DNA from: Christensenellales bacterium
GTDB lineage: Bacteria > Bacillota > Clostridia > Christensenellales > UBA1242
Direction of reading: 5' to 3'
Assembly (NCBI GenBank): GCA_051883495.1
Contig: JBJETV010000006.1
Span: 2,160-66,159 of the forward strand
DNA: 64,000 bases
Shown: piece by piece, positions 1 to 64,000 of the stretch
Layout: each line of letters begins with the position of its first letter
Position numbering within the stretch: the stretch's first letter is position 1
Translations under genes and position numbers: made by a program
The notes under the pieces: model-generated
Database searches by the model: none
The model's input: only the letters and a program-made list of their open reading frames with translations
What the model was told of the DNA's origin: nothing

Positions 1-1075
1 CAGCGGGCCACGAGAGGGTTTTACAGAAGTGTTGAGGACCAATGTTGCCCTTATTCGTAAAAGATGTCCATCTCAAAATCTCAAAATTGAGGAGATGGTC
101 CTTGGGACAAAAACAAGGACAAGGATAAATATAATTTACTTTAAGGATATTGCGAAGGGTGAAATTGTAGAAGAAGTAAAAAAGAGATTGCAAAGGGTGG
201 AGATTGATGGCGTAATAGACAGTTATTATGTTGCAAAATTTTTGGAAGATAGACCAAACTCTATATTCAATCAGGTGGGCAACAGTGAAAAACCAGATAT
301 TGCCTGCGCCAAACTTTTGGAGGGGAGGATAGTTATTTTGGTTGACGGTTCTCCCATTGCTCTTACTGTGCCATATTTGTTTTTTGAGGACCTTCAGAGT
401 TGCAACGACTATTATTCCGATTCTCACCGAGCAACCATTTTGAGAATTATTAGAGTTATGGGAATTTTTATTTCCATTTTTTTGCCCGGAATGTATATTG
501 CCTTGCATTTGTATCACTATAAGGTCTTGCCCATAAAGTTTCTTGTTACTATTGTAAACACTACCCAAAACCTTCCACTGAATCCTTTTTTGGAGATATT
601 CTTTATCATAGTGCTGTTTGATATATTGTTTGAAGCAAGTGTGCGTATGCCCAAGTATCTTGGCATGGCTATATCTATCGTTGGGGCTCTTATCTTGGGT
701 GATACAGCGGTTAAGGCAGGGCTGGTCAGCCCACCGGGAGTTATGATAATTGCATTAAGCGCTATCACTGTGTATATTATCCCCAATCAGAGTTCGCAAA
801 TATCTATGCTTAGGATTGTATTTGCAATAATAGGTGGAACGTTGGGCTTTCATGGGGTTGTTTTGGGGTTGATATTTATAGTGTCTTATTTATGCAACTT
901 TGAATGTTTTGAAACGCCATACTTTGCCCCTTACACACCATTTATCCCACAGGACCAAAAAGACTTTATCCTCAAAGATTCGCTGGTGTCTATGAAGACA
1001 AGACCAAAGAGTATCCCTCACAAAAATAATATTCGCCTCGCTATAAAGTCAAAGGGCAAAAGGGGTGAAAAATGA
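1..1075 (+). CDS. GerA-family spore germination receptor, A subunit (5' end off the window)
   Basis: Frame is open back to nt 2 (SGPREGFTEVLRTNVALIRKR). It has a conserved GerAA/GerKA core (LLEGRIVILVDGSPIALTVPYLF) followed by C-terminal membrane helices. It is the first gene of an A-B-C arrangement with 4-nt overlaps. Confidence 0.9.
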   Translation, partial: SGPREGFTEVLRTNVALIRKRCPSQNLKIEEMVLGTKTRTRINIIYFKDIAKGEIVEEVKKRLQRVEIDGVIDSYYVAKFLEDRPNSIFNQVGNSEKPDIACAKLLEGRIVILVDGSPIALTVPYLFFEDLQSCNDYYSDSHRATILRIIRVMGIFISIFLPGMYIALHLYHYKVLPIKFLVTIVNTTQNLPLNPFLEIFFIIVLFDILFEASVRMPKYLGMAISIVGALILGDTAVKAGLVSPPGVMIIALSAITVYIIPNQSSQISMLRIVFAIIGGTLGFHGVVLGLIFIVSYLCNFECFETPYFAPYTPFIPQDQKDFILKDSLVSMKTRPKSIPHKNNIRLAIKSKGKRGEK

Positions 1076-2256
1076 AAAGACTTGTTACCACTCGTCAACT
1101 ATCGTTGATTCTTATCATAAGCCTTATTACTCTCAAAGGTTTGCTTCTCCCACCAATTATGGCAAAAGACTTGGGTAGGGATAGTTATATTTTTGCATTT
1201 GTCCTTTTGTTTCTCGATTTTTTAGTATTGTTAAGTTTTTTATTTGTTATGAACAAATACCCAGGGCAATCATTTTTTCAAATATTGCAACAACTCTTTG
1301 GGGTGGTGATTGCAAAGATTATTATGTTCTTTTTCTTTTGCTTTTTCTTTGTAAAATGTTGCATAATTTTTCAGGCAAATTTTGTCTATCTAAATGAAAA
1401 TTTATACACCACTTTCAACTGGCTAATATTTGCAGTGCCTATTCTTTTTACGGTGGTGGCTTGCGCTATGCGTGGGGTAACAGCATTTGCAAGACTGGTG
1501 GAGTTTTTCTTTCCAGTGATTATCGTTGGGGTGTTCACTTCTATGGGGGCGGGTGTTTTGTCTGCCGATTTTTCCAATCTACTACCTTTTATGGAGTTTG
1601 GGTTAAGCAAATTGCCCAAAGTTTTTTCGTATGCGCTGTGGTTTGGCGATTATCTCATTATGATTGTATTCTTTGGCAATGTAAAAACCACTAAAAAGTT
1701 TAACCTGCGTATAATCTTGTCTATTTCTGGAGCAATACTAGGTGTGGTTGCATTTATTGCCATATTTTATAGCATACACAACTACAGCGCCATTTGCCAC
1801 ACCAATGCAATATCAGATATGCTCCAAACTATGCCACTGTCTTCTGACGTGGGGAGTTTTGACTGGATACTAATTATCCTTTGGGATATTTCGTTATTTT
1901 TGTTCTTTACTATGAATATTTTGGGTGCATTTTATTCTTTTAGAATGGCATTTTTTGACCAATTCCACATCCCAGTGGCAATAGGGATAGTGGTGCTTGT
2001 TTATGTTGCAAACAGAATAGTAAACTTTGATATATACTTTACTATCGAAGTAGCCCAAAAGTATATTTGGCAAGTGTGTTTATTTGTCCAATATTTCTTG
2101 CCTGCAATAATATTTTTGTTTGCCTTGTTCAAAAAACACAAACAGAATAACAAGACAGCAGGTCAACCTGCCACAGTGCAAAATATGGTAGCAGAAAGAG
2201 AACGGATAAGCCTAACTCGTGATGGGGTTTTGGATAAAGGGGGACAAGCAGAATGA
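1072..2256 (+). CDS. Spore germination protein B subunit (GerAB-type, APC-like permease)
   Basis: 394 aa and highly hydrophobic, with about 10 predicted helices. ATGA overlap with the A subunit; its position in the operon fits a B subunit. Confidence 0.85.
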   Translation: MKRLVTTRQLSLILIISLITLKGLLLPPIMAKDLGRDSYIFAFVLLFLDFLVLLSFLFVMNKYPGQSFFQILQQLFGVVIAKIIMFFFFCFFFVKCCIIFQANFVYLNENLYTTFNWLIFAVPILFTVVACAMRGVTAFARLVEFFFPVIIVGVFTSMGAGVLSADFSNLLPFMEFGLSKLPKVFSYALWFGDYLIMIVFFGNVKTTKKFNLRIILSISGAILGVVAFIAIFYSIHNYSAICHTNAISDMLQTMPLSSDVGSFDWILIILWDISLFLFFTMNILGAFYSFRMAFFDQFHIPVAIGIVVLVYVANRIVNFDIYFTIEVAQKYIWQVCLFVQYFLPAIIFLFALFKKHKQNNKTAGQPATVQNMVAERERISLTRDGVLDKGGQAE

Positions 2257-3569
2257 AATATCTTTGGAAAAATAAAATTCTGATTGCTCTATTATTGCTA
2301 CTTGTAATACTTTTCCCCTCAACAATCAGCACTCCGCAACAGAGCAGAACAGAAAATATAGTTACCGCAGTGGGAATAGACAAAATTGGAGATGAATACG
2401 AAGTGTCTATACAATATGTTATCCCTTATGCCGACTCCGCCGAGGGCACATTTAAGATGTCATCTGCCAAGGGCAAAACAGTGGGCGAGGCGGTGGAAAC
2501 ACTTAGCGTTCAGACGGGGCGACTTTCGGGCTTTGCTCATTGTAGGGCATTATTGTTCAATCAAGAAGCCAGCGAAGATGATATGACATCAATATTAGAC
2601 TACTTTATCCGCATAAAACCAAACACCAACAACATAGTCCTTCTTTACACCAAGAAGTCTAGCAAAGATACTCTTTCTGCAGTGAAAAATTTTAATGGAG
2701 AATTTTACACTATACTCAATGCCAATGGTTTGTCAAACGACCAAAGGAGATATCAAGAGTTCAAAAATATAGGGGATTATTACAATGCCTTTTTTTCGCC
2801 ATCCAAGTGTATAGGAATTAGTGTGATTGACGTAATGGACAACTCCAGCCAGCAGGGCAGTCAGAGTTCTGGTGGAAGTAGCGGTTCAAGTGGTGGTTCA
2901 AGTGATGGTGGCGGGAGTAGCAGTGGCTCTGGGCAAAGTTCCAATGCCTCGTCCAGCAACACCTCGTCCAGCAACGATATGTCCTCAGGCAGTTCTGGTG
3001 GGGAGAGTGGTGGCGGAGAGAAAAAAGTCTTTAATGCAGGCGAAAAACTTATCCTAAAAGATGCCAAAAAGGTCGCACTGCTAGACAAAGAGCAATCGTC
3101 CAACCTTTCATTTTTCAATCCAAAAATAATGGATATGAGTTATTCACTGGAGCATTTTAGCGACGAATTGTGCAAAGATGTGTCCATAATTTTTGACATT
3201 CACGACAAAGGTTGCAAAGTTATCCCATCATTTGTAAATGGAGTTCCACATTACACCCTAGACCTCACCCTTAATATGCGAACAACCGAATTGTCAGGTG
3301 GCAATGTGGGAGAAGATATGTATTATGTCCTCAACAAAAAGTTTAGCGACACCCTAAAACAAACCCTAAAGGACAGCGTAACCAACAACCTTCGTCAAGC
3401 AGAACAACATTTTAAGCAATACAAATATGACGTGATAAAATGCTACGAAACATTTTATAAATTCAAAAACAAAGAGTTCAAACAATATCTTTCAACCTTG
3501 CCAGAGGGCAAATATTTTATGGAAGATATTTCGTTTGACTATAAAGTTACAATAATCCAGCAACTGTGA
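2253..3569 (+). CDS. Ger(x)C-family germination protein (C subunit), atypical
   Basis: N-terminal hydrophobic segment followed by the GerxC-like TAVGIDK motif. ATGA overlap with the B subunit. There is no lipobox Cys, and a Ser/Gly-rich insertion sits at nt 2841-3026. Confidence 0.8.
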   Translation: MKYLWKNKILIALLLLLVILFPSTISTPQQSRTENIVTAVGIDKIGDEYEVSIQYVIPYADSAEGTFKMSSAKGKTVGEAVETLSVQTGRLSGFAHCRALLFNQEASEDDMTSILDYFIRIKPNTNNIVLLYTKKSSKDTLSAVKNFNGEFYTILNANGLSNDQRRYQEFKNIGDYYNAFFSPSKCIGISVIDVMDNSSQQGSQSSGGSSGSSGGSSDGGGSSSGSGQSSNASSSNTSSSNDMSSGSSGGESGGGEKKVFNAGEKLILKDAKKVALLDKEQSSNLSFFNPKIMDMSYSLEHFSDELCKDVSIIFDIHDKGCKVIPSFVNGVPHYTLDLTLNMRTTELSGGNVGEDMYYVLNKKFSDTLKQTLKDSVTNNLRQAEQHFKQYKYDVIKCYETFYKFKNKEFKQYLSTLPEGKYFMEDISFDYKVTIIQQL

Positions 3570-3796
3570 TAAATTTTGCACAAAAAGGTTAAAAAGAAAA
3601 AATCAATACCCAAAAACCCCAAGATACACAAAACACAATGAAGTTAAATAACATAAAAATAATGCACCAAGAGAAAAATTGTAGTAAAAAAAATAAAATG
3701 CAACTAAAAAAATACAATAAAAAAAGAAAAAACAACCAAAAAACTACAAAATATTTCAAAAACTAAAAAATATCCCAAAAAACTACTGAAAATCTT

Positions 3797-3825
3797 TTGA
3801 CAAAAAAAGTTGTGTAAAATATAAT
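3797..3825 (+). promoter_or_regulatory. Consensus sigma-A-type promoter (TTGACA-17-TATAAT)
   Basis: TTGACA at 3797-3802 and TATAAT at 3820-3825 with a 17-nt spacer. Both hexamers match the consensus perfectly. Confidence 0.55.
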
Positions 3826-3862
3826 GAAATTAAGAATTTTAGATAAAAGGAGAGCCCCCAAA

Positions 3863-3949
3863 ATGACGCATACAGCCACAAAAACAGCAATAGTAGGGGG
3901 GGGGGTATCTCTTAAGAGAAACCTCGTTACAATCAAAATAACAACGTAA
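3863..3949 (+). CDS. Candidate 28-codon sORF (MTHTATKTAIVGGGVSLKRNLVTIKITT) containing a G10 tract
   Basis: SD AAGGAGAG at 3847-3854 lies 8 nt before the ATG at 3863, about 30 nt downstream of the consensus promoter. Stop TAA at 3947. A weak hairpin plus T8 run follows at about 3961-3998. Confidence 0.3.
   Translation: MTHTATKTAIVGGGVSLKRNLVTIKITT
3896..3905. repeat. Homopolymeric G10 (C10 on - strand) tract
   Basis: Ten consecutive G read directly from the sequence, inside the candidate sORF. Confidence 0.95.
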
Positions 3950-4257
3950 AATGAAGGGTTATGTGCCAAATAATTTTGGTGCAAAACTCTTTTTTTTGTT
4001 TACATAAATTTACCCAATATTTGAAATTCTAATAATAGGGAAGATATCCAAAAGAAAAACAAAAAAACAAAAAAAAACAGAAAGTTGTGTTATCAAAACT
4101 ATCAACTAATAAAAACTTGTATGTTATCGAGTTGAAAAAAACAACTAATAAATGAAACAACAAATAATATGGCTAGTAAACGAAACAAAAAATGCAAATA
4201 ACACAATGAGAAATAGAAATTGGATATCAAAAAAAACAACAATAGGAGAGAGAAATT

Positions 4258-5592
4258 ATGAAGAAAAGGTTGACACTGTTAATATTTACTGCGTGTGCGG
4301 TGTTTGTTGGTTCTGTGGGGCTAATATTTTGGGCACTCGCTGCAACTCAAGTAAATATAACTTCAGGACTATTAGTTACATACAACCCAACTCCGCAAGT
4401 AGTGTGCAATGCCAGTGCAACTTATCAAAGGACTAATGACGCCAGCGCAATTGCATTTAAGAACGGCAATCTAAGTTTTGTATATGGTGGCGCAACAACC
4501 GATGCAACAATGGAGGCAACAAGTACTGCATTGCAACTGGACGATAGCAATACATATGTGGTGTTTGAGTTTACATTTGTAAACCAAAACCTTATGGAAA
4601 ACTACGACCTAACTATAACTCTATCCGACAACGGCACAGTAACAAATATGACAAGAAAATACTACTTTGGCGACCTATCTTCTTCCAATATATCCGCAAA
4701 AAGAACTACTATCAAAAACTCTGGCATAGACAATTCTTCGCTCTCTTCCAAAAAACTAGTCCTAGGCTACCAAGAAACAGGCAGAATATATATGCTCCTC
4801 GAAATCACCCCCGGCACAGTAGCCAACTACCTAGCAGACAATACCAACAAGTTTGTCTTTAACATGACCACTGCAGAGCATGTAGAAGTTGAAACAGTAG
4901 CTTATCTTACAAGAAACTGGACAAGTAGGATAAATGATGACACATCTCTACATGATACAACAACCACTATAAGATTTACCCAAGACGAATCACAAATAGC
5001 AGGGCTTACCAATAGTGTATCTGTGGGAACAAATAGCGAAACTGACACTTCTGCATATGTAGCATCTGATACTATAAGTGATGTAACAGCCTACTGGGGT
5101 AGTGATAAATCTACAATTGTGCTATACTCTCCAGGTATAATATATGCTCCACAAGATTCTAGTTTCTTGTTTACTATAGGATTAGTATCTGGGGGTGGAT
5201 TTCCCGCTCTTACAACATTAGATTTAAGCAACTTTGATACAAGAAATGTAACAGATATGTCATATATGTTTGACACTTGCTACTCACTAACGAGCCTTGA
5301 CCTTGGAAACATCAACCTTGAGAGTTGTACAAACTTTAGTGGAATGTTTGAAGGTGTGGTAATTAAAAGTGGTTTTACTCCAGCTTGTAGTCTTAACACA
5401 ATTGTTTTGCCATACAATATTCAAGAAGGTTATACCATAAATCTGCCATACTTTTTATTATATTATGCTGCCTATTCAAAGGATGGAGTTGGTTCTTATC
5501 AAATAGTTGGAACAATGACAAATGGAACGACGATTGCGTGTTCTACCGAAAACGAAAAAGTCACATTGGAATTAGAAGGTGTTTATATGTGA
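4258..5592 (+). CDS. Signal-anchored surface protein with DUF285/BspA-like leucine-rich repeats
   Basis: SD AGGAGAGAG precedes the ATG. The N-terminal helix is LLIFTACAVFVGSVGLIFWAL. The C-terminal motif LDLSNFDTRNVTDMSYMFDTCYSLTSLDLGNINLESCTNFSGMFEG is typical of the DUF285/BspA LRR family. Confidence 0.7.
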   Translation: MKKRLTLLIFTACAVFVGSVGLIFWALAATQVNITSGLLVTYNPTPQVVCNASATYQRTNDASAIAFKNGNLSFVYGGATTDATMEATSTALQLDDSNTYVVFEFTFVNQNLMENYDLTITLSDNGTVTNMTRKYYFGDLSSSNISAKRTTIKNSGIDNSSLSSKKLVLGYQETGRIYMLLEITPGTVANYLADNTNKFVFNMTTAEHVEVETVAYLTRNWTSRINDDTSLHDTTTTIRFTQDESQIAGLTNSVSVGTNSETDTSAYVASDTISDVTAYWGSDKSTIVLYSPGIIYAPQDSSFLFTIGLVSGGGFPALTTLDLSNFDTRNVTDMSYMFDTCYSLTSLDLGNINLESCTNFSGMFEGVVIKSGFTPACSLNTIVLPYNIQEGYTINLPYFLLYYAAYSKDGVGSYQIVGTMTNGTTIACSTENEKVTLELEGVYM

Positions 5593-5710
5593 TTTTAGGT
5601 ATTAACGTAAAAATATACCAATAATTTATTCAGCGATTTATATTATGCAAAATTACTCAAAGTAAATAATTTGTGATAGTATATTATATATCGGACATAA
5701 TGTATAATAC

Positions 5711-5738
5711 AAAAACTCTCCATTGGGGAGTTTTTTTT
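5711..5738 (+). terminator. Rho-independent terminator
   Basis: AAAAACTCTCC-att-GGGGAGTTTTTTTT hairpin plus T-run, 120 nt after the stop at 5592. Confidence 0.7.
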
Positions 5739-5949
5739 GGTAGAAGATTATTTGTTGTGTAAAGATTTTGAATGACAGTGATTTTATGCAAGTTTTATGA
5801 GATAAAATATTGTTACTAAGTAGAATAATTTTGTAGCAAAATAGTGTTGTTAGGGAGTTTTTCTAGATAATAAATAAATTAATCTCTTTTTTGAAGAGAA
5901 TCTATAAATAAAAATATATACCTTTTTAGATACGTTTTTGAAAAAACTC

Positions 5950-5978
5950 TTGATTTTTGGTGAATTGTTTGGTATATT
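5950..5978 (+). promoter_or_regulatory. Sigma-A-type promoter of the rpsF operon (TTGATT-17-TGgTATATT)
   Basis: -35 TTGATT at 5950-5955, extended -10 TGG-TATATT at 5970-5978, 17-nt spacer. It lies about 80 nt upstream of rpsF. Confidence 0.55.
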
Positions 5979-6059
5979 ATGTGCGAATAAATTTTTGAAT
6001 TTCAAAATTTATTTCTCTTGCCAAGAAATTGGCCGAATAAGTCCAAAGGAGGTATAAAA

Positions 6060-6344
6060 ATGTCAAAATACGAAGTGCTTTATGTCATTTCACCATCACT
6101 TTCTGAAGAAGAAAGAGAAGGGGTTATCGCAAAGTTCAAAAATTATGTTGAACAAAATGGCGGAACAGTAAGCGGTATTGACAAATGGGGTATGAAGACT
6201 CTTGCATATCCAATCAAATTCAAAAAGGAAGGATTTTATGTCCTTATGACCTTTGAATCCCCAAAAGAAACAAGCATCGCTATGGGCAAACTGTTGCTTA
6301 TTACTGATAGCATTTTGAGAAACATTATTGTCTGCAAAGACTAA
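6060..6344 (+). CDS. rpsF: 30S ribosomal protein bS6
   Basis: MSKYEVLYVISPSLSEEEREG is a typical S6 N-terminus. SD AAGGAGG at 6046-6052. The track ORF start at 6018 is upstream read-through. Confidence 0.95.
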   Translation: MSKYEVLYVISPSLSEEEREGVIAKFKNYVEQNGGTVSGIDKWGMKTLAYPIKFKKEGFYVLMTFESPKETSIAMGKLLLITDSILRNIIVCKD

Positions 6345-6371
6345 TTATTTGCACAAATTTAGGAGAGAATT

Positions 6372-6764
6372 ATGAACAAAGTTATTTTGGTTGGAAATTT
6401 AACAAAAGACCCAGAGCTATCCACCACAAACAGTGGCATCAACTATTGCAGGTTTACATTGGCTGTGCCAAAGAGATTTGCTCAAAGTGGCGAAAGGGAT
6501 GCCGAGTTTATCAATATTGTTGTATGGAGAGTTCAAGCGGACAACTGCCACAAATATCTTAGAAAAGGTAGCAAGGCTGGTATCGTTGGTAGCCTGCAAA
6601 CTAGAAGTTATGACGCTCAAGACGGCTCAAAGAGATATGTTACAGAAGTTGTAGCAGAAGAAGTTGAATTTCTAAGTTCAAAAACTTCAAATGAACAATC
6701 TTCGCAAAGTGAACCTCAATCGGCAGAACTTCAACCTATTGAAGACGACACTTTGCCATTCTAG
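6372..6764 (+). CDS. ssb: Single-stranded DNA-binding protein
   Basis: OB-fold N-terminus MNKVILVGNLTKDPEL, a Q/S-rich linker, and the acidic C-terminal tip DDTLPF. Confidence 0.95.
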   Translation: MNKVILVGNLTKDPELSTTNSGINYCRFTLAVPKRFAQSGERDAEFINIVVWRVQADNCHKYLRKGSKAGIVGSLQTRSYDAQDGSKRYVTEVVAEEVEFLSSKTSNEQSSQSEPQSAELQPIEDDTLPF

Positions 6765-6773
6765 GAGGGTAAA

Positions 6774-6887
6774 ATGTTTGAGATAGAAAATAGATTCTTT
6801 ATGTCATGCGACCACGACTGTGAACACTGCTGTGGATGTTCGTATGATGATGACGATGATGACGATGACGAAGAAAGTGAAGATTAA
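6774..6887 (+). CDS. Unannotated 37-codon Cys/His/Asp-rich sORF ([37 protein letters not shown])
   Basis: SD AGGAGGG at 6763-6769 overlaps the ssb stop; ATG at 6774; TAA at 6885-6887. It is below the 60-aa cut-off of the ORF track. Its Cys module is shared with the gene at 7312. Confidence 0.55.
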
Positions 6888-6916
6888 ATCTTTATCCAAT
6901 TAAAAGGAGAAATGAA

Positions 6917-7201
6917 ATGACTGAACAACAAAACGTTCCTGCAAAAGAAGTTGCAGAATCAGTTGAGAAAATTGCAAAAAGGCCAAAGAGAGTAAACAAG
7001 AAAAAGGTTTGCATGTTCTGTGCCGACAGAAGCAAGGTTATCGACTACAAAGATGTCGCAACTCTTAAGAGATTTGTTACAGAAAAGGGCAAGATTGTCC
7101 CTCGCCGTCAAACAGGCACATGTGCTATGCACCAAAGAGAAATCACTGTGGCTGTTAAACGTGCAAGAAATGTAGCATTGCTCCCATTTAGAGGAGAATA
7201 A
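6917..7201 (+). CDS. rpsR: 30S ribosomal protein bS18
   Basis: [48 protein letters not shown] is a conserved S18 core. SD AAAGGAGA lies upstream. Confidence 0.95.
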
Positions 7202-7235
7202 TTGCATTTTGATTTGATATATTCAAATTTATTTC

Positions 7236-7275
7236 AAAACCTGAGGGATAAACCTTGGGTTTTGTTTTGTTTTTG
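7236..7275 (+). terminator. Rho-independent terminator after rpsR
   Basis: AACCTGAGG-gataaa-CCTTGGGTT (9 bp including 2 G-U pairs), followed by TTGTTTTGTTTTT. Confidence 0.6.
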
Positions 7276-7284
7276 TAAAAAGTT

Positions 7285-7293
7285 TGATATAAT
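7285..7293 (+). promoter_or_regulatory. Extended -10 element (TGATATAAT)
   Basis: TGn-TATAAT about 20 nt upstream of the ATG at 7312. The -35 region is weak. Confidence 0.4.
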
Positions 7294-7311
7294 AAGCATA
7301 GGGGAATGATT

Positions 7312-7935
7312 ATGAAAAAAGAAAATAGCAAAGAACAACAATATGGTGATATTATTTACAACCACGACCTAAAAAAGCACACTATTATGGTGGCTGGCTT
7401 TCCTGCAATGATTACAAGTTATGTTGCAGGTGGGAAAACATTGTTCAAAGGTTTTTTGCCTGGATTTGAATTTGCACAAGTGGAGGGAATAGCAGACGAA
7501 TCCGAATGTGTAGAGTATCTTCAAGATATGCTAGATGACGAAGTGGAAGAATTGGTTGTTTTTGGCAAATCTTTGCCTCCTGTGGCAGAAGATGATGTGC
7601 TTTTGCGTCAGTATCCAGGCTACAAGATAGCATATTTGGATATCAACGTGTATGCAACCAACAATGATGAAGATTATTACGATTGCACACACGATTGCTC
7701 TTGTTGCAGTGGACATTGCCACGAAGCAGAATGTGATGACGACTGTGATTGTGAAGACGATTGTGATTGTGATGATGACTGCGACTGCGAAGACGACTGC
7801 GATTGTGAAGATGATTGTTGTTGTGAAGACGACTGCGACTGTGATGATGACGATGACGATGATGACGACGATGATGACGACGATGATGATGACGATGATG
7901 ATGACGATGATGATGACGATGACGATGACGACTAA
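7312..7935 (+). CDS. Acidic Cys/Asp-repeat protein with C-terminal Asp30 tail (function unknown)
   Basis: Long ORF. GGGG at 7301-7304 is spaced correctly for the ATG at 7312; the alternative ATG at 7306 is only 1 nt from it. The unknown N-terminal domain is followed by YYDCTHDCSCCSGHCHEAEC, six DDCDC(E/D) units, and 30 Asp. Confidence 0.75.
   Translation: MKKENSKEQQYGDIIYNHDLKKHTIMVAGFPAMITSYVAGGKTLFKGFLPGFEFAQVEGIADESECVEYLQDMLDDEVEELVVFGKSLPPVAEDDVLLRQYPGYKIAYLDINVYATNNDEDYYDCTHDCSCCSGHCHEAECDDDCDCEDDCDCDDDCDCEDDCDCEDDCCCEDDCDCDDDDDDDDDDDDDDDDDDDDDDDDDDDDDD
7738..7932 (+). repeat. Coding minisatellite: 6 x 18-nt (DDCDCE) units followed by a 90-nt GAT/GAC tract
   Basis: The units start at 7738, 7756, 7774, 7792, 7810 and 7828. 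Nt 7843-7932 are 30 consecutive Asp codons, including three GATGATGATGAC 12-mers. Confidence 0.95.
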
Positions 7936-7950
7936 GATAAAAGGCTGAAT

Positions 7951-10188
7951 ATGAAGATAAGTGGCTCGATTGAAGACATAATATACAAAAATCCTGACAA
8001 CGGATACACTGTCCTTAACATAGATTATAAGGGCAGACTTTTGACATGCGTAGGCAAAACTGTGTCTGCCAATGTGGGCGAAGATGTGGAGTTGGACGGC
8101 GAATTTGTCCAAAATAGCAAGTTTGGAGAGCAGTTTGCCTTTGTAAAAATAGAAACAGTAGAGCCAAAATCAGTGGAAAGCATAAAAAAATACTTAGCAA
8201 GTGGGCTTATAAGGGGTATTGGCCCAGTAACAGCAGAGGCTATTGTTAGGAAGTTTGGCACAGACACATTAAGTGTGCTGGAATATGCTCCTACAAGGCT
8301 TAAGGAAGTGCGAGGAATAAGCGAAAAAAAAGCATTTGAAATAGCACAAAACTATGGGGATATAAAGAAAATGCAAAATGCTGTTATCTTTTTGCAACAA
8401 TATGACATTTCGACCAATTTATCTGTTAAGATATTTAATTTTTATAAAGATAAAACGATAGAAACTGTATCTCAAAACCCTTACGCTTTGGTTGAAGATA
8501 TTGCAGGAGTGGGCTTTTTGTCTGCGGATAGAATTGCCTTTAAGATGGGGATAGAGCCAACATCAGACTTTAGAATTAGGGCAGGAATTTTGCATCTTTT
8601 ATCCGAGTTTTCGGACAAAAATGGGCATACTTATATCCCAAAAGAGCAATTATTTTCGGCAGAAGTTGACCTTTTGGGGCTGGATATAGAAACACTTTCT
8701 CCTATTTTTGAAGACCAAATAGAAAGGTTGGAGATTGAAAGTGTTATAAGGGTTTTTGATTACAAGGACACGCCTTGTGTGTGTTTGAAAAAGTTTTATT
8801 ATATGGAAAGTAGTATTTCCGCCAAATTGATAATGCAAAGCATGTCAAAGGTGGAGCAAAATATTGATGTAGAAAGGGAAATTTCAGAATATGAACGCAT
8901 AAACAAAATTAAACTTCACGAAACACAAAAAGATGCAGTGAGAGAGGCTGTTTTGGGGCAAGTTACGGTGATAACAGGCGGGCCAGGAACAGGCAAAACA
9001 ACCATTGTAAAATGTATTTTGCAAGCGCTAAAAAAATGGACAAACAGGGTGCTTTTGCTTGCTCCAACAGGTAGAGCATCAAAAAGATTGTCGGAGGCGT
9101 GCAACCACAAGGCAAGCACTATTCATAGAGCACTTGAAATGACTTACAAAGAGGGCGAGCAAGCGGTGTTTAATTACAACGAAAAAAATAAACTTATTGT
9201 CGATTGCGTAATTGTAGACGAAATGAGTATGGTTGATGTGTCGTTGTTTTACAGTTTGTTAAAAGCCCTCCCAGCAACATGCAAAGTGATTTTGGTCGGA
9301 GATAAGGACCAACTGCCTAGTGTTGGGGCAGGCAATGTGTTGCATGATATAATAGGAAGCAAGACAATCCCTGTTGTAAAACTTTCGCAAATTTATAGGC
9401 AAGATGACCAAAGTTTGATTGTAACCAACGCCCACCTTATCAACGAAGGCAAAATGCCCGACCTTAGCAACAAGTCAAAAGACTTTTTTTATGAAAACAG
9501 ACAAGACCCACAAGAAATGTATGAAACAGTGGTACAACTGGCGACCAAAAGATTGCCAAAATTCCTTAACTGCAAGCCAGAAGATATTCAGGTGTTGTGT
9601 GCAATGAAATCTGGCATTTGTGGAGTGGAAAATCTAAACAAAAAGTTGCAAGAAGTGATAAATCCACATATGCTCCGCAAGACAGAGATTAACTTTGAAA
9701 CAAGGTGCCTTAGAGAGGGCGATAAGGTTATGCAAACAGTGAACAATTATGACCTAGAATGGAGCAAAGAGTATGGAAAGGATATGACCGAGATCGGCAA
9801 GGGAGTATTTAATGGCGACATAGGGAAGATAGAAAAGATAGACTACCAAACTGGCGAAACAACAGTTATCTTTGATGACGACAGAAAAGTGGTTTATTCC
9901 AAGGCAGATTTGTTTGAGTTGTATATTTGCTATGCCACAACTATTCACAAAAGTCAGGGCAGTGAGTTTGATGCAGTGATTGTGCCAGTAGTTGCTGGTT
10001 CCAATCAAATTATTACACGAAATTTGCTTTATACAGCGGTTACAAGGGCAAAGAAATTGGTTGTGCTGGTCGGACCAAAAAAGAATATTGCAAGAATGAT
10101 TTTTAACAATTACACCGCCAAAAGATATAGTATGCTGGAGGAATTGTTGAAACTTCAAAAATCAAAAGCGGACAGCCTCTACTCATAA
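7951..10188 (+). CDS. recD2: RecD2-type SF1 DNA helicase (RecD/TraA family)
   Basis: 745 aa. Walker A VITGGPGTGKTT, motifs CVIVDEMSMVD and LVGDKDQLPSVGAG, and C-terminal YATTIHKSQGSEF...LLYTAVTRAK. Confidence 0.9.
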   Translation: MKISGSIEDIIYKNPDNGYTVLNIDYKGRLLTCVGKTVSANVGEDVELDGEFVQNSKFGEQFAFVKIETVEPKSVESIKKYLASGLIRGIGPVTAEAIVRKFGTDTLSVLEYAPTRLKEVRGISEKKAFEIAQNYGDIKKMQNAVIFLQQYDISTNLSVKIFNFYKDKTIETVSQNPYALVEDIAGVGFLSADRIAFKMGIEPTSDFRIRAGILHLLSEFSDKNGHTYIPKEQLFSAEVDLLGLDIETLSPIFEDQIERLEIESVIRVFDYKDTPCVCLKKFYYMESSISAKLIMQSMSKVEQNIDVEREISEYERINKIKLHETQKDAVREAVLGQVTVITGGPGTGKTTIVKCILQALKKWTNRVLLLAPTGRASKRLSEACNHKASTIHRALEMTYKEGEQAVFNYNEKNKLIVDCVIVDEMSMVDVSLFYSLLKALPATCKVILVGDKDQLPSVGAGNVLHDIIGSKTIPVVKLSQIYRQDDQSLIVTNAHLINEGKMPDLSNKSKDFFYENRQDPQEMYETVVQLATKRLPKFLNCKPEDIQVLCAMKSGICGVENLNKKLQEVINPHMLRKTEINFETRCLREGDKVMQTVNNYDLEWSKEYGKDMTEIGKGVFNGDIGKIEKIDYQTGETTVIFDDDRKVVYSKADLFELYICYATTIHKSQGSEFDAVIVPVVAGSNQIITRNLLYTAVTRAKKLVVLVGPKKNIARMIFNNYTAKRYSMLEELLKLQKSKADSLYS

Positions 10189-10201
10189 AATAGGTGAAAA
10201 A

Positions 10202-10909
10202 TTGAAAGAACTTTTACAAAAATTTGAAAATGAGTTGTTTGCGGAAAATTTTGAATGTTCGCACTGCTCATCAGAAAGATTGAAAAACAACCACCACTAT
10301 CTGTGTGATGATTGCTATGAAAATATAGACTGGATATCTTTTGATTGCAAAAAATGTGGAGATAAGGTAAACGAATACACTTTGTATTGCAACAACTGCA
10401 AGCAAACGGAGCATAAATTTGATAGGGTGTTTTGCAGTTGCAAGTTTCAGGGTGTGGCAAAAAGTATGGTTTATAGCCTAAAATATGGCGAAGCAAAATA
10501 TATTGCAAGGACTATGGCAGAGTTTATGGCAGAAATGTTTTTGCAAAGATGCAATGAAAAGATTGACTTTATTATCCCAGTGCCTTTAAGCAAGCAAAGG
10601 ATGAAATCTCGAGGATACAATCAGGCAGAACTTTTGGCAAAACACTTGTCGGATATCTTGAATATCCCAATGAAATGTTGGATAGCAAGAACAAAGGATA
10701 CCCCTACCCAAACTCACCTAACAAGAGAAGAAAGAAAAGATAATTTGCTTGATGCCTTTGACTGCATAAACAAGGAAAATTTGAAGGACAAAAATATTTT
10801 GCTGGTTGATGATGTATTTACAACTGGTGCTACTATGAATGAGATAACCAAAGTGCTGAAAAGGTGCAAAGTAAAGAGGGTATATGGCATTACGTTTTGC
10901 CACGCATAA
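10202..10909 (+). CDS. comFC: ComF-family protein (ComFC-like phosphoribosyltransferase)
   Basis: N-terminal Cys pairs (CSHC...CDDC, CKKC...CNNC) and the PRTase motif ILLVDDVFTTGATMNE. TTG start as in the track; the start is uncertain. Confidence 0.8.
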   Translation: MKELLQKFENELFAENFECSHCSSERLKNNHHYLCDDCYENIDWISFDCKKCGDKVNEYTLYCNNCKQTEHKFDRVFCSCKFQGVAKSMVYSLKYGEAKYIARTMAEFMAEMFLQRCNEKIDFIIPVPLSKQRMKSRGYNQAELLAKHLSDILNIPMKCWIARTKDTPTQTHLTREERKDNLLDAFDCINKENLKDKNILLVDDVFTTGATMNEITKVLKRCKVKRVYGITFCHA

Positions 10910-11130
10910 AGAAAACTGTGGCGTAATTTTTGGTTTATATTTTTGATTAAAAACATACGAATTTTCTATAAAAAACACAATAAATGGACAAATTGTAAAA
11001 AAAACTAAAAAAAGTCTTTTATTTTAACGAAAATTATAGTAAACTAACATATGAAATTTTGTTTTTTCAAAAGAGAAAGCTTTTGAAAATATACGAAAAC
11101 AAAAATTTTTAGTAGAAGGGAAAAACTTAC

Positions 11131-13803
11131 ATGGGATTATTTTCAAAACTGTTTCCATCAGACAACACAAGGAACATAAAAAAACTGGAAAAGATTGCAG
11201 AACAAATTGAGGCTCTTGATGAAGAGTTTTCTAGCAAAACAGACGAAGAATTGGTGGCTATGACTCCATATCTTAAGGAGCAACTAAATCAAGGTAAAAC
11301 TCTTGATGACATTTTGCCTGAGGCTTATGCAACTGTTAGAGAAGCAAGCAAAAGGGTATTGCATATGAAACACTTTCATGTGCAACTGTTAGGTGGCATT
11401 GCCTTGCACCAAGGCCGTATCGCAGAGATGAGAACTGGTGAAGGTAAAACTCTTGTGGCTACACTTCCAGCCTATCTCAATGCTCTTGCTGGCAAAGGAG
11501 TGCATGTGGTTACTGTCAACGAGTATCTTGCCAAGCGTGACGCCGACTGGATGGGAAAAGTTCACAGATTTTTGGGGCTGACAGTTGGAGTAAACCTTTC
11601 GGATATGAGCAAGGAAGAAAAGAAAAAGGCTTATGATTGCGACATCACATATTGCACCAACAACGAACTGGGTTTTGATTATCTTAGAGATAATATGGTC
11701 CAGCGATTAGAAGACAAAGTTCAACGTGGTCAAAACTTTGCCATTGTGGACGAAGTGGACAGTATCCTTATTGACGAGGCAAGGACCCCACTTATCATTT
11801 CTGGGCAAGGGTTTAAGTCTAGCGAGATGTATTACACTGCGCAAAGATTTGCAAAAAATTTGACACCAGAAGATTATGAAATTGACGAAAAAGAAAAGGC
11901 AATAAGACTGTCAGAGTCTGGCATTGCAAAAGCGGAAAGATTTTTTAAGGTGGAAAACCTTTCGGATATAAACAATATAGAACTTAACCACCATATCAAC
12001 AATGCTATTCGTGCCAATTTCATTATGAAAAGAGATGACAATTATATCGTTAAGGACGACGAAATTATCATTGTTGACGAGTTTACTGGCCGTTTGATGC
12101 CTGGCAGAAGATACAGTGAGGGCTTGCATCAAGCAATAGAAGCCAAAGAAGGTGTTAAGATTAAGGACGAAAACAAAACTTTGGCAACAATCACTTTCCA
12201 AAACTTCTTTAGGTTGTATAACAAACTCAGCGGTATGACAGGAACAGCAAAAACAGAAGAGGCAGAATTTAATGGTATTTATAACCTAGACGTTGTAACC
12301 ATTCCAACCAACCTTCCTGTTATAAGGAAAGACTTGCCAGACATTATTTATACAACAGAAGAAGGCAAATTCCGTGCTGTTGTAAAGGAAATTGTTAGTG
12401 TTCACGAAACAGGTAGACCAATATTGGTGGGTACATCAACAGTAGAAAAGAGTGAAAAACTCAGTGAAATGTTAAGGCGAGAAAAAGTAAGGCATATGGT
12501 GTTAAATGCCAAAAATCACGAGCAGGAATCTGAAATTGTTGCTCAAGCAGGCAGAAAAGGAGCAGTAACCATAGCAACCAATATGGCTGGTCGTGGAACA
12601 GATATCTTGCTGGGTGGCAATCCAGAATTCTTGACCAAAAAACAACTAAAAGACAAGGGTATAAATGCTAACGAATTGGAGTTGGTATCCAGTTATGTGG
12701 CGAATTTGAGTGAAGATTTGCTAAAACTGAGAGAGCAATATTTTGATTTGCTCGCAAAGAACAAAGCAATAACTGATGCCGAAAAGAAAGAGGTAGTGGA
12801 ACTTGGTGGGCTTTGCATTATTGGCACAGATAGACATGAGAGCAGACGTATAGATAATCAGCTTCGTGGGCGTGCAGGTCGTCAGGGCGACCCAGGTAGC
12901 AGTGTGTTTTATGTTTCTATGGAAGACGACCTTATTAGGCGTTTTGGTGGGGATAAAATGAAAGCAGTTGCAAGGGTATTCCGTGTGGATGACGACACCC
13001 CATTCCAAATAAAATTCCTATCCAAACAAATAGAAACTGCACAAAGAAAAATTGAGGCACAAAACTATGCTATGCGTAAGTTTGTTTTGGAATATGACAA
13101 CGTTATGAGCCAACAACGTGAACTTATCTATGCCGAAAGAGATAAGGTTCTTGCCGGGGTGGATATTCACCAAGAAGTGTTGGATATGTTTCCAGATGTT
13201 GTAAAAGAAGTGGTTTATAACAATATTGATGATGATATCCCTTACTACGATTGGGACCTTGAAAAGTTAAATAAAGAATTGGAAGTTAGATTGGTAGAAA
13301 AGGGAACCAACCTTATAACAGAAGACTTTGTAGAAGATTGCGAAGTGGAAGATGTGTATAACAAAGTCCTAAATTATGTTGAAGAAAGATACAAAAATGT
13401 TGCTCAAAAAGCACAAGAAATGGGGCTTAATTTTGCAAAATTTGAGGGTTTGTTCCTTCTTCGTGTGGTTGACGTGTTGTGGATGGAACATATTGACACT
13501 ATGGATATGTTAAGGAAAGAAATTGGGCTTCAGGCATATGGCGGGCATGACCCACTTGTCGAATACAAGCGTGATGGCTTTGATATGTTTGAAAAGATGA
13601 TAAGGCAAATAAGAGAAGACACTTGCACACATCTTCTTAATATTCAATTTCAACGAGTAACACAGCAAATGCCAAACAATCAACCTCGAAATTTGCAAAC
13701 CAATCAAAAGCCTAGCCAAGCAGTAAGCAAAAAGGTGGTAGGCAGAAATGACCCATGCCCATGTGGCAGTGGCAAAAAATATAAACACTGTTGCGGAAAA
13801 TAA
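11131..13803 (+). CDS. secA: Preprotein translocase ATPase SecA
   Basis: 890 aa with MRTGEGKTLVATLPAYLNAL, DEVDSILIDEARTPLIISG, and the C-terminal Zn motif CPCGSGKKYKHCCG. Confidence 0.97.
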   Translation: MGLFSKLFPSDNTRNIKKLEKIAEQIEALDEEFSSKTDEELVAMTPYLKEQLNQGKTLDDILPEAYATVREASKRVLHMKHFHVQLLGGIALHQGRIAEMRTGEGKTLVATLPAYLNALAGKGVHVVTVNEYLAKRDADWMGKVHRFLGLTVGVNLSDMSKEEKKKAYDCDITYCTNNELGFDYLRDNMVQRLEDKVQRGQNFAIVDEVDSILIDEARTPLIISGQGFKSSEMYYTAQRFAKNLTPEDYEIDEKEKAIRLSESGIAKAERFFKVENLSDINNIELNHHINNAIRANFIMKRDDNYIVKDDEIIIVDEFTGRLMPGRRYSEGLHQAIEAKEGVKIKDENKTLATITFQNFFRLYNKLSGMTGTAKTEEAEFNGIYNLDVVTIPTNLPVIRKDLPDIIYTTEEGKFRAVVKEIVSVHETGRPILVGTSTVEKSEKLSEMLRREKVRHMVLNAKNHEQESEIVAQAGRKGAVTIATNMAGRGTDILLGGNPEFLTKKQLKDKGINANELELVSSYVANLSEDLLKLREQYFDLLAKNKAITDAEKKEVVELGGLCIIGTDRHESRRIDNQLRGRAGRQGDPGSSVFYVSMEDDLIRRFGGDKMKAVARVFRVDDDTPFQIKFLSKQIETAQRKIEAQNYAMRKFVLEYDNVMSQQRELIYAERDKVLAGVDIHQEVLDMFPDVVKEVVYNNIDDDIPYYDWDLEKLNKELEVRLVEKGTNLITEDFVEDCEVEDVYNKVLNYVEERYKNVAQKAQEMGLNFAKFEGLFLLRVVDVLWMEHIDTMDMLRKEIGLQAYGGHDPLVEYKRDGFDMFEKMIRQIREDTCTHLLNIQFQRVTQQMPNNQPRNLQTNQKPSQAVSKKVVGRNDPCPCGSGKKYKHCCGK

Positions 13804-13815
13804 TTGGAGAAAAAA

Positions 13816-14914
13816 ATGGTAGTTGACGAACAAAGAGAAATTTTTTCCAAACTCAAAGACAAGAGTGATTACTTAAAGGAGTGTCTTTGACAAGGAAAAC
13901 TTGTTAAAAATTTTAGAAGAAAAGAAAAAAGAACAAGAAAATCCTGACTTTTGGAATGACCTAGAAAAAAGCAAAAAGAATGGTAAGGAAATAAAGAATA
14001 TAGAAAGCAAACTTTCGGTTATATCTTCTTGTGAAAAATATGAGGAAGATATAGAATTTTTGCTGGAACTTTTGGAACTGGAAGATGACGAACAGTCCTT
14101 CAATGAACTCATTGCAAAGATAAATCAGTTTGACGAATTTCTGGAGGAAAATACAATTTCAACTTTGCTGAATGGGGAATATGACGATTGCAATGCTATA
14201 TTGTCCATTCATGCTGGTGCTGGTGGCACAGAAGCGCAGGATTGGGCGAGTATGCTTTATAGAATGTATGCTAGATTTTGTGAAAAAAATGGATATGATA
14301 TGAATGTTGTTGATATGCTAGACGGTGATGAGGCTGGTATAAAGAGTGTAACATTTGTAGTGTCAGGCGACAAGGCATATGGTTATCTTAAGGCAGAGAT
14401 GGGTGTTCATAGATTGGTTAGAATTTCGCCATTTGACGCAAACAAGCGCAGGCACACCAGTTTTGCCAGCCTAGAAGTTATGCCAGAGATTTCTGATGAC
14501 AACGAAGTGGAAATTTCACCTGACGACATCAGAATTGACACCTACAGGAGCAGTGGTGCAGGTGGGCAACACGTCAACAAAACAGACAGTGCGATAAGGA
14601 TAACTCATTTCCCAACAGGGATAGTTGTTACTTGCCAAAACGAACGTAGCCAAATACAAAATAGAGAAATGGCATTTAAGATATTAAAGAGCAAACTTAT
14701 TGCCCTAAAAGAAGAAGAACGAAGAAAGAATCTTAATGATATCAAAGGCGACATAAAGAAAATTGAATGGGGAAGCCAAATAAGGTCTTATGTTTTTTGC
14801 CCATACACCATGGTCAAAGACCACAGAACTGGTTATGAAACATCAAATGTAGAGGGTGTTATGGACGGAGATATAAAGCCGTTTATTTTGGACTATCTCA
14901 AAAAGAGCCTATAA
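13816..14914 (+). CDS. prfB: Peptide chain release factor 2, made by +1 programmed frameshift (13816-13887 joined to 13889-14914)
   Basis: Frame 0 reads MVVDEQREIFSKLKDKSDYLKECL and stops at TGA 13888-13890. The +1 frame continues DKENLLKILEE..., with SPF (RISPFD) and GGQ (SGAGGQHVNKT) motifs. Confidence 0.95.
13876..13891 (+). promoter_or_regulatory. RF2 autoregulatory +1 frameshift site (AAGGAG tgt CTT TGA C)
   Basis: An internal SD-like AAGGAG lies 3 nt before the slippery CTT-TGA-C. This is the same architecture as the classical E. coli prfB site. Confidence 0.9.
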
Positions 14915-14925
14915 GGCGGTGAAAA

Positions 14926-15978
14926 ATGTATTTTGAAGAAATGCAGAAAAGAGTTGAAAAACTGAAAAGTCAAAAAGATGTGTTGGTGCTGGGGATAGAA
15001 AGCAGTTGCGATGAAACATCTATGGCAGTGGTGAAAAATGGCAGAGAAGTGCTAGCAAATGTTATCTCGACACAAATAGATATACATACAAGGTTTGGTG
15101 GAGTTGTGCCGGAGGTTGCCAGCAGAAATCATGTTATGGCTATTATGGGAGTGCTGGAGGAAACATTAAAAAATGCAGGCATAACTTTGCAAGATATAGA
15201 TGCTATTGCGGTTACATATGGGGCGGGGCTTATTGGTGCATTGATGGTGGGGGTGTCCTTTGCCAAAACCCTTGCATACAGCCTCAATGTTCCATTGATA
15301 GCGGTAAACCATATCCGTGGTCATGTCAGTGCCAATTATGTTTCGCATAAAGATTTAACCCCTCCTTTTGTGGGGCTTATTGTAAGTGGTGGGCATACTG
15401 CTATTGTTTATGTCAAAGACTATATCAATTTTGAAACAATAGGCTCTACTCTTGACGATGCAGTGGGCGAAGCCGGGGATAAAATTGCCAGAGTGATGGG
15501 ACTTGGTTATCCGGGCGGACCAAAGGTGGACAAACTGGCAAAACAGGGTAAAGCAAACATTCGATTTGTTAAGGACAACTTGAAACATTCTTACGATTGT
15601 TCTTTTAGTGGTCTAAAGACGGCAATAATAAATTATGTCCACACACTTACTCAAAAGAACAAGCCTATCCCAGTGGAAGATATATGCGCTTCCTTTCAAA
15701 AAGAAGCATTTGACCCATTGATAGAAAAATGTATAAGGGCTTGCAAAGAATATAATTGCAATAAACTGTGTGTCGCAGGTGGAGTGTCGGCAAATAGTTA
15801 TCTCAGAAGCACATTGCAATCAAAAGCGGAAAAAGAGAAGATTCAAGTCTTTTTGCCTGATATGAAACTTTGCACTGACAATGCAGGTATGATTGCTAGC
15901 CAGGGATACTTTAATCTTATAAGTGATATTGGACTAAGCGACATAAATCTTGGGGCAGTGTCTAATATCCCACTATAA
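14926..15978 (+). CDS. tsaD: tRNA N6-adenosine threonylcarbamoyltransferase TsaD
   Basis: LGIESSCDETSMAVV and HIRGHV motifs; 350 aa, Kae1/Gcp family. Confidence 0.95.
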   Translation: MYFEEMQKRVEKLKSQKDVLVLGIESSCDETSMAVVKNGREVLANVISTQIDIHTRFGGVVPEVASRNHVMAIMGVLEETLKNAGITLQDIDAIAVTYGAGLIGALMVGVSFAKTLAYSLNVPLIAVNHIRGHVSANYVSHKDLTPPFVGLIVSGGHTAIVYVKDYINFETIGSTLDDAVGEAGDKIARVMGLGYPGGPKVDKLAKQGKANIRFVKDNLKHSYDCSFSGLKTAIINYVHTLTQKNKPIPVEDICASFQKEAFDPLIEKCIRACKEYNCNKLCVAGGVSANSYLRSTLQSKAEKEKIQVFLPDMKLCTDNAGMIASQGYFNLISDIGLSDINLGAVSNIPL

Positions 15979-16050
15979 CAACATATATTTCTAAAAATAT
16001 TAGTCTATTTAAGGCATTTTAATAAAAAAACACCTTAATTAAAACGACTT

Positions 16051-16110
16051 AAAAAACATATTATTTTAGTTAAAAAAACTAAAAAGAATATTATTCTAGT
16101 TAAAACAACC
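16051..16110. repeat. Two tandem 30-bp direct repeats (25/30 identical)
   Basis: AAAAAACATATTATTTTAGTTAAAAAAACT followed by AAAAAGAATATTATTCTAGTTAAAACAACC. Confidence 0.85.
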
Positions 16111-16164
16111 TAATTATGACTGTTTAAGTATGACAATATAAAAACAGTCTATTATGACAATCAA

Positions 16165-16231
16165 AATACAAAAAGTGAATTTTTATTAAGAAAAATACTT
16201 TATAAAAATTATATAAGTTCACTTTTGTATT
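16165..16231. repeat. 14-bp inverted repeat with a 38-nt loop (possible long terminator or operator upstream of cwlD)
   Basis: AATACAAAAAGTGAA (16165-16179) pairs with TTCACTTTTGTATT (16218-16231), followed by GGGGTTGTCTTTTTTTATTTGTTTTT. Confidence 0.6.
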
Positions 16232-16353
16232 GGGGTTGTCTTTTTTTATTTGTTTTTATGTTTTTTTTGTCATTTTTAGTCAAATTTTTAATCTTCTTTC
16301 CTTTTTTGTAGCATATAAAACGGAGATGTTTAATAAAATATTTTGAGGATAAT

Positions 16354-17049
16354 ATGTTTGTTTGTGTTAGAAAAAAAGTGATAATAATTGCAATTTTAGT
16401 TGTTGTTGCGATGGTGGGGATATTTGGAACATTTTTTGCCGTTAGAGAAGTGGGATATTCGCCTAAGACCAAATACACAGTGGTTATTGATGCAGGACAT
16501 GGAGGTATTGATGGTGGCTGTGTGGGCAAAAATACAGGTGTTTTTGAAAGCGAACTTAATCTTATTTTTGCTCAAAATCTTGCAAAACAGTTGGAAAATT
16601 TGGGAATAAGTGCAAGGCTTACTAGGACAGATGGCAATGGTCTATATGATTCTTCTCAAAAAAATCTTAAAAAAAGTGATATGAAAAAAAGAAAGGAAAT
16701 AATAGAAAGTTGTAGTCCAGAGATGGTTGTTTCCTTGCATATGAACAGTTTTCCGTTGTCCAGTTGCAGTGGTGCTCAAGCCTTTTTCAAAAAGGGAAAT
16801 GAACAAGGAGAAAAGTTTGCACAATGCGTGCAAGATGAATTGGGTGTTCAAATCCCAGATGCAAAAAAACTTGCCAAAGTGGGAGATTATTATATAGTAA
16901 ACTGCACTGATATCCCTTCTGTGCTGGTGGAATGTGGATTTTTGAGTAATCCGCAAGAAGAAGTGTTGCTTCAAACAAAACAATATCAAACAAAACTTTG
17001 CTATGCAATAGCCTGTGGCATTGTAAAATATCTAAACTTCAGTGATTAA
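16354..17049 (+). CDS. cwlD: N-acetylmuramoyl-L-alanine amidase, CwlD-like (germination-specific type)
   Basis: N-terminal TM segment, then VVIDAGHGGIDGGCVG, SLHMNSF and ECGFLSNPQE (amidase_3 signature). The size of about 230 aa is typical of CwlD. Confidence 0.75.
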   Translation: MFVCVRKKVIIIAILVVVAMVGIFGTFFAVREVGYSPKTKYTVVIDAGHGGIDGGCVGKNTGVFESELNLIFAQNLAKQLENLGISARLTRTDGNGLYDSSQKNLKKSDMKKRKEIIESCSPEMVVSLHMNSFPLSSCSGAQAFFKKGNEQGEKFAQCVQDELGVQIPDAKKLAKVGDYYIVNCTDIPSVLVECGFLSNPQEEVLLQTKQYQTKLCYAIACGIVKYLNFSD

Positions 17050-17194
17050 AAATTGTTTTGTATCTTTAATATTTAATTAGTTGAGGACAACAGAAATGTT
17101 AGTCGATTGCAACAAGTTAATTAACAAATTATAAAAATTTTTAACTTTTTATGAAATAATAAAGACAAAATATTATAATTATTGATTCAAAATT

Positions 17195-17226
17195 AAAACT
17201 CTATTGTGTTTGACAATAGAGTTTTT
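17195..17226 (+). terminator. Rho-independent terminator after cwlD
   Basis: AAAACTCTATTGT-gtttg-ACAATAGAGTTTTT, a 13-bp perfect stem. Confidence 0.8.
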
Positions 17227-17238
17227 ACAAATAATTTT

Positions 17239-17294
17239 CTAAATATAATTTACTAAATATAACTTACTAAATATAACTTACTAAACATAACTTT
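17239..17294. repeat. 4 x 14-bp tandem repeat (CTAAATATAACTTA)
   Basis: Units at 17239, 17253, 17267 and 17281. Units 2 and 3 are identical; units 1 and 4 differ by 1-2 nt. Confidence 0.95.
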
Positions 17295-17467
17295 ATAGAA
17301 ACTATTTTATACAATTTTTTATGTAAGATTTATCTTGTGTTTTGATTTATTTTATTAAGTTTTATATTATCGGAAGTTGTCGGCAAACAGCCCAAAGGGA
17401 TACTTGCCAGCAACTGATGATAATTCAAACTGTGATGAAGGAAAAACTTTAGTTTTTACTTGGTTTT

Positions 17468-17507
17468 GTGTAAACAAAACTTAAATTTTGGTGAAAGCAA
17501 AATTTAA
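17468..17507 (-). terminator. Rho-independent terminator of the - strand peptidase gene
   Basis: TTAAATTTTG-gtgaaag-CAAAATTTAA hairpin. On the - strand it is followed by GTTTTGTTT. Confidence 0.5.
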
Positions 17508-17542
17508 CATCACATAGTTTATATTTTGAGTAGTTAAGGTGG

Positions 17543-18274
17543 TCAATCTCGCCTGCTTCTGCCGAGGACAACGATGAGAAAGCGTAAGAAGTTGAGGATA
17601 GACACGACGAGTGCTGCTACATATGTTAGTGCTGCTGCATTGAGGACTTCTTTTGTTTGTCCAAGTTCTTCATCACTCAGTGTTCCTGTTGATTGCAAAA
17701 TGGATATTGCTCTTTTTGATGCGTTAAATTCTACGGGCAAAGTTGCTAGATTAAAAATCACTGCCAAGCCAAAGAAACCAATTCCACTCCAAAGGAAGAT
17801 ATTGCCTATCAAACTGCCATCAGTTGCACCAATGTTTAGTATAAGGCCAATAACAACCAGTGGCCAAAGAAGAGTAGATGCAATGTTTGTAACAGGAACA
17901 AGAAAATGCCTAATTTGATAAGGAAAATATCTTTCCTTTTTTTGCAAGGCATGACCAAGTTCGTGGCAAGCAACACCAAGGCTGGCAACAGATTGAGAGT
18001 CATATACCCCACTTGAAAGGCAAATTTCCTCTTTTCTTGGGTCATAATAGTCAGTAAGTTCGCCAGAAACTTTCTTTACTTCTATATTGCCAAGCCCGCA
18101 AGTTGGTAGCAAACTTCTTAAAAAATCACTTGCTGTTACTTGTTTTTGGCTCATAACTTTGCGATATTTTGAATAAGTAGATGAAACTTTGTGTTGAGCA
18201 TATATTGCAAGTATAATCCCAGGGAGCAATATAATCCCCATCAAATAATATTGCCAATAAGCAGAATAAATCAT
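17543..18274 (-). CDS. Membrane zinc metallopeptidase, YugP-like (Zn_peptidase_2 family)
   Basis: LTDYYDPRKEEICLS...VACHELGHALQ (HExxH), flanked by TM segments. SD AGGAG lies 8 nt before the ATG at 18274; the track start at 18325 has no SD. Confidence 0.8.
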   Translation of the reverse strand: MIYSAYWQYYLMGIILLPGIILAIYAQHKVSSTYSKYRKVMSQKQVTASDFLRSLLPTCGLGNIEVKKVSGELTDYYDPRKEEICLSSGVYDSQSVASLGVACHELGHALQKKERYFPYQIRHFLVPVTNIASTLLWPLVVIGLILNIGATDGSLIGNIFLWSGIGFFGLAVIFNLATLPVEFNASKRAISILQSTGTLSDEELGQTKEVLNAAALTYVAALVVSILNFLRFLIVVLGRSRRD

Positions 18275-18410
18275 AATATTTCTCCTAATTATTGTTATTT
18301 TATCATTTTTTTTGCAAAATAACAATTTATTTTGAATGATTTTTGGATAGTGGGGCTTCTAGATATGTTTTTATAACAATATTACCTTATATCAAATAAA
18401 TTTTCAATTT

Positions 18411-18580
18411 CTTCCTAAATTTTGATTGTATTATCCACTAAATTTCGAATGTATTATCTACTAGATTTTGATTGTCTACTAAATTTAAGATATGATTTCT
18501 ACTAAATTGTAAGATTTACTTTCTATTAAAATTAAAATATATTTCTATTAAAAATAAGATAAATTTTCTACTAAATTTCA
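18411..18580. repeat. About 8 degenerate tandem units of about 22 bp (core CTACTAAATTT..AAGAT)
   Basis: Units begin near 18411, 18435, 18458, 18476, 18499, 18523, 18545 and 18568. The array fills the gap between the 327/331-aa gene and the peptidase gene. Confidence 0.8.
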
Positions 18581-19554
18581 GTTATGTCTGTAATTTTGCC
18601 ATTTTGTATAGAAAAGTGGAATATTTTAGCCGTTTTTATGCTGTTTTGGTCATAGAACAAAGCAACATCTTCTGGGGAAATGTTTTCACCAAGATTTTGA
18701 CCAAAACTGTAAAAGTCGCCAAAAAACAATTCAAGGTGAGTATCGTCCAAAATGTTAGACAAAGGTTGAGAAAGGAATGTCCTAGCAAGAGCAAGGTCTT
18801 TTACTCTTATGGCATCTACAAAGTAATAGGGAATAAGTTTTTCGTCTGAGCAAAATGATGGTTTGTCGCCTGTTTTTACCAGTTTATATTTGCCAGAAAG
18901 ATTTTTTAGCGGATATTCTCCCACTATTCCATGACCACCAGCGGTGTGAAGATTTCTAAATGTTTTGATAGTATTGTTATCCACCTCCAACAAGTCAACA
19001 TTCTCCAGCCTTTTCAATTCAAGAGAGTTGTTTGTGGTGTCAACAATGGCAATGGAATACCTCTTGCTATCGTTTTCTGCCCAAATAAAGATTGTATTTT
19101 TGCTTGCCCTTGCATCTAATGTATTGATGCCTTTTGAAAATTGAAATTGTAAGGTATCGGCACTGTTTTCAATTTTTACAAGACCTGACGAGCCTCGAGA
19201 ATAGTATATGGTGCAGTCGCCTTCTTGCAAGGACAATTTTTTTGTATGCTCTCCCAAAACAGTGTCATAAAGCAAAAATGGCTCTACTTCAAGCAGTAGG
19301 TTGTCGTGGGGATATTTTATTAGTGAGGTGTTTTCGTTTTTAGTAACCACAACCCCCTTTTCAAGATTTGCAACCAAGCAAAAGGGAATGGAGGTCTTGT
19401 TTTTGTTGTCCAACGGATAGAAGTTAATTTTTATATTGTTTTCTTCCAAATTTAGCAAAAAAGAAGTTATTTTGTTTGAAGTTAATTCAAAACTTTCATT
19501 TTTTATTTCCACCAAGGCATCAAATGTTGGTTTGATATGTAGATATTTTTGCAT
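18571..19554 (-). CDS. Hypothetical protein (327 aa; 331 aa if started at 19566)
   Basis: Long ORF with no TM segment and no motif I recognise. GGGAGA lies just upstream of the ATG at 19554; the alternative ATG at 19566 lacks an SD. Confidence 0.6.
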   Translation of the reverse strand: MQKYLHIKPTFDALVEIKNESFELTSNKITSFLLNLEENNIKINFYPLDNKNKTSIPFCLVANLEKGVVVTKNENTSLIKYPHDNLLLEVEPFLLYDTVLGEHTKKLSLQEGDCTIYYSRGSSGLVKIENSADTLQFQFSKGINTLDARASKNTIFIWAENDSKRYSIAIVDTTNNSLELKRLENVDLLEVDNNTIKTFRNLHTAGGHGIVGEYPLKNLSGKYKLVKTGDKPSFCSDEKLIPYYFVDAIRVKDLALARTFLSQPLSNILDDTHLELFFGDFYSFGQNLGENISPEDVALFYDQNSIKTAKIFHFSIQNGKITDITEI

Positions 19555-19698
19555 AGTTTCTCCCATATTTTTTTGTTAATATATCTTTATTTTTTATAAT
19601 ATAAAAGTATGAGTTTGTAGCACAATCACCATGCTTTCGACAAAGTTTTTGCGTTTAGAATTGATTATTTTGGAAATATTTTTTTTGGGGGAAAATAT

Positions 19699-20010
19699 AT
19701 GGAAAAAACTTTGATAGAATTTGCAAAAGCCAAAAGTAAATATGCAAAATCCATTGGCGACCAAGAGATAAATGCTTTGTTTCAGGGGCTGGTGAAGATA
19801 GTAAAAAGATATGCAATAACTCAAGTGCAAGATGAACTAAAAAGAGAGTGTGATATGGCAACGGAGAACTTTCGAACAACAATAGTGGACCTTGGTATAG
19901 CGGAAGAAAGGCTAAAAAAACAGGTAGATAGAACAAGGCATCTAGAAAATATCGTGGCAACACAGCAAAAGAAAATTGCAGACCTGCTAAAAAAACTGGC
20001 TCGCAAATGA
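19699..20010 (+). CDS. Hypothetical small coiled-coil protein (103 aa)
   Basis: GGGGGA SD-like run before the ATG. The sequence is heptad-like and charged (ERLKKQVDRTRHLENIVATQQKKIADLLKKLARK). Divergent from the 18571 gene, upstream of addB. Confidence 0.45.
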   Translation: MEKTLIEFAKAKSKYAKSIGDQEINALFQGLVKIVKRYAITQVQDELKRECDMATENFRTTIVDLGIAEERLKKQVDRTRHLENIVATQQKKIADLLKKLARK

Positions 20011-20073
20011 AAAATAACTTTGTCTTTTGTCGTTTTTTTTGCTAGAATGTAGGGGAATAAAGGATAAAGTGTG

Positions 20074-23000
20074 ATGAAAAAAGATTTTGAGTGTAGTGGT
20101 CAAACTTTTGACGTGGCTACTGACAAGGATAGGACTACAATAATATTTGGCAAAACAAGTGACGACCTTTTGCAACAGACAATAGAACTGGTGGGCAAGG
20201 ATAGTGGGCATAGGATAATAATTGTCCCAGACAGGATGACTGTGGTGTGTGAAAAAAAGATTTTTGAACAACTGGGGATATGCTCTACTTGTGATATAGA
20301 GGTGGTTACTATTTCGAGGTTGTGTAGCAGAATTTTGCCAGATACTGCAGTGATAACCAAAAACACAAGTGTTATGCTTGTGCAAAAAATATTGATAGAA
20401 AATAGAGATAAACTTAAGTATTTTGGCAAGGGCTTGTCTGCTGATTTGGCTGAAACAATTTTTGGAACAATAGCACAATTTAAGAGTTGCAAAGTTTCTC
20501 CAGAAGAAGTTTGCAAGGCAAAGTGTGATGATTTGCTTAGCAACAAATTGGCGGATATTTCTTTGATATATGACGAGTATCAGAAGAATTTGGCAAAACG
20601 TGGGTTGTGTGATAGTTTGGACAGGTTGAATATACTTGAAAATGTTGTCAAAGATAGCGAACTTATTAAGTCATCAAGCATATACATAACCAATTTTGAT
20701 GGGTGGACATATCAGGGCTTTGCAATTTTATCTCAATGCGCCAAAGTGTGCAAAAAATTTTGTGTTGCGCTTACATATCCAGACAACCCATCAAACGAAC
20801 ATATTTATATAAAATCTTTTGCGGAAAATGTGCTTAAAATGCTTCCAAATGCAAAGACAATTTTTGCACCTTCTGTTAGGAATAAAGAGTTTGAATTTTT
20901 ATCAAACAACCTGTTTTCTTTTGCGCCAAATAGCATTAAGGTTGAAAATTCTCCGGTTGTGCTGTTTCAAGGTAAAAATTTCCTTGAAGAATTGCAGTTT
21001 TGCATAGGGGAAATAAGGAGTTTGATAAAAAATGGGGTTGGTTTTGAACAAATATTTGTCGCTATACCCAATTTGCTTAGCAAAAGAGAAATAGTGGAGA
21101 GGGAACTGGCGAAAAATGATATAAATTTCTTTGTGGATTTGCCACAAGATTTTTCCCAAACAATTTTGCCACAATTTGTTGATAGCATATTTGATGTCGT
21201 TCAAGAGAATTTTTCGCAAAAATCAATGTTAAGACTGCTCAAAAATCCATTGTTTGGTGCAAATTTTGATGACGTGGAAGATTTTGAAGATTATATACTT
21301 TGTTATTCGGCTGATGACTTTGCGTCTTTGCAGAGAAATTACGAAACAAGTGAATATTTTGAAGGCTTTAAGAGAACAAGGGAATTGCTTTTTGATGTGA
21401 TGAATCAATTTGTAAAAGATATCACTCATGCTGGCACTTTTGCAGACTTTGTAGCAAGTTACACATCTTTGTTGGAAAGATTGAATTTGCAAGAAAAAAT
21501 AGATAATATGGCACATGATTTTTTTGAAAAGGGAAATCTAAAACAGGCAAAACTATTTGAGCAATATTATTCGGCTTTTTATGATATTATGGAGCAAATA
21601 AAAAACCTTTTGGGCGAAGAAGAGTGCGACCACAAAATGTTTTATTCTACACTAAAAGTGGGACTTGGCAGTGTCAAAATTTCTACGACACCACTTTCTT
21701 GCGATGCTGTCTTTGTAGGCGATTGTAGTTCCAGTTTTTTTGAAGGGCGTGATTTTGGGTTTATATTGTCAGCCAGCGAGGGAAGTTTTCCCAAAAATAT
21801 AACAGATTGTGGGCTGGTTAGTGACCAAGAAATTGGAAAACTGGAAAGCAGTTATAAGTTGGAGCCAACCATTTTTGAACTTAATCAAAAGGAAAGATTT
21901 AAGGCCTTTGAGTTGCTATGCAGACCAAAAGAAAGGTTGTTTTTGTCAAGCAATGTTGGCTCTCCATCATCAAGCATAATAGGGGAAATAAAGAAAATGT
22001 TTGTTGTGGAGAAGGATGGCAAATTTCTCCCCATAGAGCAATATGAATTTAACACTTTGCCACAATCTGTGGCACTTAATTCAAAGCCACTCTGCAAGCA
22101 AATTTTAACACAATCTCTTAGAACATATGCTGATGGCTCATGCGATTTGAATGTCCTTGACTCATCACTTTTTGAAGCCCTTAATAATAACCTTGCAGAA
22201 GGTTATCTGGAAAGATTTAACTTTCAAAACCACCCAAAAATTGAGCAATCACCATTCTTTTTGCAGGATAAAACAAGTATCTCCGAAATAGAGTGCTTTA
22301 TGCTTTGCCCTTATTTACATTTTGTTAGATATGGGCTGAGGCTTGCACCAAAAGAAGAAGGTGTTTTTGATGCACTTAATGTAGGGAATATCCTTCACGA
22401 AGTGGCATGCAACTTGTTAAGAGGCAACAAACTTCCACTGGATAATGCAGTTGTTTTGTCAAAGGTTGACGACATTTTTGATAACATAATTTCAAAAGAC
22501 AAATATCTTTCTTTGCAAGCAAATGGAAAGAATAAGGTTTTGCTAAAAAATTTGTGTGCAGAGTCCAAGAGATTCGCTTTGGCGCTAAATGAACAGGCAA
22601 AAGTTTCGAAGTTCAAGCCAAAATATTTTGAAATGCGATTTGACGACAAGAGCAGAATAAAATCACTAAAAATCAAGGCTGGGGAGAAGATAATTTCTCT
22701 TGTAGGGCAGGTGGATAGAATTGACATATTTGACCAATTCTTTAGGGTAATAGACTACAAAACAGGAGTATGCGACACTTCACTTAAGGAGTTGTTTTTT
22801 GGCAAAAAAGTTCAACTGGAGGCATACATAAAGACAGTGCAATCTTCTCTTCACCTAAAACCAGCGGGAGCATATTATTTGCCAATAAAGGCTGGTTTTG
22901 CAGATGAAAAAACTTCCTTGCAGGCAAAATATTCATTAAAGGGCAGAACTCTTGATGATGTTGATGTCATACTAGCCAGCGACAAAAGGTTTGCAGAGGG

Positions 23001-23313
23001 CGAAAAAAATAGTGATGTGGTAGAAGTGAAATTTGCTCAAAACGACGGGGAGATGATTCATTCGAGATATTCAAAGGTGGTGGGTCAATCTCAACTGGAC
23101 AACCTTGCAAATTATGCCTTTGAACTTATCAAAAAAGCTTGCGAGGATATTTCAAACTGCAATATAGAACCTTGCCCACTTGTATTGCCTGATGACCCTT
23201 GTGCAAGGTGCGAGTATTCAGCCCTGTGCCGATTTGATAAATTTTTTGCAAATGAAAAGCGAACTCCAAGTGTAAATATAGACATTGAAAATTTTGGTGG
23301 AGGTGAAAGATGA
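20074..23313 (+). CDS. addB: Helicase-nuclease complex subunit AddB
   Basis: C-terminal RecB-type nuclease motif RIDIFDQFFRVIDYKTG plus Fe-S cysteines (CFMLCP ... CPLVLPDDPCARCEYSALC). ATGA overlap with addA. ATG at 20074 is preferred over GTG at 20071. Confidence 0.85.
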   Translation: MKKDFECSGQTFDVATDKDRTTIIFGKTSDDLLQQTIELVGKDSGHRIIIVPDRMTVVCEKKIFEQLGICSTCDIEVVTISRLCSRILPDTAVITKNTSVMLVQKILIENRDKLKYFGKGLSADLAETIFGTIAQFKSCKVSPEEVCKAKCDDLLSNKLADISLIYDEYQKNLAKRGLCDSLDRLNILENVVKDSELIKSSSIYITNFDGWTYQGFAILSQCAKVCKKFCVALTYPDNPSNEHIYIKSFAENVLKMLPNAKTIFAPSVRNKEFEFLSNNLFSFAPNSIKVENSPVVLFQGKNFLEELQFCIGEIRSLIKNGVGFEQIFVAIPNLLSKREIVERELAKNDINFFVDLPQDFSQTILPQFVDSIFDVVQENFSQKSMLRLLKNPLFGANFDDVEDFEDYILCYSADDFASLQRNYETSEYFEGFKRTRELLFDVMNQFVKDITHAGTFADFVASYTSLLERLNLQEKIDNMAHDFFEKGNLKQAKLFEQYYSAFYDIMEQIKNLLGEEECDHKMFYSTLKVGLGSVKISTTPLSCDAVFVGDCSSSFFEGRDFGFILSASEGSFPKNITDCGLVSDQEIGKLESSYKLEPTIFELNQKERFKAFELLCRPKERLFLSSNVGSPSSSIIGEIKKMFVVEKDGKFLPIEQYEFNTLPQSVALNSKPLCKQILTQSLRTYADGSCDLNVLDSSLFEALNNNLAEGYLERFNFQNHPKIEQSPFFLQDKTSISEIECFMLCPYLHFVRYGLRLAPKEEGVFDALNVGNILHEVACNLLRGNKLPLDNAVVLSKVDDIFDNIISKDKYLSLQANGKNKVLLKNLCAESKRFALALNEQAKVSKFKPKYFEMRFDDKSRIKSLKIKAGEKIISLVGQVDRIDIFDQFFRVIDYKTGVCDTSLKELFFGKKVQLEAYIKTVQSSLHLKPAGAYYLPIKAGFADEKTSLQAKYSLKGRTLDDVDVILASDKRFAEGEKNSDVVEVKFAQNDGEMIHSRYSKVVGQSQLDNLANYAFELIKKACEDISNCNIEPCPLVLPDDPCARCEYSALCRFDKFFANEKRTPSVNIDIENFGGGER

Positions 23314-26300
23314 AGTGGACAGAAGACCAAGAACAAGTGCTTGTAAACGACAGTGATAATTTGCTTGTATCTGCCTCTGCAGGCAGTGGCAAGACGATGA
23401 CTGTTATTGAAAAAATTGCACGACTTGTAGCAGATGAACATGTAGATATAACCAATCTTTTGGTTATAACATTTACGGAAAGTGCAAGTGCAGAAATGAA
23501 AATTAGGCTGAAAGACACTTTGTCAAAAAGTGCCAAAGACAACAAATTTGTAGCAACTCAACTGGCAAAATTGCCACTGGGAGATATAAGCACAATACAT
23601 GCTTTTTGTGCAAAAATGTTGAGAAAATTTTTCTTTTTGGCAGGCATAAAACCCAATTTTGCAGTGTTGGACGACAATGCTTCCAATTTCCTAAAGGCTA
23701 AGGCTCTTGACAAGACTATAAAGCAATATGCCGAGAGTGAAGATGAAGATTTTGTGTTGTTATCTTCCAGTTTTGGTGGCGGAAGAAAGTTTGAAGGTCT
23801 AAAGACCAGTGTCCTTTCGCTGCAAGATTTTTTGACTGGAATTGTGGATAGGGAAGAATATCTCAAAACGACTGCATTTTGTTGTTATGGCTCAAAAGAT
23901 AACAAGGCGATTCAATTTTTAGATGAATATTTGTTGAGAAATATTAGATTTGTCCATTCTCAACTTCTCTTGTGGCAGGAGCAGGCTAAGGCTCAAAATG
24001 CAATTTATTTTGTAGAATTTTTGCAAAAGGCTGTGGTTCAAATAGTATGTGTAATGCAAGGCAAAGACTTTTGGCAAAGGGTTGTGGCATTGCATAGTAT
24101 CACAATGCCAAGATTATCAAACAAAAAATTGACAGATGACGAACAATCATTTAAGGAAGATTTTAAGTCTTTTTGGGCAGAAGTACAGGCAAAATTAAAA
24201 TCGCTAAAACAATACATACCCCAAAAAACTGAACAAGAAGCCATGGCAGAACTCGAAAAAACAGGCAAGTTGATAGAAAAACTGGTGGAAGTGGAGCAGG
24301 TCTTTGAAAAATATTATGAAGCACAAAAGAACAAACGAAATGGCCTAGATTTTGCCGATTTGGAACGTAAATTTTTAGAAATTTCTAGGCTAGAAGACGT
24401 GCAAAAAACACTTCAATACTCTCATGTTTTTGTAGATGAATATCAAGATATCAACTATGTTCAAGAGGAAATAATTTCTGGACTTATCAAACATGCAAAA
24501 TTGGTTATGGTGGGAGATGTAAAGCAAAGTATTTATGCTTTTAGAAACAGTACCCCAGAGATTTTTGCCTACAAAAGCGCAGATTATATTCAAAACAACC
24601 AACATGGCACACTTAAACTATTGAATGACAACTTTAGAAGTGATGCAACAATTTTGCAGTTTTCAAACGAGATATTTTCCAAGTGTATGACTATGGATTT
24701 TGGTGGCATTGACTACAAAAACTGCGGAATGTTTAGAGGTCTTGCAAAATATGAACATTTATCTCCTTTGCCAGTGGTGGAGGTTGACTTAATAAATACA
24801 AAGCAAGAAGATAGCGAAGAAGAAATAGTCTTGCCAGAAGTTTACTCGATATCTAATGACAAAATGACATATCAAAATGAAATCTCCGAAACAAAATGCG
24901 AAGGACTTTTGATTGCACAAAAAATACTGGATATGCTAAAAAATGGCTATCAAATTTATGACGCAAAACAGCAAAAAGCAACCAAAATTACATTTGGAGA
25001 TATTGCTATTTTGTGTAGAAACAATCAAACTCTAAAACAAATTTCAAAACAACTAAGTGACCTAAAAATTCCTACAAAAATAAATACAAAGGACAATATT
25101 TATCAAAATAAGGACATTGCACCATTGCTTGCATTGCTAAAACTAATAGACAATTCGCATGATGACAATGCGCTTGCAACGGCATTGCTTAGCCCTTTTG
25201 GAAATTTTTCACCAACCGACCTTGCACATATAAGAATAACTCATGGTGAAGAAAAACATTTTTATCAGGCAGTGCGAAATTATGCTCTTGAAATGAAAGA
25301 GATAGCAGACAGAGAAGTTTTGTCATCTAACAACAATCAAGAAGAAACGAATAAAAGTTCAAAAAAAGACATAGACCAAGAGATATCTCAAAAAATAGGC
25401 GATTTTGAAGAACTGCTAAGGCAAATGAGAGAGAGATTGACATATTGTTCCTTGCATGAAATTCTAAATTATTTATGTGATAAATTTGAATATTATGACT
25501 ATCTAACTTGCTTGCCAGACGGCTTTGCTAGAGAAAAAATTGTAAGAGATTTTGTAGAGAGTTTTGAGGGTTCAGACTACAACTATGACCTTGTTGGATT
25601 TTTGGATTTTGTAAAAAATTATGCGTTTGAAGGGAGATTTGCCTCTATGCTATCAACCAGCGACAATGGTGTTACACTAAGCACTATTCATGCAAGCAAA
25701 GGGTTGGAGTATCCCATTGTTTTTGTCGCAGGATGTGGGAATAATTTCCCCACAAAAACATTTAGGGAAGATGTTTTGAAGGATAAAAATTTTGGCTTGG
25801 CAATGCAAAGTTTTGACAGTGAAACTTTTTTTAGGTCAACAAATTATGCTCGAAACTGCATTTTAATAAACAAACGCAGGGCGGAAAAATGTGAGGAAAT
25901 GCGACTGCTGTATGTTGCGCTTACTCGTGCCAAAAATCACTTGATTGTTATTGGTGAAAAGGACGATGAAATCTTTTCTGAAGACAATGCGGAAGGGGCA
26001 AATAACTATCTAAATTGGGTGATGACATATCTAAAACCAGCAGAGCAAAAGGCTATCGCTATGGGCAAAAGGAGTATTTCAAAAAAACTGAATGGTGGGG
26101 AAGTCTTGTTGCAGGTGTTTGATGTGGCAGATTTTCGATTTGACGAGGAAAGATCTAGGCCAATAGTTTTTCCAGAGGCTGACCATAATTTGACCAAGGA
26201 TATAAAAGATAATCTGCTACAAACGATGCCAACGCCTTGCAACATTGCACTTAAAAACTCTGTATCCAGCCTTTTGGCAGAGCATAGTAGCATAGAAGAA

Positions 26301-26840
26301 AGCCTCAATTTTTCACCACAAAAATTGAGTGTTTACGAAGCAAAAAATGATGACATAGACAGAGGAAAACTAGGCACTGCTTATCATAAAATTATGGAGC
26401 AAATAGATTGGGATAAAACTCTTGATAGGGAATCATTTGAAAAAATCCTAGACAAGATAAATTTGCCAGAAGAGTATAGAAATATTGTTAATTTTGAAAA
26501 AATTGCAACTTGCGAAAATAATATAAAAGAATTGGGCAAAATAGTTGTAGGGAGAGAAATTCCTTTTATAAGTTATCTTCCATACAATGAGATATTTGGC
26601 GAGGGAACAGACAAGAAAATTTTGGTCCAAGGGGTCGCCGATATGTTGTTAAGTGATGGAAACCACACTTGGCTGGTAGATTATAAGATAACTAAGGCTT
26701 CTCGCCCCGACCAGTTGGTCGAGAAATACAAGGTGCAACTTATGCTGTATCAAATATGCTTACAACACGCATTGGGACGAAAGATTAACGGTGCTTACAT
26801 CTACTCCTTTGCTTTGGACAAATTGATTAAAGTCCTGTAG
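23310..26840 (+). CDS. addA: ATP-dependent helicase/nuclease subunit AddA (UvrD/Rep-like)
   Basis: Walker A SASAGSGKTMT, VFVDEYQDIN, LLYVALTRAK, and the C-terminal nuclease motif GVADMLL...WLVDYKIT. Confidence 0.9.
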   Translation: MKWTEDQEQVLVNDSDNLLVSASAGSGKTMTVIEKIARLVADEHVDITNLLVITFTESASAEMKIRLKDTLSKSAKDNKFVATQLAKLPLGDISTIHAFCAKMLRKFFFLAGIKPNFAVLDDNASNFLKAKALDKTIKQYAESEDEDFVLLSSSFGGGRKFEGLKTSVLSLQDFLTGIVDREEYLKTTAFCCYGSKDNKAIQFLDEYLLRNIRFVHSQLLLWQEQAKAQNAIYFVEFLQKAVVQIVCVMQGKDFWQRVVALHSITMPRLSNKKLTDDEQSFKEDFKSFWAEVQAKLKSLKQYIPQKTEQEAMAELEKTGKLIEKLVEVEQVFEKYYEAQKNKRNGLDFADLERKFLEISRLEDVQKTLQYSHVFVDEYQDINYVQEEIISGLIKHAKLVMVGDVKQSIYAFRNSTPEIFAYKSADYIQNNQHGTLKLLNDNFRSDATILQFSNEIFSKCMTMDFGGIDYKNCGMFRGLAKYEHLSPLPVVEVDLINTKQEDSEEEIVLPEVYSISNDKMTYQNEISETKCEGLLIAQKILDMLKNGYQIYDAKQQKATKITFGDIAILCRNNQTLKQISKQLSDLKIPTKINTKDNIYQNKDIAPLLALLKLIDNSHDDNALATALLSPFGNFSPTDLAHIRITHGEEKHFYQAVRNYALEMKEIADREVLSSNNNQEETNKSSKKDIDQEISQKIGDFEELLRQMRERLTYCSLHEILNYLCDKFEYYDYLTCLPDGFAREKIVRDFVESFEGSDYNYDLVGFLDFVKNYAFEGRFASMLSTSDNGVTLSTIHASKGLEYPIVFVAGCGNNFPTKTFREDVLKDKNFGLAMQSFDSETFFRSTNYARNCILINKRRAEKCEEMRLLYVALTRAKNHLIVIGEKDDEIFSEDNAEGANNYLNWVMTYLKPAEQKAIAMGKRSISKKLNGGEVLLQVFDVADFRFDEERSRPIVFPEADHNLTKDIKDNLLQTMPTPCNIALKNSVSSLLAEHSSIEESLNFSPQKLSVYEAKNDDIDRGKLGTAYHKIMEQIDWDKTLDRESFEKILDKINLPEEYRNIVNFEKIATCENNIKELGKIVVGREIPFISYLPYNEIFGEGTDKKILVQGVADMLLSDGNHTWLVDYKITKASRPDQLVEKYKVQLMLYQICLQHALGRKINGAYIYSFALDKLIKVL

Positions 26841-26953
26841 AGTAAACCGATTGGTCAACAAATTTGCAAAAAATGAAAAAAAATATCGTAAATCGTTTTT
26901 ATTTGTTGATTTGTTGTGATATACTACAAAAAACTCTTTAGGAAGGTGAGAAT

Positions 26954-29506
26954 ATGAATTTGCTTGGACTCAGTGGTTCGGAAATTGTGGACTCTGTAAG
27001 AAATTTTGTCGTAAACCTTTTTGTTAGCCTTGCTCAACAATGGTTTTGGCCTGCAATTTTTGTGGGGCTAATGCTTTTGGCAGTGATTGTGATGATATCA
27101 CTTGTCAAGGGGTCTTACGAAAACAAACTTCTGAAAAGTATCAACAAACTCAACAAATACTTTTTGGCAAAGCCATTTATTACAGAGGAGAACTTGGTCG
27201 AGTTTAACCTCAAAATGAAAAAAGTGCCAAAGACACTTAGAAACTCATGGCAGATATATATGCTGAATAGGGAAGATTCTCCAACAAAGTATATCAACAC
27301 AAGTACTTGTGTGGACAAACCTCTTAGGTCTTCTTCTATCGAAAAGCACCTTGGCAACTTTGGGATATTCACAATGCTTATAGCAGTGCTTTCCTTTTCT
27401 GTGGGGCTAGCATATTCCTACAAAGCGGGTATTGCAGTAGTGGAAGAAAATTTAAGACTTCTAATTGCCGTTCTTTGCCCACTTGCTGTGGTTATAATTT
27501 ATGCAGTTTATATTCTATTTGCTAGATTGCGTAAAAACGAAATTTATTCGTTACTTTTCGAAAATTTCCCAGTGTTTGAACGCAACCTTGAAAAAGCAGT
27601 TACTACATTGCCAGCATATGTTGACTATGAGATTTTGTTTACAAAACAAGAAATCAAAGAAGGCATACCTATCCTTCAACAATATCTCGAAAAACGTGCT
27701 TTGGTCGAGCAGAAGGAACTTGAAAAGGCAAGAGAAAATTCTGTGGCTTGCGAAGAATACGATTTTGGCGACCTTGGCATAGATGGTTCTCTTGTTTTGG
27801 AAAGGGCAATGAAGGAAAGTGAAACATTTATTAAAGTTAGAAAAAGACTGCAAGACGAAAGTGATGCTATAGAGGCAGAAAAAGAAAATTATAAGAAAAA
27901 CTTTGAAACAACCAGTAAGGATTTGCAAAGAAAGTTGCAGGCATCAAGAGAAAACTTGGACAGTTTGCGTTCGCAACAAGAGGCATCGACAAACCGTATT
28001 GAAAGCAACTATATAAGAAAACAACAAAGCGACGAAATAAAGAAACAACAACAACTTGAAAAAGACCTAGAAGAAGCAACTGCAAAATTTAATAACGAGC
28101 AGGAGGCTTTGGAGGGAGAAATCAAGAAACGTGAAGCAGAAATTGAGGAGAAAAAGAATTTTGTTCAACAGGCTATGCTTCTCGAGTTTAAGCATTATGC
28201 AAATACACTTTACAAGGCTCTTACTCAAAAAGCAGCAGAGGTGGGCAACGAAAAATTGCTTTCCCTTGCACAAGAAAACAGCGACCTCAAAGCGCTACTT
28301 ACAGACTTGCAGGGTGTGGGGGGTATGACCAATGAGCAACTTGACCCAAATGCAAACCTTATACATGGAGAAGAAATAACCACTGACGAATTGTATCCTC
28401 TAAATCAAAATAATATTGAAGAGATAAGTCAGAACGAAGAAAATGCTTTGGTAGGGAATGTAGGTGGCAACTTTGCTGAACAATATTCTCAACCACAAGA
28501 AGTAAATTATTCTGAGCAACCTCAAGGAGCTGGTGTTGAACAAAATAATTTTAACACCCCAAGTCAAGCGGAAGGCTATGCCCCTATAGAGCAACAACAA
28601 TATGAACAACAACCATACGAAGCCTCTATAGAGCAACAACAATATGAACAACAACCATACGAAGCCTCTATAGAACAACAATCATACGAGCAACAGCCAT
28701 ATGAACAATCGACATGGCAAGAAGAAAACCCAACAACTGAAGGGGAACAACAACCCGAAGACCAACAATATTGGACTCAGGAAGCAGAAACAACATCTAG
28801 TGCTGAACAGCCAAAAGAACAAGAAAATATAGAGGATAGGGCTAAGGAAAATAATGTTGATGGGGCAAACTTCTTTAGAAAAGATGACGACGATGATGAC
28901 AATGACGATGGAGATGGCTCCAATGAAGCAACAGCAGATGATTTGCAACAAATTCAAAAGCAGATAGAGGAAGAAAATAATAGGCTAAAGAGAGAACGTG
29001 AGCAACTAGAACAAGAGTTGAACAACACAATATCCAAAATGGACTCTCAAGCACCTGCAGGGCAATTTAATGGATACAATGGATACAACTATCCTCAATA
29101 TCCTCAAGGTTACCCTCAAGGATATCCTCAATACCCACAGGGATTCCCACAAGGCTATCCACAGGGATACGGTCAACCATATGTTGCTCCTCAACCACAA
29201 CCTCAACCACAACAACAGCCTCAACCTATAGTTATACAAATGGCTCAGCCTACTGCTCAACCAGCACCACAAGTGGAACCTCAGCCTCCACAAAGTAATG
29301 TGCCGGAAGAGCAACCAGATGTGGAAGAAGTGGAAGAAATAGAAGAGGAGGAACCTTCAACAAGACCAGCAAGAAAGGAACGTAAACAATCTGTAAGAGG
29401 AAGAAGTTCTGCAACACGAGGCAAAAAGACTACTGCTCGCAAGAGTAATTCGGAGATTGATGCCTTGAATGCAGAAATGCAAAAACTCCTTAATTCTAAC
29501 AAATAA
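26954..29506 (+). CDS. Hypothetical 850-aa membrane-anchored coiled-coil / low-complexity protein
   Basis: SD GGAAGGTGAG. About 3 N-terminal TM helices and a roughly 250-aa coiled-coil region. This is followed by QQ(P)YE repeats, an Asp-rich patch, YPQG repeats, a Pro/Gln tract and a basic tail. Confidence 0.7.
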   Translation: MNLLGLSGSEIVDSVRNFVVNLFVSLAQQWFWPAIFVGLMLLAVIVMISLVKGSYENKLLKSINKLNKYFLAKPFITEENLVEFNLKMKKVPKTLRNSWQIYMLNREDSPTKYINTSTCVDKPLRSSSIEKHLGNFGIFTMLIAVLSFSVGLAYSYKAGIAVVEENLRLLIAVLCPLAVVIIYAVYILFARLRKNEIYSLLFENFPVFERNLEKAVTTLPAYVDYEILFTKQEIKEGIPILQQYLEKRALVEQKELEKARENSVACEEYDFGDLGIDGSLVLERAMKESETFIKVRKRLQDESDAIEAEKENYKKNFETTSKDLQRKLQASRENLDSLRSQQEASTNRIESNYIRKQQSDEIKKQQQLEKDLEEATAKFNNEQEALEGEIKKREAEIEEKKNFVQQAMLLEFKHYANTLYKALTQKAAEVGNEKLLSLAQENSDLKALLTDLQGVGGMTNEQLDPNANLIHGEEITTDELYPLNQNNIEEISQNEENALVGNVGGNFAEQYSQPQEVNYSEQPQGAGVEQNNFNTPSQAEGYAPIEQQQYEQQPYEASIEQQQYEQQPYEASIEQQSYEQQPYEQSTWQEENPTTEGEQQPEDQQYWTQEAETTSSAEQPKEQENIEDRAKENNVDGANFFRKDDDDDDNDDGDGSNEATADDLQQIQKQIEEENNRLKREREQLEQELNNTISKMDSQAPAGQFNGYNGYNYPQYPQGYPQGYPQYPQGFPQGYPQGYGQPYVAPQPQPQPQQQPQPIVIQMAQPTAQPAPQVEPQPPQSNVPEEQPDVEEVEEIEEEEPSTRPARKERKQSVRGRSSATRGKKTTARKSNSEIDALNAEMQKLLNSNK
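28586..28711 (+). repeat. 3 x 42-nt in-frame tandem repeat (IEQQQYEQQPYEAS)
   Basis: Units 28586-28627 and 28628-28669 are identical. Unit 28670-28711 is diverged. Confidence 0.95.
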
Positions 29507-29549
29507 CATTAAAAACCCAAAGGAATGGCTAACACTTTTGAAACTAGTA

Positions 29550-29588
29550 AAAAGAGATTTTAATTGTATCAAAGTCTCTTTTTTTTTA
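29550..29588 (+). terminator. Rho-independent terminator
   Basis: AAAGAGATTTT-aattgtatc-AAAGTCTCTTT followed by T8. Confidence 0.65.
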
Positions 29589-29638
29589 CAGAAAAATTAC
29601 AAACATTTAAACAAATCACAACAAAATAGCAGCAAATA

Positions 29639-29647
29639 TGATATAAT
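29639..29647 (+). promoter_or_regulatory. Extended -10 promoter element (TGATATAAT) of the orphan gene
   Basis: TGn plus a perfect TATAAT, 63 nt upstream of the ATG at 29710. Confidence 0.5.
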
Positions 29648-29709
29648 TTGTTGAATATAAAAACTTTTCCGTCGAAATACCTATATATAGTTTCAAAGGA
29701 GGTATTAAT

Positions 29710-30834
29710 ATGAAACGAATAGAAAAAAATGAACAAGCAGAACAAGAATTAAATATTTGGTGTAATACTTTATATAATTACACTAAACAGATGGCAGAAA
29801 ATCCAACAAGAGCAAATAAGTGGATTTTTGACAAAGCAAGTCATGATGAATGGATATTATCCAAATTCCCTAAACACCTTTCAAGCGTTAAAGCATATAA
29901 TTTGTTTTATGAACTTACAGGTCAGGACATAAGAGAATTTAACTGGCTAAGTACCACAAAAACGAAACAAGGTGAAAAAATTATTATACATCAGCATTTT
30001 GTAGATGAACATTTAACAACTGCCTATGATTTCAAAAACACCCTATTACATTATTATAACCAAGGAAAACTTACTATTGATTTAATAAAAGACTTAATAA
30101 CACAACAAAGGTTATGTTGGATAACAAAACAAGAAAACAAAGAACTAAATGCTAGAGGATACATAAAACATCGTAATAATCCTTTAGATGCATATAAAGA
30201 GTGTGGAATTGAGATTTACAATGCTGAGAATGAAGATTTGGAGAATATAATGAAACCAGAATTTGGAACAAAGTCTAATAAGGACAAAAAATATAACATA
30301 GCAAACAATAATCTAGAGATAAGAACAGAGTTTTTTAATCAACTTAAAAAATATTTTGATGAGCATTCTTATAACAATAGAACTATTTCGTTGGTTTTTA
30401 AAAATGAAAATGAATATGCTTACATTTATAATCGTAAAGAAGTAATGATTAATACAAGAGTAAAAGATGGTACATTAAATGATATCTGCGTTTTTCTAAG
30501 TGGCGATGATGCAAAAAGGGTTTTTGATGAACTAAAAACAAAAAGAGAAGAAATTGAATTATTGTTGGGTTACAGACTTGTTTGGGATAGAAATGACAAA
30601 AAGAAAGCTTCAAGAATAGGAAGATTTGGTCAATATTCAAGTAGTCCTAATAAGTATGGGTTATGTAATGAAGAAGAGGTAATTATTGGTGACAATATAA
30701 AACCTTTTGATTTTGATTTAGATGTTGAAAAAGTTGCGAATGAACTTATAAGATTTTACGAGGTTTTCATGCCTAGAATTAGAAATATAAAGGACAGAAT
30801 GTTTGATTATAAGATGCAACAAAAAATAAAGTGA
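29710..30834 (+). CDS. Hypothetical protein: unknown N-terminal half fused to a DUF4268-like C-terminal domain
   Basis: Strong SD AAAGGAGG. The C-terminal pattern EIRTEFFNQLKKYF...LLGYRLVWDRNDKKKASRIGRF matches my memory of DUF4268. G+C is visibly lower than in the flanking genes. Confidence 0.65.
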   Translation: MKRIEKNEQAEQELNIWCNTLYNYTKQMAENPTRANKWIFDKASHDEWILSKFPKHLSSVKAYNLFYELTGQDIREFNWLSTTKTKQGEKIIIHQHFVDEHLTTAYDFKNTLLHYYNQGKLTIDLIKDLITQQRLCWITKQENKELNARGYIKHRNNPLDAYKECGIEIYNAENEDLENIMKPEFGTKSNKDKKYNIANNNLEIRTEFFNQLKKYFDEHSYNNRTISLVFKNENEYAYIYNRKEVMINTRVKDGTLNDICVFLSGDDAKRVFDELKTKREEIELLLGYRLVWDRNDKKKASRIGRFGQYSSSPNKYGLCNEEEVIIGDNIKPFDFDLDVEKVANELIRFYEVFMPRIRNIKDRMFDYKMQQKIK

Positions 30835-30886
30835 ATTAGGCTCACGATGAAAGAATGGTTCGAATGATTAAATTTGGCACTGAGGC

Positions 30887-30939
30887 GTGTGCTTGTCTTG
30901 ATACAAGTGGTGTCGCTTCGCCCCACCAGACAAGCACAC
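30887..30939. repeat. 12-bp perfect inverted repeat (GC-richer long hairpin)
   Basis: GTGTGCTTGTCT (30887-30898) pairs with AGACAAGCACAC (30928-30939). There is an inner GTGG/CCAC pairing and no U-tail. Confidence 0.85.
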
Positions 30940-30967
30940 TCTACAATTAAATAAATGAAAGAAAAAA

Positions 30968-31008
30968 GCGAAAGTGTTGGTGAACGTAACACACTTTTGC
31001 TTTTTGTT
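30968..31008 (+). terminator. Rho-independent terminator
   Basis: GCGAAAGTGT-13 nt-ACACTTTTGC followed by TTTTTGTT. Confidence 0.65.
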
Positions 31009-31142
31009 ATTCTTTTTCTTCTCTTTTTGATTATGGTAAACAAATAGTACTACTGTTGTCAAGGTTAAAGTGCATGTCGCTATTGATGTGACAATCTTTG
31101 ACAACTGCAGAACTATTTGTTTTTTAAGCAGTTAAGAGAGAG

Positions 31143-31177
31143 TAAAAAAACACCTTAACCCTTATAGATTAAAGTGT
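31143..31177 (-). terminator. Rho-independent terminator of the - strand PRC-barrel gene
   Basis: On the - strand: CACTTTAA-loop-TTAAGGTG followed by T7. Confidence 0.55.
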
Positions 31178-31268
31178 TTATCATTTCGCTAGTTTCAAAA
31201 GTACTAGACTAAAACTTTGGGTTTTTGTTTTGATAGATGTTTTTTGTGAGATAGAGAGGAGGTTAATT

Positions 31269-31988
31269 TTAGTTGGAACGAGAAAATACGGTGAGTTCTA
31301 TCAGTTTGCCATGCCTTTTGGCAGATTCTAGGGTTAAGGCTGTTACGGGGCTTTCTTTGCGGATGATTATTTCGTTATTCATACCATAAATCGTTTTGGT
31401 AGCCCTTCGCCCCAGCAAAAAATTGGGAGATGCCACTGCACGTGTCGGGGTAGAGAGGGATTTTGTTTCAGGCTCTATCTTTGGGGCAAGGATTGTAACA
31501 GTTTGCATATTCTCCGTTGGTTTTTTGAAAGGGTTTGTTCGAGATTTTGCAAGCAATTTTACTGGAGTTTCTCCCTTTGTAACAATAACTTGACCAAGAC
31601 TAAGAATATTTTCGGGGGAGATATTTTCATCGCCAACCACAAGGTGTTTTAGGCGAAAATTGTCCGTCAACTCTAGGTCTGTTACTTTGCCAATCTCTTT
31701 GCCGTCAGCGGAGTAAACCGGCATATTCATTGTAGAAAAATCATTACATTCTGCCTCATTGATTGCAAGGACCATCGCATCTTTGTTTTTTATAACTACA
31801 GCATCTTGTCCAATAGAATAAATTTTTCTTGCATTCAGCAAATATTCTTCATCTTCATTGTCAAACATCTTAAAATTTTCTATTTTTTTGAAATTTGCAT
31901 CAAAACAGGCGTTTTTTATAGTCCCCTCAATTTGTCCGGAACTGAGGTTTAGCACCTTTTTTGCAATAATATCAGTTAAAAGTTTCAT
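31269..31988 (-). CDS. PRC-barrel domain protein (two YlmC/YmxH-like modules)
   Basis: Two segments have the YlmC-like pattern: AKKVLNLSSGQIEGTIKNACFD...IYSIGQDAVVI and MPVYSADGKEIGKVTDLELTDNFRLKHLVV. Confidence 0.5.
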   Translation of the reverse strand: MKLLTDIIAKKVLNLSSGQIEGTIKNACFDANFKKIENFKMFDNEDEEYLLNARKIYSIGQDAVVIKNKDAMVLAINEAECNDFSTMNMPVYSADGKEIGKVTDLELTDNFRLKHLVVGDENISPENILSLGQVIVTKGETPVKLLAKSRTNPFKKPTENMQTVTILAPKIEPETKSLSTPTRAVASPNFLLGRRATKTIYGMNNEIIIRKESPVTALTLESAKRHGKLIELTVFSRSN

Positions 31989-32100
31989 TTTTTCTCCCTT
32001 TCTGTGTAAGTCAATACTTAAATATATGTTAATTTTTTGCCATTTATTATTTCATTTGCTAGCATTTTTTTGTTTGCTGTGGTAAAATTGTGGCGAATAT

Positions 32101-33597
32101 ATGGGAATTTTTAACTTTTTTTCCAACTTAATAAAAAAGAAACCGATATCTCTGCCAGAAAAAAACAAAGGAGATATTGTTTATTTGGTGCCTATGAAAA
32201 ATGGTTCGCTGGAATTGGGCATCAATATAGAGATTGAGCAAGGCTATAATGTGATAATTGCTCACAACAACAAAGTCTTGGATATTATAAACGAAGTGGG
32301 GCAGATAAAGTTTGAAGATGTAACAGTGCCAAGACTTTTTAAGGAACATCGCAATATGCTGACCAAAAGGGGCATTGTTAGCCCAAAGAGATTGCCTGCC
32401 GATGTATATTTTGTCAAAATTGATGGACATAATATAAAATTCAAAACACATGAAAAATTCTTGTGCAAAACTCAAAATGGCAAAATAAAGATGCGTCTAG
32501 TGGGAAATTTTGATTTTTGCATAAATGATATGCGAAAATTTATGAGTATATTCTGTGAGGAGTTTGCTTTTGTTAAAAATAATTCACTCAAAAAGGAGTT
32601 GTCTTTTGTGGTGGGTGAAGAAATCTCAAAAATTCTTAATAAAGCAGAGTTGAGTTTTGATATCTATTCTACCTGCAAGGAAAAAGTGGAGAGTTTAATG
32701 CTGTCTAATTTAAGCAAACTATGTGCAAATTTTGGCATTGACATAACAAAAGTTAGGGTGGAAGATTTGATAGTGTCAAAAAGACAGAAAAAAATGCACG
32801 ATTTGGCTTTGCAACACCGCAAAGATGACGAATTTATAAGTGAAGTGGAAAATTCGATAAATTCTGCCCAGAAAGAAAAAGAAAAGGTGTTTGTAACTTC
32901 TTCAAACAGCAAAATTGTACTTGGCGAAGGTAATGGGCAAGATGAGAATATCGTTGTCAATGGTCAAGGGGATAATTTGCATAGAAGTGAGGAAAATTCC
33001 CCTTCATATAACAATTCTAGTATAAATAGATTTACTAGCAGTCCTGCGTCTAATGGGATATCTAAGAATTTTACAACGAGCAATCAATCCAGTAATTTTT
33101 CAACAGTTGAGTTTGGCAATTCTTCATCAGGTGGAGAGTTTGGCAAATTTTCAATGGGAATGGATAATCGCAATTATGAATACGAATCAAATACAATAGA
33201 TAGTGTCAATAAGTCCGCAAATATTTTTGACAACACCCCACAAAAAGAGCCAAGGCTATTTGCTGATGACAACGAAAATGAAACTGTTCAAGACCATTTT
33301 TTTAATAAGGAAAGTAAAATAGATTGCAACTATGGGGGAAATTATTGTCAAAAAGTTGATTGCAGGGAAGAAAACTTCAAACAAAACAAAGAAAGTTTGC
33401 AAGAAGAGGAAAGTTCTAGCGAAAAACAAGTAGAGAAAGAAAAAACCTGTGAAAAGTGTGGAGCAAAAATTGAAAGCAACTCAAACTTTTGTAAAAATTG
33501 CGGAACACAGGTTGGAGAGTTTATTGTATGCCCTTGTTGTGGTGCAAAGAATTTGGCAGGGAACGAACTTTGTATGGTTTGTAAAAGCAAATTGTAA
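32101..33597 (+). CDS. SPFH (YdjI-like, Band_7_1-type) domain protein with a C-terminal double zinc ribbon
   Basis: MGIFNFF... N-terminus and a roughly 230-aa SPFH-like region, then a long Ser/Asn-rich linker. The C-terminus is CEKCGAKIESNSNFCKNCG...CPCCGAKNLAGNELCMVC. Confidence 0.55.
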   Translation: MGIFNFFSNLIKKKPISLPEKNKGDIVYLVPMKNGSLELGINIEIEQGYNVIIAHNNKVLDIINEVGQIKFEDVTVPRLFKEHRNMLTKRGIVSPKRLPADVYFVKIDGHNIKFKTHEKFLCKTQNGKIKMRLVGNFDFCINDMRKFMSIFCEEFAFVKNNSLKKELSFVVGEEISKILNKAELSFDIYSTCKEKVESLMLSNLSKLCANFGIDITKVRVEDLIVSKRQKKMHDLALQHRKDDEFISEVENSINSAQKEKEKVFVTSSNSKIVLGEGNGQDENIVVNGQGDNLHRSEENSPSYNNSSINRFTSSPASNGISKNFTTSNQSSNFSTVEFGNSSSGGEFGKFSMGMDNRNYEYESNTIDSVNKSANIFDNTPQKEPRLFADDNENETVQDHFFNKESKIDCNYGGNYCQKVDCREENFKQNKESLQEEESSSEKQVEKEKTCEKCGAKIESNSNFCKNCGTQVGEFIVCPCCGAKNLAGNELCMVCKSKL

Positions 33598-33681
33598 CAA
33601 AGTTTTTCCTACACAGTTTTATAAATGACTAATTTAATCAATTTTTTTGTAGTGTTTTGACCTAACAACATTGCAAAAGTG

Positions 33682-33710
33682 TTGACTAAAATGGTGTTAG
33701 GGTGTAATAT
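33682..33710 (+). promoter_or_regulatory. Sigma-A-type promoter (TTGACT-17-TAATAT)
   Basis: -35 at 33682-33687, -10 at 33705-33710, 17-nt spacer. It would start a leader of about 310 nt for the gene at 34030. Confidence 0.5.
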
Positions 33711-33754
33711 GTGATTGTGCAAGATATAACCGCTTGCAGAAACAAGCCTGTTAT

Positions 33755-33901
33755 GTAATAGCAATAATGTGTAGCAGAAATAGATTGTTGCGTTATAGCA
33801 ATATTATTTAGCAGAGATAAATTGCTGCGTAATAGCAATATTATGTAGCATAATCTGATTGTTGTGTAGTAGAAATATTATGCAGTAAAAATGTTTTAGG
33901 C
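33755..33901. repeat. 4 tandem degenerate 37-bp units
   Basis: Units at 33755, 33792, 33829 and 33866 (GTAATAGCAATAWTRTGTAGCA...ATTGYTGC). Unit junctions form ATTGCT-gcgtaat-AGCAAT hairpins. Confidence 0.85.
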
Positions 33902-34029
33902 AAATAATACAAGGCGAAAGCCTTATGTAGTAAAAGCATTATACAGGGTGGCTACTAGCAATAATATAGACTTACTTTTGTGAGGGTTAATGCACCATAG
34001 AGTTATATATTCTTAAAAGGAGATAAAAA

Positions 34030-34248
34030 ATGGAAGTAACCAAAGATACAACACTTGGAGAAATATTGAAAAAATATTCCAATGCAGAAGATATTTTGCG
34101 TGGATTTGGGATGCATTGTTTTTCTTGCCCAATGAGCCAAATGGAAACTGTTGAGGAGGCGGGCAGTGTGCATGGCTTGGATGTAGATTTTATGGTAAAA
34201 AAGTTGAACGAAGACTTAATCCCAGCAAAGAAAAATTGTAAAAAATAA
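34030..34248 (+). CDS. DUF1858-domain protein (hybrid-cluster-protein-associated redox disulfide type)
   Basis: TTLGEILKKYSNAEDILRGFGMHCFSCPMSQMETVEEA is characteristic of the family. SD AAAGGAGA. Confidence 0.75.
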   Translation: MEVTKDTTLGEILKKYSNAEDILRGFGMHCFSCPMSQMETVEEAGSVHGLDVDFMVKKLNEDLIPAKKNCKK

Positions 34249-34327
34249 AATATTCTAGTAAGAATTGGTTTGAAATTGCAGTTTTGAAATTATTGTTTTG
34301 ATAATCTAGAGTGTTATTTTTAGGATG

Positions 34328-34356
34328 AAAGGGTTGCCAATGTGCGACCTTTTTTT
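34328..34356 (+). terminator. Rho-independent terminator
   Basis: AAAGGGTTGC-caatgt-GCGACCTTT followed by T-run. Confidence 0.7.
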
Positions 34357-34532
34357 ATGCAAAATGCAACCTATTATATATATAGAGAAATTTGTTGGGA
34401 TTTTTTGGAGAAATTTGGCTATATTTGGAGATAAAGTATAATAAGAGAAAGGATGAAAATACTTATTTTTTTGTGCAATTTGCACAAACTTATTTTTTTT
34501 AAGAAAAAGCGCATTTTTTTAGAAAAAAAGGG

Positions 34533-34561
34533 TTGACTAATCGAATGTTCTGGTGTAAAAT
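34533..34561 (+). promoter_or_regulatory. Sigma-A-type promoter of the S10 operon (TTGACT-17-TAAAAT)
   Basis: -35 at 34533-34538, -10 at 34556-34561, 17-nt spacer, about 195 nt upstream of rpsJ. Confidence 0.6.
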
Positions 34562-34756
34562 GTCTTCACCGTGAAATATGGGATGAAGCGCAAAGTTACC
34601 ACTTTTAGCAACAAAACTGGAGAATTTGCGTGGACAAGTTTGAATTAAAATTCAAGCGGGCTGGCTAAAAATCTTTAAGATTTTTTTTTAAGGACTTTCG
34701 ATACGAAACACACGGTAAAGTGTATTGAATGTGCCAGCATGGTAGAAGGAGAGTAT
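34562..34756 (+). promoter_or_regulatory. Structured 5' leader of the S10 operon with a terminator-like element
   Basis: Several hairpins (CTTCA/TGAAG, TTGAATT/AATTCAA), plus the palindrome AAAAATCTT-T-AAGATTTTT at 34667-34685 running into T9. Confidence 0.45.
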
Positions 34757-35065
34757 ATGGCAACACAAAAAATCAGAATCAAATTAAAAAGTTATGACCA
34801 CAACTTGATTGACCTTGCCACTTCCAGAATTATGGAAGCTGCGTCAAAGTCTGGCTCTCAGGTTGCTGGGCCAATCCCACTTCCAACAGAAAAAGAAGTG
34901 GTGACAATCATCAGAGCACCTCATAAATATAAAGATAGTCGTGAACAATTTGAGATGCGAACACACAAAAGGATAATTGATATCTACACCCCATCAAGCA
35001 AGGCAGTGGATTCTCTTATGAAACTTGACCTTCCTGCAGGCGTTGATATCAATATCAAATTATAA
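34757..35065 (+). CDS. rpsJ: 30S ribosomal protein uS10
   Basis: [19 protein letters not shown]; SD GAAGGAGAG. Confidence 0.97.
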
Positions 35066-35082
35066 AGGTCGAGAGGTGAAAA

Positions 35083-35721
35083 ATGGAAAAAGCTATTTTA
35101 GGAAAAAAATTGGGGATGACTCAAGTATTCGACCTTGATGGAAAGGTTACTCCAGTAACTGTTATCCTTGCAGGACCATGCACCGTTGTCCAAAAGAAAA
35201 CCGTGGATAAAGATGGATATGATGCAGTGGTTGTTGGATTTGGCGAAGCAAAAGAAAAATCCAAAAACAAACCAGAGATGGGATTGTTTAAGAAAGCTAA
35301 TGTCGAAGCAAAGAAATATCTTAGAGAATTTAGACTTTCTGACACATCAAACCTTGAAGTAGGGAACGAAATCAAATGTTCAGTGTTTGCTGAAGGAGAT
35401 TTGGTTGATGTTACAGGGACTTCAAAGGGACATGGGTTTAGCGGTGTTATCAAAAGATGGAACGCTAGACGCCTCAGAATGAGCCATGGCACAGGCCCTG
35501 TGCACAGAGAAGTTGGTGGCTTGAGTGGAAGTTCAACCCCAGCAAGAGTGTTCAAAAATCGTAAGATGCCTGGACAATTTGGTAACGACAGAGTTACAAA
35601 ACAAAATCTAAAAGTCGTAAAGATTGATGAAGAAAGAAACCTTATGCTTGTTAAGGGTAGCGTCCCTGGAAGCAAAGACGGACTTGTGTTCATCTGCAAT
35701 GCAAAAAAAATCAAAAGATAA
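35083..35721 (+). CDS. rplC: 50S ribosomal protein uL3
   Basis: GKKLGMTQVFDLDGKVTPVTV and GTSKGHGFSGVIKRWN. Confidence 0.97.
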   Translation: MEKAILGKKLGMTQVFDLDGKVTPVTVILAGPCTVVQKKTVDKDGYDAVVVGFGEAKEKSKNKPEMGLFKKANVEAKKYLREFRLSDTSNLEVGNEIKCSVFAEGDLVDVTGTSKGHGFSGVIKRWNARRLRMSHGTGPVHREVGGLSGSSTPARVFKNRKMPGQFGNDRVTKQNLKVVKIDEERNLMLVKGSVPGSKDGLVFICNAKKIKR

Positions 35722-35734
35722 GGAGTAGTTAAAA

Positions 35735-36364
35735 ATGCCTAAAGTTAAAGTTTATAACACAAAAGCAGAAGTTGTTGGTCAAGCTACTCTTTCTGAAGAA
35801 GTATTTGGTTGCGAATACAACGAACCACTTATCCACCAAGTTGTGGTTGCTTACAACAACAATCAAAGACAAGGAACAAAATCAGCACTCCTTCGCAGTG
35901 AAGTGAGAGGACATGCAAAGAAACCTTGGCGTCAAAAAGGCACTGGCAGAGCAAGACAAGGCTCTACAAAGAGTGCACAATGGAAGGGTGGCGGTATCAT
36001 TTTTGCACCAAAGCCAAGAGATTTCTCTCAAAAAATAAACAAAGCAATGAAAGTTTCTGCTTTCAAGAGTGCAATAAGTGCAAAAGTTGCAGACAACGAA
36101 GTTGTTGTTCTTGACCAAGTTTCCCTTGAAGCACCAAAAACAAAGTTCTTCCAACAAATTATGGACAACTTTGAGGTAGGTAAGAAGAATGTTTTGTTCG
36201 TTCTTGACCAAAAGAATGACGAAATACTTCGTGCTTCAAACAACATTCCAAATGCTCACGTTACTTATGCAGACGTGCTTGGAACATATGACGTTGTTGC
36301 AAATTCCAGACTTTACATCACACAAGATGCAATCAAAAAAATAGAGGAGGCTTATAAACAATGA
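35735..36364 (+). CDS. rplD: 50S ribosomal protein uL4
   Basis: [33 protein letters not shown]. Confidence 0.97.
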
Positions 36365-36663
36365 ACGCATACGACATTATCAAAAAGCCACTTCTTTCGG
36401 AAAAGAGTTATGCAACAATTTCCGACAAGAAATACACATTTATAGTTGACCTAAACGCAAACAAGGTTCAAATTAGACAAGCAATTGAAGAAATATTTAA
36501 GGTTAAGGTTAAACAAGTAAACACCCTTATTGTCAAGGGAAAAGTTAAAACTCAAAACACCAAACAAGGCAGAAGCGTTGGCAAAACAAGTGATTACAAG
36601 AAGGCGATTGTTTGGCTCACCAAAGAAAGCAAACCTATTGAGTTCTTTGAGAGTTTAAATTAA
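36361..36663 (+). CDS. rplW: 50S ribosomal protein uL23
   Basis: [14 protein letters not shown]; position in the cluster. Confidence 0.95.
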
Positions 36664-36680
36664 GGTAGGAGAAAGATAAA

Positions 36681-37505
36681 ATGGCAATTAAAAGACACAA
36701 TCCAACCACACCATCACAAAGATTTTTGACCACTGCCGATTTTTCGGAACTTACAAAGAAAAAACCAGAAAAATCCCTTCTTGCTGTTAAAAACAAACAT
36801 GCTGGAAGAAATGCACAAGGCAAAATCACTGTTAGACATCATGGTGGTGGAAACAGACAAAAATATAGAATAATTGAATTTAGACGTAATCACGACAATG
36901 TTCCTGCAAAGGTTGAAGCGCTTGAATACGATCCAAATAGAACTGCAAACATTGCTCTTTTGCACTATGCAGATGGCGCAAAGTCATATATCTTGGCTCC
37001 TGTTGGCTTAAACGTTGGCGACAAGGTAATGAGTGGTGTTGAAGTAGAAGTAAAAGTCGGAAACTGTATGCCTCTTAAGAATATCCCAGTAGGTAGTGTT
37101 GTTCATAATATTGAACTTAGACCAAACCAAGGTGCAGTGATTGCTAGAAGTGCTGGTATCTCTGCAAGACTTATGGCAAAAGAAGGCAAATATGCCACAC
37201 TTAAGATGCCAAGTGGTGAAATGAGAATGGTCCCAGCAGAGTGCAGAGCAACTCTTGGGCAAGTGGGCAATGTTGACCACGAAATCATTTCCATTGGTAA
37301 GGCTGGAAGAAAAAGACATATGGGTGTTAGACCAACTGTTCGTGGTGTTGTTATGAACCCATGCGACCACCCACATGGTGGTGGTGAAGGCAAGTCACCA
37401 ATCGGCAGACCAAGTCCTGTTACACCATGGGGCAAACCTGCTCTTGGATATAAGACAAGAAACAAAAAGAAGAGCACGAACAAATTTATTATTAGTAGGT
37501 CATAA
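36681..37505 (+). CDS. rplB: 50S ribosomal protein uL2
   Basis: [18 protein letters not shown] and [15 protein letters not shown]. Confidence 0.97.
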
Positions 37506-37525
37506 ACTACGAGGAGTTATGTAAG

Positions 37526-37801
37526 ATGAGTAGATCATTAAAGAAAAAACCATACGTTGAACAAAGATTGTTCAATCGCATCAAAGAAATGAACGAGTCT
37601 AACACAAAGAAACCTGTTAAAACTTGGTCAAGAGCATCTGTCATTTATCCAGAATTTGTGGGACACACAATCGCTGTTCACAATGGGAAGAAGCATATTC
37701 CAGTATATTGCACAGCCGAAATGGTTGGACATAAACTTGGCGAATTTGCTCCAACCAGAACTTTTAGAGGCCATGGCGCAGATAAGGCTAAGGGCAAATA
37801 A
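37526..37801 (+). CDS. rpsS: 30S ribosomal protein uS19
   Basis: [10 protein letters not shown]...[16 protein letters not shown]. Confidence 0.97.
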
Positions 37802-37812
37802 GGAGAAGGGAA

Positions 37813-38199
37813 ATGGCAAAGAGAATTAAAGAAAAAACAGAAAAAATAAACCAAACTCGTGATACAAGACCATATGCAAAGGCAAAGTTCCTAAGACTTA
37901 GTTCTTCAAAACTTAACATTGTTATGGACCTTGTTAGAGGAAAGGGTTACAACGAAGCAGTTGCTATTTTGAAAAATACTCCAAACAAGGCTGCTGATCT
38001 TATTTGCAAAGTAGTAGAATCTGCTGGTGCAAATGCTGAAAACAACAAAGGACTTAACAAACAAGACCTTTATGTTGCAGAAATTTACTCTGGTCAAGGT
38101 GCAACCTACAAAAGACAAAATATTCGTGGTAGGGGCAGAGTTGACCAAATCTTAAAAAGAACAAGCAATATAACTGTTATATTGGACACTGTTAAGTAA
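37813..38199 (+). CDS. rplV: 50S ribosomal protein uL22
   Basis: [27 protein letters not shown]; cluster position. Confidence 0.95.
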
Positions 38200-38213
38200 G
38201 GGAGAGCGAAGAA

Positions 38214-38879
38214 ATGGGACAAAAAGTTAGTCCAAACGGACTTAGAATAGGTATCAATAAGGGCTGGGATTCCTTGTGGTATGTTGGCAAAGCAGATTTT
38301 GCAAAAAATCTTAAAGAAGACAACACCATAAGAACTTTCATCAAGAAAAAATACTATGCTTGCGCTATTTCAAAGATTGTTATTGAAAGAACTGCAAAGA
38401 GAGTTATTGTTTCTATCTACACTGCTCGCCCAGGTGTTCTTATTGGGCAAAAAGGTGCTGGAGTAGAAGCCCTTAAGAAAGAAATTATGAAGTTGACTTC
38501 CGCAGATTCAATTTCTATCAATATCAAGGAAGTCAAAAATCCAGACGCAGACGCAACTTTGATTGCAGAAAGCATTGCTAGCCAACTAGAAAAGCGTGTT
38601 CACTTTAGACGTGCTATGAAGATGGCAATGCAAAAGGCAGTTAAGGCTGGCGTTAGGGGTATCAAAACTATGGTTGCTGGCCGTCTTGATGGTGCAGACA
38701 TTGCTAGAACTGAACAATATCATCAAGGTAGTCTTCCTCTTCAAACTTTGAGAGCAGATATCGACTATGGTTTTGCAGAAGCAAAAACAACATTTGGAAT
38801 TTTGGGAATAAAAGTCTGGGTCTATAACGGCGAAATTTTCTCAAAAAAAGTTCCTGCTGAAAAAGGAGGTAACGTCTAA
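38214..38879 (+). CDS. rpsC: 30S ribosomal protein uS3
   Basis: [20 protein letters not shown] and a KH domain. Confidence 0.97.
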
Positions 38880-39334
38880 TGTTAATGCCAAAAAAGGTTA
38901 AGAGAAGAAAAGTTCAACGTGGCAGAATGAGAGGTGTTGCAACCCGTGGCAATAAGCTTGCTTATGGCGATTATGGCTTGGCAACTACCGAACCATGCTG
39001 GATTACTTCCAACCAAATAGAAGCCGCTCGTATCGCTATGACAAGATATACAAAACGTGGTGGCAAGGTGTGGATTGATATATTCCCAGACAAGCCAATT
39101 ACCAAAAAACCTGCCGAAACTCGTATGGGTAGCGGAAAGGGAAACCCAGAATATTGGGTTGCAGTTGTAAAACCTGGCAGAGTGCTCTTTGAAATTAAGG
39201 GTGTTGATGAAGCAATAGCAAAAGAAGCTTTGAGACTTGCTTCACACAAACTTCCTTGTGTTACAAAGATTATCACCAGAGAACAATCCACTGCTAAAGC
39301 TGAAGAAAACGTTGTAGAAGGTGGTGCAGTTTAA
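38879..39334 (+). CDS. rplP: 50S ribosomal protein uL16
   Basis: [19 protein letters not shown]; a C-terminal extension of about 15 aa. Confidence 0.96.
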
Positions 39335-39558
39335 TGAAAATAAAAGATATAAGAAGTATGACCAACGACGAACTTAATGCAAAGTTGGTTGCAACAAAAA
39401 CTGAACTCTTCAATCTTAGATTTCAACATGCAACAGGAAACCTTGCAAATCCAATGCTTTTGAACTCTTTGAAAAAAGACATTGCAAAAATCAAAACTGT
39501 TCTTACCGAAAGAGAACTTGGCAAAAATGTCGAGTCCGACAAAAAGGTTAAGGCATAG
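39334..39558 (+). CDS. rpmC: 50S ribosomal protein uL29
   Basis: [17 protein letters not shown]. Confidence 0.95.
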
Positions 39559-39569
39559 GAGTGAACGAG

Positions 39570-39830
39570 ATGGAAGAAAAAAGAAATAATAGAAAAACAA
39601 AAATAGGTGTTGTTGTAAGCGACAAAATGGACAAAACAATAGTTGTGTCTGTAGTGTCCAATGTAAAACACCCACTATACAAAAAAGTCGTTAAGATAAC
39701 TAAGAAATTCAAAGCACATGACGAAAATAATGAATGCAAAATTGGTGATACAGTTGAAATTATGGAAACAAGACCAATCAGCAAGACGACACACTTCAGA
39801 CTTCTTAGAATAATCGAAAAAGCTAAGTAA
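39570..39830 (+). CDS. rpsQ: 30S ribosomal protein uS17
   Basis: [19 protein letters not shown]. The ATG at 39570 is 9 nt after AGGAG; the GTG at 39561 is the alternative start. Confidence 0.95.
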
Positions 39831-39848
39831 TACAGGAGGAAATAGAAC

Positions 39849-40217
39849 ATGATTCAACCACAAACAAGACTTAAGGTTGCCGACAACACTGGTGCAAAGA
39901 TTATTATGTGTATCAGAGTGCTTGGCGGGTCTTTTAGAAGAAGTGGCAATATTGGAGATGTGATTATTGCCTCTGTAAAAAAAGCAACACCTGGTGGTGT
40001 TGTTAAGAAAGGTGATGTTGTTAAGGCTGTTATCGTAAGAACAAGCAAAGGTGTCCTTAGAAATGATGGTTCATCCATTAGATTTGATGACAACGCAGCT
40101 GTTATTATCGACAACCAAAAACAACCACGCGGAACACGTATTTTTGGGCCTGTTGCTAGGGAATTGAGAGAAAATGGTTATATGAAAATCGTTTCTCTTG
40201 CTCCTGAGGTTCTTTAA
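39849..40217 (+). CDS. rplN: 50S ribosomal protein uL14
   Basis: [17 protein letters not shown]. Confidence 0.97.
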
Positions 40218-40231
40218 GGAGGAAACAATAG

Positions 40232-40747
40232 ATGGCAAAGTTAAATGTTAAAAGAGGCGACAATGTTGTTGTTCTCACCGGAAAAGAAAATGGCAAGAAA
40301 GGCACTGTTGCAGAGTGCTTCCCAGAAGAGGGAAAAGTAACCGTAAAAGGTCTTAATATGATTGTCAAACACAACAAACCAAGGTCTGCACAAGACAAGG
40401 GTGGCATTGTGAAAAAAGAAGGCAAGATTGATAGTAGCAATGTGATGATTGTTTGCCCAGCTTGCAACAAGGCAACTCGTGTTAAGATGGAAGTGAATGC
40501 AAAGGGCGAAAAGGTAAGAGTTTGCAAAAAATGTGGCGCATCACTTGATTCTAAAAAGGTAGAACCAAAGAAAACAGAATCAAAGAAAGAAGCTACTGCA
40601 GATGCTCCTGCAAAAAAAGCAAAATCTGCAAACACTGAAGCAAAAAAGACTGCAACAGCAAAAACATCAGAAAAGAAAACAACAGCAAAAACTGCTGTGA
40701 AAAAAGAAACTAAGAAGCAAACTGCTTCTGAAAAGACAGGTAAGTAG
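40232..40747 (+). CDS. rplX: 50S ribosomal protein uL24 (Cys4 zinc-ribbon form with a Lys-rich C-terminal tail)
   Basis: KRGDNVVVLTGKENGKKG KOW motif, CPACNK...CKKCG, and a K/A/T-rich tail of about 65 aa. Confidence 0.95.
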   Translation: MAKLNVKRGDNVVVLTGKENGKKGTVAECFPEEGKVTVKGLNMIVKHNKPRSAQDKGGIVKKEGKIDSSNVMIVCPACNKATRVKMEVNAKGEKVRVCKKCGASLDSKKVEPKKTESKKEATADAPAKKAKSANTEAKKTATAKTSEKKTTAKTAVKKETKKQTASEKTGK

Positions 40748-40756
40748 GAGGATAAA

Positions 40757-41323
40757 ATGGCAGAAAATAAATCAACAAATAATGCAAGACTACTTGATTA
40801 TTACAAATCAACCATTGCTCCTGCATTGCAAAAAGAGTTTGCATACAAAAATGTTATGGAAATACCAAAACTTGAAAAGATAGTTGTATGTATGGGCCTT
40901 GGAGAAGTTAAGGACAACTCAAAGAGCTTTAACCTAGCACTTGACGAACTTACTCAAATCACTGGGCAAAAAGCTATTGCAACCTTGGCAAAAAAATCAG
41001 TGTCTAACTTCAAAGTGAGAGCAGGACAAAAGATTGGTGCAAAAGTTACACTTCGTGGCAACACAATGTATGAATTTTTGGACAGACTTATTTCAATCGC
41101 TCTCCCACGTGTTAGGGACTTTAAGGGCGTAAATCCAAAGGCATTTGATGGCAGAGGAAATTACGCATTGGGTATAAAAGAACAACTTATATTCCCAGAA
41201 ATTTCTTACGAAAAAGTCGATAAAGTCAGAGGTATGGATGTTATCATTGTTACCACTGCCAAAACTGACAAAGAGGCATTTGCTCTTCTTCAAGCATTTG
41301 GAATGCCTTTTGCAAAGAGATAA
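40757..41323 (+). CDS. rplE: 50S ribosomal protein uL5
   Basis: [19 protein letters not shown]...[16 protein letters not shown]. Confidence 0.97.
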
Positions 41324-41350
41324 TTTTTAGAGGAAAAGGAAGCAAAAATT

Positions 41351-41536
41351 ATGGCAAGAAAAGCAATGATTAACAAACAGCAAAGACAGCAAAAATACAA
41401 AACTAGAGAATACACAAGATGTTCCATTTGTGGACGTCCACACGCTGTGCTCAAAAAGTATGGAATTTGCAGAATTTGCTTTAGAAATTTGGCTTACAAA
41501 GGCGAAATACCTGGTGTTAAAAAGGCTAGTTGGTAA
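41351..41536 (+). CDS. rpsZ: 30S ribosomal protein uS14, type Z (zinc form)
   Basis: 61 aa with [20 protein letters not shown]. Confidence 0.96.
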
Positions 41537-41550
41537 AGGAGAAAGATAAG

Positions 41551-41949
41551 ATGATAGTTACAGATCCAATCGCAGATATGCTCACTCGCATTAGAAATGC
41601 GTTGACCATTAAGAGAGCGGAAGTTACAGTTCCTGCTTCAAAGACAAAAAAGGCTATTGCTGAAATCCTTTTTAACGAAGGTTATATAGAAAAATACGAA
41701 CTTGTTGATGACGGCAACTACAAATCAATCAAGGTTACATTGAAATATGGTCCAAACGGAGAAAAAGTTATCCAAGGGCTAAAACGCATTTCAAAACCAG
41801 GACTTAGGGTTTATGCAGAATGCAATGATATCCCAAGAGTTCTCAATGGTTTGGGGATTGCAATCGTTTCGACAAATAAAGGAATTATGACGGATAAAGA
41901 GGCTAGAAGCCAAAATCTTGGTGGCGAAGTCTTGGCTTTCGTTTGGTAA
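41551..41949 (+). CDS. rpsH: 30S ribosomal protein uS8
   Basis: [25 protein letters not shown] at 41536-41541; the track start at 41530 is upstream read-through. Confidence 0.96.
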
Positions 41950-41963
41950 GGAGGAGAAAGGAA

Positions 41964-42509
41964 ATGTCTAGAATAGGAAGAATGCCAGTTGCCATACCAA
42001 GCGGAGTTGAGGTTAAAGTTGACTCCAACAATTTGGTAACTGTTACAGGAAAACTTGGAACACTTTCACGTCAAATTGACAAACTTATCAAAGTGGAAGT
42101 TAAGGACAACGAAGTTGTTGTTACCCGTCCAAATGATTCCAATGAATGCAAAGCAAAACATGGGCTTTATAGAATGCTTATCGCCAATATGGTAAAAGGT
42201 GTTTCGGAAGGTTTTTCTAAATCACTTGTTATCAACGGTGTTGGTTATAAGGCTCAAAAACAAGGCAACAAAGTTGTTTTGAACTTGGGATTTTCACATC
42301 CTGTTGATGTCCCAGAGGTTGAGGGTGTTACACTGGAATGTCCTGATGCAACAACTGTTGTTGTAAAGGGAATATCCAACGAGGCTGTGGGACAATATGC
42401 AGCCAAAATTAGAGGTATAAGACCTGTAGAACCATATCATGCATACGGCATCAGATATAGTGATGAGGTTGTTATTAAAAAAGTCGGAAAAGTTTCAGGT
42501 AAGAAATAA
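41964..42509 (+). CDS. rplF: 50S ribosomal protein uL6
   Basis: MSRIGRMPVAIPSGVEV; SD AAGGAGGAG upstream. Confidence 0.96.
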   Translation: MSRIGRMPVAIPSGVEVKVDSNNLVTVTGKLGTLSRQIDKLIKVEVKDNEVVVTRPNDSNECKAKHGLYRMLIANMVKGVSEGFSKSLVINGVGYKAQKQGNKVVLNLGFSHPVDVPEVEGVTLECPDATTVVVKGISNEAVGQYAAKIRGIRPVEPYHAYGIRYSDEVVIKKVGKVSGKK

Positions 42510-42527
42510 GCGTAGTGGAGAGAAGAA

Positions 42528-42896
42528 ATGATTAGTAAAGAAAATAAAAACGCCAAGAGACAAAAACGTCATCTTAGAGTTAGAAAAAATATTTTTGGAA
42601 CAAAAGCAACTCCAAGGCTTAATGTTTACAGAAGCACATCAAATATCTATGCACAAATTATAGATGATGAAAATGGCAAAACTCTTTGCAGTGCTTCAAC
42701 TTTGTCAAAAGAAATTGCAGACAGCATCAAAGGCAAAACAAAAAGCGAACAAGCTTTTGCTGTTGGTGAACTTATCGGGAAATTGGCACTTAAAAAGAAA
42801 ATCAAAACTGTTGTGTTTGATAGAGGCGGATACCTTTATACAGGCAGAGTTTTGCAACTGGCAGAAGGTGCAAGAAAGGCAGGTTTGGAATTCTAA
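42528..42896 (+). CDS. rplR: 50S ribosomal protein uL18
   Basis: [18 protein letters not shown]...[12 protein letters not shown]. Confidence 0.96.
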
Positions 42897-43573
42897 TGGA
42901 GGAAAATATGGAAAACGAAGTTCTACAAGAAAATGCTGTTGAAGAAAAAGTTGAACAAACAGCACAAGAAGAAGTTGTTGCAAAAAAACCTGCTAAAGTG
43001 GAGAAGTCAACAGTAAAAGTTGACAATCGCCAAGAACGCAAACAAAGCAACAAGAAGTTTGACAAGAAAAAACAAGAAAAAGTTGCTCCAAAAAAGGAAG
43101 AAAGCGACTTTGACAAAAAACTTGTTGAAGTAAGACGTGTTGCAAAGGTTGTTAAGGGTGGCAGAACACTTAGATTTAGTGCATTGGTCGTTGTAGGCAA
43201 CAAGAATGGTCTTGTGGGTGTAGGTATCGGCAAGGCAAACGAAGTGCCAGAAGCAGTGGAAAAAGCAACTGCTGCTGCAAAGAAAAATTTGATTTCTGTG
43301 CCTATTGTTGGGACAACCATTCCACACAATGTTATCGGTAGATTTGGAGCATCCAAGGTTCATATGTTCCCAGCTCCACAAGGTACTGGTGTTATCGCAG
43401 GTGGAAGTGCCAGAGCAGTGGTTGAACTTGCAGGTATCAAAGATATTGTTACAAAAGCTCATGGTTCAAACAACAAAATTAACGGAGTTAAAGCCACACT
43501 TGAGGGTTTGAAACTTCTTAGAACACGTGAAGAAGTTGCCGCACTTCGTGGCAAATCACCAGAAGAAATTTAA
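42896..43573 (+). CDS. rpsE: 30S ribosomal protein uS5 with a charged N-terminal extension of about 70 aa
   Basis: Core [24 protein letters not shown]...GTGVIAGG, preceded by an E/K-rich extension. Confidence 0.95.
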
Positions 43574-43591
43574 TGCTAGGGAGAAGAAATA

Positions 43592-43807
43592 ATGGAAAAG
43601 AAAACCACAAAAAAAGCAAAAAACATGGGACAACTAAAAGTTACTTATGTTAGAAGTGTTATTGGGTTTAACAAAAACCAAGCAAAGATTTTGGAAGCTT
43701 TGGGTCTTACAAAACTTGGCACAACAAAAATTTTCCCTAACAACGATTGCATAAAGGGAAGCCTTTTCAAAGTGAAACACTTGGTTAAGGTTGAAGAAAT
43801 CGACTAA
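43592..43807 (+). CDS. rpmD: 50S ribosomal protein uL30
   Basis: LKVTYVRSVIGFNKNQAKILEALGL. The start could instead be the Met at 43625. Confidence 0.93.
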   Translation: MEKKTTKKAKNMGQLKVTYVRSVIGFNKNQAKILEALGLTKLGTTKIFPNNDCIKGSLFKVKHLVKVEEID

Positions 43808-43841
43808 ATTTCAAAATAATTTCGTGAAAGGAGAAAGTTAA

Positions 43842-44288
43842 ATGAACATTCAATCATTGAGACCTGCTGAAAATTCAAGATTTTCAAAGAAAAGACTTGG
43901 ACGTGGCATTGGCAGTGGCGTTGGCAAAACAAGTGGCAAAGGTCACAAAGGTCAAAATGCTAGAAGCGGGGGCGGTGTTCGTGTTGGATTTGAAGGCGGT
44001 CAAATGCCTCTTATCAGAAAGTTGCCAAGACATGGCTTTACAAATGCAGACTTTAGAAAAGTTTATACAGTTGTGAATGTATCCGACCTTAACAAATTTG
44101 AAGACAATGCTGTTGTTGACGCAAATGCCCTTCTTGAAAAGGGAATTGTGTCCAAAATAGAAAAATACGGCGTTAAAGTTCTTGGAAATGGCAAACTTGA
44201 AAAGGCTTTGACAGTTAAGGCAAACAAATTTTCAGAAACCGCAAAGAAGAAAATTCAGGATGCGCAAGGCAATTTTGAGGAGGTCTAA
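43842..44288 (+). CDS. rplO: 50S ribosomal protein uL15
   Basis: [25 protein letters not shown]. Confidence 0.97.
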
Positions 44289-45592
44289 TGTTTAAGAACC
44301 TTAAAGAAGCACTTAAAATTAAAGATGTGAGAAGAAAAATCATATTTACTTTACTTTTGTTGCTTGTTTATAGGATTGGTTGCTGGTTGCCAACTCCGGG
44401 CATTAAGCTTGACACATTCAAATCAGCAATAACTTCCGGCGGTGATTTCTTGAATATCATCAGTGCCGTGAGTGGTGGCGCACTTGCCAGTGGGGCAGTG
44501 CTCGCTTTGGGTGTTGTGCCTTATATCAATGCTTCCATTATTATCCAACTTTTGACAGTTGCAATTCCATCTTTGGAAAGACTTTCAAAACAAGGTGAAG
44601 ACGGAAGAAAGAAAATATCGGCATACACCAGAATTTGTGCTTTAGTTTTGGCTATTATTCAGAGTGTTGGCATAGTCGTTAGTTTTGGTGCAAGCAGTTT
44701 GGACAGTGCAGTCTTCTTTGGCTCTACATGGGCAACAGGAGCACTTGTCGTTTGCATTTTGACTGCAGGTTCTATGTTTACAGTTTGGATTGGAGAAAAA
44801 ATTACTGCACTTGGGGTAGGAAATGGGTTATCTCTTTTGATTTTCGTTGGTTTGCTTTCCTCCGCTGGACAAGCAATCTTCAACAACATCGCAGGAATAT
44901 CTAGTTCCAACCTTGAAAACATTTGGACTTTGCTTATATTCTTTGCTCTACTTGTTGTTATCTTTGCATTTATTGTTTGGATTGACAGTGCAGAAAGAAA
45001 AATCCCAGTCCAGTATGCAAAGCAAATGAAAGGCAGAAAAATGTACGGCGGTCAAAACACCAACATTCCTATCAAGATAAACGCCTCAGGCGTTATGCCA
45101 ATCATTTTTGCAACAGCACTTATTAGTTTTCCACAACTTATCATGAGCATCTTCTGGTATAGCACCGAAGAAGGCAGTGCATATATGTGGTATGCAAAAA
45201 ATATGGGTGCTGGCACATGGCCATATACATTGTTGGTTGCAGTGCTTATCTTGTTGTTCTCTTATTTCTATTCGCAAATCAGTTTTAATCCAGAGGATGT
45301 TTCAAGACAAATCCAACAAAATGGTGGCTTTATTCCGGGTTATAGACCAGGAAAAACAACTGCAGATTACCTCAAAAAAGTGTCCAACAGACTTACTCTT
45401 TGGGGTGCAATATTCTTGGGTATCATCGCCCTTGTTCCAAGTTTTATATTCACATTTATTGGTTCGTCAGGCTCACTGGTAAACGCATTCAGCGCAACAG
45501 GATTGTTGATTGTCGTTTCGGTTGCTCTAGAACTAGACAAACAACTCGAAGCCCAATTGCTTATGAGAAATTACAAAGGCTTCTTGAAATAA
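44288..45592 (+). CDS. secY: Preprotein translocase subunit SecY
   Basis: 434 aa with 10 TM helices; ALGVVPYINASIIIQLL. Confidence 0.97.
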   Translation: MFKNLKEALKIKDVRRKIIFTLLLLLVYRIGCWLPTPGIKLDTFKSAITSGGDFLNIISAVSGGALASGAVLALGVVPYINASIIIQLLTVAIPSLERLSKQGEDGRKKISAYTRICALVLAIIQSVGIVVSFGASSLDSAVFFGSTWATGALVVCILTAGSMFTVWIGEKITALGVGNGLSLLIFVGLLSSAGQAIFNNIAGISSSNLENIWTLLIFFALLVVIFAFIVWIDSAERKIPVQYAKQMKGRKMYGGQNTNIPIKINASGVMPIIFATALISFPQLIMSIFWYSTEEGSAYMWYAKNMGAGTWPYTLLVAVLILLFSYFYSQISFNPEDVSRQIQQNGGFIPGYRPGKTTADYLKKVSNRLTLWGAIFLGIIALVPSFIFTFIGSSGSLVNAFSATGLLIVVSVALELDKQLEAQLLMRNYKGFLK

Positions 45593-45626
45593 GATAAATT
45601 TTCAATTTGATTGGAAAGAGGTGAAA

Positions 45627-46265
45627 ATGAAAATCGTGCTACTTGGCCCTCCTGGAAGTGGGAAGGGAACTCAGGCAGAACTTATTTGCAACAAATATAA
45701 CATTCCTCACATCTCCACTGGTGATATTTTTAGACAAAATATAAGAGAAAAAACTCCACTGGGTGTGAGCATTGAGGAATGTATTGCAAAGGGCGAATTG
45801 GTCCCAGATAGTATAACAAACCTTGTGGTTAAGGATAGACTTTCAAAGGAAGATTGCCAAAAAGGATTTGTTTTGGATGGTTTTCCTAGAAGTTTAGAAC
45901 AAAGTAAGTTTTTGGACTCAATAACCAACATTGACAAGGCTATTATGATTGACCTTGAAGATGACGAGATTGTAAAAAGACTTTCCACAAGAAGAATGTG
46001 TAGGAAATGTGGAAATCCTACAAATGTGGACTGGTTGGTTGATGGCAAATGTGAGAAGTGTGGTGGAGAAGTTTTCATCAGACAAGACGATATGCCAGAA
46101 ACAATAAAAACCAGACTCGCAAAGCAAAAACTTCCACAAGATGTTATAGATTTCTATCAAAGCAAGAACATTTTTGAAAGAGTGAGTTCACTCGGCGGAA
46201 AAGAAAAAACTTTTGATTTGGTGGACAAAATTCTTGCTAGTTTGAAAAGACAGGCAAAAAAATGA
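45627..46265 (+). CDS. adk: Adenylate kinase (Cys4 zinc-lid form)
   Basis: MKIVLLGPPGSGKGTQA and lid CRKCG...CEKCGG. Confidence 0.96.
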   Translation: MKIVLLGPPGSGKGTQAELICNKYNIPHISTGDIFRQNIREKTPLGVSIEECIAKGELVPDSITNLVVKDRLSKEDCQKGFVLDGFPRSLEQSKFLDSITNIDKAIMIDLEDDEIVKRLSTRRMCRKCGNPTNVDWLVDGKCEKCGGEVFIRQDDMPETIKTRLAKQKLPQDVIDFYQSKNIFERVSSLGGKEKTFDLVDKILASLKRQAKK

Positions 46266-46996
46266 TAAAAATTAAGACTGACAAAGAAATTGAACTGATG
46301 CGTAAGGCTGGGGAGATTACAAAAAATACTCTTCTAGAAATAGAAAAGCATATAAAACCTGGTGTTACCACAAAGTTCCTTGACAAAATCGCATATGATT
46401 TTATCAAAAAAAATAATGCAACTCCTTCATTTTTGCACTATGGCGGATTTCCTGCGACTATATGTGCATCTAAAAATGACGTTGTTGTGCATGGATTTCC
46501 TGATGATATTCCTTTGGAAGAGGGCGATATAATATCAATTGATGTTGGCGCTTGCTACAAAGGATATCATGGAGACAGTGCTAGGACTTTCCCAGTGGGG
46601 AAGATAAGTGCTGAAAAGCAAAAACTCATTGATGTTACAAAACAAAGTTTTTTTGAAGGCATCAAAGGGATAAAAGCAGGAAACACAGTGGGCGACATTT
46701 CGTCACAAGTCCAAAATTATGTTGAAAAATATGGATTTGGAGTTGTGAGAGAGATGGTTGGTCATGGTGTAGGGCGAAACCTTCACGAAGACCCAAGTGT
46801 TCCAAATTATGGCTATGCTGGGCTAGGGCCAAAACTCAAGAAAAATATGGTCATTGCCATAGAACCCATGGTCAATATGGGGACATATGAGGTTGATATC
46901 CATGGCTGGTCATGCAAGACCAGTGACGGATTGCCTTCTGCTCATTACGAAAACACCGTCCTTATAACAGACACTGGAGTTGAAATTTTGACTTAA
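46262..46996 (+). CDS. map: Type I methionine aminopeptidase
   Basis: VVHGFP...DIISIDVGACYKGYHGDSARTF...GHGVGRNLHE...IEPM. Confidence 0.96.
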   Translation: MIKIKTDKEIELMRKAGEITKNTLLEIEKHIKPGVTTKFLDKIAYDFIKKNNATPSFLHYGGFPATICASKNDVVVHGFPDDIPLEEGDIISIDVGACYKGYHGDSARTFPVGKISAEKQKLIDVTKQSFFEGIKGIKAGNTVGDISSQVQNYVEKYGFGVVREMVGHGVGRNLHEDPSVPNYGYAGLGPKLKKNMVIAIEPMVNMGTYEVDIHGWSCKTSDGLPSAHYENTVLITDTGVEILT

Positions 46997-47009
46997 GAAG
47001 GAGAATATT

Positions 47010-47261
47010 GTGCTTAATGTTGGCAGTGTCGTTGTGTCAAAAATGGGACATGACGCAGGAAAAGTGTATGTGATTGTAGACATCTGTGGCGATTTTGCCC
47101 TTGTTGCAGATGGAAAAACAAGAAAGATAACTAACCCAAAGAAAAAAAGATTAAAACATCTCAAAGACACATTTGTTTGTTACGATGGGCAGAAAGATAA
47201 ATTTAAGGACTTTGAAATAGCAACTTTTTTGAAAAACACGTCAATTTGCACAAAAATTTAA
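47010..47261 (+). CDS. KOW-domain RNA-binding protein (the small protein commonly found between map and infA in Clostridia)
   Basis: GTG start 6 nt after AAGAAGGAG; VGSVVVSKMGHDAGKVYVIV...KKKRLKHL. Confidence 0.75.
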   Translation: MLNVGSVVVSKMGHDAGKVYVIVDICGDFALVADGKTRKITNPKKKRLKHLKDTFVCYDGQKDKFKDFEIATFLKNTSICTKI

Positions 47262-47288
47262 CTTTTCTATTGCAAAAAAGGAGAAATT

Positions 47289-47513
47289 ATGCCAAAATCA
47301 GATTGTTTGGAAACGGAAGGAATTGTCACAGAAGTGTTGCCAAATGCAACATTTAAGGTAAAACTTCAGAATGGGCATATTATCACTTGCTACATTTCCG
47401 GAAAATTGAGAATGAATTTTATTAAAATTCTCGAAGGAGATGCTGTTAAGGTGGAAATGAGCCCTTATGACTTGACAAAGGGCAGAATCACTTGGAGAAG
47501 CAAGTCAAACTAA
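47289..47513 (+). CDS. infA: Translation initiation factor IF-1
   Basis: [21 protein letters not shown]...[13 protein letters not shown]. Confidence 0.97.
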
Positions 47514-47535
47514 TACATTTAATAAGGAGAAAGAA

Positions 47536-47649
47536 ATGAAAGTTAGACCATCAGTAAAACCTATTTGCGACAAATGCAAGGTTATCAAAAGAGAAGGGAA
47601 AGTTATGGTTATTTGCCCAAATAAAAAACATAAACAAACTCAAGGTTAA
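47536..47649 (+). CDS. rpmJ: 50S ribosomal protein bL36 (not in the ORF track, 37 aa)
   Basis: [37 protein letters not shown]; SD AAGGAGA at 47524-47530. Confidence 0.96.
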
Positions 47650-47689
47650 GCAAACAACATTGTCACAGGCGGCTGTTTGGCATTTTTTT
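47650..47689 (+). terminator. Terminator/attenuator-like hairpin plus T7 between rpmJ and rpsM
   Basis: GCAAACA...TGTTTGGC stem followed by ATTTTTTT. An alternative pairing GTCACAG (47662-47668) / CTGTGAC (47698-47704) also exists. Confidence 0.45.
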
Positions 47690-47753
47690 GTGTCAAATCT
47701 GTGACTTGTGGAAATAAATAATCGGATTAAATTTATTTTATGGAGGAATAAAA

Positions 47754-48128
47754 ATGGCTCGTATTGCTGGTGTTGATTTACCAAACGAGAAGAGACTTGA
47801 AATTGGTTTGACCTATATCAAAGGCATCGGACTTAAAACAAGTCAAAAAATTTTGAATGAAACAAAGATAAGCCCTGACATTCGTGTCAAAGACCTAAGC
47901 GAGGAACAAGTTGCTCAACTTAGAAACTATATCGAAAAGCACCTTACTGTGGAAGGCGACCTTACAAGAGAAGTGTCACTTAATATTAAGGCTCTTTCCG
48001 AAATTGGTTGCTACAGAGGCATTAGACATCGTAAAGGTTTGCCTGTTAGGGGACAAAGCACAAAACAAAATGCAAGAACAAGAAAAGGTCCAAAGAAGAC
48101 CGTTGCAAAGAAAAAAGGCACTAAATAA
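47754..48128 (+). CDS. rpsM: 30S ribosomal protein uS13
   Basis: [26 protein letters not shown]. Confidence 0.97.
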
Positions 48129-48146
48129 GCAAGGAGGTAATGGATA

Positions 48147-48539
48147 ATGGCAGAGAAAAAGAAAGTTGTTAGAAAGAAAAAACAAACAAAGAATATCGAC
48201 AAAGGCGCAGTTCATATTCAAGCATCGTTCAACAACACGCTTGTAACATTTACTGACCTTGCTGGCAATACTTTGGCATGGTCAAGTGCTGGTTCACTTG
48301 GTTTCAAAGGTGCAAGAAAAAGCACTCCTTTTGCAGCACAGCAAGCTGTAGAAACAGCAGCAAAACTTGCAAAGGAACAAGGATTGAAGTCGGTTGAAGT
48401 TTATGTAAAAGGACCAGGCAATGGCAGAGAGGCTGCAATTAGAGCCCTTGGCACAGCGGAATTGAACGTTACAAAGATTAGTGATGTTTCTCCAATTCCA
48501 CACAATGGTTGCCGTCCTCCTAAGAAGAGAAGGATTTAA
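48147..48539 (+). CDS. rpsK: 30S ribosomal protein uS11
   Basis: [22 protein letters not shown]...GCRPPKKRR. Confidence 0.97.
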
Positions 48540-48553
48540 GAGGAGATAGAGAA

Positions 48554-49174
48554 ATGGCAAAATACACAGACGCAGATTGCAGACTTTGCAGAAGAGAAGG
48601 TTGCAAACTCTTTTTGAAGGGTGACAGATGCATCTCTCCAAAGTGCGCAATGGAAAAAAGACCTGTTGTTCCTGGACAACATGGCATGGGAAGAAAAAAA
48701 GTTACAGACTACGGTATGCAACTTAGAGAAAAACAAAAAGTTAAAAGAGCTTATGGCTTGCTTGAAAAGCAATTTAGAGAATATTATGAAAAAGCAACCA
48801 GAATGAAAGGTGTTGTTGGTGAAAATATGCTCAGCTTGCTTGAAAGAAGGCTGGACAATGTTATATACAGAATGGGCATTGGCGACAGCAGAAGTGAAAG
48901 CCGTCAAATAGTTAGCCATGGACACATTTGCGTAAATGGCAATGTGGTGGATATTCCTTCATACTGTGTTAAGGAAGGAGATGAAATCTCTGTTAAGGAA
49001 AGCAAGAAAGATTTGCCAAAATTCCAACAACTCAAAGGCATCAAGATTGTTATGCCAAAATGGTTGGAATTTAATACAGATACAATGGTGGGCAAGGTCA
49101 TTGCTCTTCCAAAGAGAGATGATATTGATTTGAACATTCAAGAACATATGATTATTGAGTTGTATTCAAGGTAA
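48554..49174 (+). CDS. rpsD: 30S ribosomal protein uS4 (Cys4 form)
   Basis: [23 protein letters not shown]...[10 protein letters not shown]. Confidence 0.97.
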
Positions 49175-49188
49175 GGAGGGTTATTCAC

Positions 49189-50142
49189 ATGATGCAAATT
49201 GAAAAACCAAAGGTTGTGATTGAAGAAAAAAATGACGGCAGTTTTGCAAAGTTTGTTATTGAACCACTGGAATGTGGTTATGGCATAACCCTTGGCAACT
49301 GCATGAGGAGAACCCTGCTGGGTGCTATGCCAGGTGCGGCTCCTGTTGCAATCAAAATTGATGGCGTTCAACACGAATTTTCTAGCATGAAGGGTGTTAC
49401 GGAAGATGTAACAGACATCGTTCTTAATATCAAAGAAATGGCTGTTAAGACAAGTGTTCTTGACGAAGACTTTACTACTATTATTAGATTGGATAAAGTT
49501 GGTCCATGCGAAGTTTATGCCAGCGATTTTGAACCAAATGACCAAGTGGAAATCTTGACTCCAGAACTCAAGATTTGCACACTAGATGATGATGCTGAAA
49601 TTCATATGGAGGTTGTTATTGGTCGTGGCAGAGGATATGTTTCTGCTCAAAAGAACAAAAAAGAAGACAGCCCAATAGGAACTATTGCAGTTGACTCTAT
49701 CTTTACCCCAATAAAGTCGGTCAACTACAAGGTGGAAAGTACTCGTGTTGGTCAATCAATAGACTTTGACAAGTTGACACTGGAAGTGCAAACCAATGGA
49801 ACAATGACAGCAAAGGAAGTTGTTTCTTTGGCAGGCAAAATTATGGAAGACCATGTTCATTTGTTTGTAGATATGGTTGAAAATATGGGAGATATGGATA
49901 TCCTTGTTTCTCATGATGATGCAAAACCAGTGAAAGTTATGGAAATGACAATAGAAGATATGGATTTGTCGGTGAGAAGTTATAACTGCTTGAAACGTGC
50001 AAACATCAACACTATTGAAGACCTAACTCGCAAATCAAAGGAAGATATGCTCAAAGTTAGAAATCTTGGACTGAAGAGTTTGGAAGAGGTTATCAGCAAA
50101 CTTGAAAGTATGGGATTGTCACTTAGAAATGACGAAGAATAA
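49189..50142 (+). CDS. rpoA: DNA-directed RNA polymerase subunit alpha
   Basis: FVIEPLECGYGITLGNCMRR and C-terminal domain DLSVRSYNCLKRANINTIEDL. Confidence 0.97.
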   Translation: MMQIEKPKVVIEEKNDGSFAKFVIEPLECGYGITLGNCMRRTLLGAMPGAAPVAIKIDGVQHEFSSMKGVTEDVTDIVLNIKEMAVKTSVLDEDFTTIIRLDKVGPCEVYASDFEPNDQVEILTPELKICTLDDDAEIHMEVVIGRGRGYVSAQKNKKEDSPIGTIAVDSIFTPIKSVNYKVESTRVGQSIDFDKLTLEVQTNGTMTAKEVVSLAGKIMEDHVHLFVDMVENMGDMDILVSHDDAKPVKVMEMTIEDMDLSVRSYNCLKRANINTIEDLTRKSKEDMLKVRNLGLKSLEEVISKLESMGLSLRNDEE

Positions 50143-50171
50143 AAACAACGGATAATTAAAGGAGAAATATA

Positions 50172-50684
50172 ATGGCTACTATTGCAAAACTAAATAGACC
50201 TACCAAGGAAAGAATCAGTTTGCTCAGAAATCAAGCAAGTTCTCTTTTGTGGGATGGAAAAGTTGAAACAACTGTTGCTCGTGCAAAGGCATTGCAGAGT
50301 TATGCAGAAAAAATTTTGACTTTGGCAATCAATTCCTATCAAGACACTGTTAAAGCTGTGAAAACAGAAGTTGATTCTAAGGGTGTTAAGGTCAAAAAAG
50401 AAGTGCTTAATGATGGACCAAAGAAACTTCAAGCAAGACGTGCTATAATGGCAAAACTCTTTGACAGACAAGAACAACGTCAACCAAAAGAGTCCAAAGA
50501 AAATTTTGTTGCAAGAACAAAAGATATCAATCATCCATTGATTGAAAAAATCTTCAATGTTTATGCTCCAAAGTATGCAACACGCAACCAAGAAAATGGT
50601 CAAGCAGGCGGTTATACCAGAGTGCTTAGAACATCAGTTAGGCGTGGCGATGCAGCACAAATGTGCATAGTTGAACTTATTTAA
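50172..50684 (+). CDS. rplQ: 50S ribosomal protein bL17 (long form, 170 aa)
   Basis: LNRPTKERISLLRNQASSLLWDGKVETTVARAK...GGYTRVLR. An internal insertion makes it longer than the ~120-aa forms I know. Confidence 0.93.
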   Translation: MATIAKLNRPTKERISLLRNQASSLLWDGKVETTVARAKALQSYAEKILTLAINSYQDTVKAVKTEVDSKGVKVKKEVLNDGPKKLQARRAIMAKLFDRQEQRQPKESKENFVARTKDINHPLIEKIFNVYAPKYATRNQENGQAGGYTRVLRTSVRRGDAAQMCIVELI

Positions 50685-50687
50685 TAC

Positions 50688-50719
50688 AAAAACCACTCTT
50701 TCTGGGGTGGTTTTTTTTG
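50688..50719 (+). terminator. Rho-independent terminator after rplQ
   Basis: AAAAACCACTC-tttct-GGGGTGGTTTTTTTT. Confidence 0.85.
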
Positions 50720-50893
50720 TTGTCATAAATTGTCTAAATGTTGCTATTCGTTTGACTTTTGTGTAATATAAAAGATATAATTATACTGTATATTTGTGCT
50801 AGTGAATATAATTGATTTTTAACCACAAAATAGATAAGATAAATTGCTATCAAATGCACATATGCACAAAAGTCATTTTGACGGAGAAAAAAT

Positions 50894-53800
50894 ATGCGAA
50901 GAGTTTTTAAGGTTATTTTATTAACATTTTTGTGCACAATAGGAGGGCTTGCTCTGGTTTTGGGCGGAGTCTATCTTTTTGGCGGAATGGACGAAAAACC
51001 TGTCTATGCAACCAACTTGACGTTTAGTGAAACAGAAGTAGTAAAAAGTGGACCTTTTTCTCTTACTGTAAATACAACGACTGAAAATGTGAACAAGAAA
51101 ACACTTGTGCTGGAAACCTCAAAAACTCCAAATGGAGATGCTATCATTAACTATCCAAAATATATAACCATAGGCGAACCATTTCATATTGCACCAATAC
51201 TGATTGACAATGTGCCACAGGGGGGATATTTTGAACTTTATGCAAGATATGAGGGTGAGGCAACCAATCAAAGCGTAATTGCCAAGTGCAAGATATTGAT
51301 TGATGTGCCAATACAGAGCGTTGAACTGAATATTGACCAAGTAACTCTAAAACCAGGCAATTCAATAAATATTTCTAAGGCAAATGAAACAAAAATTAGT
51401 GATATAGTTAGTTTATCTCCAGCCAATGCTATTATGCCTTATAACAATTCCAGTTCGGCAATAAGCGGTATAGAAAATGGAAGTTTGTTTGCAGGAAAAG
51501 ATGTAAAAAATAAAAAAATATTTTTGCAAATTCAATCTTTGGGAGAAACAAATCCTGCAACTTTTAGAGTTGGTGAAGGGGCAAATGCGACCTATTCAAC
51601 CGTTGCAGAACTTACATATAAGTATGTAAATGGAAGTATTGTGGCAACAAACACCATTTCTGTTGTAACAAGTGGCAATGATGAAGTTGGTAATATTGTC
51701 ATATGCGCATATGTTTGCCCTTCGTATGACAACAATCCAGATAACATAGAAGATTTGGATGAGGAAAATGTTGCAACTGTAAAACATGATGTTTCTGTGG
51801 TGGAATATACAATTGACCAAATGAACATATCAAATGACACATCTTCCTTGTATTTGGGAGAAACTACCAAAATTTATCTCAATAATTCTCATGCAGAGGA
51901 AGGTTCATTCAATTTGGGCTTGGATGTTGTTTCTAGTGATGGAAAATCCATTTCGTTAAGCACACTGCCAAAAGAAATGTTAAACAAATATATTTACATC
52001 AATTTTGCAGACAACTCTGTAGGTGGAATTTTGTCTAGAGTAGATGGCACTCAAAATGGTGGGTTATATGGATTAAATTGTTCATCAAACTCTACAGAAA
52101 TGGGGGAATGGTATTTCAACATAACTGTAAATAATTTTCAAAAATATCTTGATTACAATAATAACGGCAACAAAATTAAACTTGTAGTAACATTCTATGA
52201 CAACGGCTTGAATGAATCTCAAGATGTTATTCAAAAAGAGGTTTATCTTATCCCAAAAATAACTGAAGTTGACAAGGTTGAATCTTCACAATACAGCATT
52301 TCTGCAAAGAGTGGCTCAAAATTGAACTTTGACACCAACAATTACTCTATTGTTTTTGTAGATAACAAAACCCCGGTTGGCATTGCAAACAACTTCAAAA
52401 TAGTTCATTATGTAAAATTAAATGAACCTACAAATGGGGAAATAGTGCTAAATGGAGTTACCTTGGAATCGGAATATGAACATATGGTTTTGAATGGCGA
52501 AAGTATCCTAATTCTCAAAACTCCAAATGCACAGGTTACAGGTTCGGGCTCTTTCAAAATATATTCACAGGCTTGTTATGATGACGGACAGAGCAAATAC
52601 TTCTTGGGAAATAGTTGCAATACAGATATAGAAGTGGTGGAGGCAATAGAGTATATAGATTGTTATTCTTACGAAGGTGATAAGGCGGTCAATTTCTCAA
52701 CTTTTGAATTTAACGAAAACGATAAAGACGGAACAAACAGCATTGTGAGATACTTATATGTTACAACCGCAAAGGAGCAACTTCCAAAATTGGCAACATT
52801 TGTAAGCAATAACAAGCTAAAAGTTCAAGTTAAGCAAGTTTCTGGATTGACTAACGAAGACGACTACAACAGTTCTACACTGGGTGGCGGACTTCAAGAC
52901 CAAAACAAAAACACCATAACTTTTGGAAATTGGGAAGAAGTGAGAGATGGTGGAAGTGTAGTTGGGTATAAGATTTCTTACACTATTGGCGAAGTAGTAA
53001 CAATTCAAATTGGTGATAATAAGATACAAAATCTTTTTGATATTAAAGTTTATCTTGATATAGAACCATTGGAAGTTACAACCAACTACAAAATTGCAAC
53101 AGGCAATGTCAGTTCTCTTCAATATCTAGTAAAAGATAAAATTTTGCAAACAACTATACTAAGTCTAGATTCTTACGGGGCAGAGGATAATCCTGTTGTA
53201 TTAAGTGCAAATGTGGACGACAGTGGCAATTTGCAATGGAACGGAGCAAATCTATCAAACCTAACATATGGTTTTGCCTATGAGGGAAATTCTCCTGTAA
53301 GTAGTTCTGGATATAGTTATCGTTTTGCCTTTAACGGTGCAGAATTGCCAAGCAATATTTGTTCCTTTACTGCTCAAGAAAACTTCAAAGGCGGAATAAA
53401 TTTTGCATCAGTTCCATACAGAGAAAGTGGTTATACAGGAAAGTTTACTTTCCTTTGTCAATCACCAAACAGCGACAATTCCATTATGAAGTGGAGTTCA
53501 ACCAATAGGCGTTTTGAAAAAGTTGTTAATCCAAGTTTGCAAGAAAAAACTCTTTATTTCAAATTGATAGGGCTAAATATTATTATTGAAGCCAATTCTA
53601 CAAATATTTCTGGCGTAAACGGAACAAGGTCACATATTTTTAAGCAATCAAACGATGACACAAATTATCTTTTCACACTAAAAAAAGTAGAAGGGACTAC
53701 TAAAACTGATATCCTAACAGCCGATTATACAAAATTCTTGTCAATGGAAACTGTATTTGGCAATCCAGAAGATAATAGTAAAACGATTTATTCTTTACAA

Positions 53801-55063
53801 GAAAATAAATTCGAGATAACAACAGATTTTATAGCAGGTGGCTCTGTTGCTTTTGCTTTTAATTGTAGAAACGCCATAATAGCAATTTTAGATGGAGATA
53901 AAACTCTCTCAAATATAACTAAACAAATAACTGGTGCTTTTGAGGTAGAGCAAAAAGTTAGTAGTGAATCAACAAAACTTGGTGAAAGCGAGGAAAATGC
54001 TCTTTCTGCGCCAATGTTTGATGGACTAACTAAAGACAATTATTTAACTGTAAAATATGGCGCTTTGGAAGTTTCTGAAGACAACAATCCTTTTGCAAAT
54101 GGTTATACTTTATCATTTGTAAGGATTACAGGGACGGATTCTTCTGCGACAGCAGAGTGGTTAATGATTGCTGAAGATGGAAGTATAAAACTAAAAGCAA
54201 TAAACCAAACTGGCGTTGTTTCAACTAAATTTATTGTTAGAATATCCAAAGGAGGGGCTTATTCTGATTTTGTTGTTACAATATACGCAAGGTCTAGTAT
54301 TTCAATTAGCAACCTTGTTATAAGAAAAGGTGAAGGCAACGAAAACGAAATAAAAGCAGGGAAGGACAATGGAATTTCTTTTGGCAGTGGAATAAGTTTT
54401 GCGGAAGAAAGTTCATTAGCAAACCTTGCTACAAACAATAAGATTTCTGCGGTTAATATTACTGCTGTTTACAATCAAGACGGAATACAAAACTTTGTCA
54501 AATCAACCAATTGGAATGGTGTAAGTCCACTTACATTTGGACTATATTCAGGCGACCTAGCAAGCGAGCAGACAGTGAATATTCAGTTTGTATTTGTCTT
54601 TACCGATAGTGCGGGAGAATATACAATAACAAAGCAGATAAAGGTTACTCCTAATATATCTTTAACATTAAAAACCAATAAAAAATCAGAATCCAACCCA
54701 AGCGGATATGATGGATACGATTTTATTTCAGGCAATACTATAACTGTTTTTAGTGCAGAAAGTTATGATTACACCCAAAACGGCTCCGTAATATTACCTA
54801 GTGGATCTGATGTGTCATTGGATGATATCTTGGGTGGATATACAGATACTATAACTAATCACCCACATATAAAGGATATAAATGGCCTCTTTGTACCAGA
54901 AACGGGAGAAGTTGTGTTGGTGTCTAGATATAAGACAGATAGTGATGAGGAGGAAGAAATCATTAATGCGTCTTATGTTTTGGTGTATGATTATGAAAAC
55001 GACGGCTTGGAATATTCGCAAGAAATTAGATTCGATTTCAAAATTAAATTGTATGCAATATAA
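50894..55063 (+). CDS. Hypothetical 1389-aa signal-anchored extracellular protein
   Basis: SD GGAG. The single N-terminal helix is VILLTFLCTIGGLALVLGGVYLF. The remainder is Ser/Thr/Asn-rich and beta-like; one segment (SVELNIDQVTLKPGNSINI...LSPANA) resembles a bacterial Ig-like (Big_2-type) domain. Confidence 0.7.
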   Translation: MRRVFKVILLTFLCTIGGLALVLGGVYLFGGMDEKPVYATNLTFSETEVVKSGPFSLTVNTTTENVNKKTLVLETSKTPNGDAIINYPKYITIGEPFHIAPILIDNVPQGGYFELYARYEGEATNQSVIAKCKILIDVPIQSVELNIDQVTLKPGNSINISKANETKISDIVSLSPANAIMPYNNSSSAISGIENGSLFAGKDVKNKKIFLQIQSLGETNPATFRVGEGANATYSTVAELTYKYVNGSIVATNTISVVTSGNDEVGNIVICAYVCPSYDNNPDNIEDLDEENVATVKHDVSVVEYTIDQMNISNDTSSLYLGETTKIYLNNSHAEEGSFNLGLDVVSSDGKSISLSTLPKEMLNKYIYINFADNSVGGILSRVDGTQNGGLYGLNCSSNSTEMGEWYFNITVNNFQKYLDYNNNGNKIKLVVTFYDNGLNESQDVIQKEVYLIPKITEVDKVESSQYSISAKSGSKLNFDTNNYSIVFVDNKTPVGIANNFKIVHYVKLNEPTNGEIVLNGVTLESEYEHMVLNGESILILKTPNAQVTGSGSFKIYSQACYDDGQSKYFLGNSCNTDIEVVEAIEYIDCYSYEGDKAVNFSTFEFNENDKDGTNSIVRYLYVTTAKEQLPKLATFVSNNKLKVQVKQVSGLTNEDDYNSSTLGGGLQDQNKNTITFGNWEEVRDGGSVVGYKISYTIGEVVTIQIGDNKIQNLFDIKVYLDIEPLEVTTNYKIATGNVSSLQYLVKDKILQTTILSLDSYGAEDNPVVLSANVDDSGNLQWNGANLSNLTYGFAYEGNSPVSSSGYSYRFAFNGAELPSNICSFTAQENFKGGINFASVPYRESGYTGKFTFLCQSPNSDNSIMKWSSTNRRFEKVVNPSLQEKTLYFKLIGLNIIIEANSTNISGVNGTRSHIFKQSNDDTNYLFTLKKVEGTTKTDILTADYTKFLSMETVFGNPEDNSKTIYSLQENKFEITTDFIAGGSVAFAFNCRNAIIAILDGDKTLSNITKQITGAFEVEQKVSSESTKLGESEENALSAPMFDGLTKDNYLTVKYGALEVSEDNNPFANGYTLSFVRITGTDSSATAEWLMIAEDGSIKLKAINQTGVVSTKFIVRISKGGAYSDFVVTIYARSSISISNLVIRKGEGNENEIKAGKDNGISFGSGISFAEESSLANLATNNKISAVNITAVYNQDGIQNFVKSTNWNGVSPLTFGLYSGDLASEQTVNIQFVFVFTDSAGEYTITKQIKVTPNISLTLKTNKKSESNPSGYDGYDFISGNTITVFSAESYDYTQNGSVILPSGSDVSLDDILGGYTDTITNHPHIKDINGLFVPETGEVVLVSRYKTDSDEEEEIINASYVLVYDYENDGLEYSQEIRFDFKIKLYAI

Positions 55064-55190
55064 ATATCTATCTAAAAAAATAAAAAGGCACAAAAAAGTG
55101 TAAAAGCGTGCAAAAAAACTTTTACGGCAACTAAATGTGTAATTGCAAAAAAATGCTTTATAAAGAGTTTATAAACAAAGGAGATAAAAA

Positions 55191-55919
55191 ATGAATTTGT
55201 TTGAAAATCAAAATTATTACAACAAAGAATCTTTTGATAAGCTTAGTTTTGACGACCAAAAAGAATTGTTTTTGAGGATTAGAGCATGGGTACCTCAAGT
55301 GGACGACAGTATAAGATACAACAAAGATAAGTATGAAAGAGTGATTTTGAATAGAATAGAACAAATTTGTGCCTATGCTTGCTCGGGGCATATTCCATCA
55401 CAAGATTATATGGGATATATTTACAAGCGAGGTTTTGCAGAATTTTTCCCAATAAACTACAAAAGAGCGCTTGAATGGAATATAATTGCAGCAAAAAACG
55501 GAAGTAAACTTGCCCCACAGAAGATGAAAACATTTATGAGCCCAGCCATAGAAATGATTATGACTAGTCCAAGGTGGGGGCAAATTGTCCGTTATAACGA
55601 CCTAAATTTGACCAATTATTTTTGGTTTTTGAGCCAATATGTGTGTGAAATTTTATACGCAGACCTTAATCTAAACCCAGTGGAAATGTCGAAAAAAGAA
55701 CTTATTGAAGAAGATACCAACGAAAGAAGAATAAGGATTTTCTTTGATAGATTTAGAGATAGAAGTGTTGAAAGGGCTATTGAAAATCTTATAAGTAAGT
55801 TGCCAGAAGATATGCCAGAGGTGGAAGAAGAAGGGTTCGGTGAAGACCTTTTGAGAGATGAAAACGGGCGTAGAAAAGATGAAATAGACTTTGAGAGCAT
55901 CAATATCGAAGATATATAA
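55191..55919 (+). CDS. Hypothetical protein with one Sel1-like repeat and an acidic C-terminus
   Basis: SD AAAGGAGA. YMGYIYKRGFAEFFPINYKRALEWNIIAAKNGSKLA resembles a Sel1/TPR-like repeat. Confidence 0.5.
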   Translation: MNLFENQNYYNKESFDKLSFDDQKELFLRIRAWVPQVDDSIRYNKDKYERVILNRIEQICAYACSGHIPSQDYMGYIYKRGFAEFFPINYKRALEWNIIAAKNGSKLAPQKMKTFMSPAIEMIMTSPRWGQIVRYNDLNLTNYFWFLSQYVCEILYADLNLNPVEMSKKELIEEDTNERRIRIFFDRFRDRSVERAIENLISKLPEDMPEVEEEGFGEDLLRDENGRRKDEIDFESINIEDI

Positions 55920-56016
55920 TAAAATAACATATATAACGATAAATGTGTAATGTAAATGACGCACAATGCAATGGCTATATATGCAATATAAATGATGTAT
56001 AATTTTTCTAAAAACT

Positions 56017-56210
56017 ATATTAAAGTAAATATATTAAAATAAAGTATCTTAAAGTAAATATACTAGGGTAAATATATTAGAAAAAATATATTAAAAAATG
56101 TGTTAAAAAAAATATATTAGAAAAAATATATTAAAAACAATATGTTAGAGAAAATATGTTAGAAGATATATTGAAATAATATATTAGAAAATTATTGAAA
56201 TAATAATAGC
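56017..56210. repeat. About 14 degenerate tandem units of 12-15 bp (ATATATTAGAAAAA)
   Basis: Read directly from the sequence. The array lies between the stop at 55919 and the terminator at 56224. Confidence 0.85.
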
Positions 56211-56223
56211 CTTATAATCATAC

Positions 56224-56256
56224 AAAAAATCCAACCAGTGAGTTGGATTTTTTTCT
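56224..56256 (+). terminator. Rho-independent terminator
   Basis: AAAAAATCCAAC-cagtga-GTTGGATTTTTTT. Confidence 0.8.
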
Positions 56257-56386
56257 TTGACACAAAATTTGCAGTTTTTTTGCCCAAAAATAGAAGTTAT
56301 TCAAGATTTTCAAAAATAAAAGTGATGCAGGATTTGTTGTAAAATATTATTTTTATTAAGGAAAAATTAACTTATTATTGTAAAAA

Positions 56387-56540
56387 ACTATTAAAGTAAA
56401 AACTATTAAAGCAAAAACATCTGTTAAAATAAAAAACTATTAAAGTAAAAAAAAATACTAAAGTAAAAAATTATTAAAGTAAAGATATTTTATTAAGATA
56501 AAGATAGTTTATTAAGTCAAAATGAAGTTTTATTATAATA
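56387..56540. repeat. About 9 degenerate tandem units of 15-20 bp (ACTATTAAAGTAAAA)
   Basis: Read directly from the sequence, upstream of the spoVT promoter region. Confidence 0.8.
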
Positions 56541-56604
56541 AATTTTTTTTAACTGAAATTTTTTAGTAATAGAAAGATTTATTTTTAGCAAAAGATAAAT
56601 TTGT

Positions 56605-56634
56605 TGAATAGTTTTTTGTCAAACACAAAAACTA
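56605..56634 (+). promoter_or_regulatory. Forespore sigma-G/F-like promoter candidate (TGAATA-17-AAAACTA)
   Basis: TGAATA at 56605-56610 and AAAACTA at 56628-56634 (5/7 match to CATACTA), 17-nt spacer, about 30 nt upstream of the spoVT ATG. Confidence 0.4.
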
Positions 56635-56662
56635 ATTACAAGATAAAAAAGGGGACTTTGAT

Positions 56663-57148
56663 ATGGGTTGTGGAATGGTTAGAAAAGTTGATGAATTGGG
56701 CAGAGTGGTTGTGCCAAAAGAAATGAGGAGAGTACTTGGTATCAAACCGGGAAGTTCTGTAGAAATGTCCATCGACACACAAAATAATGTTGTTTTGAAA
56801 AAGTTTTCGGAAATAGAAAACCTCGAGTTTTTTGCACAAATTGTGGCTGATGTTTTGTTTGAAGTAACAGGCAACCCAGTTTGCGTTTGTGATGACGAAA
56901 AGGTTGTTGCTTGCAAGGGAATATCCAAAAAGTTGATTGATGAAAATTCGATTATGGATATTTGTGCTGTGGGCAAATTGGATAATATAGAGTATGCTAT
57001 ATACAAAAATTGCTTTTTAAGAGAAATAAAAAGCGATGGAAGTGTTTGCGGATACATAATAATGATGTCAAATAAAGAAATCGGTCAAGACGTAAAAAAA
57101 ATATGCGAGGTCGCTTCAATTATTTTTGCAAAAACCATTTCTTCGTGA
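56663..57148 (+). CDS. spoVT: Stage V sporulation protein T (AbrB-type N-terminal domain + GAF-like C-terminal domain)
   Basis: VRKVDELGRVVVPKEMRRVLGIKPGSSVEMSIDTQNNVVLKKF closely parallels B. subtilis SpoVT/AbrB. GGGG SD 8 nt before the ATG. Confidence 0.85.
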   Translation: MGCGMVRKVDELGRVVVPKEMRRVLGIKPGSSVEMSIDTQNNVVLKKFSEIENLEFFAQIVADVLFEVTGNPVCVCDDEKVVACKGISKKLIDENSIMDICAVGKLDNIEYAIYKNCFLREIKSDGSVCGYIIMMSNKEIGQDVKKICEVASIIFAKTISS

Positions 57149-57154
57149 GGTAAA

Positions 57155-58915
57155 ATGAAAAAACAATCATTTTTAACTGGCGCAATTATTTTGACAATAA
57201 GTGGAATTGTATGCAAAATTTTGGGAGCAATATACAAAATTCCGCTTACAAATATACTGGGCTCTCAGGGAATGGGATTTTATTATATAATTTTTCCCGT
57301 TTACGCTTTTTTGCTGTCTTTTGTGTCGTCTTGTTTTACAATTTCCATATCAAAAAAGGTTTCTTCTGCAATGGCGGAGGGAAATTTTTCCATGGCACAT
57401 GGTTACCTTAGGGCATCACTTTTACTTTTAACTTTTTTAGGGGTGGGCTTGTGCATGGTGTTAATCGTGCTGGCAAGATTGATTGCCTATCTTCAGGGAA
57501 TTGCCAGCATTTATATTTGCTATCTTATCATAGCACCATCTATTATAGCTGTAGCCATACAGGGTGCTTTTAAGGGGTTTTTTCAGGGGTTGCAAAATAT
57601 GACTCCATCTGCAATCTCGCAGGTTGTGGAAGAAATTTTGAAACTTACGGTAGGGTTTTCTCTTGCGAGTTTGTTGGTGGAAAAAAGTGAACTGTTTGGT
57701 GCATGTGGGGCTCTGGTTGGCATTTTAGTTGCAGAAGTGGGCACATGTGTATATTTCACTGTATCTTATTTTGCTTTCAAAATAAACAACAAATCTCTTT
57801 TTGTGCATAGCAAAAAATGCAATTTACAGGAAAAACCTCATAGTTTAGAAAAAAATGACAATTCGATTGCTTGCAAAAACAAAAACTCTCTTTGCCAATC
57901 AAAACTGGATAAAATAGGCGCAAAAAGAAAGATTATTAACTTTTTTTGTTCGCAAAACACCTCAAAAAATTGTCAATGCAAAGAAAACTCTTGCAAGAAA
58001 CCTTTATGCAAACTTATGGGGGAAGTTTTTGCAAATGCTGTGCCATTTATGTTAAGTTCGCTGGTAATTCCATTATCCCTAGTTGTAGATAGTTTTTTGA
58101 TAGTTAATATTTTGAAAAATATGGGTTTTGACAAATTCTTTGCAACTGCATTGCTAGGACTAAATGCTGGAGTTGTAAGTACTCTTGTTGGATTGCCTGC
58201 AACATTATCATCTTCACTATGCACTACAATAGTTCCATTTATCACATACTCTATTGCAAGAGGAGATGTTTCAGCCACTTCGCAAAAAATTTGCCTAGCC
58301 CTAAAACTTACTGTAATAGTATCTCTCCCATGTTTTTTTGTGTTTATGTTTTTCTCTCCAAAGGTAATAAATGTATTGTATTCGTTTGATAGTGTATATG
58401 AGTTTAATATGGCAAGCACTTTGCTTATGATATCCAGCATAAACGCATTATATTTGTCAATATTGCAACTTACTATTGCAATACTGCAAGCATTTGGCAA
58501 GACGTATATTCCTGTGGTCAATTTGAGTATAGGGCTTCTATTTAAGGTGTTATTTGAGTTTATTTTGATAAATATCCCAGATATAAACATTTCTGGTGCA
58601 ATAGTATCCAATATTGCTTGTTATTTTGTGCCGAGTGTGCTGAATATTATTCAAATCAAAAAACTTGTATCACTAAGTCCTAGTTTATGGCGGACATTTG
58701 TTTCCCCAGCCATTGCAAGTGTTATTATGGTTGCAATAATAGCACTTTGTTTGACCTTTACAACAAATTATCTATCACCTAAACTAGCGACATTAATATC
58801 CTTCTTTGTAGGTGCGGTGAGTTATTTTGTTTGTATACTGCTGTTCAAAACATTCCTAAAAGAAGAGAAACAAGACTTTTGGCTGTTTAGAACTAAAAAG
58901 AAATCACCATCCTAA
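57155..58915 (+). CDS. MOP-superfamily flippase (SpoVB/YabM-like polysaccharide biosynthesis protein)
   Basis: 586 aa and polytopic. The N-terminus SFLTGAIILTISGIVCKILGAIYKIPLTNILGSQGMG is typical of the family. Its position after spoVT matches yabM in B. subtilis. It has a Cys/Lys-rich insertion. Confidence 0.8.
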   Translation: MKKQSFLTGAIILTISGIVCKILGAIYKIPLTNILGSQGMGFYYIIFPVYAFLLSFVSSCFTISISKKVSSAMAEGNFSMAHGYLRASLLLLTFLGVGLCMVLIVLARLIAYLQGIASIYICYLIIAPSIIAVAIQGAFKGFFQGLQNMTPSAISQVVEEILKLTVGFSLASLLVEKSELFGACGALVGILVAEVGTCVYFTVSYFAFKINNKSLFVHSKKCNLQEKPHSLEKNDNSIACKNKNSLCQSKLDKIGAKRKIINFFCSQNTSKNCQCKENSCKKPLCKLMGEVFANAVPFMLSSLVIPLSLVVDSFLIVNILKNMGFDKFFATALLGLNAGVVSTLVGLPATLSSSLCTTIVPFITYSIARGDVSATSQKICLALKLTVIVSLPCFFVFMFFSPKVINVLYSFDSVYEFNMASTLLMISSINALYLSILQLTIAILQAFGKTYIPVVNLSIGLLFKVLFEFILINIPDINISGAIVSNIACYFVPSVLNIIQIKKLVSLSPSLWRTFVSPAIASVIMVAIIALCLTFTTNYLSPKLATLISFFVGAVSYFVCILLFKTFLKEEKQDFWLFRTKKKSPS

Positions 58916-58937
58916 TATATAGGATAATCTGTGATGA

Positions 58938-59057
58938 GATAATTGACAATCATCGCTTAATCAGTGCAGTTTGTCAATTATATCAAAAATAATTATTTAT
59001 AGATTATAATTGTCAAAAACAGCATAAATAGTGATGTGTAGCAATTATTTTGACAAT
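58938..59057. repeat. Four copies of AATTGACAA/TTGTCAATT arranged as two inverted pairs
   Basis: ATAATTGACAA (58938-58948) pairs with TTGTCAATTAT (58970-58980). AATTGTCAA (59007-59015) pairs with TTGACAATT (59049-59057). Confidence 0.9.
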
Positions 59058-59189
59058 TCTTTGTAATACATATCATTTCTTGGATAGATTGCTGTAAGTA
59101 GAATATTTTGCAAAGATGCTATTATATTTGCCTAAAACAAATGTGTATAAATAGTTTAAGTTTTTGAAAATATGTGATAAAATAATTAT

Positions 59190-60113
59190 ATGAAAATAGG
59201 TAAATTTGAAACAAAAACTGATGTGTTTTTGGCGCCAATGGCGGGTGTAAGTGATGTGGCCTTTAGAGAACTTTGTGTAAGGTATGGCGCTGGGCTAACG
59301 ACAACAGAGATGGTAAGTGTAAAGGGTTTGTATTACAACAGTAAAAATACAAAAAAACTATTGCAACTATCTCCACTAGAAAGACCAAGTGTAGTGCAAC
59401 TTTTTGGACATGAACCAAAGGTCTTTGAGGAAGTGTTGAAGAGTGGTGTGTTGGATAATTTTGACATTATTGATATCAATATGGGTTGTCCTGCTCCAAA
59501 GATTGTTAAAAATGGAGATGGCAGTGCGTTATTAAAAAATATGGAACTTGCTAGGCAGATTATTGAAACTTGTGTGAAATTTGGCAACCGACCAATAACT
59601 GTAAAGTTTAGGAAAGGTTTTGGTGAAAATGACGATGTGCTGATTCCTTTTGCAAAAATGTGTGAAGAGGCAGGGGCAAGTGTGATAACTGTTCATCCAC
59701 GAACAACATTTCAGGGATACAGTGGCAAGATTGATTTGGAGGATATTGCAAAGGTCAAAAGGGCGGTTAGTATTCCTGTTGTGGGCAATGGAGATGTTAG
59801 GTCGTATGATGATTTTGTGAAGATGAAGGGAACAGGTTGTGATGGAGTTTTGATTGGTCGAGGGACTGTGGGACATCCAGAAATATTTGCAATATGTTCT
59901 TGCCAATCCAATGATAAAAACAGCATTGAAATAGCAAAGGAACACATTGATATTATGAAAAAGTATTTTGACGAGGATTATATTCAAAAGAATTTCAAAA
60001 GGCATGCTTTTGGTTATGTTGATGGAGAAATAGGTGCTGTGGAAAAGCGAAAGAAAATTGCTTTGGCTAAGTCCTTGGAAGAAATTGAACAAATTTTGTT
60101 CGCCAAAAAGTGA
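59190..60113 (+). CDS. dusB: tRNA-dihydrouridine synthase (DusB-like)
   Basis: VFLAPMAGVSDVAFRELC...DINMGCPAPKIVKNGDGSALL...TVHPRT. Confidence 0.93.
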   Translation: MKIGKFETKTDVFLAPMAGVSDVAFRELCVRYGAGLTTTEMVSVKGLYYNSKNTKKLLQLSPLERPSVVQLFGHEPKVFEEVLKSGVLDNFDIIDINMGCPAPKIVKNGDGSALLKNMELARQIIETCVKFGNRPITVKFRKGFGENDDVLIPFAKMCEEAGASVITVHPRTTFQGYSGKIDLEDIAKVKRAVSIPVVGNGDVRSYDDFVKMKGTGCDGVLIGRGTVGHPEIFAICSCQSNDKNSIEIAKEHIDIMKKYFDEDYIQKNFKRHAFGYVDGEIGAVEKRKKIALAKSLEEIEQILFAKK

Positions 60114-60266
60114 ATAATGAGTAGCGAAAGTTGATAAAATGTAGAATATTTTTTCAAATGTGCTTATTTTTGTTAACAAAATAGTAGAAAATTGATACAA
60201 TAGGATAGTTTATAAAATAATGTTTGTTTTTGCGATAAAAATCAACATTAAAAGAAGAGGTTATAG

Positions 60267-61970
60267 ATGAAAAGAACAATTAAAGATTTGGAACTTGAAG
60301 GCAAAAAAGTGCTGTTGAGATTGGACCTTAATGTTCCAATAAACAGTGAAACGCATGAGATTACAGATTGCACAAGGATTATGGAAAGTTTGGGGACAAT
60401 AAATTATCTTTGCGAACATGGAGCAAGGGTAATTGTTTGCTCGCATTTAGGTAGGCCTGATGGCAAGGTTAATCCAAATTACTCGCTTGAACCAGTGGCA
60501 GAAAAACTGGGCAAACTTATCAAAAATAAGGTTTCATTTGCTCATGACACAGTGGGCAAAGAAGCAAAAAAACTGACATCTCAAATGGAAAATGGGGATG
60601 TTGTTGTGCTGGAAAACTTGAGATTTGACAAGCGAGAGGAGCAGAATGACAAGACTTTTGCAAAACAGCTTGCTAGTCTAGCGGACATATTTGTTTTTGA
60701 TGCTTTTGGCACATCTCACCGCAAGCACGCATCAACATATGGTGTTGCAAGTTACTTGCCAAGCGCAGTAGGGTTTTTGATTGGAAAGGAATTGAAGGTT
60801 ATTGGAAAGATTTTGTCCAACCCAGACAAGCCTTTTGTGGCAGTGTTGGGCGGAGCAAAGATAGAAGACAAGTTGCCTGTTATCGAAAATCTACTTCCAA
60901 AAGCAGACTATATCCTTATTGGTGGAGGTATGGCATATACTTTTGTTAAAGCAATGGGTGGTAGTGTAGGCAACTCTCTTGTGGACCTTGCAAATCTTGA
61001 ACTTGCAAAATCACTCCTTGAAAAAGCAGGGGATAAAATTGTCCTTCCAAAAGACAACATTTGCAATATCAGCATAGAAAGCACTGAAAAACCAAAAAAA
61101 TTTGCGTCAGACAAGATTCCAGACAACTATATGGGCTTGGATATTGGGCCAAAAACTGTCAGATTGTTCAAAAAATATATCAAAAAAGCAGGCACTGTAG
61201 TTTGGAACGGACCAATGGGAGTGTTTGAAAAAGAGCAATATGCCCATGGCACAAACAAAATTGCAAAGTATGTTGCAAAAACTAAAGCGTTTACCTTTGT
61301 TGGTGGTGGGGATAGTGCTGCTGCTGTTGTAAAAACGGGATATTCTAAAGAAATCAATCATCTTTCAACTGGTGGCGGAGCAAGCCTAAAACTGCTAGAA
61401 GGGGAGAAATTGCCGGGCATAGAAGCAATTCAAGATGTGGAAGAAGTAACCTCTAGCATTGAAAAAGCAACGCAAAAGACTTCTGCAAAATCAAAAACAG
61501 TTGCCAAAGGTAAAAAAACAGCAACAAAAAAAGTTTCTGCAACTAAAAAACCTGCAACAAAAAAGGTTGAAAAAGAATCAACAAAAACTGCAAAGGAAAG
61601 TTCTGAAAAGAAATCTAATAAAACTGCACAAAAGAAGTCAGTAGCAAAGAAATCAGTAGCAAAGAAGTCAGTAGCAAAGAAATCAGCAGAAGATAAGACT
61701 ATTGAGAAAGTTCCAGCAGACAAAAAGCCTGTAGCAAAGAAAAGTGTTGTGAAAAGTTTGGCAGGTGAGAAATCTGCAGAAGTGAAATCTACAGTGAAGG
61801 AAAGTCCTACAACAAAAAAAGCAAAGAGTACTAAACAGGGAGATACTGCAAACATTTCTGTAAAGAAAGAGCCAAAAAAGTCAACCGAGCAAAAGATTGC
61901 AAGAGTTGCACAAAAACCAAGAAAGCAAACAACAATGGTCAGAGGGGGCAAAAAGGCGGAGGATAAATGA
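60267..61970 (+). CDS. pgk: Phosphoglycerate kinase with a Lys-rich C-terminal extension of about 180 aa
   Basis: Core of residues 1-388 (VLLRLDLNVPI...FDAFGTSHR...GGGDSAA...STGGGASLKLLEGEKLPG). The ORF then continues in frame to 61970 with K/A/T/S-rich sequence. Confidence 0.93.
   Translation: MKRTIKDLELEGKKVLLRLDLNVPINSETHEITDCTRIMESLGTINYLCEHGARVIVCSHLGRPDGKVNPNYSLEPVAEKLGKLIKNKVSFAHDTVGKEAKKLTSQMENGDVVVLENLRFDKREEQNDKTFAKQLASLADIFVFDAFGTSHRKHASTYGVASYLPSAVGFLIGKELKVIGKILSNPDKPFVAVLGGAKIEDKLPVIENLLPKADYILIGGGMAYTFVKAMGGSVGNSLVDLANLELAKSLLEKAGDKIVLPKDNICNISIESTEKPKKFASDKIPDNYMGLDIGPKTVRLFKKYIKKAGTVVWNGPMGVFEKEQYAHGTNKIAKYVAKTKAFTFVGGGDSAAAVVKTGYSKEINHLSTGGGASLKLLEGEKLPGIEAIQDVEEVTSSIEKATQKTSAKSKTVAKGKKTATKKVSATKKPATKKVEKESTKTAKESSEKKSNKTAQKKSVAKKSVAKKSVAKKSAEDKTIEKVPADKKPVAKKSVVKSLAGEKSAEVKSTVKESPTTKKAKSTKQGDTANISVKKEPKKSTEQKIARVAQKPRKQTTMVRGGKKAEDK
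61632..61691 (+). repeat. About 4 x 15-nt in-frame tandem repeat (KKSVA)
   Basis: AAGAAGTCAGTAGCA / AAGAAATCAGTAGCA / AAGAAGTCAGTAGCA / AAGAAATCAGCAGAA. Confidence 0.95.
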
Positions 61971-63514
61971 CAGCAGTGAGCAAAATTGATGATAAGAGCC
62001 CAGTGGTTCTTATTGTAATGGACGGATTTGGAGTGCCAAAAGATGAGAGTAGAAGTGGCATATTATCAAGCAACACAAAGAATATTCAACAACTTTGTGC
62101 GCAATTTCCAAATACAACAATAAGGGCTAGCGAAGAGTTTGTTGGGCTTCCAAAGGGGCAAGCGGGGACTAGCGAAGTGGGGCATATGACCATAGGTAGT
62201 GGGAGAGTAACATATCAACCGCTGGTTAGGATAAATAGAGATATTGAGAGTGGGGCTTTTTTTGAAAATGAGCAATTTCTCAAAATGATTGACTATGCCA
62301 AGGACAATGACAAAAGCATTCATCTTATAGGTATCCCTAGTGATGGGGGGATACACTCTCATATAAGTCATCTTTTTGCATTATTAAAATTGTGCAAAAT
62401 GAAAAATGTCAAAAAGGTCTTTATTCATTTTGTGGGTGATGGGAGAGATACCCCACCAAAAAGTATAAAAAAATACATTAAACAAGTAGAAAATGTGCAA
62501 AAAGAACTGGGAGTGGGTAAAATTGCTTCTATTGTGGGCAGATTTTATGCGCTTGATAGAGATAAAAACTGGGATAGAAACAAAGTTGCTTATGAACTGT
62601 GGACAGAGGGAAAAGGGAAAAAATTTGATGATGTAAACAAGGCGATAGACAACGCATATTCGCTGGGAGAAACTGACGAATTTTTGACACCAATAACTAT
62701 CACCGAAAACGATAAACCTATTGCAACGATTGAAAAAGGTGATGTGGTTTTGTCTTATAATTTTAGGGCAGATAGAGAAAGACAACTGGCATACATTTTG
62801 GCGGAAGACAACGACTTGGATTTTGTCAAGCCACTTGATTTGTATGTTGTAACTATGACGGAGTATGACGAGCATTTCAGAAATGTTCATGTGGCATACA
62901 AAACGCAGATAAACAACAATATTTTGTCGCAAGTGATAAGCGAACACAATATTCCACAGGCAAAAATTGCCGAAACAGAAAAGTACGCGCATCTTACATT
63001 CTTCTTCAATTCTGGGAAGCAAGACTCATATCCATTGGAAGATAGATTTTTGATAGATTCTCAAAAAATGGCAAGTTATGCGAGTTGTCCAGAAATGGGC
63101 GCGCAAAAGATTACCGAAAAGGCAGTTGAAATTTTGGACAAATATAAGTTTGTTGCCATAAATTTTGCCAATTGCGATATGGTTGGCCATTCAGGCGACA
63201 AAAACGCAACAAGGATAGCAGTTGACATTGTGGATAAATGTGTGAAAAAAGTGGTGGATAGGGCATTGGAATTGGGCGGTTGCGGAATTGTAACTGCCGA
63301 CCATGGTAATGCGGATATTATGGAAGACGAAGACGGAACGCCTAATACGGCTCATTCCAAATCTGTTGTGCCACTGATTGTGTTTGGTCAGCAATACAAA
63401 GGTGTAAAGTTGAAAAGCAATATGACTCTTGCGGACATTGCACCAACCATTTTGAGTATGTTGAATTTGCCAATTCCAAAAGAAATGACAGGGCAGGTGG
63501 TTTTTGAAAAATAA
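61967..63514 (+). CDS. gpmI: 2,3-bisphosphoglycerate-independent phosphoglycerate mutase
   Basis: VLIVMDGFGV...GTSEVGHMTIGSGRV...ANCDMVGHSGD...TADHGNA. ATGA overlap with the pgk stop. Confidence 0.95.
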   Translation: MTAVSKIDDKSPVVLIVMDGFGVPKDESRSGILSSNTKNIQQLCAQFPNTTIRASEEFVGLPKGQAGTSEVGHMTIGSGRVTYQPLVRINRDIESGAFFENEQFLKMIDYAKDNDKSIHLIGIPSDGGIHSHISHLFALLKLCKMKNVKKVFIHFVGDGRDTPPKSIKKYIKQVENVQKELGVGKIASIVGRFYALDRDKNWDRNKVAYELWTEGKGKKFDDVNKAIDNAYSLGETDEFLTPITITENDKPIATIEKGDVVLSYNFRADRERQLAYILAEDNDLDFVKPLDLYVVTMTEYDEHFRNVHVAYKTQINNNILSQVISEHNIPQAKIAETEKYAHLTFFFNSGKQDSYPLEDRFLIDSQKMASYASCPEMGAQKITEKAVEILDKYKFVAINFANCDMVGHSGDKNATRIAVDIVDKCVKKVVDRALELGGCGIVTADHGNADIMEDEDGTPNTAHSKSVVPLIVFGQQYKGVKLKSNMTLADIAPTILSMLNLPIPKEMTGQVVFEK

Positions 63515-63541
63515 ATTGCCTTATAGGAGATGGAGGATATA

Positions 63542-64000
63542 ATGAGAAAAAAATATGTTATTGCAAATTTTAAGATGAACAAAGTTGATGGCGAAATTGA
63601 TGGATATTTGTCAACACTTCTTCCACTGGTTGCTGGTGCAAATTGTGAAGTTGTTTTGGCAGTGCCAAGTGTTTCTATAAAGACCGCAGTGGAAAGAACA
63701 AAAGGTTCAAATATAATAGTTGCAGGGCAAAATCTCAACGAAAATAATTTTGGTGCATACACTGGTGAAGTAAATGCCGAAATGATTGCTGGTGTAGGAG
63801 CAGGTGCGTGTATAGTTGGACACAGTGAAAGGCGAAACCTCTTTGGCGAATCCAACGAGATTGTCAACAAAAAAGTTCTTAAAGCATTAAGAAGTGGATT
63901 AGTTTGTGTGTTGTGTATTGGCGAAACTTTGTATGACAGGAAAAATAATCTTGTAGAACAAGTTTTGCAAAGTCAAATTGCAGATTGCCTAACAGGATTG
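63542..64000 (+). CDS. tpiA: Triose-phosphate isomerase (3' end off the window; absent from the ORF track)
   Basis: SD GGAGATGGAGG. MRKKYVIANFKMNK...IVGHSERRNLFGE...CIGETL. The frame is open to the window end. Confidence 0.9.
   Translation, partial: MRKKYVIANFKMNKVDGEIDGYLSTLLPLVAGANCEVVLAVPSVSIKTAVERTKGSNIIVAGQNLNENNFGAYTGEVNAEMIAGVGAGACIVGHSERRNLFGESNEIVNKKVLKALRSGLVCVLCIGETLYDRKNNLVEQVLQSQIADCLTGL

Follow-up and report, generated by a model that had tools for sequence, protein, structure and literature searches.

The rpsF-ssb-rpsR operon of this Christensenellales bacterium, read here within a window of 64,000 nucleotides (the whole stretch of DNA analysed) from a metagenome-assembled genome (MAG), raises the question of what a reading frame of 37 codons represents in the spacer between ssb and rpsR: whether it is a gene, where such a gene would have come from, and what its product might do.

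The reading frame and its operon

The small open reading frame (sORF; Table 1) begins 9 nt past the ssb stop, and 29 nt separate its own stop codon from the ATG of rpsR. Its product has a length of 37 amino acids, with five Cys and two His within residues 12–22, followed in the C-terminal part by eight Asp and the ending EESED. Four of the Cys residues (C12, C16, C19, and C22) are spaced CX3CX2CX2C. The frame, the composition of the product, and the Shine-Dalgarno sequence (SD) lying over the ssb stop were found, when the sequence was re-read, exactly as described in an earlier model-made reading of the DNA alone (in the following, the sequence-only reading). That reading had also called the sORF hidden, which holds for the NCBI record, where SSB (MGN0798123.1) and S18 (MGN0798124.1) carry consecutive numbers with no gene in between, but not for other pipelines, which do call the ORF; its exact sequence is present in the ENA protein collection.

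A promoter-like site ahead of rpsF and a terminator-like hairpin (7235–7264) after rpsR bracket the operon, and no terminator was found between ssb and rpsR in a scan of the window operon. The sORF is thus placed inside the rpsF-ssb-rpsR transcription unit, in agreement with the proposal that it is co-transcribed with these genes. The SD of rpsR is the same one that is present in relatives without the sORF. Farther along the locus, Pfam also detects a RecD2-type helicase. Upstream of rpsF, the window encodes a 444-aa protein (4258–5592, + strand) whose N-terminus resembles a signal peptide and which contains a DUF285/leucine-rich-repeat region; in relatives, this place is taken by the spore-germination genes gerA, gerB, and gerC.

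Table 1. Features of the sORF locus, in window coordinates; L001 is introduced in the text.
Feature	Position	Strand	Description	Basis
Promoter-like site	5950..5978	+	TTGATT-17-TATATT, TG upstream; ahead of rpsF	Consensus scan, match to consensus only
rpsF (ribosomal protein S6)	6060..6344	+		Pfam Ribosomal_S6, E 6.7e-27
ssb	6372..6764	+	Complete; canonical acidic tip ...IEDDTLPF	Pfam SSB, E 3.4e-35
SD of sORF	6763..6769	+	AGGAGGG; overlaps ssb stop TAG (6762-6764)	
sORF	6774..6887	+	ATG 6774-6776, TAA 6885-6887; 37 codons + stop	Read directly
Cys module of sORF	6807..6839	+	Codons 12-22	Alignment; hhalign to the neighbour family's module
Acidic tail of sORF	6846..6884	+	Codons 25-37 (D8 + EESED), on a (GAT/GAC)n tract	
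SD of rpsR	6903..6909	+	AAAGGAG; rpsR ATG at 6917	Read directly
rpsR (S18)	6917..7201	+	CxxC...CxxH form	Pfam Ribosomal_S18, E 2.7e-26
Intrinsic-terminator-like hairpin + T run	7235..7274	+	After rpsR; kept in L001	
207-aa gene	7312..7935	+	425 nt downstream of sORF, behind the rpsR terminator	
HicB-like N-domain of 207-aa protein	about 7360-7659	+		AF2 + Foldseek
Cys module of 207-aa protein	7684-7719	+	CTHDCSCCSGHC	Read directly
DCDC/poly-Asp tail of 207-aa protein	7720-7932	+	Window copy ends in 32 Asp	

Conservation, coding constraint, and distribution

Homologues of the sORF occupy this site in no fewer than 14 independent assemblies, which represent approximately three species. One of them, L001 (a Logan assembly), is 89.5% identical to the window at the DNA level over 7.6 kb and therefore belongs to another species; L002, the representative of a GTDB species, has an S18 protein that is 93% identical and an sORF peptide that is 65% identical (MFDIDDEVFGPCDHDCANCSGCDYDDDDDYDDDDDSDSED). 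Further copies were found in several ENA and JGI metagenomes (L082–L092). An SD (AAGGAGG or AAGGGGG) precedes the sORF in all homologous loci of all three lineages. The encoded peptides are 35–42 amino acids long, with tails of variable length that contain 11–18 acidic residues and an acidic run that differs in length between strains. Across the alignment, M1, F2, I4, F9, C12, D13, H14, D15, C16, C19, G21, C22, and Y24 are invariant, as is the presence of the acidic tail; the N-terminal 11 residues evolve fast, and the conserved core reads C-D-H-D-C-x-x-C-x-G-C-x-Y.

The comparison of synonymous and non-synonymous changes that the sequence-only reading had proposed gave dN/dS values of 0.06–0.3 for the sORF (Nei-Gojobori 1986 method, NG86). 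Among close relatives, variable sites in the first 24 codons, which can be aligned unambiguously, were distributed 2:1:8 over the three codon positions, and in the Cys core (codons 12–24) 1:0:5, with C20S as the sole replacement. Between the window and L002, the flanking genes have diverged at dS 0.5–0.75 (NG86); in neutral simulations at the synonymous divergence of this pair, the start codon and open frame survived in 2–4% of the runs, the four Cys in less than 1%, and the ORF together with the core motif in fewer than 1 in 10,000. The RNA of the region 6750–6930 folds no better than shuffled sequences (z-score 0.16) and Rfam holds no family that matches inside the sORF, which places the constraint on the protein. 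These patterns of substitution mark the sORF as a real coding sequence under selection, and we infer that it is translated.

These data also bear on the possibility that the sORF is a non-functional relic, namely a 3′ fragment of the neighbouring gene that was copied into the spacer and has yet to decay. A very narrow distribution, the resemblance of the ORF to just the C-terminal module of a larger protein, and the lack of an NCBI annotation would all suit such a relic. However, the simulated losses given above are what would be expected of an unconstrained copy at this divergence, the SD has been kept in all three lineages, and the variation is biased to third codon positions, so that a decaying fragment is very unlikely.

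A further reading concerns the stop codon of ssb. The start codons of ssb and the sORF in the window are 402 nt apart (6774-6372), a distance divisible by three, so that the two ORFs share one frame, and TAG GAG GGT AAA alone (6762–6776) lies between them, as would suit a C-terminal extension of SSB produced by readthrough of the TAG stop. In L001 and L002, however, the offsets are 404 and 407 and the stops are TAA or TAA-TAA, the frame being broken by a 2-nt difference in the former and by a different spacer in the latter. The shared frame in the window is thus coincidental, since it is lost in both relatives; moreover, the canonical ...DD(T/S)LPF tip is already present at the end of SSB. Readthrough can be regarded as excluded.

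The distribution of the sORF was assessed at the rpsR loci of 80 GTDB species, namely those whose S18 proteins are the most similar. Only one of these species (L002) carries it. The sequence-only reading had described rpsF, ssb, and rpsR as directly adjacent genes in B. subtilis and other Firmicutes, and this is indeed the normal arrangement: in 78 of the 79 scorable loci, i.e., those holding both ssb and rpsR, no such ORF lies between the two. The next relatives (L003–L015, S18 74–82% identical) have ssb-rpsR spacers of 17–66 nt with just the SD of rpsR. Spacers are mostly short in the more distant loci too; those of L014, L026, and L056 measure approximately 300–570 nt and contain no comparable ORF on the coding strand. 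An exhaustive phmmer search of 1.84 billion representative proteins matched solely the sORF's own cluster, a word-indexed search with the peptide padded to 40 amino acids returned its own 90% cluster alone, and the same type of search with the L002-type peptide yielded no candidate. A metagenome scan with the sORF alignment added one further close relative, L092; a second hit, L093, was a false positive caused by an unrelated membrane or cupredoxin-like ORF.

Spacers without the ORF, which the sequence-only reading had named as evidence against a gene, are therefore the rule outside one narrow clade, whereas within that clade the ORF is conserved. This distribution indicates a recent, lineage-specific gene rather than a conserved part of the operon that had escaped notice. 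As far as these searches reach, the sORF is very young and confined to one genus-level clade of uncultured gut Christensenellales, and any role it has would be accessory, since the relatives manage without it.

Two other spacers hold short ORFs. In L011 (S18 63% identical), a spacer of 79 nt contains a 15-codon ORF (3951–3998; MHCDHDASHRLKKEK) without SD, whose CDHD match might be what is left of an older sORF or might be due to chance (p ~0.003–0.03 by rough estimate). The 101-nt spacer of L096 holds MFKVFLKNAEGRFFSLIF (4510–4614), which overlaps the ssb stop and is weakly similar to the sORF N-terminus (MF...RFF), probably by chance in T-rich DNA.

The neighbouring protein family and the Cys module

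The gene behind the rpsR terminator encodes a protein of 207 amino acids that belongs to a family of 110 homologous clusters, none of which has a Pfam domain and whose source-named members are all called 'hypothetical protein'. Searches with the protein and the family profile against Pfam, NCBIfam, PHROGs, and PDB sequences gave no match. Family members have 148–275 amino acids (148–216 among close strains) and share one architecture: a conserved N-domain (...GFLPGF...LQDMLDDEVEELVVFGKSLP...YLDINVYA), the module C-x-H-D-C-x-x-C-x-x-(x)-C, and a tail. The module, CX3CX2CX2-3C, is (almost) invariant and usually has His-Asp after the first Cys, and the tails are hypervariable, with DCDC, His-rich, and poly-Asp repeats. 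In an AF2 model of a family protein, residues 30–116 reached pLDDT values above 90, and the module and tail were disordered (pLDDT below 50 in the module). The best PDB matches of the N-domain in Foldseek were N-domains of HicB antitoxins (6g1c, 6g26, and 4p78), with TM scores of about 0.7 (target-normalised; 0.69–0.71 for 6g1c, the best match), an rmsd of 2.9 Å, and E values of about 6e-3; no HicA partner was noticed near the family gene.

In distant members the gene order is gerABC, rpsF, ssb, rpsR, [family gene], recD2, and family copies were seen in L001 (1511–2080), L002 (3072–3518), L003, L005, L009, L010, L013, L015, and L094–L097. Sub-threshold Rfam matches of the tail region (7722–7975, + strand) to archaeal/eukaryotic C/D-box snoRNAs (sR52, 31 bits against a gathering threshold of 50) are spurious and stem from the GATGA repeats that the poly-Asp codons form.

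The sequence-only reading had noted the motif C-x-H-D-C-x-x-C-x-G-x-C in both the sORF and the 207-aa protein and had taken the two for paralogues. The motif as written fits the 207-aa protein, but the sORF ends in C-x-G-C, with the last Cys one residue earlier, a mismatch that hhalign spans with a one-residue gap. The relation itself is supported by several observations. In hhalign, sORF residues 12–23 pair with family residues 125–137 (probability 74%, E 2.7e-5), and CTHDCSTCGGCSY of the family members P0079 and P0082 is identical to the sORF module at 9 of 13 positions. The pattern C..[DNH]C..C.{2,3}C, looked for in 1,793 six-frame fragments from the window, occurs in the sORF and the 207-aa gene only, and the sORF is the second-best match of the module HMM in the window, with an E value of 0.013 after heavy bias correction. 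In L086, a 42-aa variant of the sORF (P0012, 1356–1484) carries a DCDCDDD insert (GATTGCGATTGTGACGACGAT) whose 21 nt are identical to the family gene (1911–2495 in L086) from position 445 of that gene. The acidic tracts of the two genes lie approximately 1 kb apart in the window and approximately 600 bp apart in L086, and the shared 21 nt suggest gene conversion between them.

The sORF product and the 207-aa protein are thus probably paralogous at the level of the module, although not with certainty, because the homology comprises only about 12 aligned residues of Cys/Asp-rich low-complexity sequence. No sORF residue outside 12–23 aligns with the neighbour family, and an extension of the homology to the sORF N-terminus (MFDIDDEVF versus YLDINVY) was not supported by hhalign. 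Both proteins combine the module C-x-H-D-C-x-x-C-x-G-(x)-C, with its four Cys, and a following acidic tract of variable length, and both are encoded at the same locus. They differ in that the sORF lacks the HicB-like domain of about 100 residues, just 11 residues preceding its module, in length (37 versus 148–275 amino acids), and in transcription, the sORF being part of the ribosomal-protein operon and the family gene lying behind the rpsR terminator.

A translated ORF at this site could also act in cis, as a leader or bridging ORF whose translation matters and not its peptide. Translation might carry ribosomes over the inserted 150 nt and so keep ssb and rpsR coupled, or the run of 12–18 consecutive acidic residues, reached after only 24 residues, might provoke intrinsic ribosome destabilisation (IRD), by which the expression of rpsR would be adjusted to Mg2+ or to the state of the ribosomes. 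Acidic runs lead to stochastic abortion of translation, a risk that peaks close to N-termini, while the exit tunnel is still unfilled (bioRxiv 10.1101/2021.02.02.429294; PMC11162784). The sORF has its run at D25–D37, 29 nt before rpsR, and in this it resembles MgtL-type IRD leader peptides, short ORFs with an acidic run directly upstream of another gene. The location of the ORF in a spacer that measures 17–66 nt in relatives, 9 nt after the ssb stop, and the strain-to-strain differences in the length of the run are consistent with such a function, too.

In contrast to the loci of MgtL-type leaders, however, that of the sORF shows no attenuator or alternative RNA structure (z-score 0.16; no terminator between ssb and rpsR), and the Cys core of the sORF is conserved at the protein level. 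Neither coupling nor IRD accounts for an invariant Cys/His core with mostly synonymous change or for the match of this core to the neighbour's module; in addition, rpsR retains a strong SD of its own, and, in the 207-aa protein, the same genome translates 32 successive Asp. A cis-acting leader is therefore unlikely.

Origin and possible function of the microprotein

The sORF is probably a genuine translated microprotein gene that is recent in its clade, derives as a stand-alone copy from the module of the neighbouring protein, and encodes a putatively metal-binding product. A segment of approximately 130 nt with its own SD and ORF would have been inserted into the ssb-rpsR spacer (otherwise 17–66 nt) in the ancestor of the genus-level clade of uncultured gut Christensenellales. 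Because the segment sits in this spacer, the microprotein would be made from the rpsF-ssb-rpsR mRNA. The peptide would represent a free-standing version of the compact four-Cys site and acidic tail of the neighbour family, and the acidic tracts of the two genes may still exchange sequence. C12, C16, C19, and C22, possibly together with H14, could form a site for a metal ion or cluster (Zn2+ or Fe-S), and the poly-Asp tail might keep the peptide soluble, bind cations weakly, or dock to basic partners.

The four-Cys motif is most economically, and plausibly, read as a binding site for Zn2+ or an Fe-S cluster, as it is an invariant, compact thiolate site with an adjacent His-Asp and the tails of the family look like metal-storage sequences. 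Given a real gene, we would put metal binding by the peptide at roughly even odds. The spacing CX3CX2CX2C is that of neither a canonical zinc knuckle nor a ferredoxin; compared with the ferredoxin-type 4Fe-4S pattern CX2CX2CX3C(P), the sORF has the reverse order, and no Fe-S profile in Pfam matches it. No metal site in the PDB or Pfam corresponds to the module, and no profile, structure, or neighbouring gene points to a specific metal. The sORF gave no match in Pfam, NCBIfam, PHROGs, or a PDB sequence search, which agrees with the statement of the sequence-only reading that no described family with this arrangement was known to it, and a literature search for the sORF, ssb/rpsR, and peptide strings found nothing relevant. 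Nothing points to the spore-associated peptide that had been considered as well; the gene sits in a housekeeping operon.

Bacterial metallothioneins (SmtA/BmtA) and the His-rich tails of HypB, SlyD, and Hpn are Cys/His-dense and acidic and are disordered without metal. The sORF peptide is likewise small or tail-like, Cys/His-dense, and acidic; it would be intrinsically disordered without metal as well, and metal-binding chemistry would be expected of it. It differs from metallothioneins in having only four to five Cys and no sequence or profile match: Metallothio_Pro and related Pfam and NCBIfam models gave no sORF match beyond noise at E values up to 1–10. As a small ORF missed by annotation among ribosomal-protein genes it also recalls DUF4295, a small protein encoded next to L28/L33 in Bacteroidetes, for which an association with the ribosome has been proposed on the basis of gene position (Sberro et al., bioRxiv 10.1101/494179). 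DUF4295, however, is widespread across phyla and niches, whereas the sORF is limited to one narrow clade, and the sORF product is acidic, not basic, and shows no sequence similarity to it. By its predicted chemistry the sORF product would be another small Cys-rich putative metal-binding protein of a known class; the points of note are the gene birth and the HicB-like family, the latter apparently not described before.

The abundance of Cys and Asp in a small peptide is also a feature of RiPP precursors, such as those of radical-SAM thioether peptides of the SCIFF or ranthipeptide type. Precursors of this type are Cys-rich and form Cys-Asp crosslinks, and CX3CX2C-type spacing and Cys-x-x-x-Asp patterns are seen among known precursors of ranthipeptides. 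Yet no precursor model in NCBIfam or Pfam, those for SCIFF included, matches the sORF, and within approximately 5 kb neither a radical SAM/SPASM maturase nor a protease or exporter was found; the genes near the sORF are rpsF, ssb, rpsR, the HicB-like gene, recD2, a comF-like gene, and a large unidentified gene. A site inside an essential ribosomal-protein operon is also atypical for such precursors, and a RiPP is highly improbable.

With a metal-binding microprotein as the preferred reading, its position raises the issue of whether it acts on the products of the operon. The sequence-only reading had linked the sORF to the zinc forms of ribosomal and other proteins in this genome. Such forms are real, as the window encodes S14 with Cys4 (41351–41536), adenylate kinase with a Cys4 lid (45627–46265), L36 with C3H (47536–47649), and S18 with CxxC...CxxH (6917–7201), but the link was rejected because it has no discriminating value: 81 of 81 relatives carry the S18 motif, and the sORF is missing from nearly all of them. 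More specifically, the microprotein may have been fixed in the operon by acting on its partners, either by handing Zn or an Fe-S cluster to the Cys-type S18 or by poly-Asp mimicry of nucleic acid or of the SSB acidic tip on SSB or S6:S18. This is distinctly unlikely; were it true, the birth of a gene could be traced at this locus, from a domain fragment of a neighbouring gene to a new ribosome- or SSB-associated factor.

The practical reach of the sORF is limited by its confinement to a few uncultured species. Its value is that of a clean and datable case in which a protein-coding gene has newly appeared within the essential rpsF-ssb-rpsR operon, the apparent source being the Cys module of the gene next door, with recombination between both apparently still ongoing. 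The neighbour in turn represents an undescribed gut-Clostridia family of at least 110 clusters, in which a HicB-like domain is joined to a metallothionein-like Cys/Asp/His tail and whose genes are fixed next to rpsR. If the module binds metal, both proteins would bear on metal handling in uncultured Christensenellales.

Follow-up and report, generated by a model that had tools for sequence, protein, structure and literature searches.

The window, the whole 64,000-nt stretch of DNA that was analysed, carries a gene between the rpsF-ssb-rpsR operon and recD2 that we refer to as X. The features of this part of the window are:

6774..6887, plus strand: sORF of 37 aa, ending in -EESED, a stand-alone paralogue of the Cys module of X
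7235..7274, plus strand: intrinsic terminator of the rpsF-ssb-sORF-rpsR operon, from a terminator scan (stem 7235-7264, 12 bp, then a T tract)
7285..7293, plus strand: extended -10 element TGATATAAT, read from the sequence (-10 hexamer at 7288-7293)
7300..7305, plus strand: ribosome-binding site AGGGGA, read from the sequence, 6 nt 5' of ATG 7312
7312..7935, plus strand: gene X, encoding a 207-aa protein of 23.4 kDa with a net charge of about -70
7366..7659, plus strand: modelled HicB/UPF0150-like fold, aa ~19-116 (strands, long helix, short helix, strand)
7675..7734, plus strand: Cys/His module YYD-C-T-H-D-C-S-C-C-S-G-H-C-HEAEC, near-invariant alignment columns
7738..7845, plus strand: six DDC(D/C)C(E/D) hexapeptides, aa 143-178, an 18-nt tandem array
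7843..7932, plus strand: unbroken run of 30 Asp codons (18 GAT and 12 GAC), aa 178-207, a lineage-specific expansion
7951..10188, plus strand: recD2 (YrrC-type helicase), 15 nt 3' of the X stop codon with no terminator between

According to the sequence and its translation, the X frame runs from ATG 7312 to the TAA at 7933-7935 and encodes 20 Cys, 62 Asp, 18 Glu, and 5 His among its 207 residues. The automatic ORF call opens the gene at ATG 7306, not 7312. The later start, which had already been chosen in the initial annotation, is favoured because of the AGGGGA site at 7300-7305 and because homologues begin at the equivalent Met (N-termini MKEEKK...). The 20 Cys and the six repeats described there were both found in the translation of 7312-7935: YYDCTHDCSCCSGHCHEAEC spans aa 122-141, and the hexapeptides of aa 143-178 read, in order, DDCDCE, DDCDCD, DDCDCE, DDCDCE, DDCCCE, and DDCDCD. 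The same annotation had placed 30 Asp residues after the repeats. The run of 30 is present, but the last Asp of the sixth repeat is also the first of the run, so only 29 follow it. The repeats exceed what chance would give: Tandem Repeats Finder placed an 18-nt array of 6.3 copies at 7732-7844 and arrays of GAT/GAC at 7842-7931. Altogether, the tail of the window protein holds 19 Cys in 93 aa (9.4 kDa) and just 4 His. A minus-strand ORF at 7531-8112 (193 aa, with an Ile/Val run) was rejected as a gene, being the mirror image of the GAT/GAC tract.

Both the rpsR terminator and the TGATATAAT element that had been noted upstream of X were located. The terminator at 7235-7274 is kept in L031 and L007, TGATATAAT keeps its place in L007-L011 and L031, and a canonical TTGAYA-17-TATAAT promoter lies 5' of X in L017, L018, L020, and L029. 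By these consensus matches, X has its own predicted promoter of housekeeping type. No palindromic operator was seen by eye in the X promoter, and no riboswitch or other Rfam family reached the gathering score anywhere in the window. Downstream, recD2 (Pfam matches OB_YrrC, HHH_RecD2, AAA_19/30, SH3_13, and UvrD_C_2) starts at ATG 7951, at the distance from the X stop codon given in the initial annotation. The co-transcription of X and recD2 suggested there is plausible in the window, where no terminator separates the two genes, and it probably occurs in the window lineage. The arrangement, however, is not conserved across clades: elsewhere one or two genes lie between X and recD2, or the unit is interrupted by a convergent permease gene (L026 and relatives) or by an inversion (L004). 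RecD2 is context and no demonstrated functional partner of X.

An exact-sequence look-up of the X protein returned no identical entry on record. The family amounts to 26 representative clusters in 1.84 billion proteins, homologues were identified in 91 clusters, and the gene occurs in 24 GTDB species out of 185,579 species representatives, with no cultured carrier. All sources are gut MAGs labelled Clostridia or Christensenella, and the viral contigs scanned contained no relatives. X is a very narrow, unnamed family confined to a small group of uncultured gut Clostridia. The initial annotation had not recognised it as a described family, and it is absent from the curated libraries: searches of Pfam, NCBIfam, PHROGs, and PADLOC with full X, its N-domain, and the sORF gave no meaningful match, the sole Pfam/NCBIfam match to X at E ≤ 1 being a spurious Glucan_synthase. 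A profile search of PDB sequences with X gave nothing at E ≤ 10, and literature searches turned up no described architecture joining HicB to a Cys-rich or poly-Asp segment.

Gene X is real, conserved, and under selection. The dN/dS of aa 1-141 (folded domain plus module), the only part for which selection was measured, was 0.076 against L031 and 0.070 against L007. That the repeat tract might be an assembly artefact, a concern raised with the initial annotation, was rejected: independent assemblies share the architecture (L007 has the same repeat architecture in an independent assembly), lengths vary in frame, and GAT and GAC codons are mixed.

The tail varies greatly in length, from ~19 to ~138 aa in metagenomes and from 19 to 135 aa over the 95 members analysed, and keeps its composition but neither its sequence nor its length. 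Averaged over these members, Cys makes up 20% of the tail (s.d. 4%), Asp and Glu together 36%, and His 10%; each tail has 6.3 CxC motifs (the dominant type), 1.5 CC, and 1.6 CxxC, with aromatic residues at about 3 in 85 aa; the folded domain has on average fewer than one Cys across the family. Tail length and repeat number differ even inside 90%-identity clusters, and the frame is kept across all indels observed. The repeat units themselves differ by lineage (DDCDC, CDCGC, HECHCHEEGD, His runs). L031, which is very closely related, carries seven repeats and lacks poly-Asp; L007, another species, has about six variant repeat units and 20 Asp; and the closest clusters (P0001-P0005, 84-86% identical) have short tails of ~35 aa. 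Outliers also occur. In the subclade of L005, L030, P0082, and P0095, the 4-Cys module is kept with a Cys-free tail of Asp, Glu, and Tyr; the distant member P0102 has a purely acidic tail; P0094 stops directly after the fold; P0096-P0098 carry basic Lys/Ala-rich N-terminal extensions; and half of the members finish in Lys-rich tips. What is conserved, in sum, is the fold, the Cys/His module, and the Cys/Asp/Glu/His composition of the tail; tail length and repeat number are variable.

The survey of repeats and poly-Asp also showed that the 30-Asp tail, although prominent in the window, is a lineage variant and does not define the family, in which the longest Asp run has a median of 3. Since poly-Asp is not a family trait, the dedicated calcium-storage role that had been considered for it is weakened and finds no support, and poly-Asp as a conserved Ca-storage device was rejected on its absence from the nearest relative. 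In the AlphaFold2 model, pLDDT is below 50 for aa 124-183, which is consistent with a disordered apo tail.

Between fold and repeats lies the Cys/His module. Its residues C125, H127, C129, C132, and C136 are each present in at least 90% of members, the Cys being spaced C-x3-C-x2-C-x3-C, and CxHxCxxC was found in 80 of 95 family members. The motif recurs in sORF 6774-6887 and in a 59-aa tandem paralogue in L012, which is a stand-alone module. The sORF lies between ssb and rpsR within the rpsF-ssb-rpsR operon and has a strong AGGAGG ribosome-binding site. Its proposed paralogy to X was confirmed for the Cys module, which the two share; in L007-L011, the sORF is kept as C[DN]HDCxxCxGC followed by poly-Asp of variable length. 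A peptide identical to its product was called on 3 other metagenome contigs, five further clusters all belong to the same clade, and its dN/dS against L007 was 0.057 over few sites. The existence of stand-alone module genes (the sORF family and that of L012) indicates that the Cys/acidic unit has a function independent of the fold. Where present, the sORF is always between ssb and rpsR, in loci of ribosomal, DNA-metabolism, and secretion genes. A role as a RiPP precursor was rejected, as no modification enzyme (radical SAM, cyclodehydratase, etc.) was among the genes identified in the sORF loci and the setting is a ribosomal operon.

The N-terminal domain had been described as unknown, which no longer holds. 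AlphaFold2 modelled aa ~19-116 with pLDDT >90 (domain-only model: mean pLDDT 88.4, pTM 0.77), and in a Foldseek search of the PDB the first 13 matches were all HicB N-terminal domains, followed by TTHA0281. The best match was 6g1c (TMq 0.60, TMt 0.72, rmsd 2.5 Å over 85 columns, probability 1.00), the E-values of the HicB N-domain matches being no better than ~1e-2. The N-domain of X is a HicB/UPF0150-like fold, confidently modelled. It shares with the HicB N-domains and UPF0150 proteins (PDB 6G1C, 6G26, 4P78, 4P7D, 5YRZ; TTHA0281, 2DSY) a partial RNase H-like arrangement of beta-sheet and long helix, as well as a signature of a PG-containing loop and a helix ending G..LP; in the family alignment, GFLPGF and LQDxLDD..E.L...LP are invariant. 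At the sequence level, no HicB model or structure matched X significantly: PF15919, PF05534, and PF21748 gave no match at E ≤ 1 to the window protein or its N-domain, and hhalign of the N-domain profile with the sequence of E. coli HicB found no similarity. Sub-threshold matches appeared in the most distant members, P0102 to PF15919 (E 0.012) and P0106 to PF21748 (E 0.17). Unlike HicB, X ends in a Cys/Asp tail, and its gene is chromosomal, syntenic, and non-mobile.

Across the family, X is always near ssb, usually right after rpsF-ssb-rpsR, with recD2-comF no more than ~2 kb downstream; many species have X at the head of a run that also contains a guanylate-kinase-like gene and an NT5C nucleotidase gene. 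The gerA operon, at 29-3569 of the window, lies 5' of rpsF in relatives too. No metal genes were found near X in the window. In six species, however, a gene for ArsP_2 (PF11449, 'putative 10TM heavy-metal exporter') adjoins X or lies within ~2 kb of it and encodes a His/Cys-rich loop, and in one of these, L026, MgtE is found two genes upstream. The ArsP_2-X arrangement is convergent and limited to these six related species, so it may reflect one ancestral arrangement, and it remains a weak lead towards a metal role.

The sequence observation of the initial annotation is confirmed, and its interpretation is supported in part. The X tail is at present best read as metal-binding, and we infer this together with the identity of the metal and the role of the fold. 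Conservation of tail composition without conservation of sequence or length is the pattern of metal-binding tails. We see roughly an even chance that X is a soluble cytoplasmic metal-buffering or metallochaperone protein, like the tails of SlyD and HspA and the metallothionein chimeras. The third domain of SlyD binds nickel (PMC11198818), and storage or chaperone functions are documented for HspA and SlyD. The C-terminal domain of E. coli SlyD, the C-terminal extension of H. pylori HspA (GroES), and the N-terminal stretch of HypB are all metal-binding tails on folded proteins, and X resembles them in its disordered His/Cys/Asp/Glu tail of species-variable length and sequence attached to a folded domain. 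Several relatives have tails much like that of SlyD, e.g., ...HEHNHHHHHDHHDHHCSCGCEDEDDDECCCGDHEGHECHCHEE... As a functional class, not by homology, the family's tails are of SlyD/HspA type, the window tail being His-poor. X differs from these proteins in lacking homology to them and any visible link to hydrogenase or urease maturation genes, and the window tail has almost no His and much more Cys and Asp, and it consists of exact repeats.

The likeness to metallothioneins (SmtA/BmtA, CUP1, plant type-1 CxC) lies in about 20% Cys, few aromatics, and CxC pairs often spaced CxC-x3-CxC; the family tails thus show the high Cys content, the CxC/CC/CxxC motifs, and the scarcity of aromatics by which metallothioneins are recognised. 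Metallothioneins are typically smaller than 10 kDa; the X tail alone comes to 9.4 kDa and the sORF product to 37 aa, and full X to 23.4 kDa because its tail is fused to a 14-kDa folded domain. A comparable fusion of a Cys-rich unit to a folded domain is the thioredoxin-metallothionein chimera TrxA of Runella aurantiaca, which has been characterised (PMC13578184). On the other hand, metallothioneins typically have Lys, Ser, or Gly spacers in place of the extreme acidic charge of the X tail, they share no significant sequence similarity with X, and the putative metal unit of X hangs on that 14-kDa domain. No metallothionein or metallochaperone family in Pfam, NCBIfam, or PDB sequences was significantly similar to X; the Metallothio_Pro (SmtA/BmtA) model gave no match at E ≤ 1, and the only resemblance of the window tail among PDB sequences, to the yeast Cu-metallothionein CUP1, was not significant (E = 1.7). 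Further evidence against the metal reading is that the neighbours of X, in the window and most species, are ribosomal, DNA, or nucleotide-metabolism genes rather than metal genes, that the window tail is far more acidic than any characterised metallothionein and has only 4 His, and that the Cys-free acidic tails of the L005 subclade and P0102 suggest negative charge, not thiolates, as the property that all tails could share.

If X does handle metal, its parts could divide the work as follows. The HicB/UPF0150-like domain would act as a scaffold for oligomerisation or partner binding rather than as an antitoxin, a role that fits the tetramerisation of YpHicB3 through its HicB N-domains (PMC11594946). 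The four-Cys/one-His module, C-x-H-D-C-x2-C-x3-C, may provide a defined site, such as a tetrathiolate site for Zn(II) or something similar, and further divalent transition-metal ions, several of them, may bind to the CxC thiolate pairs of the disordered repeat tail, whose carboxylates and imidazoles would be additional ligands. The protein would then buffer, store, or hand over ions such as Zn, Ni, Co, Fe, or Cd, and its capacity would shift fast by in-frame gain or loss of 18-nt and 3-nt units. The 30-Asp run is one such expansion, adding charge and perhaps weak binding of hard cations, and would be dispensable for the function of the family. The 37-aa sORF product is a free-standing copy of the module with a short poly-Asp. 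The modular anatomy of the family (fold, fixed 4-Cys/His site, variable tail) makes X a testable candidate, and structure-function tests should be straightforward, since metagenomes hold a natural 'deletion series' of tails from ~19 to 138 aa and stand-alone modules. Changes in repeat number could mean strain-level variation in metal handling among gut commensals, relevant where dietary Zn or Cu is high, e.g., in livestock. Should metal binding fail, there would still be, beside ssb and recD2, a polyanionic protein family under strong selection that calls for an explanation.

One alternative, which we consider unlikely, is that the fold and the 4-Cys module carry the function, for instance as a Zn- or Fe-S-dependent regulator or adaptor, and that the tail is a largely neutral, low-complexity product of replication slippage that is simply tolerated. 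The differences in tail length and repeat number inside 90%-identity clusters and between near-identical lineages would be expected in that case, as would the short tails of P0001-P0005 and the termination of P0094 right after the fold, and the selection measured on aa 1-141 bypasses the tail. Neutral slippage, however, would not produce CxC-rich units over and over; each lineage shows the Cys/His/acidic composition despite different units, the frame is always kept, and stand-alone module-plus-tail genes are conserved.

Nor do we find it likely that X is a polyanionic mimic or partner in nucleic-acid metabolism, whose fold would bind a protein or RNA partner and whose acidic tail would mimic DNA or the SSB C-terminus, and so modulate basic or DNA-binding proteins, among which RecD2, ComF, clients of SSB, and ribosomal proteins would be candidates; a secondary part would be left to the Cys, perhaps that of a redox or Zn switch. 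Acidic tails of some length are known to mimic nucleic acid or to control proteins that bind DNA, as in HMGB1 (30 Asp/Glu residues), the C-terminal tip of SSB, and T7 gp2.5. The X protein of the window resembles them in its unbroken ~30-residue acidic C-terminus and in the position of its gene beside ssb and recD2, but those tails have no Cys or His, and the poly-Asp of X is a lineage variant and no family trait. Several observations speak for such a role: the constant proximity to ssb and recD2-comF, the guanylate-kinase-like and NT5C genes in the same run, the 15-nt spacing to recD2 in the window, the net charge of about -70, and the Lys/Ala-rich extensions and Lys-rich tips. Acidic tails persist with few or no Cys in the L005 subclade and the distant member, which makes negative charge the most universal tail property, and HicB domains are protein-binding modules (PMC11594946). 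Charge mimicry, however, leaves unexplained why the tails contain 20% Cys and 10% His as CxC motifs and His runs; the synteny all comes from one narrow clade and may therefore be inherited rather than selected, and the shared transcription with recD2 is interrupted in L026, in its relatives, and in L004.

A more far-reaching version of the metal reading, which we regard as doubtful, is a two-part, Clostridia-specific metallothionein-like system that would buffer Zn or another divalent metal for ribosomal and DNA-metabolism proteins, or supply them with it. X would be a tunable thiolate/carboxylate 'sponge' on a HicB-fold scaffold, variable between strains through in-frame slippage, and the sORF product a mini-metallothionein whose gene lies in the S6-SSB-S18 operon and which is made together with S18, a Zn-ribbon protein (CxxC...CxxH). 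Metallothionein-like proteins are rare in bacteria, where they are known chiefly from cyanobacteria, pseudomonads, and mycobacteria; we know of none established in gut Clostridia. If true, the two-part system would give gut Firmicutes their first metallothionein-type family and would put the HicB fold to a new use other than as an antitoxin.

A spore-structural role, offered initially as an alternative, appears improbable. X would be a Cys-rich component of the coat or exosporium, cross-linked by disulfides, with the acidic tail binding spore Ca2+. Cys-rich proteins are common in coats and exosporia, and poly-Asp can bind Ca2+. The spore-forming host (gerA operon at 29-3569) is the one piece of positive evidence, and like CotY/CotZ, CdeC, and CsxA, X is a Cys-rich protein from a spore-forming Clostridia lineage. 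These proteins, however, have no sequence or fold similarity to X, nor does any coat or exosporium family in Pfam/NCBIfam. By consensus matching, the X promoter fits sigma-A-type elements, unlike the sporulation sigma consensus, and housekeeping genes surround X. The part that holds the Cys is a disordered polyanionic tail (protein charge about -70) and no self-assembling fold, and a near-identical relative is without poly-Asp.

Least probable is the reading of X as an antitoxin, a HicB that would belong to a type II toxin-antitoxin or defence module. The HicB antitoxin N-domains at the top of the Foldseek matches speak for it, as does the fact that solitary hicB genes are known and HicB proteins without a DNA-binding domain are common (PMC11594946). 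The reading was rejected as already largely refuted, since a neighbouring HicA, a DNA-binding domain, and a mobile context are all absent. No hicA-like ORF lies beside X in the window, where the rpsR terminator and recD2 flank X directly and leave no room for it. No neighbour was annotated as HicA in the loci read with gene calls, no HicA Pfam match occurred among the called neighbours in L001-L006, and a crude regex test found no HicA-like motif in the small ORFs of the window. Pfam detected neither an HTH nor an RHH domain in X, the C-terminus being low-complexity Cys/Asp with pLDDT <50, and the libraries gave no Pfam HicB model at E ≤ 1, no PADLOC match, and no relatives in viral contigs. 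The synteny of X is stable, of housekeeping character, and vertical across 24 species, and a HicB fold in such a vertically inherited chromosomal setting cautions against annotating folds of this kind as antitoxins.

Gene X was delimited from the sequence, the ORF list, and a direct count, and its product contains 20 Cys, 62 Asp, 18 Glu, and 5 His residues. The ORF list places the start at 7306, while homologous proteins begin at the position matching 7312, which an AGGGGA ribosome-binding site also favours. The gene and its surroundings are arranged as follows:

6774-6887, +: sORF, 37 aa, with a strong ribosome-binding site, in the ssb-rpsR interval
7235-7264, followed by a T tract: rpsR terminator, upstream of gene X
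7285-7293: extended -10 element TGATATAAT, upstream of gene X
7312-7935, +: gene X, ATG 7312 to TAA 7935, 207 aa
aa 122-141 of gene X: Cys/His module YYDCTHDCSCCSGHCHEAEC
aa 143-178 of gene X: six DDC(D/C)C(E/D) hexapeptides
15 nt past the gene X stop: start of recD2 (Pfam OB_YrrC, HHH_RecD2, AAA_19/30, SH3_13)

The Cys count, the six repeats, the spacing to recD2, and the upstream terminator and -10 element described in the initial annotation were all found in the sequence. It had also counted 30 Asp codons up to the stop; the C-terminal run is indeed of 30 (18 GAT and 12 GAC), but its first Asp also closes the sixth repeat, leaving 29 beyond the repeats. Tandem Repeats Finder detected an array with an 18-nt period at 7732-7844, and arrays of GAT/GAC at 7842-7931. 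A 193-aa minus-strand ORF (7531-8112) was rejected as the mirror of the GAT/GAC tract.

Over aa 1-141, the dN/dS of gene X was 0.076 against L031, the locus of a very close relative, and 0.070 against L007, that of another species, values comparable to the 0.046 of rpsR. Gene X is a true gene under strong purifying selection over this region. The repeat tract is also genuine, and the assembly artefact considered earlier is ruled out, since both L031 and the independent MAG L007 carry in-frame length variants. In L007 (85% identity), DDCDC-type repeats as in the window are followed by 20 Asp. L031 has an identical sORF, differs at 5 of the first 141 residues of gene X (dS 0.19), and encodes a 185-aa gene X product in which the repeats number seven and poly-Asp is wholly absent. 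Every length difference among the three genes is in frame. The longest Asp run per member has a family median of 3, the 30 of the window being the maximum, and an exact look-up of the 207-aa protein, whose net charge is about -70, found no other record. The 30-Asp tail is an expansion particular to the window's lineage and not key to function.

A word-indexed search with aa 1-141 returned 91 clusters, all unnamed or "hypothetical" and none with a Pfam domain. An exhaustive search of 1.84 billion representatives with an N-domain profile yielded only 26 proteins at E ≤ 1e-3, so the family is very narrow. It was present in 24 of 185,579 GTDB species (one genome each), all of them MAGs (labelled uncultured Clostridia or Christensenella) from the guts of humans, goats, sheep, chickens, and mice; no cultured carrier was found among the GTDB species representatives, and no relatives in viral contigs. 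The family alignment has an invariant core (GFLPGF, LQDxLDD..E.L, LP, and LDINV), and the module residues C125, H127, C129, C132, and C136 are each at least 90% conserved, with CxHxCxxC found in 80 of 95 members. The family is restricted to its clade, strongly selected, and modular, varies naturally in tail length, and includes a stand-alone paralogue.

AlphaFold2 predicts a disordered tail, and the alignment shows no positional conservation in it. Among the 95 members it averages 85 aa (range 19-135) and consists of 20% Cys, 36% Asp+Glu, 10% His, and 6% Lys+Arg, CxC being the commonest motif (6.3 per tail); the folded domain averages less than one Cys. The units vary by lineage (DDCDC, CDCGC, HECHCHEEGD, or His runs, frequently with a Lys-rich tip), and even in single 90%-identity clusters the tails differ by units gained or lost in frame. 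For example, tails of 52, 59, and 65 aa differ by DDCDC units, and HECHCHEEGD is present two or three times. A subclade (L005, L030, P0082, and P0095) has kept the 4-Cys module with an Asp/Glu/Tyr tail free of Cys, and the tail of the distant member P0102 is purely acidic. A Lys-rich tip (KNKK) ends about half of all tails, and the metagenomic members P0096, P0097, and P0098 have a long basic extension at the N-terminus that is rich in Lys, Ala, and Pro and resembles histone H1 (e.g., AAKTAAAKPAVKKPVPKAGIKQAGTKAAKAAPKGGK). In such members, strongly basic and strongly acidic segments are therefore joined.

The N-terminal domain, initially regarded as unknown, was modeled by AlphaFold2 with pLDDT above 90 across aa ~20-120 of the full-length protein (domain-only model: mean pLDDT 88.4, pTM 0.77). 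Each of the top 13 Foldseek matches in the PDB was a HicB antitoxin N-terminal domain (6G1C, 6G26, 6G1N, 4P78, 4P7D, and 5YRZ; at best TMq 0.60, TMt 0.72, rmsd 2.5 Å, probability 1.00), followed by the UPF0150 protein TTHA0281, and a BFVD structure search returned phage proteins, among which one bears the name "RNAse H fold, HicB family". However, the E-values of the HicB matches were only about 1e-2, no sequence method used linked the window protein to HicB, and the two most distant members gave only sub-threshold matches in the right region (PF15919, HicB_lk_antitox, E 0.012; PF21748, UPF0150, E 0.17). We therefore assign a HicB/UPF0150-like fold to the model with good confidence and homology to HicB with moderate confidence.

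In the window, the gene order is gerA operon (29-3569), DUF285 protein, rpsF, ssb, sORF, rpsR, gene X, recD2, comF, secA, prfB, and tsaD. The S6-SSB-S18-X order is kept in about 22 loci, and recD2 lies at most ~2 kb downstream of gene X wherever the contig is long enough; in L004 the two are divergent. In every clade examined, gene X is preceded by a predicted promoter of its own that matches sigma-A-type elements. No Rfam family was found in the whole window, so it holds no metal riboswitch. In many species (e.g., L002, L005, and L016) a guanylate-kinase-like P-loop gene (PF00625/AAA_18) and an NT5C deoxynucleotidase gene separate gene X from recD2; both are missing from the window's clade, either lost or never present. 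An ArsP_2 permease gene (PF11449, "putative 10TM heavy-metal exporter") occurs near gene X in six related species, adjoining it in L019, L022, L026, L027, and L028 and lying ~2 kb off in L024; the permease has a His/Cys-rich loop, HHHENECKHKEEVHSGCCHHH. In L026 this gene (4589-5461, minus strand) is convergent with gene X, and MgtE is encoded two genes upstream. The 64-kb window contains no ArsP_2-type permease gene.

Beside this observed anatomy, conservation pattern, variability, and context, the best-supported model, put forward at even odds, is that gene X encodes a metal-binding protein of modular build in the cytoplasm. In this model the HicB-like fold would serve as a scaffold, the 4-Cys/His module as a fixed metal site, and the repeat tail as a variable multi-site binder of borderline or soft divalent ions, with CxC thiolates as ligands helped by carboxylates and imidazoles. 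HicB N-domains are known for tetramerisation and partner binding (PMC11594946), and there are precedents for such tails: H. pylori HspA has a His/Cys-rich extension that binds Ni and serves as a store (PMC3856676), the third domain of SlyD binds Ni (PMC11198818), and a thioredoxin-metallothionein chimera is on record (PMC13578184).

Alternatively, only the fold and the module may be functional and the hypervariable tail largely neutral, which we consider rather unlikely. Slightly less likely still is a polyanionic mimic or partner in nucleic-acid metabolism, a role suggested by the synteny with ssb and recD2 and by the Cys-free acidic tails of some members, but at odds with the Cys and His enrichment of the tails. 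A spore structural protein, which the initial annotation had offered beside metal storage, appears improbable, and a true antitoxin very improbable: a HicAB module was rejected, as neither a hicA-like ORF in the window, an HTH or RHH domain in gene X (the usual C-terminal half of HicB; PMC11594946), nor a PADLOC match was found, and the position is a stable housekeeping one. Unlike HicB antitoxins, gene X has no toxin gene, DNA-binding domain, or HicB model match.

Gene X does not match the SmtA/BmtA metallothionein family, and is metallothionein-like by compositional definition only. Neither the HicB fold nor the concept of metal-binding tails and metallothionein chimeras is new. The combination of a HicB-like fold, a C-x-H-D-C-x2-C-x3-C module, a hypervariable Cys/Asp/His repeat tail, and a mini-gene copy within the ribosomal operon was not described in the libraries or literature searched, in line with the earlier view that gene X lies outside described families. 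The observations of the initial annotation hold and its interpretation is supported in part, the 30-Asp tail being lineage-specific; of interest is the whole family, probably metal-binding, rather than that tail.

The proposed paralogy of the sORF and gene X was borne out, as the two share the module. The C-terminal part of the sORF is Asp8 followed by EESED. In L007-L011, of the window's clade, the sORF is retained between ssb and rpsR, its poly-Asp varying in length; it has identical copies on three further metagenome contigs and belongs to a small family with five more clusters. A distinct stand-alone copy was found in another relative:

L012, 4735-4914, +: 59-aa ORF directly 3' of gene X

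This ORF (MPNNYCDHDCVHCSKHCDEAEWDEDDCGCGNG...DNDDD) is a clear tandem paralogue of the start of gene X's own tail. Together with the sORF family, it indicates that Cys module and acidic tail form one independent evolutionary unit, apparently also working alone. Directly 3' of the Cys-rich sORF and just 5' of gene X, rpsR (6917-7201) encodes an S18 with CxxC...CxxH (VCMFCAD...TGTCAMHQ), which we take to be the putative zinc-binding "C+" form; the motif is present in every relative examined among L001-L031.

Two genes without a Pfam match lie beside gene X, in L001 (5048-5815, minus strand, 255 aa, between rpsR and gene X) and L004 (5216-5914, plus strand, 232 aa). A DUF285-repeat protein of 444 aa (PF03382, E 7e-8), whose N-terminus has a hydrophobic, signal-like segment, is encoded at 4258-5592 (plus strand) of the window. 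It is probably a surface protein, and its gene is an insertion in the interval from the gerA operon to rpsF; L002 and L005 have no DUF285 gene there. Finally, prfB (release factor 2; ORF 13901-14914, PCRF and RF-1 domains) is preceded at 13817-13900 by the classical programmed +1 frameshift site, a known feature, with ATG at 13817, then AAGGAG TGT CTT TGA C and the TGA in frame.

Follow-up and report, generated by a model that had tools for sequence, protein, structure and literature searches.

Bacterial proteins that handle DNA or RNA are well known to bear lysine-rich disordered tails, and in prokaryotes Lys-rich low-complexity regions are over-represented among proteins that bind DNA or RNA (PMC6821194). 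The tails of mycobacterial HupB, Ku (PMC3553676) and actinobacterial TopA (PMC7398561) and the N-terminal region of the Streptomyces sigma factor HrdB/SigA (8DY7_F) are terminal, disordered and repetitive, with 25–35% Lys. Made of short repeats, they differ in length from species to species, and their binding to polyanions is electrostatic. In M. smegmatis Ku, the Lys-rich tail contains PAKKA repeats and modulates DNA binding (PMC3553676). Ribosomal low-complexity regions lie at the ribosome surface (PMC6821194), and the Lys-rich ones have been read as nucleic-acid binding (PMC6821194, PMC11764897). Nucleic acids are not the only target, since the H1-like tail of Pseudomonas AlgP can be directed to polyphosphate instead of DNA (PMC9239181).

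Phosphoglycerate kinase (Pgk) with added C-terminal sequence is known from the Pgk-Tpi protein of Thermotoga, PGKC of trypanosomatids and the PGK of Mycoplasma mobile. The C-terminal extension of PGKC, in which hydrophobic and charged stretches alternate, localises the enzyme to the glycosome (PMC7729029). The 511-aa PGK of M. mobile (MMOB4530) is located on the twin motor for gliding, which is an ATPase (PDB 9IO5, PMC11864180), where it is bound via its C-terminal domain by the N-terminal region of G1-beta (PMC11864180). PGKC and M. mobile PGK are precedents for a localised ATP-forming step. None of the three extensions is Lys-rich or H1-like, unlike the one reported here, and a Lys-rich tail on a core glycolytic enzyme was not found described in the PGK review (PMC7729029) or in full-text literature searches.

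We analysed a stretch of 64 kb (hereafter the window), whose features are listed in Table 1. Judged by its sequence, the ORF at 60267–61970 encodes the housekeeping Pgk, with predicted activity, of a Christensenellales-type member of the Clostridia that is uncultured. An earlier note on this DNA had described the Pgk core as full length, and this was borne out. The Pfam profile PF00162 matched in its entirety (505.3 bits, cut-off 27; residues 5–380 corresponding to profile positions 1–379 of 379), and alignments of the ORF to solved Pgk structures stopped at query residues 388–392. The top PDB match was 1PHP (1.7e-123, residues 2–390). All core motifs were found (TRI, SHLGRP, LENLRF, DAFGTSHRKHAST, GGAKIEDK, WNGPMGVFE, GGGDSAAAV and STGGGASL). 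The substrate- and nucleotide-binding motifs (the basic patch R/H/R, GGAK..DK, WNGP.G, GGGDS and STGGGA) were intact, identical or conservative with respect to 1PHP, and invariant in the Pgk alignment A1. The AlphaFold2 pLDDT of the core was mostly >85.

The gene order was pgk-gpmI-tpiA, a glycolytic operon context with synteny kept in relatives. Two overlapping sigma-70-like matches upstream, each with 10 of 12 consensus positions and one with an extended -10 TG, constitute a candidate promoter for the three genes. The extension of Pgk is embedded in this operon, and the overlap of its stop codon with the gpmI start, on which the earlier note had relied, was confirmed: the pgk stop TGA (61968–61970) and the gpmI ATG (61967–69) form ATGA. 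The Shine-Dalgarno sequence of gpmI (GGAGG, 61958–61962) sits within the final tail codons of pgk, and the junction in relatives is TAAATG or ATGA. To judge from this arrangement, gpmI is translationally coupled to pgk.

Table 1. Features of the pgk locus and of other Lys-rich regions in the window.
Feature	Coordinates	Strand	Details and basis
Sigma-70-like promoter matches, two, overlapping	60173..60221	+	Consensus scan, dus-pgk spacer; pattern match alone
Pgk ORF	60267..61970	+	567 aa; residues 1–388 complete Pgk plus 179 in-frame residues
Pgk catalytic core, residues 1–388	60267..61430	+	Pfam PGK 505 bits; 1PHP match
Polycationic tail, 179 residues (389–567)	61431..61967	+	Lys 28.5%, net charge +34, low pLDDT; predicted disordered
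Acidic junction QDVEEVTSSIEKATQKT	61431..61481	+	Predicted single helix prolonging the last Pgk helix
Older, diverged 15-nt (5-codon) array, (T/A)TKKx units	61512..61564	+	Tandem Repeats Finder
Recent 15-nt x4 slippage array, KKSVA KKSVA KKSVA KKSAE	61632..61691	+	Codon register
Conserved C-terminal hook KIARVAQKPRKQTTMV	61893..61940	+	Clade consensus K[IV]ARVAQKPRK-x3-M[VI]
gpmI Shine-Dalgarno sequence and ATGA stop/start overlap	61958..61970	+	Read from sequence
gpmI, cofactor-independent phosphoglycerate mutase	61967..63514	+	Pfam iPGM_N 3.7e-77, Metalloenzyme 8.7e-61
tpiA, 5' part, runs past window end	63542..64000	+	Translation MRKKYVIANFKMN...; TIM at same position in syntenic loci
uL24 Lys-rich C-terminal extension	40544..40744	+	Window scan; Pfam ribosomal_L24 at residues 41–104 only (gene 40232–40747)
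uS5 Glu/Lys-rich N-terminal extension	42896..43105	+	Window scan; Pfam S5 domains start at residue 72 (gene 42896–43573)

Beyond the core, the frame continued into the Lys-rich extension that had been noticed before, here called the tail. It contained 51 Lys, had a pI of 10.3 and was devoid of Phe, Trp, Tyr, Cys and His. Its open frame survived in 0 of 20,000 base shuffles of the stretch, and the spacing of its Lys had a 5-residue periodicity that was equalled by 1 of 5000 shuffles. AlphaFold2 predicted a helix at the junction (residues 391–405), along which pLDDT fell from ~80 to <50 at residue 402; it was ~29 over residues 402–567, and no folded domain was predicted beyond residue 405. A Pfam scan of the tail gave no domain above threshold. 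On the opposite strand, an ORF at 61430..61951 (173 aa, Phe-rich) was rejected as a gene, being the mirror image of the Lys-rich frame.

Tandem Repeats Finder recovered the fourfold 15-nt repeat reported in the earlier note (61631–61686, period 15, 3.7 copies, 92% matches) as well as the older array (period 15, 3.3 copies, 73% matches). Only one copy of the recent unit was present in the closest relative, and the alignment with relative L004 had a 14-residue in-frame gap opposite this array. All indels between the tails of different species were in frame. The repeats and indels show that the tail was built, and is still being reshaped, by in-frame replication slippage of 15-nt (5-codon) xxxKK units.

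The tail resembles those of HupB, Ku, TopA and HrdB in being terminal, predicted to be disordered, at least 25% Lys, made of short-period repeats and variable in length among species; the electrostatic polyanion binding of these tails is putative in the case of Pgk. Its sole PDB sequence match, a weak one (E = 6e-4), was the Lys-rich region of Streptomyces SigA (8DY7_F). In contrast to these DNA-binding hosts, the domain that carries the tail here is glycolytic and does not act on nucleic acids. The repeat also differs, being (S/T/A/V)xxKK rather than the PAKKA or AKKA of actinobacterial tails, and it occurs in low-GC Clostridia instead of high-GC actinobacteria. Moreover, the tail has a conserved, non-repetitive terminal hook, with which the actinobacterial Lys-rich tails contrast.

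Composition and pentapeptide-type periodicity also link the tail to chlamydial Hc2 (PF07382) and Pseudomonas AlgP (PMC9239181), which are stand-alone structural proteins, whereas the Pgk tail is an enzyme fusion. The description "histone-H1-like" in the earlier note held for composition only; homology was not found. The HC2 profile (PF07382) scored 17.6 bits with the whole protein and 21.3 bits with the tail alone, below its cut-off of 40. No winged-helix H1 globular domain was found with Pfam in the protein or the tail, and the tail had no [ST]P[KR][KR] (S/TPKK) motif.

Among extended Pgk proteins, the M. mobile enzyme was tried as a source of homologous sequence and rejected, as its extension is dissimilar and does not start with a cationic stretch. 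A fusion of the Thermotoga Pgk-Tpi type was not found either: the tail had no TIM match, and tpiA follows gpmI as a gene of its own.

A scan of the 64-kb window for Lys-rich low-complexity ORFs returned Pgk, uL24 and uS5 alone, in agreement with the earlier note, which had seen the same composition on the two ribosomal proteins. Like other ribosomal Lys-rich extensions (PMC6821194, PMC11764897), those of uL24 and uS5 are terminal, and they share the composition of the Pgk tail within the same genome. They are shorter (65–70 aa versus 179 aa) and lack the hook motif, and uL24 and uS5 are RNA-binding by nature, unlike Pgk.

Tails of 100–176 aa were present at the same place in 5 of 5 related species genomes and in at least 12 independent protein clusters (P0001–P0012), and the tail is therefore not an assembly artefact. 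Pgk lengths compared across the clade showed that the presence of the tail is conserved while its length and sequence vary. We consider it highly probable that the tail genuinely exists, is translated and evolves under selection. Across the group, Lys-rich Pgk tails occurred in at least seven separate lineages, interleaved with tail-less sisters, and they were also seen in at least five more distant 50%-identity clusters. Tail lengths ranged from 37 to 182 aa, and relatives also had short K/E/N-rich Pgk stubs of 16–22 aa. The tail was missing from many close relatives with 73% identical Pgk cores and is therefore dispensable.

Two origins of the tail were rejected. Gene fusion was discarded on the basis of a tail-less relative in which the pgk-gpmI spacer was 32 nt without a Lys-rich ORF and the unannotated ORF upstream of pgk was not Lys-rich. 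A degraded tpiA was ruled out, since an intact copy of this gene follows gpmI.

The dN/dS was 0.02–0.05 for the Pgk core and 0.23–0.60 for the tail. The body of the tail is thus weakly selected and very variable in length, its open frame and cationic composition being kept loosely. Such a pattern raises the possibility that the tail is a near-neutral, harmless by-product of slippage in the 3'-terminal, A-rich codons of pgk, the genome being low in GC; it would have no specific binding and would at most aid solubility or act as an entropic bristle. The dN/dS values and length range of the tail agree with this, as do the recent 15-nt tandem arrays in the window, the many tail-less sister lineages and the stubs in relatives, which resemble expansion seeds. 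With a GC content of ~36% in the window, low GC and A-rich slippage provide a mutational path to Lys-rich runs without function. However, every clade relative kept the frame open, which none of the shuffled sequences did, and tails had been gained recurrently and specifically on Pgk. In the flanks of related loci, Pgk alone carried a Lys-rich tail; gpmI, tpiA, dus and other neighbours never did. Two further properties, a strictly conserved hook and a basic folded core, are at odds with a by-product as well, and we regard this explanation as unlikely, if credible.

The hook motif was invariant in 6 genomes and in protein clusters P0001–P0012. A codon view revealed that most of its codons differed synonymously between relatives, with I/V as the sole replacement, and its dN/dS in close pairs was 0–0.08 (16 codons, motif through M[VI]). 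The hook is kept strictly, by strong purifying selection amid synonymous turnover, which speaks against the near-neutral explanation. An RNA-level cause of this conservation was rejected because third codon positions vary freely and no Rfam match was found.

When the window and 78 loci were translated in six frames and searched with the hook as a regular expression, it occurred in Pgk tails alone. A scan of JGI metagenomes with a back-translated 27-nt hook pattern (9-mer) gave 21 matches, 2 of which were genuine; both were Pgk tails of the same clade, and the remainder arose by chance, either within high-GC DNA or on the opposite strand. Searching with a profile of the last 45 residues gave no match at E <= 10, and it also missed known tails and is therefore insensitive and uninformative. 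Across the regular expression, the metagenome scan and this insensitive profile search, the hook did not turn up in any further protein family that might hint at a partner. AlphaFold2 assigned the hook no structure, docking site or contact with the core (pLDDT ~35).

The folded core of Pgk was basic too (pI 9.1, net charge +9/+10), which also speaks against a mere by-product of slippage. Pgk cores across the group had a pI of 8.7–9.4, whereas 73 Pgk cores of other phyla had a median pI of 5.45, with only 2 above 8. GpmI (pI 5.4–8.7) and Tpi (pI 5.8–8.4) were more acidic than the Pgk of the same operon at every locus checked, mostly with a pI <7. Basic cores were found in 4 of 5 Lys-tailed representatives versus 25 of 142 others (Fisher p = 0.005), an association that could partly stem from Lys-rich proteomes in AT-rich lineages.

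We hypothesize that the tail is a long, flexible electrostatic tether that would keep Pgk, a protein with a basic folded core throughout the group, on a cellular polyanion, most likely RNA or ribosomes, or the nucleoid. The terminal hook would make a specific contact. Held by tether and hook, Pgk would carry out the ATP-forming glycolytic step at a confined location instead of diffusing freely. A tether is consistent with selection that is weak on the tail but strong on the C-terminal motif, with the recurrent gain of Pgk tails and with the basic core. Recurrent tails, a group-wide basic core and a strict hook together suggest selection for holding Pgk on a polyanion. We judge the chances that the tail works as a polyanion tether to be evenly balanced; sequence alone does not discriminate between nucleic acid, the ribosome, polyphosphate and the cell wall as targets. 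If a tether is present, the locus would offer a straightforward bacterial example, open to testing, of glycolysis organised in space, as well as a natural "tether plus hook" module. If not, it would still be a clean example of a low-complexity tail that arose by codon slippage, in frame between coupled genes.

The tether can be extended to a much broader proposal, which we find rather improbable. Throughout a group of gut Clostridia at the level of an order, Pgk may have been made a polycation, by its basic core, repeatedly gained Lys-rich tails and the hook of this clade; some Mollicutes-like and high-GC lineages may have arrived at a polycationic Pgk independently. The enzyme would then be retained on ribosomes, RNA or the nucleoid and would mediate a previously unrecognised bacterial form of localised glycolytic ATP production, possibly switched off via acylation of tail Lys by 1,3-bisphosphoglycerate or acetyl-phosphate.

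Moonlighting at the cell surface appears improbable. Here, Pgk that is released, or exported without a signal peptide, would be held by its tail on anionic wall polymers (e.g. teichoic acids), or the tail would bind host ligands such as plasminogen. Surface Pgk of streptococci binds plasminogen and actin via Lys-rich regions, and the binding of actin by Spiroplasma Pgk provides another precedent (PMC7729029). At least one related MAG is of human gut origin. However, these known examples act through the folded core, without an appended tail. The Pgk studied here has a canonical N-terminus without a signal peptide and is encoded by the operon copy coupled to gpmI, and no secretion link to pgk was found within the window.

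Little credence is also given to the tail as a polyphosphate or metabolite switch, in which it would bind polyphosphate granules, or in which acylation of its Lys by 1,3-bisphosphoglycerate (1,3-BPG) or acetyl-phosphate would reverse the charge and free the enzyme at high glycolytic flux. Lysine 3-phosphoglycerylation by 1,3-BPG occurs in eukaryotic cells and offers a precedent, and the 51 tail lysines would be tethered beside the 1,3-BPG site. The Lys-rich tail of AlgP localises to polyphosphate granules (PMC9239181). Nevertheless, a switch of either type is purely inferential and leaves the conserved hook unexplained.

Production of the tail, partly or solely, as a separate small H1-like protein would require an internal start (e.g. 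TTG382 or GTG391 after GGGGAG) or proteolytic release, and seems very improbable. A Shine-Dalgarno-like AGGGGAG does lie at ~61402–61408, before the in-frame TTG 61410 and GTG 61437, but it merely codes for the conserved Pgk residues EGE and is separated from the TTG by a short distance. No promoter-like site on the + strand was found within the tail by a consensus scan. A tail-only protein search found no stand-alone homologue, although composition correction hid even true relatives in this search.

The chance that the tail is an artefact, either of a lost stop or frameshift, as the earlier note had considered, or of a gene remnant (tpiA or H1-like) fused by mis-assembly, is virtually nil: nothing was found in its support beyond the prior concern that Pgk-Tpi fusions exist elsewhere, and it is countered by the identical Pgk and tail architecture in independent assemblies from four sources (ENA, Logan, NCBI and JGI), the intact tpiA, the short spacer of the tail-less relative and the lack of any above-threshold Pfam domain in the tail.

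Two minor observations were made during the searches. The two weak matches in the tail-only protein search were GroES and SCP2 proteins with Lys-rich extensions. Among distant Pgk representatives, true Pgk-Tpi fusions of 650–660 aa were encountered.

Judged by its sequence, the product of the pgk reading frame in the window is a phosphoglycerate kinase (Pgk) with the normal full-length core that the earlier note described. Residues 5–380 matched the Pfam PGK profile end to end (505 bits, cut-off 27), and alignments to solved Pgk structures (47 distinct sequences) ended at query residues 387–392; only two extended further, to 413 for the 511-residue Pgk of M. mobile and to 397 for one that is circularly permuted. 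The set of Pgk motifs was complete (TRI, SHLGRP, LENLRF, DAFGTSHRKHAST, GGAKIEDK, WNGPMGVFE, GGGDSAAAV, STGGGASL). The frame continued for 179 codons, encoding 51 Lys (28.5%), 3 Arg and 20 Asp or Glu (net charge +34, pI 10.3), one Leu and no aromatic residues, Cys or His. An open frame survived in 0 of 20,000 base shuffles of this stretch, and the five-residue periodicity of Lys was equalled by 1 of 5000 shuffles. Both the Lys-rich extension and its tandem repeat were as the earlier note had read them. In an AlphaFold2 model based on a 32-sequence alignment, the core was confident and followed by a single helix (391–405), with a pLDDT of ~29 across residues 402–567; the tail, polycationic in composition, is predicted to be disordered. 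An antisense frame spanning the tail was rejected as evidence of a gene, because any AAA/AAG-rich frame is expected to produce such a mirror image.

The pgk stop codon TGA overlapped the gpmI start codon (ATGA), embedding the tail in the operon as previously noted. The Shine–Dalgarno sequence of gpmI (GGAGG) lay within the final tail codons, and tpiA followed gpmI. No promoter-like or terminator-like sites were found on the plus strand within the tail, and no Rfam match in its region.

In a closest-protein search of 5.8 billion sequences, the nearest Pgk proteins (P0001–P0012, from ENA, Logan and other sources; 71–89% identity, 505–561 residues) all carried a Lys-rich tail. The same gene was present in five species-representative genomes, labelled uncultured Christensenella or Clostridia MAGs (one in Christensenellales according to NCBI), with tails varying from 100 to 176 residues and gpmI directly downstream. 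Two more metagenome contigs showed matching architecture. Tail indels between species were many and all in frame, and the nearest relative had one copy of the KKSVA unit versus the array in the window. The dN/dS (Nei–Gojobori) was 0.02–0.05 for the Pgk core, 0.23–0.60 for the tail body and, in close pairs, 0–0.08 for the last 16-codon motif. This motif, K[IV]ARVAQKPRK-x3-M[VI] (hereafter the hook), did not vary within the clade and had neither structure nor docking in the AlphaFold2 model. Since its residues were invariant while its codons mostly differed synonymously (GCA/GCG/GCC, AGA/AGG, CAA/CAG, AAA/AAG, CCA/CCG), conservation acts on the peptide rather than on a DNA or RNA element. These results show a real and conserved in-frame tail on an intact operon-encoded Pgk; it grows by slippage and is weakly constrained overall, whereas its terminal peptide is under strong constraint.

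When 107 related Pgk cores were placed in a neighbour-joining tree, those with Lys-rich tails (37–182 residues, 23–35% Lys) fell into at least seven separate lineages, interspersed among tail-less sisters. Among the tailed lineages, only the clade of the window had the hook. When 1.84 billion cluster representatives were searched exhaustively, the best 150 matches contained polycationic tails in five other 50%-identity clusters: four low-GC, Mollicutes-like ones (P0144, P0177, P0181, P0244) and P0233, of high-GC type with an Ala/Arg/Lys/Pro-rich tail. Among the proteins encoded around tailed pgk genes, none but Pgk bore such a region. Comparable stretches in the window were confined to uL24 (C-terminal) and uS5 (N-terminal), the two proteins in which the earlier note had seen the same composition. 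Overall, the Pgk tail pattern is unusual and recurrent, with clear selection.

The Pgk cores of this Clostridia group (the window's and P0001–P0120) were basic with or without a tail (pI ~9). Among 25 tailed and 90 tail-less cores, the pI was 8.7–9.4 and the net charge +5 to +15 (tailed members listed). The median pI was 5.45 for 73 Pgk cores from other phyla in a genome scan (two above 8) and 5.72 for 147 Pgk representatives. At each locus checked, GpmI (pI 5.4–8.7) and Tpi (5.8–8.4) of the same operon were more acidic than Pgk, mostly below pI 7, and the majority of the window's non-ribosomal soluble proteins were acidic. A basic core was found in 4 of 5 Lys-tailed representatives versus 25 of 142 others (p = 0.005).

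The main rival explanation is that the tail is a near-neutral product of slippage, which agrees with the fast-evolving, variable tail body and the numerous tail-less relatives, but leaves unexplained why the hook is conserved, why the frame stays open, why tails recur on Pgk and why the core is basic. A lost stop codon, frameshift, gene fusion or decayed tpiA was excluded because tails recurred in independent proteins, genomes and contigs, the order SpoVT, MurJ-like, Dus, Pgk, GpmI, Tpi, SecG, RNase R was the same in tailed and tail-less relatives, and a tail-less relative (pgk–gpmI spacer 32 nt) had no separate Lys-rich gene; the earlier view that the tail is no read-through accident thus held.

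We hypothesize that the flexible tail would tether Pgk electrostatically to a polyanion, with the hook making a specific contact. Selection on the hook, the recurrence and the basic core are consistent with the tethering suggested in the earlier note, an interpretation that is partly supported; the binding itself we infer. By analogy, the leading candidates for this polyanion would be RNA or ribosomes, and the nucleoid, because the other Lys-rich extensions in the window were only on ribosomal proteins, Lys-rich low-complexity regions are enriched in prokaryotic DNA- and RNA-binding proteins (PMC6821194), and the Lys-rich tails of Ku (PMC3553676) and TopA (PMC7398561) act on DNA. Polyphosphate would be a further candidate, as for AlgP (PMC9239181), and so would wall polymers or host ligands, on the model of streptococcal surface Pgk (PMC7729029).

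The Lys-rich composition agreed with the earlier label "histone-H1-like", but membership of the HC2 or H1 families was rejected, given a sub-threshold HC2 match, no globular domain and no S/TPKK motifs. The tail probably behaves like bacterial Lys-rich polyanion-binding tails, although here the host is a metabolic enzyme. There are precedents for a localised Pgk: that of M. mobile sits in the gliding motor (PMC11864180), and PGKC is glycosomal (PMC7729029). Their extensions or contacts are non-cationic and unrelated to this tail. A PGK review covers TIM fusions, PAS-PGK and trypanosomatid extensions and contains no Lys-rich bacterial Pgk tail (PMC7729029); full-text literature searches returned no description of one.

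Features of the window and their positions
Feature	Position	Strand	Description
pgk ORF	60267..61970	+	567 residues
Pgk core	60267-61430
Tail	61431-61967
Hook	61893-61940
15-nt x4 repeat	61632-61691	+	KKSVA x3 + KKSAE
Older 15-nt array	61512-61564	+	inside tail
Antisense ORF	61430-61951	-	173 aa, Phe-rich
GerAC-type gene	2253-3569		spore germination
SpoVT-like gene	56663-57148
uL24	40232-40747		Lys-rich tail, 65 aa
Acidic ORF	7306-7935	+	209 aa, pI 4.05, no Pfam match
Coiled-coil-like ORF	26954-29506	+	850 aa, no Pfam match
IEQQQYEQQPYEAS repeat x3	28580-28705		42-nt array
A/T-rich intergenic array	56010-56191		14 nt x13, just upstream of SpoVT-like gene
A/T-rich intergenic array	56380-56483		16 nt x6, just upstream of SpoVT-like gene
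A/T-rich intergenic array	33755-33882		37 nt x3.5
A/T-rich intergenic array	18415-18586		23 nt x5-8
A/T-rich intergenic array	17231-17293		14 nt x4.5

A tail-only search matched P0138, a GroES with a 70-residue N-terminal KKxVAKK-repeat extension, and P0139, which has an SCP2 domain and carries a tail of this kind at its C-terminus; other housekeeping proteins therefore acquire such tails too. In relatives from two lineages (P0060 and P0062), the Lys-rich Pgk tails started with Cys clusters (CCCCECCE; KTCEKCADKKCC), which hint at metal binding or lipidation where core and tail meet. Of two distant Pgk representatives, P0177 had a ~60-residue module with Cys and His after its Lys-rich tail, and P0235 a 326-residue strongly acidic, His-rich tail instead of a basic one. 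In another lineage (P0013–P0018, P0140; ~798 residues), Pgk was duplicated in tandem, with both halves apparently complete.

Given its GerAC-type and SpoVT-like genes, the organism probably forms spores. uL24 also carried a zinc-ribbon-like CxxC...CxxC insertion (CPAC...CKKC), with weak matches to several zinc-ribbon Pfam profiles. The acidic ORF, opposite in charge to the Pgk tail, ended in Cys/Asp/Glu repeats (CDCEDD units, 18/36-nt tandem array) and a run of 30 Asp. In the 850-residue ORF, a hydrophobic N-terminal part was accompanied by a long Glu/Lys/Gln region resembling a coiled coil, the three IEQQQYEQQPYEAS repeats and others of YPQG type; the C-terminal end was basic.
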